Virus record (IMG/VR): IMGVR_UViG_3300011339_000112
Span: 1-29,408 of that record
Reading direction: 5' to 3' (one strand)
Origin: a virus
Lineage: Duplodnaviria > Caudoviricetes
Length of the DNA stretch: 29,408 bases
Positions 1 to 29,408 of the stretch are shown here, in pieces. The notes beneath the pieces are model-generated. The model saw only the letters and a list, made by a program, of their open reading frames with translations. It made no database searches and was not told the origin of the DNA. A program made the position numbers and the translations under genes. Position 1 is the first letter of the stretch. Each line of letters begins with the position of its first letter.

Positions 1-71
1 ACTCGTTTATGGCTAATACTGTTGCTTTCGTCGGATAGTAAGTTTACTAATATAGTTCTAAAGTTGCTCAT
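1..71 (-). CDS. Partial small membrane/holin-like protein (runs off the window edge)
   Basis: Not in the ORF track. ATG at 71 overlaps the lysin 3' end and reads MSNFRTILVNLLSDESNSISHKR..., resembling the S-x-KR(V) N-terminus of phage membrane proteins found in lysis cassettes. Only 23 codons are visible. Confidence 0.45.
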   Translation of the reverse strand, partial: MSNFRTILVNLLSDESNSISHKR

Positions 72-504
72 ATAGTTTTGCTTCGGCTTCTCTCCGCCTC
101 ACTAAACCTTTAAGCACCTCGCCGTTTGCCCGTACCCATTTTCTAAATTCCGCAGATATAGTTTTGTCTTTAGGGTTAGCGTTTACCTTTCTAAGCAAAG
201 TACTTTTCTTAAGGTTGCTTACACCTACATTAAAAGTAAACGATACAATCGCTGCAAAATTGTTTTCCGTAACATTTGACTTTACAAGCGCATCGACTTG
301 TTCAGCAAAATCATTAACAATCAAATCGAATAACTGCTCCGCACGTTCCTGAGTTATTACATCGCCTTCCTTAACTTTCGTGCCATCTTCATAAAAAGTG
401 TTCCCATAACCAATAGTCCATAAACCAGCAGGACATTTATAAGCCTTTAGCTTACACCCCTCGAACCTTTTAATTAGGTCTTTTCCTGCTTTGTTTACTT
501 CCAT
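58..504 (-). CDS. Endolysin, GH24 phage lysozyme
   Basis: FEGCKLKAYKCPAGLWTIGYG fits the E-x8-(D/C)-x5-T catalytic triad. Also has the FTFNVG and GLVRRREAE motifs. No signal or SAR segment. Confidence 0.95.
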   Translation of the reverse strand: MEVNKAGKDLIKRFEGCKLKAYKCPAGLWTIGYGNTFYEDGTKVKEGDVITQERAEQLFDLIVNDFAEQVDALVKSNVTENNFAAIVSFTFNVGVSNLKKSTLLRKVNANPKDKTISAEFRKWVRANGEVLKGLVRRREAEAKLYEQL

Positions 505-932
505 AATCTATTCCAATATGCTAAAATTAACACAATCGCTATTATTAGACCGATTAGAGCCTTCCAAAAGTTATTTGCGGTAGTTACCTTGTTTTTATCT
601 ACAATCGAAATTTGGGCTGTTTCTGTGCGATTAAACGCTATTGTGTCTTTTTTAGTCAGGTTGTTATTGGTTTCCTTTTCTTTTGTTTCGTACACCCATT
701 TAGTCACAACCTTAGGAACAACTATAACGCTATCCTTTGAAATACGAACTGTGTCATAAATCGTAATAGTTTTGGTAAATACTTGCTCCTTTTCTATAAT
801 CTTGGTAACGCTATCATAAAAAGTAAGATGCACAGAGTCTATCTTAGTAGTCCCTGTGCTATCAAATCTCTTTTCGAACTTCTTAACAGAAGCGCAAGAT
901 GTAAGTAATAAAGCTAAAAGTATTATTCTCAT
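495..932 (-). CDS. Unimolecular spanin-like lipoprotein
   Basis: N-terminal lipoprotein signal with lipobox LTSC (Cys13), a beta-rich T/V/K middle region and a C-terminal TM helix (FWKALIGLIIAIVLILAYW). Lies between the holin candidate and the endolysin. Confidence 0.75.
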   Translation of the reverse strand: MRIILLALLLTSCASVKKFEKRFDSTGTTKIDSVHLTFYDSVTKIIEKEQVFTKTITIYDTVRISKDSVIVVPKVVTKWVYETKEKETNNNLTKKDTIAFNRTETAQISIVDKNKVTTANNFWKALIGLIIAIVLILAYWNRLWK

Positions 933-1099
933 TTAATCTTTTTGGTCATTTTGTAGTAGTAACGGATTGCCATTACACCAGAAACAATAGCCACCAAACT
1001 CGCCAACAATGTGAATAGTGGTTGAATAGAAGTAAGGCTTAAAATAGCACTTACTACGCTTACGATTGTTGATTGGTCTGCTTGGTGGTTATTTGCCAT
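929..1099 (-). CDS. Putative holin (56 aa)
   Basis: Not in the ORF track. MANNHQADQSTIVSVVSAILSLTSIQPLFTLLASLVAIVSGVMAIRYYYKMTKKIK has a hydrophobic core and a basic C-terminal tail. TAATG overlap upstream and ATGA overlap with the spanin. Confidence 0.7.
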   Translation of the reverse strand: MANNHQADQSTIVSVVSAILSLTSIQPLFTLLASLVAIVSGVMAIRYYYKMTKKIK

Positions 1100-1485
1100 T
1101 ATAATTCTTCTTCTTCTTGTTTGTTAAATTCTATGCCCGTTGTCCAATCTTGTAGGAAGGTAAAGTCCTGAAGCCCGTCTGGATTAACAACATTAATTAT
1201 TTGAAAATCAAATTCTTTATCATTTAGCGCATCAATATCTTTTGTAAGCTTCTTAATGCCTTCTTTAGAGAATTTGTATTCCCCTTTGTCTGTCAGTAAT
1301 AAACAATCCTTTTCGTCAGTTTGTGCTGCATCTAAACGTAAAATCTCAACTTCTGATTGGTAATCTTCGTGGTGCTTTTTTACCTTCTCGAAAATCTTAA
1401 CAAGTTTCTTTTGCGTTTTTGTTTCGGAACTGCCAATAACTGCGTTGATGTTGTTTACTAATTGTAGTAGTTGTTTGTACTTCAT
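1099..1485 (-). CDS. Hypothetical protein (helical, acidic C-terminus)
   Basis: 128-aa ORF in the operon between the fibre genes and the lysis genes; function not recognised. Confidence 0.7.
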   Translation of the reverse strand: MKYKQLLQLVNNINAVIGSSETKTQKKLVKIFEKVKKHHEDYQSEVEILRLDAAQTDEKDCLLLTDKGEYKFSKEGIKKLTKDIDALNDKEFDFQIINVVNPDGLQDFTFLQDWTTGIEFNKQEEEEL

Positions 1486-1516
1486 TGTTTTAAATTTTTG
1501 TAAAGATATATAGATT

Positions 1517-1837
1517 TTATTTATCCCAAGGTAGTGGAAGTTGAATTATCGGTGGGTTTTTTTGGTACTCGATTTGAGCAGCTAAGTTAGTGTCCATAGC
1601 TTCTTTGTCCAATCCTGCTTCAAGCCACAAACATACTTGCTCGTAAGTTAAATCTTCGTAAGCAGTGAAGTCAGTGCCTGAAGGTGTAGCACAAGCCATT
1701 GTTCCGTATACTTCTGCAAAGTATTCTGCATCTTGCCCTTGATAGCGCCAATGCACTGTTTTAACTACATCGGTTAAACCATCTTCGCTTGGTGCGGTGT
1801 CTAATTGGGAAACTACCCATTTTGTTTCTAATGCCAT
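1517..1837 (-). CDS. Conserved phage protein adjacent to the fibre (possible fibre accessory/chaperone)
   Basis: VVKTVHWRY...FTAYEDLTYEQVCLWLE...LPW pattern, recognised as common next to fibre genes in aquatic phages. Confidence 0.65.
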   Translation of the reverse strand: MALETKWVVSQLDTAPSEDGLTDVVKTVHWRYQGQDAEYFAEVYGTMACATPSGTDFTAYEDLTYEQVCLWLEAGLDKEAMDTNLAAQIEYQKNPPIIQLPLPWDK

Positions 1838-1855
1838 TTTTATTTGTTTTTTTTA

Positions 1856-4800
1856 TTATACAATCATTAATACTCCTGCAACTGTTTTATAAACGTCTCC
1901 ACTTGATAAACCTGCGCTTGAACTTGGAACATTTGATAAGTTTATTATTCCGTTACTCTTTATTCTCATACGCTCGGTGCGACCACTTACCCCAGTTTGG
2001 AATATATGATTACCATTATATGCACTATAAACCACTCCTGTTATTGACTCTAAAACCGCATTTCCAGCCCAACCGCCTATACCAAATCCAGAAGAACCTA
2101 CCGCATACATAGATATGCTTTGTGAGTTTTCATCATTTTGGATTGTTATAGCCGCACCGTTTGCATTATTTGCCCTTATCCTTGCTATACCTACTGTGCT
2201 TGCGGAATAAATATCAAGTGGTCTGTCAGGACTTGTAGTACCTATCCCTACATTCCCACCGCTTGTTATTCTCATACGCTCGGTGTTGTTAGTACCAAAC
2301 CTTACATCATTATTATCTCTTTGCCATAAATAACCTGTTCCATCTGTACCTTGTATTAAATCAAGACCTGTAAATCCTGTTGCGTTTACTCTTACATATG
2401 CAGCAGTTGAATTTGTAATTTGTAATCCGCCTCCTGATACTCCACTTAAAGGACTTGTAGTACCTATACCTACGTTGCCATTTGTTAAAACTAAGTTGTT
2501 TGAATAAGTAGTCGCATTATTTACTACATCAAAAACGTGTTTAACTAAACCACTTGAAACATCTTGTCTTAATCTTAAACTAAAATCAGCGTTCCCATTG
2601 TTATAACTCCATCTTTGTACTTCTGCACTAACAGGCACTCCGCTTGTAACTTCTAATTTAGCATTAGGAGTTGTCATACCTATACCTACGTTACCTGAAG
2701 CATTTAATGCCATTACGTCTACACCATTAACCCCCATTGTAGAAGTGCTTGGACTACCTCCCGGTGCTTTGATATAAAAGTAAGTGCTTGAACTAACTGT
2801 TCTGCTTATTCTAAAGTCAGTGTTTGCTGATGTACCTGCTACTTCTAATACGGCAGAAGGACTTGTAGTACCAATCCCCAATCTACCACTCGCATCTAAC
2901 GTCATAGCTTGTGTAAAGCTGATAGCGTTACCTGCCGTACCTGAAGGAGCGGTATGCCAAGAATGTACTCCACTAATTTGTCTATAAGCAGAAGCAGATG
3001 CAGAATTTACATAAGCAATATCTCCACTTGTATTGTAAAACGCATTTTGTAATACATTTATTTGAGATGTACTATATCCCCATAATGAACCACCATTTAA
3101 CTGTATTGCCTTGCTTAATGTTGTGTCCCACGCACTCGGTGTTACTCCTAACCCTAAATTGCCACCTGAAGGTTGTATAACAATATCGTTAATTGCACTA
3201 AATGTTCTTGTATAACCTTGTATAATAGCTACATTTGAACTTAATGTTCCTATTGCTACTCCATTTGTTTGGTCGTTACCGCTAAAATGTCCTGAATAAG
3301 TATTGCCTGAATCCCTAACTTGTAAACTAATAATTGGAGCAGTAGTTCCGATGCCAATATAATTACCGCTTTGATAAATTACACTATTACCTATTGTACT
3401 TGTACCTGTAAACTTAGGTAGGTAGTTTGTTGTACCAGACCCTTGAACGTAACCCGTTAAACTTGGTATGTCGCTTGTCATAGCAAACGTACCATTCTTT
3501 CTTGGCACTAAATATTGGAAGTCGTCTCCGTCTTGTAAAGATGCTACACTAATTGCGTATCTTCTTCTTGTTCCGTTTGTTTGGTTATGCACCACATATA
3601 AGTCATAAATTCCACTTGGTACAACTTGCGTATAAGCACCCGTTACAAAATTAAAACCGCTAATCTGCTTCATTAAAAGTCCTGCTTGGTAAGATGCAGT
3701 GCCTTCAATATAAACGCTTCTACTTAGTAAATCATTAGTACCTAAGTTTACGTTTGAAGTTGCTCCCGTGTATGGTACATATCCCGTTAAGCTTGGTATG
3801 TCACTTGTTAAAGCAATAGTTCCCGTTGCATCTGGCAAAGTGTAATATCGAACTGTTGAATTAGTCCATTGAAGTACACCGCCATTATTTGAACCCTTAC
3901 CAAAATAAATATTGTTAGCTGAGTTAAAACCTAAAACATTAGAACCTGCGCTACCGCTAAATAAACTACTTGTATTAACAAAAGAAGTAAGTTGATTTGT
4001 TCCCCCTGCCGATGCTAAAGATAAGCCAACAGAAAATGTCTTACTTGCACTAATAGTTTGGAAAGTGTCAGTAGTTACATAAGTCGAGTTATCATAGCTA
4101 ATAGTTGTTCCCGATGCTTTTACAAAGCCAGTTCCGTTTAACTGAGGTTGCGGAGTGTAACCTAATACAGTTGCGATGCTTTTATTTTTCCAAAGGCTTG
4201 TCGCACTCTCCCAAAATAAGCCGTCATTGTTTGTAGGTGTTTGCGCAGCTACATCGTGTAACTCGTCTAACTCATATCCGTTCTGTATCTTAATCTCTAC
4301 AATTCCTTGTGTCGGGTGCGCTCTTACTACAATACCTACATAAACTAAGTGATTAGGTGCGTATTGTTTTGTACTTGTCCAAGTACCTGCGGTAGTTGAA
4401 CTTAAATATAATTGAGTGCCTTCAGTGTAAGCTTGTGTATCTAAATCGCTAAGCTTTCCTGCTACTACTACATAACCATTGTTCATATTAGTTATGTCCG
4501 CTTGTACTATTCCGAATGTTTGTGCGCTTGTACTATCGCCCGTTGCAAGTGCTTTAGTAACTGTTGGTAAGTTACCTTGACCGCCATTGATATACACGAT
4601 AGTTCCTTTTGTTAAAGTCGCACCCGTTCTATTATAAACTTCTGTAATTAATTTTTCAGCCTGACTAATAGTTGAAGGGAAAGTAGCAAGTGTACCATCT
4701 CCTTTTATGTATTGCGCTCCCGTACCTGCAAAAGCAAAAGCTAAAGTTCCGCTTGTTGTTACAGGACTTCCTGTGATGCCAATAGAGTTACCTGTAATAG

Positions 4801-5392
4801 ATGCAGCTACACTTGTAACTGTACCCACCGCACCGCTTGAACGCTGCCAGATAGAACCTGAATAAATCACATAATCGCCAACCGCAAAAGTAATAGGACC
4901 AGCTCCAAAGTTTACTGTTCCTGCTACGTTACAAATGTAAACGTCACCCGTGTCGCCCGTACCATTCGCAAGTGTAGGGGTGTTAGTTGCTGCGTTCCAA
5001 GTTCCTTTATATTCCATAATAGAACTCGGTAATTGACTGATAGGAACTTTCCCCGTGCTATCAAGTGAAGCATAACCATTACTTACACCCTTTTCGCTTC
5101 TTAATTGATAAGTGTCTAAAAGTGCTTGTGAAGGAAAAACTTCAACATAAGCACTACCGCTCCATAAGTATAGTTTCTGCGTGTCTTTAGCGCAATAAAT
5201 AACGTTAATATCGCCCGTCGCAGGGAAACCTGCAAGATTAGTATAGAACGAAACTGCACCGCTAAAAATAGCACCTAATTGCGCAAGGGTAATCTTCTTA
5301 CTTACTCCGCTAATCGGGTCGCCAATAATAGTTAAATCGGTGCTTACTGGTGCTAACTCTGTCGCTAATTGGTTAATTTTTTTGCCTATCAT
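1856..5392 (-). CDS. Modular tail/virion fibre protein (1178 aa)
   Basis: G/T/S-rich, with repeated GNVGIGTTSP and ERMRI modules and GYASLDSTGKVP and YKGTWNAATNTP segments. No recognisable C-terminal S74 chaperone. Confidence 0.85.
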   Translation of the reverse strand: MIGKKINQLATELAPVSTDLTIIGDPISGVSKKITLAQLGAIFSGAVSFYTNLAGFPATGDINVIYCAKDTQKLYLWSGSAYVEVFPSQALLDTYQLRSEKGVSNGYASLDSTGKVPISQLPSSIMEYKGTWNAATNTPTLANGTGDTGDVYICNVAGTVNFGAGPITFAVGDYVIYSGSIWQRSSGAVGTVTSVAASITGNSIGITGSPVTTSGTLAFAFAGTGAQYIKGDGTLATFPSTISQAEKLITEVYNRTGATLTKGTIVYINGGQGNLPTVTKALATGDSTSAQTFGIVQADITNMNNGYVVVAGKLSDLDTQAYTEGTQLYLSSTTAGTWTSTKQYAPNHLVYVGIVVRAHPTQGIVEIKIQNGYELDELHDVAAQTPTNNDGLFWESATSLWKNKSIATVLGYTPQPQLNGTGFVKASGTTISYDNSTYVTTDTFQTISASKTFSVGLSLASAGGTNQLTSFVNTSSLFSGSAGSNVLGFNSANNIYFGKGSNNGGVLQWTNSTVRYYTLPDATGTIALTSDIPSLTGYVPYTGATSNVNLGTNDLLSRSVYIEGTASYQAGLLMKQISGFNFVTGAYTQVVPSGIYDLYVVHNQTNGTRRRYAISVASLQDGDDFQYLVPRKNGTFAMTSDIPSLTGYVQGSGTTNYLPKFTGTSTIGNSVIYQSGNYIGIGTTAPIISLQVRDSGNTYSGHFSGNDQTNGVAIGTLSSNVAIIQGYTRTFSAINDIVIQPSGGNLGLGVTPSAWDTTLSKAIQLNGGSLWGYSTSQINVLQNAFYNTSGDIAYVNSASASAYRQISGVHSWHTAPSGTAGNAISFTQAMTLDASGRLGIGTTSPSAVLEVAGTSANTDFRISRTVSSSTYFYIKAPGGSPSTSTMGVNGVDVMALNASGNVGIGMTTPNAKLEVTSGVPVSAEVQRWSYNNGNADFSLRLRQDVSSGLVKHVFDVVNNATTYSNNLVLTNGNVGIGTTSPLSGVSGGGLQITNSTAAYVRVNATGFTGLDLIQGTDGTGYLWQRDNNDVRFGTNNTERMRITSGGNVGIGTTSPDRPLDIYSASTVGIARIRANNANGAAITIQNDENSQSISMYAVGSSGFGIGGWAGNAVLESITGVVYSAYNGNHIFQTGVSGRTERMRIKSNGIINLSNVPSSSAGLSSGDVYKTVAGVLMIV
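1960..3816. repeat. Short direct repeats at fibre module boundaries
   Basis: TTATTCTCATACGCTCGGTG at 1960-1979 and 2266-2285; AGGACTTGTAGTACC at 2228, 2450 and 2858; a 34-bp repeat with 4 mismatches at 3453-3486 and 3783-3816. Confidence 0.85.
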
Positions 5393-5838
5393 TCTGTATA
5401 ATTATAGATGCTCGGTACTTGGCATCGGTCATTTAAGTAAGGTAATTCCATTGTAATATCTATCTTAACTCCTGCAAGATAGTCGGGGTCGCTCTCGGTA
5501 AAGTAAGTCAATGGAGCAGTGTCGCCAATATCCCAAATCGCTTTAGGGTAACGAAGCTGCGCAACAATATCTTGACCTATTAAAGTCATATCACTAAGCA
5601 CTTCGGTTTCGTTGCTTTCTTCCATTAACATTCTGTCCATAAAATAAAGGCTAAAATTATAAGTAATATTTTTAGCGTTTATAGTTGCTCCCGTTAGCGT
5701 GTAGAACATAGCAGGGTAAGTTACCTCGCCGTTGCTTAGACGTTCCCACACATCGCCGAAGTAAACAAAGTTAATTTGTTCGTGGTCGTTTCCGAGTGTC
5801 GTTATTTGTTTTACTACTTGATTTAAGCTGAGGCTCAT
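5389..5838 (-). CDS. Putative tail terminator/head-tail joining protein
   Basis: 149 aa with YPAMFY, beta-strand-rich segments and an LAGVKIDITM C-terminus; lies after the adaptor gene. Confidence 0.6.
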   Translation of the reverse strand: MSLSLNQVVKQITTLGNDHEQINFVYFGDVWERLSNGEVTYPAMFYTLTGATINAKNITYNFSLYFMDRMLMEESNETEVLSDMTLIGQDIVAQLRYPKAIWDIGDTAPLTYFTESDPDYLAGVKIDITMELPYLNDRCQVPSIYNYTE

Positions 5839-5902
5839 TCTTAATTTTTTCTAAATAAACACGCAGTTTATTTTGGTTTTTAATCGTTGTTACTTTACTC
5901 AT
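5771..5902 (-). CDS. Possible small basic protein (43 aa)
   Basis: Not in the ORF track. MSKVTTIKNQNKLRVYLEKIKNEPQLKSS... starts 2 nt after the adaptor stop, fills the gap and overlaps the next gene. Confidence 0.35.
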   Translation of the reverse strand: MSKVTTIKNQNKLRVYLEKIKNEPQLKSSSKTNNDTRKRPRTN

Positions 5903-5904
5903 AA

Positions 5905-6486
5905 TTAGCAATCACTACAACCTTTGTTACCTTGATAAAGTTCCTCAAAGCTTTTACCTGCGCAGCAATCAAAATCGCCAAGCCAGATGCTCGTTGTATA
6001 AGCATCGTTTTCAGGGTGTATTGCATCGATACCGCTTCCAGGGTTAAGGTACTCAGGATAAGTCGTAGAATATTCTTTTAAGTATTTAATCATTCTTTGC
6101 TTGTAGAACTCCGCACGAGCCTTATATCTATTAGCCACGTCAATCATATCTTGCATAGACGGGTTCTCGGTATTCTCGCCGCCTTTTCTTAAAAGTCCTT
6201 TATTGTAGAACTGATAAGATAAACCCATAGGCAACTCGCTAAGTACATAGTGTACTAAAGTATCTGCAATATAGTTGTCTAATAAAGTAACTTCTGCATT
6301 TGTTAGATTGTTAGCGGTTATGCCTGCTTGTAGTCGATTATACAATGCACTCCCGAGCGCAGGTAAGATATACATATCTTGTGCGGTCTTGATTTCAGGA
6401 AGCACAAGCTTCTCGTCTACGTTAGCGTGTAAGCCAGAGCGGTCTTTAATATTCTGTACGCTTATGAATAATGTGTTTAAGCTCAT
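5905..6486 (-). CDS. Putative head-tail adaptor/connector protein
   Basis: Directly follows the portal; IKTAQDMYILPALGSALY...LLDNYI pattern recognised from Bacteroidota phage adaptors. Confidence 0.65.
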   Translation of the reverse strand: MSLNTLFISVQNIKDRSGLHANVDEKLVLPEIKTAQDMYILPALGSALYNRLQAGITANNLTNAEVTLLDNYIADTLVHYVLSELPMGLSYQFYNKGLLRKGGENTENPSMQDMIDVANRYKARAEFYKQRMIKYLKEYSTTYPEYLNPGSGIDAIHPENDAYTTSIWLGDFDCCAGKSFEELYQGNKGCSDC

Positions 6487-6489
6487 TTC

Positions 6490-8466
6490 TTATTTTTTTC
6501 TCGTTACTATCATTGACTTCCATTCGTGTCTGCAACTTGGCGAATGCGTGTTTGTTCCAGGAAGTGTGTACCAGCCACCTGCTCTTGTAAATACATCATA
6601 GCCGAGTCTTGCGCTCATACTTTGTATTTCACTCATTGAGTAAACTTTTTTAGCACCTATCAAATACTTGCAGAAAGGTCTACTTGTTCTAATATCAGCA
6701 TTGTTAAAACCTGCTTTCCATTTATAAGCATAGCGTATTAAGATTTCAGTAGTTTGAGGCTTCATAGCTTCTACAATCTCGCTCAAAGGTCTTGTTAAAG
6801 TCCTTTCAACTTGAATGCTTTGATCTATACCTTTGCCTACTTTAACTTCTGTTGCTTTTATAAAACCCTTTTCGATTAAGGTGTCTATTACACGCTTTAC
6901 ACTTGCTATATCTGTATTTAATGTAGTAGCTATAACTTCAGGAGTAATATACTTTTGTTTGCTAATCAAATCTAAAACGTTGCTTTGTAATTGTGTTACG
7001 TCAGCAAATGCTTCAAACTGATTGTCTATGAACTTAGTTTTTTCGCTCCATACGTTATAGTTATCTTCGTCATCTCCAAACTCATAAAATACTTGAAAGT
7101 CCTCTTCGCTAAATTCTAACTCTTCAGCACCGAGCCAAGTATCTACTTCGTCATCGCTTAAAGCGTACCCTGCCTTTAGCATAGCAGTAGCTTGTTCCCT
7201 TGTTATCTTGCCTCTGTTAAACTCACGAATGATGCGCTGCATATTTTGCCATTCTCTACCTTTAAGACCTTTAATATGCTCGTTTACATTCAAAGGACTT
7301 GCTGCCATTGGCTGCTCAGTTTCAGTTGGTAAGCCGTACTGCGTAGGGTCAATGCCAAGCTTTTCTAATATCCACTCTTTAGGTGCTACTTCTTTTATGA
7401 TGTTTTCGCTAAACTCAATACCGATTGGATCAGTAGGTTGTAACTTTAACTCTTCTGTTACACCTGCATATTGTCCAAGCATATTAAACACACCTTCAAG
7501 TTGCATCTGCTTGTAACGTACATAAGTGTTGTTAAAGATTTCGTAGCTATCACGCATCTGTTGGCGACTACCTAATTGACCAGGGGTAGCAATACCAAAC
7601 AAGTCAGGACTTGTAATTTGGTGTCCGCTAAATATGTTAGTTTGTATTAACTCGTCTACTCTACTAAAATCTTCTTTAGTTAAATCACTTGCGCCTAAGT
7701 CATCTACGATAGGCTTACGAGTTGCATCGTTTACAAAAGCAAGTAAATACTTCTTGCCGTCTGCACCCGTATACATATTGTCGAACTGTCTGCTAACTGC
7801 ACGTTTCTCGTCAGGACTTGGTTCTCCGTTAGGTAGTGTAATAAGTTTACTTGCACTAAAGCCTGTTTGAGCATTACCTAAAACGTGCTTAGAAACTTCA
7901 ACATCACTTTCAATGTAGTTAAGCGCACCGAAATAACCAGGTAAGCTATAAACATTCATTCCTGGTCTGTACTCTTTTACATAAAGTATCTGTACTCCCG
8001 TTGGGTTTTTAGGGTTGAACGCACTATAAACTTCAGCTTTTTCTTGACTGCGTGTAGCTTTCCAATCTTCTTTATACCAGAACTGCGTGTTGTCTTTGTT
8101 AGTTCTAATCTTAGTGTAATCACAATGCCACATTTCAGCAATCTGCTCTCCGATTACTGACCAAATCACTTGGATATAAGCACCGCCAAATAGTTCTAAA
8201 TCTAAAGCAACCTTTTTTGTAAGGTCGTTAAGAGTTTCCTCTCTATTAACTTGCTTAACAATAGGTTGTTCCCCAGCCCAGCCGTTGCCTACAATGTAGT
8301 TCACTTTGCCTCTTACGATAGCATTATGCTTGGCTGACTTGTTAAAAAGGTCTAATAGGTATTGAGGATAGTCATTATTTTGACCATACTGCATATATCC
8401 TTCGCCTTTCTTTTCTTTATATTCTGGCTGCTTTGCTTCCGCAAATGTCAATACTTGTATCTCCAT
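6490..8466 (-). CDS. Portal protein with C-terminal wHTH and MuF-like extension
   Basis: YGQNNDYPQYL, SAKHNAIVRGK, YSLPGY and IFSGHQITSPDLFGI portal motifs in the first ~380 aa, followed by an HTH-like segment and an SRPFC...HSPSCRHEW tail. Confidence 0.85.
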   Translation of the reverse strand: MEIQVLTFAEAKQPEYKEKKGEGYMQYGQNNDYPQYLLDLFNKSAKHNAIVRGKVNYIVGNGWAGEQPIVKQVNREETLNDLTKKVALDLELFGGAYIQVIWSVIGEQIAEMWHCDYTKIRTNKDNTQFWYKEDWKATRSQEKAEVYSAFNPKNPTGVQILYVKEYRPGMNVYSLPGYFGALNYIESDVEVSKHVLGNAQTGFSASKLITLPNGEPSPDEKRAVSRQFDNMYTGADGKKYLLAFVNDATRKPIVDDLGASDLTKEDFSRVDELIQTNIFSGHQITSPDLFGIATPGQLGSRQQMRDSYEIFNNTYVRYKQMQLEGVFNMLGQYAGVTEELKLQPTDPIGIEFSENIIKEVAPKEWILEKLGIDPTQYGLPTETEQPMAASPLNVNEHIKGLKGREWQNMQRIIREFNRGKITREQATAMLKAGYALSDDEVDTWLGAEELEFSEEDFQVFYEFGDDEDNYNVWSEKTKFIDNQFEAFADVTQLQSNVLDLISKQKYITPEVIATTLNTDIASVKRVIDTLIEKGFIKATEVKVGKGIDQSIQVERTLTRPLSEIVEAMKPQTTEILIRYAYKWKAGFNNADIRTSRPFCKYLIGAKKVYSMSEIQSMSARLGYDVFTRAGGWYTLPGTNTHSPSCRHEWKSMIVTRKK

Positions 8467-8840
8467 TATTGTCTAATTGTGAATGTGCTTGTTGTTTCGT
8501 ATTCTGTGAATGATATAGTAGTGCCTGAAAGCTCCATAACGCCCGTTTCGAGCAAGTTTAAGCCTGTCTGGTCTGTGTTTGTAGTACTTGCTTGTTCGTA
8601 GATTGTGTAGGTATATTGCCCGTTTAAAGACGTATTAAAGTAACTATTAACTACAATGCTAAATTCATTGTACCTGTCTTTATATGCGCTTATATCCGTA
8701 TTGTTTAGCTTAACAAACTTAACTTCTGTATTTGTTGATCTATTCTCGAACACAAATAAATAGTTAGGGCTTGTAAGCGTTTGCTTCTCAGTGAGTGTCA
8801 AAATTATATTTTGGGTTTGCCCTTTAGTTAATCTTATCAT
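8466..8840 (-). CDS. Putative structural protein (beta-rich)
   Basis: ORF between the tail tube and the portal. ATG at 8840 is preferred over the track's TTG at 8843. Confidence 0.65.
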   Translation of the reverse strand: MIRLTKGQTQNIILTLTEKQTLTSPNYLFVFENRSTNTEVKFVKLNNTDISAYKDRYNEFSIVVNSYFNTSLNGQYTYTIYEQASTTNTDQTGLNLLETGVMELSGTTISFTEYETTSTFTIRQ

Positions 8841-8842
8841 CA

Positions 8843-8856
8843 ACTATAAATATACT
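8843..8856 (-). promoter_or_regulatory. Candidate late-promoter box AGTATATTTATAGT
   Basis: Identical 14-mer at 23218-23231; the ATATTTA core also precedes three other morphogenesis genes. Confidence 0.45.
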
Positions 8857-8874
8857 AACAGACAAAACTTTGCA

Positions 8875-8909
8875 AAATAAAAAACCCCCACCTAATTAAA
8901 GGCAGGGGC
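8875..8909 (-). terminator. Intrinsic terminator after the tail tube gene
   Basis: mRNA GCCCCUGCCU-UUAAUU-AGGUGGGGGU followed by a U-run. Confidence 0.8.
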
Positions 8910-8933
8910 ATCTATATACAAAACCAAAACAAC

Positions 8934-9455
8934 CTAAGAACCTGCGGTAGTTAATTGACCTGCCACAGTAGAGTTTACCTCTGGAGCAAGAGCCGGCTCT
9001 GCACCGGTGAATGTCAAAGTATAACCACTTCTATCACCTTCAGCCGTACCTGTACCTGCGCTACCGCCTGTAAGGTCTAAGCCTCTTGTTTTACCTAAGT
9101 ACCAGTACTTACCATTGTTATCTTTAACAACTGCTACTAAAGTGTTTTGAGCCAACAACAAGATTTCGTTTCTTGTATTCGCTTGTAATTTGTTTAAAAC
9201 GATAGTTAATTCTGGAGCATAGAAAACAGTTCCGTTTTGTACGTTTGCGTTTACGTTCTCAACTAATTGAGAAGTACCCTTAACAAGTTCGTACTTATAG
9301 AACTTCTTACCTGACGCCTTAACAAGAGCGGTAATAACGCCACTTGCTTCGGTAGTTGAGGTAATATCATTTTCAGCCGCAAAATAAACTTCAGTTATAC
9401 CACCTAAACTGTCTTTGCAGTCAAGAGTATAATTTTGTGTTAAAGCGCAAGGCAT
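8934..9455 (-). CDS. Putative major tail tube protein
   Basis: 173 aa; CKDSLGGI...GTVFY...VKDNNGKYW...GTG...DRSGYTLTFTGAEP pattern; follows the MCP. Confidence 0.7.
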   Translation of the reverse strand: MPCALTQNYTLDCKDSLGGITEVYFAAENDITSTTEASGVITALVKASGKKFYKYELVKGTSQLVENVNANVQNGTVFYAPELTIVLNKLQANTRNEILLLAQNTLVAVVKDNNGKYWYLGKTRGLDLTGGSAGTGTAEGDRSGYTLTFTGAEPALAPEVNSTVAGQLTTAGS

Positions 9456-9476
9456 ATTTTATGAAATTAATTAGTT

Positions 9477-9510
9477 TTAAAAAAGTGGGTGAGTGTATTT
9501 CAACTCACCC
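9477..9510 (-). terminator. Intrinsic terminator/hairpin after the major capsid gene
   Basis: GGGTGAGT/ACTCACCC 8-bp stem at 9487-9510, followed by a U-run on the mRNA. Confidence 0.75.
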
Positions 9511-9516
9511 TATAAA

Positions 9517-10470
9517 TTATGCAAGAACGAAAGCAGCAACTTCGTCAGGGAATGCGATATTCACACCCATCTTGAACTCTGCTACCCAGCGCACTTGGTC
9601 AGCCTCCTTAGCGTAAAAGATTTCAAATTTCTCCTCTTCGTTAAGTAGATCGGTACCTAAGAACAAGTTAGATAAACGCATAGCGTAAACCTTGTTAGCT
9701 CCGTTAAGACCTGCAACAGCTACAACTTTGATTGTAGTACCAGGAAGTATAAATTCGCTATCAGCTTTAACATCAATTTGATAATTGAAGCTACCGCTAT
9801 TCTTAAGAGCGATTGTGTAAGTACGGAATAAATCTTGACCGCAGAAGATAGTCATATCGTCAGCAGCTACAACTTTAGCCGGGATTGCTCTGTAAACACC
9901 ATCAAAGATAGAGATTACGTTAGCTGAAGTAATAGAAGATAATGGAGCGCCAGAGATAAAAGTAGAAGCGTTAGCAGCCACAACACCTGAAGCAGCACCG
10001 ATTAATTTAACAAGACCATCGAACTTGTTTAAGTTCACGTTTACACTTGAAGTGTCGCCTTGCCATAAAGCAGTTTCTAATTGTGCAGCGATAGTTTTAG
10101 CTTTCTTATCAGCAAATTCTTGCTCGAAAGGAATACTGTCGTACATAGAACCAGTAGGTAATGCTTTTTGTAAATACTTTGCTTCCAAATCTTTAGGACA
10201 TAAAGCTTCGTTTACTTTAATTTTACCTGGAGTTACAGTTCTTTGAGTGAATGTAGTAGAACCAGAAGCGTTGAAGCCACAAGTACCACCAGCTTGGAAA
10301 ATAGCATCAGTTTCCATGATGTTAATTTTCTCACTTGACTTAACTCCTACCATAACATTCCCGGCACTCTTAATAAGAGCAGCGGTTTTTGCACCTAATA
10401 CAGACGAAGTTACTAATAATGCTTCGTTTTCTTTTGTATAGTTTGCTAATGCAGATACATCAAAACCCAT
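9517..10470 (-). CDS. Major capsid protein (HK97 fold expected)
   Basis: 317 aa, after the protease and scaffold; NEALCPKDLE and ETALWQGD motifs; followed by a terminator. Confidence 0.85.
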   Translation of the reverse strand: MGFDVSALANYTKENEALLVTSSVLGAKTAALIKSAGNVMVGVKSSEKINIMETDAIFQAGGTCGFNASGSTTFTQRTVTPGKIKVNEALCPKDLEAKYLQKALPTGSMYDSIPFEQEFADKKAKTIAAQLETALWQGDTSSVNVNLNKFDGLVKLIGAASGVVAANASTFISGAPLSSITSANVISIFDGVYRAIPAKVVAADDMTIFCGQDLFRTYTIALKNSGSFNYQIDVKADSEFILPGTTIKVVAVAGLNGANKVYAMRLSNLFLGTDLLNEEEKFEIFYAKEADQVRWVAEFKMGVNIAFPDEVAAFVLA

Positions 10471-10482
10471 TTTATTTAATTT

Positions 10483-11073
10483 TTATTTGTTTAATAAAGC
10501 GTTTCTAAATTTTTCGATCCTTTCGTACTTCATATCTTTTGTAGTTACGTTAGAACCGAATGTGTTTTTTGGTTGCGCAATAGGTTCAGCGTTAGGTGTC
10601 TTTGTAAGTGCTTCTATAAGTTCAGCTACTTGACTAAAGCCATTTTTAACTTTTGCCTCTAATTGTGCTACTTGTGTTTTAAGATTTTCGTTTTCAAAAA
10701 CTAAAGCAGCGATTTCGTCTGCCATTTTCTCGTCCATTTTCTTACCCATTTCTGCAGGTGTTTCGTCAGCGATTTCCGCTTCTGCTTCTGGAGTTTCAAT
10801 AGATACGATTTTAGAAGTTTCGTCTAACTCGATTTGTGTTCCGTCTGCTAATTGGTGTTCGCCAGCAGGAGCAGGACTTCCGTCTGCTAATGTAACTTGA
10901 CCACCGATAGCAAGTTCGCTAATCATAACCTTAGTTCCGTCCATAAGGCTATATTCTGCAAATGTAACAGGTACCTCTTCGATAGGTGCAGGCGCAGGAG
11001 CTGGTGCTTCTACTACTGGCATCTCTTCGAACAAAGCCCTAATTTGCATAATGGCATCTTTTGCGTTCATCAT
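10483..11073 (-). CDS. Scaffolding protein
   Basis: Acidic and P/A-rich, with a PAPAGEHQLADG motif and C-terminal coiled coil; lies between the protease and the MCP. Confidence 0.75.
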   Translation of the reverse strand: MMNAKDAIMQIRALFEEMPVVEAPAPAPAPIEEVPVTFAEYSLMDGTKVMISELAIGGQVTLADGSPAPAGEHQLADGTQIELDETSKIVSIETPEAEAEIADETPAEMGKKMDEKMADEIAALVFENENLKTQVAQLEAKVKNGFSQVAELIEALTKTPNAEPIAQPKNTFGSNVTTKDMKYERIEKFRNALLNK

Positions 11074-11109
11074 TCTTTTTGTTTAAATATTAATAAAAGA
11101 TTTTGTTTA

Positions 11110-11694
11110 TCATTTAACTTGTTGCAATATTTCTTTTATTGCATTCATAAGTTCTTGCTCTTTGCTCGGCTTTGTCTTGTAAGTAAACAATCCTTCTACG
11201 CTAAAGCCTTTAAATTTACCTTCTTTAACATCGTTCCAAACGTCTTCGTTGTCTACTTTAAAGCTACCAAACCAGCTTCCGTCAGGTGCATCTTCAAAGC
11301 CTTTCATTGGTAAGATGCCTCTGCTTTCGTCTGTTATAAAGCTTTCAAACATAGTAACCCCGTCTACTTGTGCGTTAGGCGAGTGCATTAAGTTTACGTT
11401 TGACTGATACCCTTTTTTAAAGAACTTTTGAGCAATCTTAAAAATAGTGTCTTTAGAAAATACGACGTAATACTCGCCGTAAGTAGCATCGGAGCGAAAA
11501 ATTGGAACATCTGCCAGCATTAATGGGCCGCTTATAATACGCTTATCTTCACTAACTACTTCGAAGCGTTGTTGGTTCTTAAAGGCGTTCCAATTCTTTT
11601 GAATAGCGGGTCTGTCTACGAGTGCGACGTAATCTACCTCAGCATCGTCATTCATATCCTCGCTTATGTCTAATAAATAAATAGGTAAGTCCAT
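11110..11694 (-). CDS. Prohead protease, XkdF-like
   Basis: VALVDRPAI, NLMH, ESF, PDGSWF and W...VKEGKFKGFSVEG motifs. Confidence 0.85.
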   Translation of the reverse strand: MDLPIYLLDISEDMNDDAEVDYVALVDRPAIQKNWNAFKNQQRFEVVSEDKRIISGPLMLADVPIFRSDATYGEYYVVFSKDTIFKIAQKFFKKGYQSNVNLMHSPNAQVDGVTMFESFITDESRGILPMKGFEDAPDGSWFGSFKVDNEDVWNDVKEGKFKGFSVEGLFTYKTKPSKEQELMNAIKEILQQVK

Positions 11695-11729
11695 ATTCGT
11701 AAATATTAAGTTTTTTAAATTGTTATCAT

Positions 11730-13607
11730 TTAACCAAATCTTGCACGTTGCTGAATAGCTGCAATACGTTGCTGACTGCTCGTAACATCGCTTTCTACTA
11801 CATACGCTCTTGATGTTTGACTACCTATTGCGTTAATAGATTGACTATCTAAAGTTGTAGTTTGTGCTTGTGGAGTAGGTGGGGCAATCGGTGCTGATGC
11901 GTTTAAACTTGGTGCTGATACATTACCACCACCTGCGCTACCTGTTCCTGAAGCAGAAGGTATTTTAGTAGAAACTATCTTTTTAACGTTCATTAAACCT
12001 GCAGCGATTACGGCTGAAGCAGTTACAAAACCAAGAACACCGCCTTGACCTAAGGCTTTTGTCGCACCTTGATACGTATTAATAACTGCTTGAGCAACTG
12101 CTATGGCTTTACCTGCTACGCTATTTTGATCTATTACTGCGCTAATGGCATCTAAAGCAGTTTGAGTATCTGCTACTTTTTCGTCTAATCTTTTCTTGTC
12201 TTCAGATACAAGCCATTTGTCTAAAGCATTCTTATTTTCCGCAGCGGCCTTATTTGCTTCTTGTTGCTTTTGTATACCTTGCAAAGTAAAGTTTGTTGTA
12301 CTTGCTACAACCTTCATTTGCCCATCTATCCTTTCATTATCTATCTTTGCTTGTTTCTCCTTATCTTCTTTTGCTTGTGCTTCGTCTAAAGCTTTTATTT
12401 CTTTTTGTGTTAATATTTTAGAATTTTTAGCTATATTTTTTCTTTTGTCGTACTCAGCTAATAAATCTTCTGTATATTTCTTTTCGTCTGCAAGTTGTTT
12501 TTCAAGTCGAGCAGCTTCGTCAGTAGCTATCTTATCAGCGTTTGCTTTAGCAGTATCACTTGCTTGTTTATCTAAAGCTTGTACACTTAATTGATAACCT
12601 GCTCTTTTATTCTTTAAATCGTTTAACGTTTTATCTAAAGCAGCTATCTCTTCTTGTCCTTTTTTCTCTGTTTCTTTAGGGTCAAAAACTAAGCCTGATA
12701 ACTTTTCTGCTACGTTAAATTCGAAACCTTTGCCAAATACTTTTGCTACTTTATTAACTCCGTCAATAACTAACTGCAAAGGAGCAGTAACAAAAGTTAA
12801 TATGCCTTGTAGTATTTCTTTGTTTCTCTTCTCAGCTGATAACTGCGCTTGTAAAACTATCTTTTGTTGTGCTACTTGTTTTTCTGTTGCACTAATTACC
12901 TCTTCTGTCTGCTTAATCTTAATGCCTAAGATATCACGCTCCGACTTTCCTTGTAGTTTTAAGATGTTATCTTGACTATCAATAGTCGATAGCTTGTCTT
13001 GTTGTGCTTTAGCATCTGCTTTTGTATCTTCTAAAAGTTTTTTCTGTTCTTCACTGACTCCACCTACCGCTGCTTTAATATCGTCCCAATAAGCAACAAT
13101 CCCACCTAATGCTAATAATAGCGCACCAATACCTGTTGCGCCAATACCTGCTTTAACGGCTTGAAATGCCTTTGTTGCTCCTGCTCCTAAATCTTTAAAA
13201 GTAGATGTAATAGCACCTCTAAACTCTGCTATGTTCTGTACTGCATCACCGATAGCAAGTGCAGATTGTATTTTAGCTAATTGCTTAATAGTATCTTCTC
13301 CTGCAAGTCCTGTAAGTTCTAAAGCACCTTGAACACCACCATAAGCAGCCGATAACGCTGTAACTGTCTTAGCTGCATTATCAATACGCTGGTTATTCTC
13401 TTCTTGCTTTTGATTGCTTACTTCTTGTAACTGTTGCAATCGCTTCTGTGCAGCTTCTACTTCTTTACTATTCTCGCCGTACTGCTCACCAAGTTTTTCA
13501 ACTGATTGCGTAGTTTTATCTATTTCTGCCCTTAGTTCTTTTAGCGATTTAGTAGCATCGTTTGAGTTTACGCTTACGCTAAAGCCTATATTATTTTGCT
13601 CTGCCAT
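11730..13607 (-). CDS. Tape measure protein (625 aa)
   Basis: Coiled-coil, A/K/Q-rich, with hydrophobic G/A segments and a RAYVVESDV C-terminal motif. Confidence 0.8.
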   Translation of the reverse strand: MAEQNNIGFSVSVNSNDATKSLKELRAEIDKTTQSVEKLGEQYGENSKEVEAAQKRLQQLQEVSNQKQEENNQRIDNAAKTVTALSAAYGGVQGALELTGLAGEDTIKQLAKIQSALAIGDAVQNIAEFRGAITSTFKDLGAGATKAFQAVKAGIGATGIGALLLALGGIVAYWDDIKAAVGGVSEEQKKLLEDTKADAKAQQDKLSTIDSQDNILKLQGKSERDILGIKIKQTEEVISATEKQVAQQKIVLQAQLSAEKRNKEILQGILTFVTAPLQLVIDGVNKVAKVFGKGFEFNVAEKLSGLVFDPKETEKKGQEEIAALDKTLNDLKNKRAGYQLSVQALDKQASDTAKANADKIATDEAARLEKQLADEKKYTEDLLAEYDKRKNIAKNSKILTQKEIKALDEAQAKEDKEKQAKIDNERIDGQMKVVASTTNFTLQGIQKQQEANKAAAENKNALDKWLVSEDKKRLDEKVADTQTALDAISAVIDQNSVAGKAIAVAQAVINTYQGATKALGQGGVLGFVTASAVIAAGLMNVKKIVSTKIPSASGTGSAGGGNVSAPSLNASAPIAPPTPQAQTTTLDSQSINAIGSQTSRAYVVESDVTSSQQRIAAIQQRARFG

Positions 13608-15670
13608 TATATTACTGGATATTTTGTATTAATTACTTTGAGAAACGATAGTTTGGTGGTATTGTATTCCATTGGGTTAAAGTTTTCTACTTTATTAAGC
13701 CTAAATAATACACCGTCTATCCATACATACTTACTAAAATCTAAATTATAAACATCTACTATGTCAAGTAAGCCAAAACAAGTTAATAGTTTGCTATCTT
13801 TACTTGTAATCTCTGCAAGATAAGAACTATGAAATTCAGCAAATAAATTCTTTTCTGTAAAGTTAGCAGGTGCAAATTGTACTTCTTTAGGCGCACCAAA
13901 GTTAATATCGCTTGTAGAGTTAATCGGATCGTCTAAGTGTCCTGCATAACCGTAGCTTGTATAAGTACCTAAAGTAGATGCAGCATTCATAATCTTCCAA
14001 GAACTCACACCTGTTATTTTCTTTGTCTGCATTATGCGTATAATACTATCCATTCTATCTTCTGCACTATTAGTGTTTGACTTTTTATAGATAGCAGGAA
14101 AAACTTTGTCTTGTCCTGTTTCTTGATATAATACAGACGCAGCAAATATAACTTCTAAAGTATCTGTTTCTTTTACAAAGTCGAACTCAGTATCATATAT
14201 TAAATCGCCATATCCTTCTGTGTACTTCTTACGATAGTTTTCATTATAGAAGTCATTGTCTTGTTTAAACTTATAGTTATAATAACGAGCATTAACTTCA
14301 CTCATTGGCTTTATACTAATAGGCTTTGATCTATCTACTTTGTCTGTCCAATCTAAAGCGGTAGACGAATTAATAGGATAGAAATTGACATACGGACTAA
14401 TAATAAGTTCCTTATCATTAAACTTATTTTCATAAACATAAAGATTAAACATTTTAACAATGCTCAAAAAGAAATCTCTTTGAAATATACCTTTAGGGAT
14501 AGTATCGTTTACTTTAATTGTTTCGCCTAAATTAACTTGTACTTGCGTAGGTGTGCTTGTAGTAACACCTATTTCTCCCATTGTAATATTAAGAATAATT
14601 CCGTTACCTAATATTTCAACCTGCATTGTGTCAGTATTAGCAAACGTAACTCCACTAACTGTGAAGCTACAATTCATAAAGCTACTAACACTTGCATCAA
14701 AATCTTGTCTACCTATTTCGATGTTATTCTTTTTAAGTATAACTGAATAGTTTGGTAAAGGTGGATTATAGTAAGTAACGTTACCTCTTAATAAAACATT
14801 AATATCAGTTGTAATTGTTGCTCCTGGACCATATGTAAATAACTGACCTAATCCGTCAAGTGTAAAACTACCTGCCGTTACCATTGTATATTCTACAATA
14901 GAACTAAGGTTTGTGTTAATGGTAATTAATTTAGCAGCTGCGTTAAGGCTTACATTGTTTAGCGTTGTTATGTTTGTTTGGTTGTGCGGTATAATAAGCC
15001 TTTTAAATAAAGCACTATCAAAGAACGAGCAGTTAAAAGTGTAGTCAGTATCTGAAAATATTTTTTCTATATACTCTTTAACATACAAAGCAGGTCTAAA
15101 AGCAGTATATTGAAAGTCCTTTTTTAATACTCCGTATTGTCCTGTACTAACATTACCGTAATCAATAAGTGGGTAATAGTAACCAGAGCCAGCTGCGTTA
15201 TCCCAACTTGCGCTGATATTAGCTACACTGTAAGTGTGATTGTATGCGCTAAAATTCAAATCTTCTAAACGCTTATTTCCTAACTGATTAATAAAACCGC
15301 CAAGTTCACCGAACACGCTGCACTGGTATTCAATAGTTTCTTTGTCTATAACTATTTCCAAAATTCGTAAAGTGCCTTTAAATATCTGCACCTTATCAAT
15401 AAAAATTTTACAATTAGCTTGTTTAGTTACATTATAGTTATACCCTACGTTTGGCAAGTCAGGATAAGTTACGTTTGCGTTGTTAAGTTCGAAGATGTAA
15501 CCAAATACTAAGTTATTGTTAGCAGTACCTGGAATACTTATCGTTTTACTAAAAGAAGTATTACGACTACCGAAGTCGCTTACGTCGTCAATCGCATAAG
15601 TGAACTCAGTGGATATGTCTTGCAATAGATCAATCTTCTGCTCTTCAATATATATCTCTGTGCTTATCAT
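13607..15670 (-). CDS. Tail tip/baseplate hub-like structural protein
   Basis: SFSKTISIPGTANNN, YYYPLIDYG and FFLSIVKMFNL motifs; adjacent to the tape measure gene. Confidence 0.7.
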   Translation of the reverse strand: MISTEIYIEEQKIDLLQDISTEFTYAIDDVSDFGSRNTSFSKTISIPGTANNNLVFGYIFELNNANVTYPDLPNVGYNYNVTKQANCKIFIDKVQIFKGTLRILEIVIDKETIEYQCSVFGELGGFINQLGNKRLEDLNFSAYNHTYSVANISASWDNAAGSGYYYPLIDYGNVSTGQYGVLKKDFQYTAFRPALYVKEYIEKIFSDTDYTFNCSFFDSALFKRLIIPHNQTNITTLNNVSLNAAAKLITINTNLSSIVEYTMVTAGSFTLDGLGQLFTYGPGATITTDINVLLRGNVTYYNPPLPNYSVILKKNNIEIGRQDFDASVSSFMNCSFTVSGVTFANTDTMQVEILGNGIILNITMGEIGVTTSTPTQVQVNLGETIKVNDTIPKGIFQRDFFLSIVKMFNLYVYENKFNDKELIISPYVNFYPINSSTALDWTDKVDRSKPISIKPMSEVNARYYNYKFKQDNDFYNENYRKKYTEGYGDLIYDTEFDFVKETDTLEVIFAASVLYQETGQDKVFPAIYKKSNTNSAEDRMDSIIRIMQTKKITGVSSWKIMNAASTLGTYTSYGYAGHLDDPINSTSDINFGAPKEVQFAPANFTEKNLFAEFHSSYLAEITSKDSKLLTCFGLLDIVDVYNLDFSKYVWIDGVLFRLNKVENFNPMEYNTTKLSFLKVINTKYPVI

Positions 15671-16884
15671 TATCTAAATTGGCTTGTTAAGTACTTACCT
15701 ACTTCTACTTCGATTTCAAAGTTAAATAGCTTATCTGCGCTTTCTAACTTATACTCGTAGTTTGTTGTCGTTATTGTAACAGGAAAATAAGCACCAAGAA
15801 CTTCCATATACACAATAGGACTCGATACAAGTTGAGATAGCCAAGTATAATCTTGTTCACTAACCCAATCGCTTGTAAGCTTATATTTATCCTTATGCTG
15901 AATAGCATAGTTGAAAGTCGTTTCGTTATATCTGTTATATCCATCGATGTTTGTCATTTGTCCACCTACAAGCTGCCAATCGCTGCGCCTATATGATGCT
16001 CTTTGATATTCGCTTGACCTTCTATTAACAAGTGCAAACTTCTTAGTATCCCACCCGCCTAATCTATTTAAGAACTCCAGGTTAAATTGTTGGTATTTAG
16101 GATAGCACTTTTGTCTTATCTTGATAACCCTTGTCTGTGCTGCACCTCTTTTTAAATAGAAGTTATAGCCGTAAGTGTCTTCGTCTATAATCGTGCCTGA
16201 TGCCCAGTTGTTTATATGCCCTGCTTGTAAGTTAAATAAGTTAAATTGACCGCTTAGCGTTATGTTACCGCTCACTGTGTTAGTAACGACATCGCCTGCG
16301 CCTAAAACTTCAATCCAAGCAGAATACCCACCTGTTGCTATGCGCAAGAATGTGATATAAAAGTTATCGCCATATTCAAGCGTAATGTCGTCTGTATCAC
16401 GCTCAGTCAAAAAGTCATCTGTAAAATTCTCAAGTAGTAAGTTATCGTAATAGTCCGATAGTACTAATGGAGTTTTATTCTTTGTCAAGAATATGTCAGC
16501 AAACAATGGTGGCACGAAGTTGTATGCTGAGTAGCTGCCAGATGCTAAGTTAGTTGTAGTTACACCGCTAACCTCTTCACCTATTCTTACGTCATAATCG
16601 ACTTTTATCTTATCGTTTGAAGCTACGAGTATTGATGTACCTGAAGGCTCAAAGTAATTAGTTACAAAGCTGCGTACCATTGGAGATGCGTTAAACACCC
16701 CATAGCTACCTTCTGCACTCGGCGAAGGGAACACTTTTGATCTAATTACTTGACTCCCGTTAATGTAAACGTCGTACACGAACTTAAAGTTAGTTGTACC
16801 ACTATTAGTAGAACTTGAAACGAACCACAGATTATCGTGCATAGACGAATATGGTGCAGGACTACTTGTTATCGTTATAGCCAT
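15670..16884 (-). CDS. Tail structural protein (distal-tail-like)
   Basis: FLNRLGGWD and LTSDWV...LVSSPIVY motifs; beta-rich; within the tail operon. Confidence 0.65.
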   Translation of the reverse strand: MAITITSSPAPYSSMHDNLWFVSSSTNSGTTNFKFVYDVYINGSQVIRSKVFPSPSAEGSYGVFNASPMVRSFVTNYFEPSGTSILVASNDKIKVDYDVRIGEEVSGVTTTNLASGSYSAYNFVPPLFADIFLTKNKTPLVLSDYYDNLLLENFTDDFLTERDTDDITLEYGDNFYITFLRIATGGYSAWIEVLGAGDVVTNTVSGNITLSGQFNLFNLQAGHINNWASGTIIDEDTYGYNFYLKRGAAQTRVIKIRQKCYPKYQQFNLEFLNRLGGWDTKKFALVNRRSSEYQRASYRRSDWQLVGGQMTNIDGYNRYNETTFNYAIQHKDKYKLTSDWVSEQDYTWLSQLVSSPIVYMEVLGAYFPVTITTTNYEYKLESADKLFNFEIEVEVGKYLTSQFR

Positions 16885-17545
16885 TTGTTAATTGTCTTAT
16901 TTTTAATATAAAATCACCGCCTATAGCAGTTGCTATGTCATCTCTAAATTGTTGCTGAAAAAATACACGATTAGCTGCGTTATCGAAGTAGTATGTAGAT
17001 TTCAAACCTCTTTTGTGTATGCCTCGAGCAATTACAAAAGCTATGCTTCTGCTATCTCTTATCTGCTCTAATTCTACTCCAAGCTTTGTATACTTCTTAA
17101 CTGAAATAGACCTTAAATTGTTCTTTTGTATCCACGCTCTTATTGGCTCTATTGGAACAGTTTTATTAGGTTTACTGCTATCAAATTTAAAAGAATAAGG
17201 GCTACTTGCGTCTGCTTTCTTATTGTCTGTACCTTTTACCCCTTTATTGACAAATTTAAAGTATTCAAGTTGTTTGCTATTAGCTTCATACCCTACATAC
17301 AAAGTGTACTTAGTGCCAAACTTAACTACTTGTGGAATTGCAGGCTCGGCTAACGCTCCTGAACTTATCGACTTTGTTTTATATAAGTTAGCTACTATTT
17401 CGTCATTAAAGTACTTACCATATAAAGCAAGGGTTTCTTCTAAGATAGGTAAATCTACTTGGTCTCCAGAAGCATCAGGCTTCATACCCAGCTTTTGGAT
17501 ATACATATCTCTTAACGCTTGTATTTGTGCTTTTGCTATACTCAC
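16862..17545 (-). CDS. Putative neck/tail completion protein
   Basis: SSGAL, YFKFVNKGVKG and AFVIARGIHKRGLK motifs, resembling HK97 gp10-like neck proteins; GTG start. Confidence 0.6.
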   Translation of the reverse strand: MSIAKAQIQALRDMYIQKLGMKPDASGDQVDLPILEETLALYGKYFNDEIVANLYKTKSISSGALAEPAIPQVVKFGTKYTLYVGYEANSKQLEYFKFVNKGVKGTDNKKADASSPYSFKFDSSKPNKTVPIEPIRAWIQKNNLRSISVKKYTKLGVELEQIRDSRSIAFVIARGIHKRGLKSTYYFDNAANRVFFQQQFRDDIATAIGGDFILKIRQLTNGYNDNK

Positions 17546-17569
17546 GCAAATAAATATATCTAACGTCTA

Positions 17570-17600
17570 AAAATAACTAACCCCACCAAAATTGGCAGGG
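17570..17600 (-). terminator. Probable intrinsic terminator after the chaperone genes
   Basis: mRNA CCCUGCCAA-UUU-UGGUGGGG followed by UUAGUUAUUUUU. Confidence 0.65.
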
Positions 17601-17620
17601 TCGTTTGGGGTTTGGGGGTC

Positions 17621-17893
17621 TTATTTAAGTTTTCTATGCTGCTCTTTGTCGTAATCAGCTTTAGCTTTTAGATAAGATAGCGTGTTTAAGTATTGTATAA
17701 TATTTAGTTCGTAAGCTTCGTCTAACTTGATGTTTTCGTGGTCTGCAACAACCTTGGTCGAATACTGCCATCCAAAATCTCGCATAAAATTACTACCGCT
17801 TGGTCTGCCTGCTCCTTCGTCAACCCCTGCGTCGTCATCTCGTTTACCAAATAGTCCTTCGAAATTTCTATCCAATTTCTGTATACTTGATAA
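17621..17893 (-). CDS. Frameshift (T) extension of the tail assembly chaperone; predicted 252-aa GT fusion
   Basis: The -1 frame is open from the T9 run to the stop at 17621 (LSSIQKLDRNFEGLFG...FGWQYSTKVVAD...LSYLKAK). The track's start for this ORF is a TTG. Confidence 0.7.
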   Translation of the reverse strand, partial: LSSIQKLDRNFEGLFGKRDDDAGVDEGAGRPSGSNFMRDFGWQYSTKVVADHENIKLDEAYELNIIQYLNTLSYLKAKADYDKEQHRKLK

Positions 17894-18378
17894 AAAAAAA
17901 CAATCGAATTGTAAACATTGACAAATTTAGCTTCGAGCATATCGTCTGCGTACTTGCTATGATTAGCTGCGTCGTACTCTTGGTCTACCCATTTTCCATA
18001 CCAGGTTTTGCGCTGAGGTACTACCATTGATGCTGCAATCTTATGCAAGTTGCCTATCAAGTCAGTACTAAAAACCTTACTTTCAATATAACGAGCAGCT
18101 TTAATCTGGAACACATCATAAATAAACCTATATCGTGTGCCATTGATTTCTACATACTTAGAAGCTTCTCCTTTAATTTCGTCTTTTAAGAAGTCAAGCG
18201 TAGATCTAAGATTGTTAAACTGCATTACGCTTAGATTGTCTACTTGCGTATCTGTCATATTGTAGATTATACCTACAAGCTTACTTTCAATGTCTAAGTT
18301 AGACCAATCTTTATTAGGCTTTGTAACTATTGGGTAGATTTGTTGGTACTGCCAAACTGTTAATTCGTTCCAAGTCAT
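17722..18378 (-). CDS. Tail assembly chaperone (G-like, 218 aa)
   Basis: MTWNELTVWQYQ N-terminus and LHKIAASM motif; contains GTT TTT TTT TAT, a slippery site. Confidence 0.7.
   Translation of the reverse strand: MTWNELTVWQYQQIYPIVTKPNKDWSNLDIESKLVGIIYNMTDTQVDNLSVMQFNNLRSTLDFLKDEIKGEASKYVEINGTRYRFIYDVFQIKAARYIESKVFSTDLIGNLHKIAASMVVPQRKTWYGKWVDQEYDAANHSKYADDMLEAKFVNVYNSIVFFYQVYRNWIEISKDYLVNEMTTQGLTKEQADQAVVILCEILDGSIRPRLLQTTKTSS
17892..17901 (-). promoter_or_regulatory. Predicted -1 frameshift/slippage site (G followed by T9)
   Basis: T TTT TTT heptamer fits X XXY YYZ, and the -1 frame leads directly into the downstream ORF. Confidence 0.7.
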
Positions 18379-18563
18379 AATTTTTCTATTTCTCGGCGTA
18401 CTTCATACCAATAGCCTGATAGTATGCCTTCGTTAAATTTATCGTTTCTTATTTCGTCTACTGTTATTAATGCGCATTGTTTACATACTTCAAATTCAAC
18501 AGCTCCATTTAATAATACAAAATATTGGTCAACTAATTCCTTTGCCTTTTCTTTTCGTGTCAT
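18375..18563 (-). CDS. Small conserved phage protein (62 aa)
   Basis: MTxKEKAKELVD...KQCALIxVDEI...YWxEVxxEIEKL pattern, recognised from Bacteroidota phages; ATGA-coupled. Confidence 0.75.
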   Translation of the reverse strand: MTRKEKAKELVDQYFVLLNGAVEFEVCKQCALITVDEIRNDKFNEGILSGYWYEVRREIEKL

Positions 18564-18664
18564 TTGCGTAGTTTTAGCATTAACTCATAAGCAAGATGCC
18601 CACCTATGTAGCATAACGCTGCCAAAGGTAAGCAAATTGCAAAAAAGTATAATATTTTTATTAT
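18560..18664 (-). CDS. Possible 34-aa single-TM peptide with a non-ATG (ATA) start, or a decayed gene
   Basis: IIKILYFFAICLPLAALCYIGGHLAYELMLKLRK fills the gap exactly, with an ATAA overlap upstream and an ATGA overlap downstream. Confidence 0.4.
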   Translation of the reverse strand: MIKILYFFAICLPLAALCYIGGHLAYELMLKLRK

Positions 18665-19125
18665 TTTAATGATACAGCTACTGATGTTGTGCTACTCTTA
18701 GCAGGCGGGTAAACTCTTGTAACTTCGCCAGTAACTCCGTTAATGATGTCAAGTCCTTGATGTGGTACTTTCTTTAAAAAGTCCTCCATATCCTTTTTGC
18801 GTTTAGCTGCATCGTTATAATCGCTCATTATCTCTTCATACGCAGGGCTTTCACACTTGGAGTAGTCATACTTCACTCCGACCTCACGAACGTTAAATTT
18901 AGCACTCATATACTCGAATTCCTTGCCATTCTGTACGGCTGCATTAAGCACTGCGTCTTTATAGTCCTTGCTATTCTTTAGGGTTTCAAGCATATCCTCT
19001 AAGGCTTTAACCTGGAGATGCGTTTTTAACGGGTCAAGTTCCCCATTGTTTAAGCGTTCAATTAACTGGTGCGTAAACTCCACCCTTTGTTCTTTTGTTG
19101 TTTCAAAGATTTGTTGTAGTTCCAT
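18661..19125 (-). CDS. Conserved hypothetical phage protein (154 aa)
   Basis: Long clean ORF with an A-rich start; GVKYDYSKC and VTGEV...PPAKSS motifs. Confidence 0.75.
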   Translation of the reverse strand: MELQQIFETTKEQRVEFTHQLIERLNNGELDPLKTHLQVKALEDMLETLKNSKDYKDAVLNAAVQNGKEFEYMSAKFNVREVGVKYDYSKCESPAYEEIMSDYNDAAKRKKDMEDFLKKVPHQGLDIINGVTGEVTRVYPPAKSSTTSVAVSLK

Positions 19126-19130
19126 TGTGT

Positions 19131-19340
19131 TTATTTCAGGTTAAAAAATTCTGGATAGTTAAACAATTCAAATTTACCATTTTGTTTTAACTTATTTAAT
19201 TTTCTCCATAAATACATATAAGATATTTTACAATCTCTGCTTAACTTACTTATATTTTTATTGTGATTATAGTAAGCTTTTAAAAGGTCTATTTCAAACC
19301 AATGCATACCATTAATTATATCTTTTATATCTGTATTCAT
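19131..19340 (-). CDS. Stand-alone HTH protein paralogous to the C-terminus of the phage sigma-like factor
   Basis: HWFEIDLLKAYYNHNKNISKLSRDCKISYMYLWRKL aligns with HWFSSDLLRLYAINHNCNAKELSRVTGIPYMTIHRVL of ORF 25804-26280. Confidence 0.75.
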   Translation of the reverse strand: MNTDIKDIINGMHWFEIDLLKAYYNHNKNISKLSRDCKISYMYLWRKLNKLKQNGKFELFNYPEFFNLK

Positions 19341-19526
19341 ATTGTTTCGGGTTTATCGTTTGCTAATGTTATCCAAAAGAAAAAGAAAAAAATTGTTATT
19401 GCCCATTTATATGCCTCAATAGGTTCATTATATCTAAAGTGGCTTGTTGCGTATGCACCCAACATAAATATTTGTAAATAGGACATTGCTATAAAAAATA
19501 TTCGTTTCATATTGTTTCTGGTTTAT
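19336..19526. repeat. 21-bp direct repeat flanking a small gene
   Basis: TTCATATTGTTTC(G/T)GGTTTAT at 19336-19356 and 19506-19526, 1 mismatch. Confidence 0.9.
19337..19510 (-). CDS. Small two-TM membrane protein (57 aa)
   Basis: Not in the ORF track. MKRIFFIAMSYLQIFMLGAYATSHFRYNEPIEAYKWAITIFFFFFWITLANDKPETI, with ATGA overlaps at both ends. Confidence 0.7.
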   Translation of the reverse strand: MKRIFFIAMSYLQIFMLGAYATSHFRYNEPIEAYKWAITIFFFFFWITLANDKPETI

Positions 19527-19719
19527 AGTTATCAATATCAAAGTAGCCTACCTTAAAGCTATTCGGCTCACGTCTTAATCTGCGCTTGGCAGGTTCGTAG
19601 CCTTTCTCTTTGCAGTACGTTAGTATCTCTAAATAAGTAGCATCAATGTTAGACATCATAATACTAATTGGTTCTGTTGCGTAGTACTTGTCTATGTATT
19701 CTTTGCTTAGTTGTGTCAT
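19507..19719 (-). CDS. Hypothetical protein (70 aa, possibly HTH-like)
   Basis: ORF with a TAAACAC pre-start motif, a basic patch (KRRLRR) and a KPETI C-terminus. Confidence 0.65.
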   Translation of the reverse strand: MTQLSKEYIDKYYATEPISIMMSNIDATYLEILTYCKEKGYEPAKRRLRREPNSFKVGYFDIDNYKPETI

Positions 19720-19798
19720 AGTGTTTAATTGTGTAGTCAGTTAAAGCTGCCATTACAAAGCCTGTTGCAATTAGCATTAGACATATAGCGTAAATCAT
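19664..19798 (-). CDS. Small membrane peptide (44 aa)
   Basis: Not in the ORF track. MIYAICLMLIATGFVMAALTDYTIKHYDTTKQRIHRQVLRNRTN, ATGA-coupled to the upstream ORF. Confidence 0.5.
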   Translation of the reverse strand: MIYAICLMLIATGFVMAALTDYTIKHYDTTKQRIHRQVLRNRTN

Positions 19799-19881
19799 TT
19801 TGAGTAGATGTCTTGAAGTTGTCCAATAAGGTAACAAGCTACTAAAAATACTGCTAAAAGTTGTGCGGTTTCTTTTTTCAT
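19795..19881 (-). CDS. Small membrane peptide (28 aa)
   Basis: Not in the ORF track. MKKETAQLLAVFLVACYLIGQLQDIYSK, preceded by AACTAAACACA. Confidence 0.55.
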   Translation of the reverse strand: MKKETAQLLAVFLVACYLIGQLQDIYSK

Positions 19882-19937
19882 TGTGTTTAGTTTAAAGGTT
19901 AAAATTGTGCGTTGAATAGTCGCACCCCTATTTTGTT

Positions 19938-20090
19938 TTAATTAAGCTTAGATAACTTTTCTTTAATTTCTTTGTAATCTAACTTTGCTAACGGTTCTGC
20001 TTCTTGTTGTGTAAGATTGTACTTACTCATTAAGAATAAGAGCCTTTCAAGAAATGGGTTTCCGTTCCAATTTAGTTTTGTGATTTCCAT
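19938..20090 (-). CDS. Small hypothetical protein (50 aa), first gene after the promoter
   Basis: Not in the ORF track. MEITKLNWNGNPFLERLLFLMSKYNLTQQEAEPLAKLDYKEIKEKLSKLN, with A-rich leader AACTAAACACAAAACAA. Confidence 0.65.
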   Translation of the reverse strand: MEITKLNWNGNPFLERLLFLMSKYNLTQQEAEPLAKLDYKEIKEKLSKLN

Positions 20091-20131
20091 TTGTTTTGTG
20101 TTTAGTTAATAAATAAAGATCTAATATAAAA

Positions 20132-20162
20132 CGAATATACAAATTATTAACATAGCAACAAA
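20132..20162 (-). promoter_or_regulatory. Bacteroidota primary-sigma promoter
   Basis: TTTG-N19-TATATTCG, one mismatch to TAnnTTTG; upstream of the small-gene cluster. Confidence 0.6.
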
Positions 20163-20170
20163 GTAAATTG

Positions 20171-20234
20171 TGATGAACGGGCATATAAAATGATGACCGG
20201 CGATTTGTAAATTTTATTTGCAACAATGTTGCAA
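20171..20234. promoter_or_regulatory. Candidate operator array
   Basis: TGATGAACGG at 20171 and TGATGACCGG at 20191 (20-bp period), plus the palindrome TTGCAACA-A-TGTTGCAA at 20218-20234. Confidence 0.5.
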
Positions 20235-21401
20235 TTATAGGAAAGCGTATCTACCAGTGCCACGCTTTAAGCTGAAGTTCTGCCAAGCTAAAGCAAGGGC
20301 CATAACTGCGTCATCGTGATAGCCTGAAGGTGCTGAGTACTTAACTCCCGTTGCTCCGTATTGATACTCAAAGATTTCGAGTTCTTGACTGATAATGCCG
20401 TCAGGGTAACCGATCTTGCCTTGATGTATAGCTGATTGCAGACCTTCCATTAGTTGCTGCTTACTTGTAGACGTGAACTTTAAGCCTTGTATATTAACGC
20501 CTTCTCTTTGTAAATCTTCTAAGATAGGGTCTCCGACTCCCGTACTATCGACAAGAATAGGACTTTTAGGTAGCCTTATGATGTTCTGTTTAGTGTTATG
20601 CCAGTCCATTTGAAAGCGATCAAAATAAGCTACGTTCCCGTTTTCGTCTAAGCCTACTATGACAGTCCAATCGACCGACTTCGCTAAGTCAATACCAAAA
20701 GCTACGACAGGCATCGTACTTACTGGGTGTATACAGTTGCGAATGTACTGAGTCCCGAATGGATTAGCTGCGTTCTCGGCAGGGTTTGCCATATACTCTT
20801 GCTCAAATACAACTTCAGGCAGTTGCTTACGGGCATCGTCTATTTCTTGTGGGTCTATGTAAGGGTTATCGTATGTAGTGAATTTAAAGCTTTGCCAATT
20901 AGGTTCTGCTTTACTAAACAAGCTATAAAAATAGTTCTTACCTCGTGGTGTCGATAAGAATATAGCACGACCTTTGTAGTCAGTCAGTGTCGGTCTTATC
21001 GAGTTAAGCCAACCGTCTTCTAAGTTAGGTATAAAAGAAGCTTCGTCTATTACTGCTAAGTGAAACTTCAGACCACGCAGATTGTCTAACCTTTCACCTG
21101 TAAAGAAGCGAATAGAACCGCCAGTTATGAAGTTAATAACTAAGTCGCTTTCATTCTTGCTGTATATCTCTAATGGCAGTAGATCTACTATTTCTTTAAA
21201 GAATATCTTGCCAAGCTGATAAGTCGGAGTTATATAAGCTACACGCTTTTTATTGACCGCAGTATCTATGCTGATAGTTTGACTAATAAGCGACTTACCA
21301 AATCTACGACCTGCCATCATAACTATAAATCGACTATCGCAATCTAATACTTGCTTTTGTGCAGGGTGTGGCTTATGTAATCGTAGACCTATCGTTTGCA
21401 T
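20235..21401 (-). CDS. terL: Terminase large subunit
   Basis: Walker A AGRRFGKS, Walker B AVIDEA and STP coupling motif; nuclease motifs GIDLA, DSTGVG and HDDAVMA. Confidence 0.95.
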   Translation of the reverse strand: MQTIGLRLHKPHPAQKQVLDCDSRFIVMMAGRRFGKSLISQTISIDTAVNKKRVAYITPTYQLGKIFFKEIVDLLPLEIYSKNESDLVINFITGGSIRFFTGERLDNLRGLKFHLAVIDEASFIPNLEDGWLNSIRPTLTDYKGRAIFLSTPRGKNYFYSLFSKAEPNWQSFKFTTYDNPYIDPQEIDDARKQLPEVVFEQEYMANPAENAANPFGTQYIRNCIHPVSTMPVVAFGIDLAKSVDWTVIVGLDENGNVAYFDRFQMDWHNTKQNIIRLPKSPILVDSTGVGDPILEDLQREGVNIQGLKFTSTSKQQLMEGLQSAIHQGKIGYPDGIISQELEIFEYQYGATGVKYSAPSGYHDDAVMALALAWQNFSLKRGTGRYAFL

Positions 21402-21811
21402 TATCTATCGTAAGTAATTTTAATCTCACTCACTTCGTGTTTGTTCTCGCTCTTTTCAACTAAGCTATTCAAACGCTGCGTGATGCTTGGATTGTAAACT
21501 CCTGCCATGCCACCTTCGATTTGGTCTTGCCTAATTGTTTTTCTAATACGCGAACAGATACTACGAAAATCTTCGTAAGCATTATCTGTGTTAGCAAAAT
21601 ATCTGTCAATATTGCTCACAACCCCTTGATTATAACAGTAATTCTCAAAGCCTTCTATTGTCAAAGGTCGTTCTCTTAATCGGTAAACTTCGTCTCCGTC
21701 TTTACCTACAAAGTCGTGTACTTTAATAGGATTGCTCTTAGCATATTCGCAGTACTCTGTAAATAGCTGAAGCATTATTTCAGGTGTTTCTATTGCTTTA
21801 TGTCTACCCAT
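21401..21811 (-). CDS. terS: Terminase small subunit (P22 gp3-like)
   Basis: Immediately upstream of terL; ETPE..., RPLTIEGF and G...G.YNPSI..R patterns. Confidence 0.8.
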   Translation of the reverse strand: MGRHKAIETPEIMLQLFTEYCEYAKSNPIKVHDFVGKDGDEVYRLRERPLTIEGFENYCYNQGVVSNIDRYFANTDNAYEDFRSICSRIRKTIRQDQIEGGMAGVYNPSITQRLNSLVEKSENKHEVSEIKITYDR

Positions 21812-22157
21812 CTATTTTGTTTTTATAGTGTTGGCATATCCTATCCATTACGGAAAGATAATATGTGTTAAAATCTTTGTAACCTTCGTTGTCTTGTTCG
21901 TAGTTTTTGTATAAGATGCCTCGTAGCCTTTGGCTTGGTGTCTTAAAGGTGTCTGGGTCAGCCTTTAGGTTTACTATTACGTCTTGTTCTTCTTTACTAA
22001 AAGGTTCTTCTTTAATAGCAAGATAGCAGAACTGTTGGTTAAGCTGAAACAAGTTAGCTGCATCTTTAGGGCTTAGTTCTTGCGTTGCTAAAGTTAGTTT
22101 TATTGTTTTGTCTTTGCGTGAGGCTATGCTCTCTACTTGGCTTGATAGTAATATCAT
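21804..22157 (-). CDS. Conserved hypothetical protein
   Basis: RKDKTIKL...TQELSP and KTPSQRLRGILY motifs; within the packaging operon. Confidence 0.7.
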   Translation of the reverse strand: MILLSSQVESIASRKDKTIKLTLATQELSPKDAANLFQLNQQFCYLAIKEEPFSKEEQDVIVNLKADPDTFKTPSQRLRGILYKNYEQDNEGYKDFNTYYLSVMDRICQHYKNKIDG

Positions 22158-22375
22158 AATATCCCGTTAATTATGTCGTTGGCTTCGTCTATTGCATCTT
22201 CTTGGTCAATGTAATTGTTTACATCTTCTATGTGCTTATTAATTAAGGTTTCAGCCATTGCGTAAGTATAGTTACCTATTGTGGTCATATCATCTCCATT
22301 AAATCCTGTCTTGCATACGGCTACGAAGTAAGCCTTATGCGTAAGCAATAACCATAGTGCGTTTAACTTTCTCAT
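22154..22375 (-). CDS. Hypothetical protein (73 aa)
   Basis: ATGA-coupled on both sides. Confidence 0.65.
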   Translation of the reverse strand: MRKLNALWLLLTHKAYFVAVCKTGFNGDDMTTIGNYTYAMAETLINKHIEDVNNYIDQEDAIDEANDIINGIL

Positions 22376-22494
22376 CTGCCTTGACCTCTATATTGTTTCG
22401 GTCTTGGATTGTGCTTGTTGTAGGACTTCTTTGCAGAACCTCTTTTGCGCTTTCCAAAGTTTACCTTACTACTATTTTCTTTAATCTTTGCCAT
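22372..22494 (-). CDS. Small highly basic peptide ending in YRGQGR (40 aa)
   Basis: Not in the ORF track. MAKIKENSSKVNFGKRKRGSAKKSYNKHNPRPKQYRGQGR fills the gap and has an ATGA overlap downstream. Confidence 0.7.
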   Translation of the reverse strand: MAKIKENSSKVNFGKRKRGSAKKSYNKHNPRPKQYRGQGR

Positions 22495-22735
22495 AATGCT
22501 TTGCGTGTATGTCTTTTAGAAACTCTTTATATTGTTTTTTGTCTCCGTATTCTATATGGCACTTTCTACACAACCCCATAAGGTTTTCTATCACGTCTGC
22601 CGTTTTGCTGCCACCCATTCCCCTTGCATTTATGTGGTGAATGTCTACCGCTTGTGAGCCACACACTTCGCAAGGAATGAAGTCCGTTTTTTTATACCCC
22701 ATTCCCTGCAAATATATCTGTGTGTGTTTTTTCAT
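22481..22735 (-). CDS. HNH endonuclease (terminase-associated)
   Basis: CEVCG...DIHH...ENLMGLCRKCH. Confidence 0.85.
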   Translation of the reverse strand: MKKHTQIYLQGMGYKKTDFIPCEVCGSQAVDIHHINARGMGGSKTADVIENLMGLCRKCHIEYGDKKQYKEFLKDIHAKHYGKD

Positions 22736-22789
22736 ACTTTCCCCATTAAATTTTCCGTTGATTAATAATAAAAAATTTAAGTATGAAAA

Positions 22790-23212
22790 TTAGTTTTTGT
22801 CAATTTCTTTTAGTTTATTAATCGCCCACTCAACCCCACTCGTACCGCCCCAGGCATCCCACATTAAACCGCCACAGCCTTCGCTATAAGGTACGTCTTT
22901 ATGTTGCTGATGTCTTTTGAACGATGCCATTCTTGCTATCGTATCTCTACTAATAGGTTCTCGGTTAGCTAATTGTCTTGCTCGTGCTTTGCCAGTTGCT
23001 TCTCCACAAGAACCCCAACCATTTTTCTCCGCCCATTCAATAGCCCGTTTTGCATTGTTAGTAGCTGACTCTGGGTAGTCCGTATAGCTTTCCGCAAACT
23101 TGCCACCTGCTAATATTGCCTTCCAAACTTGGTTAGCCTTTTCTTCGGTGTCGTAAACACAACCCCCGTTCCCTATTCTATATTTCCCGTTTGAGCATTT
23201 TATTACTGGCAT
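22790..23212 (-). CDS. Conserved phage protein (ESYTDYP...LMWDAWGG domain)
   Basis: Motif-rich domain recognised from head-morphogenesis loci of related phages; preceded by an ATATTTA box. Confidence 0.65.
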   Translation of the reverse strand: MPVIKCSNGKYRIGNGGCVYDTEEKANQVWKAILAGGKFAESYTDYPESATNNAKRAIEWAEKNGWGSCGEATGKARARQLANREPISRDTIARMASFKRHQQHKDVPYSEGCGGLMWDAWGGTSGVEWAINKLKEIDKN

Positions 23213-24198
23213 AGTTTACTATAAATATACTTTCGGTCGGAATTTATTGCCTCGAAGTTATAATTCTTTTGGCAGAACTCAAAAAGCTTTTGTCCGCTTT
23301 CCTTACGCATAGCCTCGTCGCTTACTAAATCTTTAATATGTTTATACCAATCCTTTTGACTTTTGACATAGTGAACTGGCATATCAAGGTACGGATTGAC
23401 GTGGCTAACTACCGCAGGGTTCTTTTTAGCTGCCGTTTCTAATACCTTTAAGTTTGACTTCATAGCATTAAATCTGCTATCTACTAAAGGAATAATCGAA
23501 ATATCGCTATCTGTATAGCTGCCCATATATTCTGTAATTCTTGCGTAGTTATATATAGTAGGGTTAAGCTTTAGCCCACAAGTGAAAGCATCTATCATTT
23601 TATCCCATACAGGTTTCTCCCCGTCGTTATATCCTGCTATCACAGTTCTTATATTCATACCTTGTAAACGCTTAAAAGGTTGCCTTAATAGTTCAAGGTC
23701 TTTTTCGTGCGTTCCGCTACCGCTCCAGAATAACCTTACCTTATAATCTTCTGTCTTGTTATCCGTAAACTGCTCCTGCCCGTAAGGTAATGCGTTGGGT
23801 AGTATGTGTACGTTCTTATTGTACTTGCTTATTTCGTCTGCTAACCTATCGTGCGTACAAGTGCAAAGGTCAGCTATCTGCATATAACTTATGATTTGCG
23901 AAGGTATGTCTTGCATCATATAACGCTGATACAACAAATGGCTTGGCTCTAAGTTCCAATAGTCATCGTTATCGACTACTAACTTAAACCCGTACTTAGT
24001 TCTCCAGGTGTCCATTTGCGTTGCGGATATTTCGTTTAACATTCTATTCATTAAAACAATATCCCAACCTTGCTCTAATAACTCGTCATTAAGTACGTCA
24101 GTAATAAGTGCGTAGTCCTTTTGCATATGTACTATTGGCATCATAATGCGATGCAATCCAACCCCACTGTTGGCTGATGTTATGCAAAGTATTCGCAT
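23203..24198 (-). CDS. Glycosyltransferase, GT-B fold (GT4-like)
   Basis: SGVGLHR...P, DNDDYW, WSGSGTHEKDL and DISIIPL...FNAMKSNLKVLE motifs. Confidence 0.85.
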   Translation of the reverse strand: MRILCITSANSGVGLHRIMMPIVHMQKDYALITDVLNDELLEQGWDIVLMNRMLNEISATQMDTWRTKYGFKLVVDNDDYWNLEPSHLLYQRYMMQDIPSQIISYMQIADLCTCTHDRLADEISKYNKNVHILPNALPYGQEQFTDNKTEDYKVRLFWSGSGTHEKDLELLRQPFKRLQGMNIRTVIAGYNDGEKPVWDKMIDAFTCGLKLNPTIYNYARITEYMGSYTDSDISIIPLVDSRFNAMKSNLKVLETAAKKNPAVVSHVNPYLDMPVHYVKSQKDWYKHIKDLVSDEAMRKESGQKLFEFCQKNYNFEAINSDRKYIYSKLCQ

Positions 24199-24863
24199 CT
24201 TATATTTTTTTGATTATGATAAATGTCTTGGTATTTATCCCATACGCTTTGCGCCCTTGCTAAACTTTCGTCTTTCATTCTACGATAGTCCGTGCCGTTG
24301 CCTACATCGTGTCCTATATGTTCCGACCTCATATCTGGAAGGTAGTAATTAGTAAAGCCTGTTATTGTTGCACGTTCTCCGTAATCTCTATCCTGCATTC
24401 CGTAAGGGTCATAGGCTTCATTGTAACCGCCAACCTTGTCTATAAGTTCCCGAGTAATAAAGTTATCGCCAAAAGGTGTGTGCGTTTTATGAACCCCGTC
24501 TACAATCGGTGGCAAGTCCTCTACACAATGTATTCCAATAATGCCCGTTTTTGACACACGTTGAGAAAACATAACCCAATTTTGCAGCCAATTGGTTGGT
24601 AATAAAATATCATTAGCTAACAAACAAACCGCATCGTAATTCTCGGTCATTCTTAACCCTGCATTAACTCCTGCTGCTATACCTCTCTTTTCTTTTGAAT
24701 AATTATAATCTTTAAAAGGATAATCAAATAACCTTAGCGTGTCGCTTCCGTTATCTATTAAGAAGCAGTCCGCATCGTAACCTGAGTTATAGAAGTTATG
24801 ATTAATTACACGCTGCGTTAAGTCGTGTCTGTTTTGTGTTAGTAATAAAATTGCTACTTTCAT
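24180..24863 (-). CDS. Glycosyltransferase, GT-A fold (GT2-like)
   Basis: LIDNGSD, GIAAGVNAG, LLAND and GGYNE...YGMQDRDY motifs. Confidence 0.85.
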   Translation of the reverse strand: MKVAILLLTQNRHDLTQRVINHNFYNSGYDADCFLIDNGSDTLRLFDYPFKDYNYSKEKRGIAAGVNAGLRMTENYDAVCLLANDILLPTNWLQNWVMFSQRVSKTGIIGIHCVEDLPPIVDGVHKTHTPFGDNFITRELIDKVGGYNEAYDPYGMQDRDYGERATITGFTNYYLPDMRSEHIGHDVGNGTDYRRMKDESLARAQSVWDKYQDIYHNQKNIRCEYFA

Positions 24864-25342
24864 TATCTTATGTTTGAGCCTATTTCCCTTGCTGGTACTC
24901 CTGCATATTTAGTATTTGCTTTTGCATCGCCTTTAACAAAGGCACTTGCACCTATCATACAATTTTCTCCTACGTTTGCAAACTGATGCAGAACTGCGTT
25001 AAGTCCTATATTAGCACCATTGTCAATAATAGAATGACCGCCTATTTTAGCACCGCAACTTATTGTTACATTGTCTAAGATTGTGCAGTCGTGTCCAATG
25101 TGTGCGTGTTTCATTATAAAACAACCATTACCAATAAAAGTATCTATCTCTGTACCTGCATCAATAGTTACAAGACCTGTGATAACATTGTTATCGCCTA
25201 TGTATACTTTGCCTTTTTCTTTTTGCCAAAACTTTTTATGTTCTGCTTTGTCGCCTATAATACAATAAGCACCAATGTAGTTGCCGTCTCCGATAATTAC
25301 GTTATCGCCAATGATAGCGGTGGGGTGGATAAAATTAGCCAT
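24863..25342 (-). CDS. LpxA-like left-handed beta-helix acyl/acetyltransferase (159 aa)
   Basis: Hexapeptide repeats; IHPTAII, AHIGHD, GGH and HQF match LpxA motifs. Start moved to the ATG at 25342. Confidence 0.85.
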   Translation of the reverse strand: MANFIHPTAIIGDNVIIGDGNYIGAYCIIGDKAEHKKFWQKEKGKVYIGDNNVITGLVTIDAGTEIDTFIGNGCFIMKHAHIGHDCTILDNVTISCGAKIGGHSIIDNGANIGLNAVLHQFANVGENCMIGASAFVKGDAKANTKYAGVPAREIGSNIR

Positions 25343-25586
25343 TCTTTTTATTTTTAGGTTTAGGTTGTGCATCGTACCATTCATACAAACGTTTAATCAT
25401 ATCGAAGATACAATGACTGCACCATACTGTTAATATGAAATCTTCGCTCATATACTTGCGGTAGATATGCTCATACATTTTTAGTATGTCTAAATCTATG
25501 TTTCTAACATATCCATTCTGCACCATTTCGTAGTTAGGTCTGTGCAGATCTAAATAATTGCGATGTTCTATTTCCATAAGTTCCAC
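25335..25586 (-). CDS. Small CxxC protein
   Basis: WCSHCI motif; overlaps both neighbouring genes. Confidence 0.65.
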   Translation of the reverse strand: MELMEIEHRNYLDLHRPNYEMVQNGYVRNIDLDILKMYEHIYRKYMSEDFILTVWCSHCIFDMIKRLYEWYDAQPKPKNKKNG

Positions 25587-25807
25587 ATTAATTTAGTTAT
25601 GATTGGTGCAAGTACTCCAGGTATAAATACTACCGCTATTATGTTTGTAAATAAGTCAGGCAACATAAACAAAGCAAGACCTACCCAAGCACTTAAACAA
25701 CTCGTGCAGCTAAACGGCTTAAAGTTTAACTTCCATTTGATATGCAGTTGATGTACTTCTACAAAGAATAAAGCAAAGCTTATAGCTGCTAATATTGTTA
25801 GTATCAT
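25568..25807 (-). CDS. Small membrane protein with CxxC (DUF1360-like)
   Basis: Three hydrophobic segments and a KPFSCTSCLSAWVGL motif. Confidence 0.7.
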   Translation of the reverse strand: MILTILAAISFALFFVEVHQLHIKWKLNFKPFSCTSCLSAWVGLALFMLPDLFTNIIAVVFIPGVLAPIITKLMWNLWK

Positions 25808-26280
25808 TTTCTTAATTGTTTTTTTAGTTCTTTTTTTGTTAGCTTCAATACCCTATGTATTGTCATATAAGGTATGCCTGTAACCCTGCTTAATTCTTTA
25901 GCGTTGCAGTTGTGGTTAATAGCATAAAGTCGAAGCAAGTCGCTACTAAACCAATGCAGTTTGCTTAACTCGTCTTCTACACGATTAAGCAACTCCTCAT
26001 CTCTATCGTGAAGCTCTACTTCTGCATTCAATGGTTTTCTGTATGTTCTATAAAACTGGCTTGTATTACTTTGCATCATATTAATCATTGTTCTAACTAA
26101 ATAGAACTTTAATACATTGCGCTTGTGCATATCAATTAGCTTGTCTTCGTCCATTTCACATAGCACCTTAAATAGTTCGCTGCGTAGATCGTCTTGCAAC
26201 TCTACAGGCTGCATTTTGCTGATGGCGTCTTTTAATTCTGTGCTATCCCACAACTGAACTATGATGCTATTCCGGTTCAT
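25804..26280 (-). CDS. Phage sigma-70/ECF-like transcription factor
   Basis: LQDDLRSELF region-2-like segment and a C-terminal HTH (AKELSRVTGIPYMTIHRVL). Confidence 0.7.
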   Translation of the reverse strand: MNRNSIIVQLWDSTELKDAISKMQPVELQDDLRSELFKVLCEMDEDKLIDMHKRNVLKFYLVRTMINMMQSNTSQFYRTYRKPLNAEVELHDRDEELLNRVEDELSKLHWFSSDLLRLYAINHNCNAKELSRVTGIPYMTIHRVLKLTKKELKKQLRK

Positions 26281-26569
26281 ATTCTTTTAATAATAGTTTG
26301 CCATTCTCTTCTGTTGCTATATAACATAAACATTTTGAAGCTTTTGCTAAGTTTAAAAATGCTATTTGATAACTGCTTAACTTGTCGCCTATTGCTTTTG
26401 TTTCGCAATATACTGCTACACCTTGATTTGTAAAGCCTACGACGTCAGGAACTCCCTTTAGTCCTATAAAAGTACGACCACGTACTGCAAGGTTATTGTT
26501 TCGCCATACAAAAGCACCGTTTTTATTCAGCGTCTTGATTGCTTCTTTAGTTAGTTCGTTTGCAGTCAT
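26267..26569 (-). CDS. VRR-NUC/PD-(D/E)XK nuclease (resolvase-like)
   Basis: WRNN, KGVPD, ETK and LSSYQ..F motifs. Confidence 0.85.
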   Translation of the reverse strand: MTANELTKEAIKTLNKNGAFVWRNNNLAVRGRTFIGLKGVPDVVGFTNQGVAVYCETKAIGDKLSSYQIAFLNLAKASKCLCYIATEENGKLLLKEYEPE

Positions 26570-26573
26570 AATA

Positions 26574-26606
26574 CAAAACTATATTAAATTTTTTGATATT
26601 AACAAA
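26574..26606 (-). promoter_or_regulatory. Bacteroidota primary-sigma promoter
   Basis: TTTG-N21-TAGTTTTG, a perfect match to consensus; the ATG follows after only 4 nt. Confidence 0.7.
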
Positions 26607-26608
26607 AT

Positions 26609-27463
26609 TTATTTTTTATAAGCTTCTTTAATAATCATAGGAGTCGTATGTCTTTGTATGACTCTATGATGCAATCTATTTTTAGTAAAGCCCATCATAG
26701 CTACAAACACACTGCTTGGCTGCATCATAACAGTTGTAAAACTTTTTACATATGTACCGTATTTTAAATAAGCGTCTGTCATACCACCCGCAGTTAATTG
26801 AGTTGCTTTTTGTTCAAGACCTACAAAAGGTATTGTCATAAATAAGTCACCTCTGTTGCCGTAAGTTACGTATGTGTTGACGTCTTCGTTTAATTGTCCT
26901 AAAAACCAAAACCTTCTATCTGTTGAACAGAAAAAAGAGTTCATACATTTACGACTATTAAATAAGTAGTTTTTAAGTAACCCGCACGACTCACCACCTA
27001 TAAAATCACCACCTTGAGCAAACGCAATAGATAAGAATTTATTGTTCTTATAGTACTCAAAAGTTTTAGTAAATAAATTATCAAGATTTTGAACATAGCC
27101 TTTTGTAATATATTGATCTATGTATCTGTATCTAAATACAGTATAATCGTCATCTAATACTAAAAAATACTTATATCCTAAGCTTTCAGCAATATCAAAA
27201 CAGGCGTTTCTTGCGTGTGTAGTAGTACGTCTATTATCAAAGTTGTTGCCTTCGTCTGTTTTATCAGCTATTGCTTTCTTGTCAAAAACTTTAATTCTAT
27301 GTTCACCAAACTTTTCAATGTACTCATTAATACTTTTATCTTCATTGTCTAAAACAATGTATGACGTACCAGTATAGTTATACTTATTTAGCATCGTGTC
27401 TGTGTAAACTTTATTAGGTCTATTGTTAGAAATAATAAACACAGTATAATCTTTATTCTCCAT
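26609..27463 (-). CDS. GREB1/TAGT-like GT-A glycosyltransferase (putative DNA-modifying)
   Basis: IISNNRP, ARN, LDDD, AQGGDFIGG, RKCMNSFFC, GQLNEDV, Q...GGMT and YVKSF motifs. Confidence 0.75.
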   Translation of the reverse strand: MENKDYTVFIISNNRPNKVYTDTMLNKYNYTGTSYIVLDNEDKSINEYIEKFGEHRIKVFDKKAIADKTDEGNNFDNRRTTTHARNACFDIAESLGYKYFLVLDDDYTVFRYRYIDQYITKGYVQNLDNLFTKTFEYYKNNKFLSIAFAQGGDFIGGESCGLLKNYLFNSRKCMNSFFCSTDRRFWFLGQLNEDVNTYVTYGNRGDLFMTIPFVGLEQKATQLTAGGMTDAYLKYGTYVKSFTTVMMQPSSVFVAMMGFTKNRLHHRVIQRHTTPMIIKEAYKK

Positions 27464-27851
27464 ACTCTTCTAAATATTGTTTTTTGATGTCATCGCATAG
27501 CTTAACATACCCGTACTCAATAGCTTTGTCAAAATCTATAATAACAAGTCCACTGCGTTCCATTAGTGTCTGCATTTCTTTAGAAGAGTGCGCATAATAA
27601 TCTGCTATCTTTTCATAATTAAAGACATTATGACGTCTTGCTGCATCTATAAGAAAAAACTTTTCGTCATTAGATACATTAGAACTTTCAATCTCTTTAA
27701 TAATTCTGTGAGTTTTTGACTTATCGCATAACTCTAAAATATGAGGCTTTACGTTCTTAGGCTCGTAAATAGGTGCTTCTATTTTACTTGAGTATTTTTG
27801 ATCGTCTTTGTTTGGTGCAAATTCTTGACCAAATAAGTTTATTTGTTTCAT
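27453..27851 (-). CDS. Helical partner of the TAGT-like glycosyltransferase
   Basis: KYSSKIEAPIYEP...AARRHNVFNYEKIADYYAH...LVIIDFDKAIEYG; overlaps the GT gene and is recalled as co-occurring with this GT family. Confidence 0.65.
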   Translation of the reverse strand: MKQINLFGQEFAPNKDDQKYSSKIEAPIYEPKNVKPHILELCDKSKTHRIIKEIESSNVSNDEKFFLIDAARRHNVFNYEKIADYYAHSSKEMQTLMERSGLVIIDFDKAIEYGYVKLCDDIKKQYLEEYGE

Positions 27852-28609
27852 TTAAAAGTTGTTTTGTTTTGTTTAATTTGCTCTTCAAAAAATAAAGCTA
27901 CTGCTACTGCTCTTGCTTGGTTCTTTAACCAGCTTTCAGTCCACTCATCTCTATATTGCTTTGCGCTTAGCATATCCATTTTGTTAGCTTTGTAAGTAAT
28001 AATCTCCATTAGTTTCTTTTTAGCTATTGCGCCATCTTCTTTAGTCCACTTCTTTATGCCTGTATTGTTAAGCTTTGTAAATACGCTCAATGGGTTAAAC
28101 ACTCTATCAAATGTTCTATTTTCAAGTAATTTATATTCTTGATAACTGTAATCTATTATCTCTAAATCTGTTAAGTGAGGTACTGCTTCTACTCGTTCTT
28201 GTGGTATCATTTTGCGTATTTCGTTTGCTTTTTTCTTGTACCTATCCATTACCTGACTAAAGTAAGCAGGGCTAAAGTTTTGATAGTGGTCTATAAAGTC
28301 ATTGGCTACCATTTGTTTAAACGCTACTTTGACCTCGTTTATTGTAAAGTTACCGTATTCAGTTCTTATCCAATCTTCTAAAACAGACATTTTGATTTTG
28401 TCTGGCATTACGTTTAAACCTACAAGCTGCATTATATAGATCAAGTTTTGATTAAGCACTGTTTGATTAATGCTTCTAATCCTATCCCCCGAAAATGCGG
28501 TCATAATCTCCTGTTCCGTAGGAAGTAGCGTGGATAAGGTTGTACCCGTCGAGGTTAAACTGTTCGCCTTTTGTAAGTTTTCGCTGATTGTTTGAAGTTC
28601 CTTTTGCAT
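27848..28609 (-). CDS. Putative helicase loader/replication accessory protein
   Basis: Directly downstream of and overlapping the initiator; YGNFTINEVKVAF and QNFSPAYFSQV motifs. Start position uncertain. Confidence 0.55.
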   Translation of the reverse strand: MQKELQTISENLQKANSLTSTGTTLSTLLPTEQEIMTAFSGDRIRSINQTVLNQNLIYIMQLVGLNVMPDKIKMSVLEDWIRTEYGNFTINEVKVAFKQMVANDFIDHYQNFSPAYFSQVMDRYKKKANEIRKMIPQERVEAVPHLTDLEIIDYSYQEYKLLENRTFDRVFNPLSVFTKLNNTGIKKWTKEDGAIAKKKLMEIITYKANKMDMLSAKQYRDEWTESWLKNQARAVAVALFFEEQIKQNKTTFK

Positions 28610-29186
28610 ATGTGTTTGAGTTGGTTATCCAATTATTTGCAGCCGCTTTCCAGTTTTTCATAGAGTTTTTACCTACTTTCCAACCATTACTTTCGTAGTA
28701 GTTAAAAAACTTTTCAGCTTCTATTTTTCCTTGATCTACTCCTATACGAATACTAAAATACTCTAAAGCGTCTTCTAATTTACATTTATTTTTATTAATA
28801 ATAATATCTTTATTTATATTTTCATTTTCATTTTCCATATGATGTGTCATATGTTTACTCATATGAATTTCATATGATGACTCTTCTTTGCTCTTTGATT
28901 TGCTTTTAATGTTGTTACGTCTTGACTCAGTAAACGTTTTACGCTTTTCCTTTTCAATATCAAGTCGAACGTTGTACCATAGACCTTCGTCATCTTGCAC
29001 AAATTTGCATTTCACTTGATCCCACAAGTGACCAACCGTATGATGTATCATATGATGTGTCATATGACCACGATTAAACTGAAGCATTAACAGGTCCATA
29101 TATGCACCTTTCTCTTCAAATGTCATTCCCATTGTTCCACTTACGTAGTCGCCTGGGTAAAATAAAAAAGCTGGGTCTTTTGCCAT
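28482..29186 (-). CDS. Replication initiator (DUF1376/YdaU-like N-terminus, lambda O-like)
   Basis: MAKDPAFLFYPGDY...EEKGAYMDLL N-terminus, FFNYYESNGWKVGKNSMKNWKAA C-terminal domain, and internal iterons. Confidence 0.8.
   Translation of the reverse strand: MAKDPAFLFYPGDYVSGTMGMTFEEKGAYMDLLMLQFNRGHMTHHMIHHTVGHLWDQVKCKFVQDDEGLWYNVRLDIEKEKRKTFTESRRNNIKSKSKSKEESSYEIHMSKHMTHHMENENENINKDIIINKNKCKLEDALEYFSIRIGVDQGKIEAEKFFNYYESNGWKVGKNSMKNWKAAANNWITNSNTYAKGTSNNQRKLTKGEQFNLDGYNLIHATSYGTGDYDRIFGG
28790..28876. repeat. Iteron array and AT-rich tract (candidate origin of replication)
   Basis: CATATG at 28836, 28848, 28860 and 28871, next to a very AT-rich tract at ~28790-28835. Confidence 0.65.
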
Positions 29187-29276
29187 AAAAAAAATAAACC
29201 CCGATAGGTACGAACTATCGAGGCTATTATTATTTAACCACTAAACACATAGTCGGTTCGTACTTCGCCTATGTAT
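29187..29276 (-). promoter_or_regulatory. Structured leader: two hairpins with complementary loops, the second terminator-like
   Basis: Hairpin 29245-29276 has a loop containing GUACGAA. Hairpin 29198-29224 has loop UUCGUAC and is followed by UUAUUUUUUUU and the AUG. Confidence 0.7.
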
Positions 29277-29287
29277 CTTTTATACTG

Positions 29288-29318
29288 CAAATATACACTA
29301 AATTTCAACAAGTTCAAT
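29288..29318 (-). promoter_or_regulatory. Bacteroidota primary-sigma promoter for the replication operon
   Basis: ATTG-N19-TATATTTG. Confidence 0.65.
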
Positions 29319-29408
29319 TTTCTGGCAAATAATTTTCATTTTATTTTTAAACCAATCTTCTGTTTCTATTAGGTTATTTGCTTGTTTTATGTTATGTATT
29401 GCGGTAGT
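29298..29408 (-). CDS. Partial gene, C-terminus of a DnaA_C-like HTH protein
   Basis: Open frame TTAIHNIKQANNLIETEDWFKNKMKIICQKIELVEI*, resembling the (DH)TTVIH helix of DnaA domain IV. Confidence 0.55.
   Translation of the reverse strand, partial: TTAIHNIKQANNLIETEDWFKNKMKIICQKIELVEI

Follow-up and report, generated by a model that had tools for sequence, protein, structure and literature searches.

An RNA leader in which two successive hairpins carry loops exactly complementary over 7 nt stands in front of a putative replication initiator gene of an uncultured phage. Comparison with its relatives indicates that it is a real, covarying RNA and likely a regulatory one. The window referred to throughout is the whole stretch of DNA analysed, the 29,408-base, 87%-complete virus record IMGVR_UViG_3300011339_000112, whose minus strand carries lysin, tail, head, terminase and replication-region genes (labels assigned by reading the translations). 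We propose that the leader works as a co-transcriptional attenuator in which loop–loop pairing would favor read-through of the second hairpin, a reading that stands roughly an even chance of being correct.

Organization of the Leader and Its Genomic Setting

The leader is flanked by a Bac_DnaA_C gene and by a gene for a 234-aa protein whose N-terminus is DUF1376-like. The order on the minus strand is a Bacteroidota-type promoter box, hairpin P1, hairpin P2 with its U-tract, and the AUG of the putative initiator. The upstream gene, whose 3′ end occupies 29298..29408 (minus strand; 142 aa, Bac_DnaA_C helix-turn-helix), has its stop codon just 5′ of the promoter box; it was assigned through the relative L055 (ORF 2461-2889; PF08299, E 1.4e-11), whose initiator is 100% identical to that of the window. 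The −7 box TATATTTG (29288..29295, minus strand) was recognized by its match to the Bacteroidota consensus TAHHTTTG, which spans −12 to −5 (PMC6847099). It predicts a +1 at 29283, and the accompanying −33-like element is only weak (ATTG at 29318-29315). A TAHHTT(T/C)G box is found in 55/55, 41/45 and 13/14 leaders of the three designs described below (types A, B and C).

Both hairpins are present, by sequence and by fold, where the preliminary description had placed them, on the mRNA between promoter and AUG. P1 (29243..29278, minus strand) folds into 10 bp plus two C-G pairs closing a 10-nt loop (29265-29256), within which lies the loop word L1, GUACGAA (29257..29263, minus strand). P2 (29197..29225, minus strand) has 11 bp and a 7-nt loop, L2, UUCGUAC (29208..29214, minus strand), the exact complement of L1. 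The U-rich tract that follows (29187..29196, minus strand) is both the predicted termination point and the ribosome landing zone, with the AUG at 29186. The terminator-like character ascribed to hairpin 2 was borne out: its stem is G-C-rich and directly followed by the U-run and the start codon, which is the intrinsic-terminator pattern, termination itself being predicted, and its folding z-score is −4.06 (0/200 shuffles as good). P1 has a modest z of −2.16 and the 100-nt leader one of −2.95. P2 is the sole terminator-like site in 27500-29408, which is weak evidence by itself since 0.7 are expected. The U-tract contains 5–8 U per 8 nt in 104/114 leaders, i.e., those parsed by script. A possible linker helix, GGUUA 29239-29235 with UAGCC 29226-29222 (29222..29239, minus strand), overlaps the 5′ arm of P2 over its bottom 4 nt; at least 4 bp of it can form in 19/19 32-mers examined, two of them unrelated sequences, and its 5′ side is invariant and, therefore, shows no covariation.

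Rfam returned no match to the leader at gathering score. Six sub-threshold matches (E ≤ 10), e.g., trpB (22.6 vs. 59 bits), were set aside as reflecting a generic hairpin-plus-terminator shape. Seventeen RNA runs yielded contigs only, with a word share of at most 0.17, and the four compared with the leader showed neither ends nor strand.

By indirect evidence, the 234-aa gene that follows the leader (28482..29186, minus strand; DUF1376/YdaU-like N-terminus) is a putative replication initiator, and its operon likely a replication operon. The protein matches PF07120 with E 4.7e-6, under the cut-off, a PHROG primosomal protein with E 3e-7 and, by fold among the viral structures of BFVD, a Lin1244-like entry with E 1.8e-7 from a low-confidence model (pLDDT 60), for which no fold match was found in the PDB. 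Homologues of the DUF4373-type gene, with which it is interchangeable, are annotated as replication initiation protein. Within this gene, iteron-like repeats rich in CATATG, both direct and inverted (28835-28883 and 29036-29079, no strand assigned), form a candidate origin; lambda O provides the analogy for an origin located inside an initiator gene. The next gene (27848..28609, minus strand; 253 aa) has no Pfam family and occupies the usual helicase-loader position.

Conservation and Covariation of the Loop–Loop Pairing

Exact 7-nt complementarity between two such loops has a chance probability of ~2.5e-4 over four registers, and comparative data across relatives exclude chance as its source. 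Relatives were gathered by protein and by linker motif, and all counts refer to distinct leaders, since many contigs recurred. All seven loop pairs are kept in 65/66 distinct close (type A) leaders representing six loop types, so the perfect 7-nt complementarity reported earlier is confirmed. The suggested extension to an eighth pair with the top G of the stem did not hold to the same extent: this pair occurs in just 59/66 close leaders, and the conserved kissing helix is, therefore, 7 bp. Among loci gathered by protein only, 38/39 loop words match, whereas in 10,000 shuffles of the partners 8.4 matched on average and never more than 19. A longer pairing between P1 and P2 arms was rejected because it is missing from the other P1 stem variant.

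Covariation was counted in 31 leaders hand-picked to span the variants, with cells counting sequences rather than events; 99.0% of the 868 cells pair. The kissing helix has Watson–Crick pairs in 216/217 cells, with compensatory changes at five of its seven pairs and no G·U, whereas the stems hold 81 G·U cells. The whole structure scores 0.371 for covariation vs. 0.157 when shuffled and at most 0.091 when slid. In P1, three of 12 pairs are compensatory and 99.5% of cells are paired; in P2, the figures are two of nine counted pairs, with four varying by G·U. Loop complementarity without conservation or covariation, named at the outset as grounds for refutation, is thus not what these sequences display. 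The earlier interpretation is partly supported: the covarying loop–loop leader with its terminator-like second hairpin holds up, and the switch and a terminated RNA of ~90–95 nt are putative.

Single-mismatch hybrids are limited to two leaders (L124 and L464), each combining the L1 of one type with the L2 of another a single step away, which may be recombinants or assembly chimeras. The two loops must, then, match within one genome although loop types reassort with flanking variants. The range of duplex strength is narrow, from −6.8 to −11.2 kcal/mol over 21 words.

A detector for paired loop words matched 282/438 redundant loci vs. one match in an equal amount of shuffled sequence; it was built after leaders had been seen, and its false matches comprise a coding-strand word in four loci and one reverse-strand duplicate. 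These results bear on whether P2 could be an ordinary terminator whose loop complementarity arose by chance or at the DNA level. L1 and L2 do form an inverted repeat in DNA, and changes could pass from one to the other by template switching; however, the complementarity is limited to the loops and recurs across 20 words and three designs. Covariation, shuffling and the detector control refute this as the main explanation, and we regard its probability as negligible. The substitutions in P2 also carry a strand signal, with G·U vs. A·C counts of 90 vs. 0 in type A and 15 vs. 0 in type B, a bias that favors a sense RNA; type C has 15 vs. 10, possibly from the handling of bulges in the count.

Three Leader Designs and the Genes They Precede

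The kissing leaders fall into three designs with little sequence in common, together 114 distinct leaders and 20 loop words. Type A comprises the close leaders with a 19-nt linker. Type B, counted by script, combines a short P1 carrying an exact 7-nt loop with a long P2 interrupted by symmetric internal loops, and type C has a long P1, a linker hairpin and a bulged P2. In all three, the partner of L1 is always the tip of the hairpin that precedes the U-tract. The spacing between L1 and L2 is 45–51 nt in 114/114 leaders, a count that took known words within 40–55 nt only and in which mismatches are undetectable by design; it is 59 in the more distant leader L381. Across words, loop positions 2 (U, 17/20) and 6 (A, 19/20) are constrained.

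A K-turn was considered for the type B stems and rejected, as box C/D-like words fit some of them (L073, L292) and symmetric purine loops fit more. Such box C/D-like words occur in the lower stem of hairpin 2 in L073, L224 and L292-L296, and the L1 and L2 words are swapped between L073 and L292.

The detector found 54/154 loci of two other initiator types; among the misses shown, some carry a bulged-stem leader and many have no leader directly 5′ of the gene. Other designs, with longer or offset complementary words, precede related initiators in L480, L488, L498, L501, L509, L568, L569 and L606.

The gene after the leader may be DUF1376-like, of Lin1244/DUF4373 type, of MAKRF type, or an inserted HNH or GIY-YIG gene. 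Because the same leader stands before such differing first genes, it belongs to the promoter and operon and not to this initiator. Its earlier designation as the leader of the replication initiator is, therefore, right in that it precedes the putative initiator here and too narrow in that it heads other first genes as well. HNH and GIY-YIG genes are recurrently inserted between leader and initiator in L082, L115 and their relatives, and could drive the swapping of leader cassettes. Tandem kissing-loop leaders with different loop words were seen in L080 (1661-1750 and 2913-3003), the first before a 382-aa gene with a Walker-A-like motif and the second before the initiator.

A Co-Transcriptional Attenuation Model and Its Alternatives

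In the attenuator that we propose, transcription would start near 29283 and P1 would fold first. L2 would emerge from the polymerase while P2 is paired at its top only, and L1 would capture it. The tethered kiss, perhaps aided by the GGUUA/UAGCC linker helix, would slow the closing of P2 at its G-C-rich base and let the polymerase pass the U-tract. Failure of capture would release a ~95-nt RNA and leave the initiator operon untranscribed. Since we found neither a ligand pocket nor a separate antisense gene, the share of transcripts that read through would depend on this kinetic race and on whatever occupies L1; the little sequence common to the designs itself argues against a ligand pocket.

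Nascent folding yields the linker helix at 69, 76 and 83 nt, the fold at 76–83 nt consisting of P1, the linker helix and only the top of P2, and the full P2 replaces the linker helix at 87 nt. Thermodynamically, the full terminator is favored (−24.5 for the 87-nt RNA, against −20.0 for that of 83 nt, with no pseudoknot term); the attenuator would, therefore, need kinetic control. By geometric estimate, the 19-nt linker of type A suffices for both hairpins together with the kiss, which weakens the tension step. The direction of the effect is taken from the guanidine-IV riboswitch, and the kiss could equally stabilize P2.

One such alternative is that the kiss stabilizes P2 or holds the RNA in a set shape that a protein or the polymerase recognizes, making the leader a termination enhancer, a stable small RNA or a put-like antiterminator. 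The designs do appear to conserve overall size, since long-P1 designs have a short P2 and the short-P1 design has a long P2 with symmetric, purine-rich internal loops, and the constraint on loop positions 2 and 6 points the same way. On the other hand, a structural helix should tolerate G·U and change more slowly than these loops do, and a fixed shape sits poorly with how little sequence the designs share. We judge the probability of this alternative to be distinctly low.

P2 ends ~10 nt short of the AUG, so the leader could equally act on translation. Under translational control, the kissed fold would alter the block that P2 imposes on 30S loading, and the U-tract would be mainly a Bacteroidota initiation region. 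The pseudoknots of IncI/IncB rep leaders act on translation. The distance from stem to AUG is 9–14 nt in type B and mostly 13–14 nt in type C, and Bacteroidota initiate without Shine-Dalgarno sequences, with structure close to the start codon tuning initiation (PMC6847099). However, A-rich sequence is favored for initiation (PMC6847099) and the tract is U-rich; moreover, it directly follows the G-C-rich bottom of the stem in all three designs, as in intrinsic terminators. Taken as a whole, this explanation seems quite improbable to us.

If the attenuator reading is true, the leader would represent a ligand-free and protein-free design that kisses the terminator loop, serving DNA replication in an abundant group of phages devoid of the usual repressor and integrase. 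The action of kissing loops on terminators is called unresolved (PMC11611296), and the 20 loop pairs found in nature amount to a set of compensatory mutants with which to study it. They could also serve as orthogonal parts for gene control in Bacteroidota.

Loop Diversity and a Possible Action in Trans

The loops are the most variable part of the leader, with an entropy of 0.83/0.84 vs. 0.46 and 0.30 in the stems (0.05 in the linker, an anchor-biased value), and diversifying selection on them is suggested. Among 80 pairs whose upstream genes are ≥98% identical, drawn from 110 haplotypes of the upstream 420 nt and not independent of each other, loop type differs in 51 and the promoter-box variant in only four. 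On the haplotype tree, loop type changes 52 times vs. 62.3 when shuffled and a minimum of five. Both P1 stem variants are found with each of three loop types.

A role in trans would explain this variation. Released ~95-nt leaders could present L2 to nascent L1, block capture in cis and raise termination, which would limit the initiator as genome copies rise and exclude co-infecting phages of the same loop type. The genomes offer a suitable background, with a tyrosine integrase in 0/23 relatives and an S24 repressor, resolvase or HTH_3 protein in 0/5 complete genomes, and trans-acting leader RNAs have precedents in the P4 CI RNA and IsrK (PMC4825925). However, the P1 variant (30/80 pairs) and the first gene (31/80) reassort too; recombination downstream of the promoter is thus general and explains part of the loop shuffling. 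A released RNA may also kiss itself and become inert, some loop types cross-pair as well as cognates do (duplexfold), and it is not obvious why phages devoid of lysogeny genes would need immunity. All considered, we find trans action unlikely, both in copy control and in the exclusion of co-infecting phages.

A broader and rather doubtful proposition joins both layers into an RNA-only system of ~95 nt for replication control and incompatibility, in which the leader would be a cis antiterminator and also its own trans antisense, with a swappable 7-nt loop word sorting repressor-less Bacteroidota phages into exclusion groups. If the released RNA does act in trans, copy control and superinfection exclusion would together rest on a minimal RNA code.

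Relation to Known Regulatory RNAs

The leader is a variant of kissing-loop attenuators and rep-leader controls and a member of none of the families tested. It resembles the guanidine-IV riboswitch (GGAM-1/mepA), where an upstream hairpin and a terminator hairpin are proposed to kiss, and a U-tract and start codon follow. The kissing loop there is proposed to promote read-through by keeping the outer terminator pairs from forming (PMC7736828, PMC11611296). Complementarity between an upstream loop and the terminator hairpin loop is found here as well. In contrast, the window leader has neither an Rfam match nor conserved ligand-binding nucleotides, its loop letters vary freely, and it would control putative phage replication genes rather than guanidine exporters, standing before no sugE/mepA-type gene.

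Plasmid replication control was the analogy first drawn for this leader. IncIα and IncB plasmids combine a rep leader pseudoknot with an antisense Inc RNA, and pT181 has an attenuator. The likeness lies in loops that pair within the leader of an initiator gene, here a putative one, and in the variability of these loops, which defines incompatibility in the plasmids. The analogy is weakened by the antisense RNA that these systems need, and guanidine-IV fits better. The window leader has no antisense promoter box, leader peptide or Shine-Dalgarno sequence, and the partner loop is the tip of a terminator. Classical antisense control of either type, from a convergent promoter, is accordingly very unlikely in our estimation: although L2 would by construction appear in any RNA antisense to P1, an antisense −7 box occurs in only 0/55, 1/45 and 1/14 leaders (L1 to L2 + 200 nt; background 17%), in a consensus-box scan that misses alternative sigma factors. 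At least five unrelated first genes following the leader also speak against it.

ColE1 loops are 7 nt long and carry U at position 2 and A at position 6. ColE1 RNA I/RNA II is alike in its fully complementary loops, stacked on stems, in replication control (PMC2602780), and unlike in that the window leader has both loops on one transcript, a putative initiator gene and no primer RNA.

The C4 RNA of phages P1/P7 is a leader RNA of a replication/antirepressor operon that acts on its own transcript. C4 is listed in a table of PMC2864571, and the P4 CI RNA with seqA/seqC and the IsrK RNA of Gifsy-1 are also operon-leader RNAs that act on their own transcript and affect termination (PMC4825925). 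The phages with the kissing leader differ from P4 CI and C4 in having no third complementary site, Rfam match, integrase or repressor; no other copy of a cognate word was found in an intergenic hairpin loop in 11 genomes. The other GTACGAAC of the window, at 9287, lies inside a gene and was discarded.

The leader family has probably been catalogued in part, anonymously, as DNAVirus_187 and DNAVirus_4653 (Fremin et al. 2023, PMC10690425), a comparison made by habitat and gene context only. DNAVirus_187 has 49 nt and 122 sequences, mostly from freshwater, with two Bacteroidetes host calls, and lies within 25 bp of DUF1376 (54) and DUF4373 (36) genes; DNAVirus_4653 has 124 nt and 43 sequences before YdaU/DUF1376 (PMC10690425). 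They differ in that both are listed as not terminators and no loop–loop model for them was found in the main text (PMC10690425). A full-text search, with most subscription papers outside its scope, found no published description of the leader.

Hosts, Relatives and Neighboring Genes

The phage group is large and uncultured, and its hosts are likely Bacteroidota. This assignment draws on the promoter box and on contigs with similar leaders whose bins are Chitinophagaceae, Bacteroidia, Bacteroidota and Lutibacter (L386, L422, L381 and L398), with the proviso that bins can err. The phage collection contained no close cultured relative, and the leader is absent from the three distant cultured phages examined. 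Among cultured phages, L614 (ON968456.1; recorded host Pseudanabaena) encodes the nearest homologue (54%) of the MAKRF-type initiator, with an HNH gene before it.

In L055, an inverted repeat able to form a hairpin is accompanied by another TATATTTG box (361-490), both 5′ of early genes (ERF recombinase, wHTH and DnaA_C HTH), possibly an early promoter with an operator or terminator. At 26609-27463 and 23203-25384 of the window, a TET-associated glycosyltransferase gene (PF20691, E 5.5e-27) adjoins a ParB-like gene, and further glycosyl- or acyltransferase-like genes lie downstream, which makes modification of DNA or virion with sugars possible.
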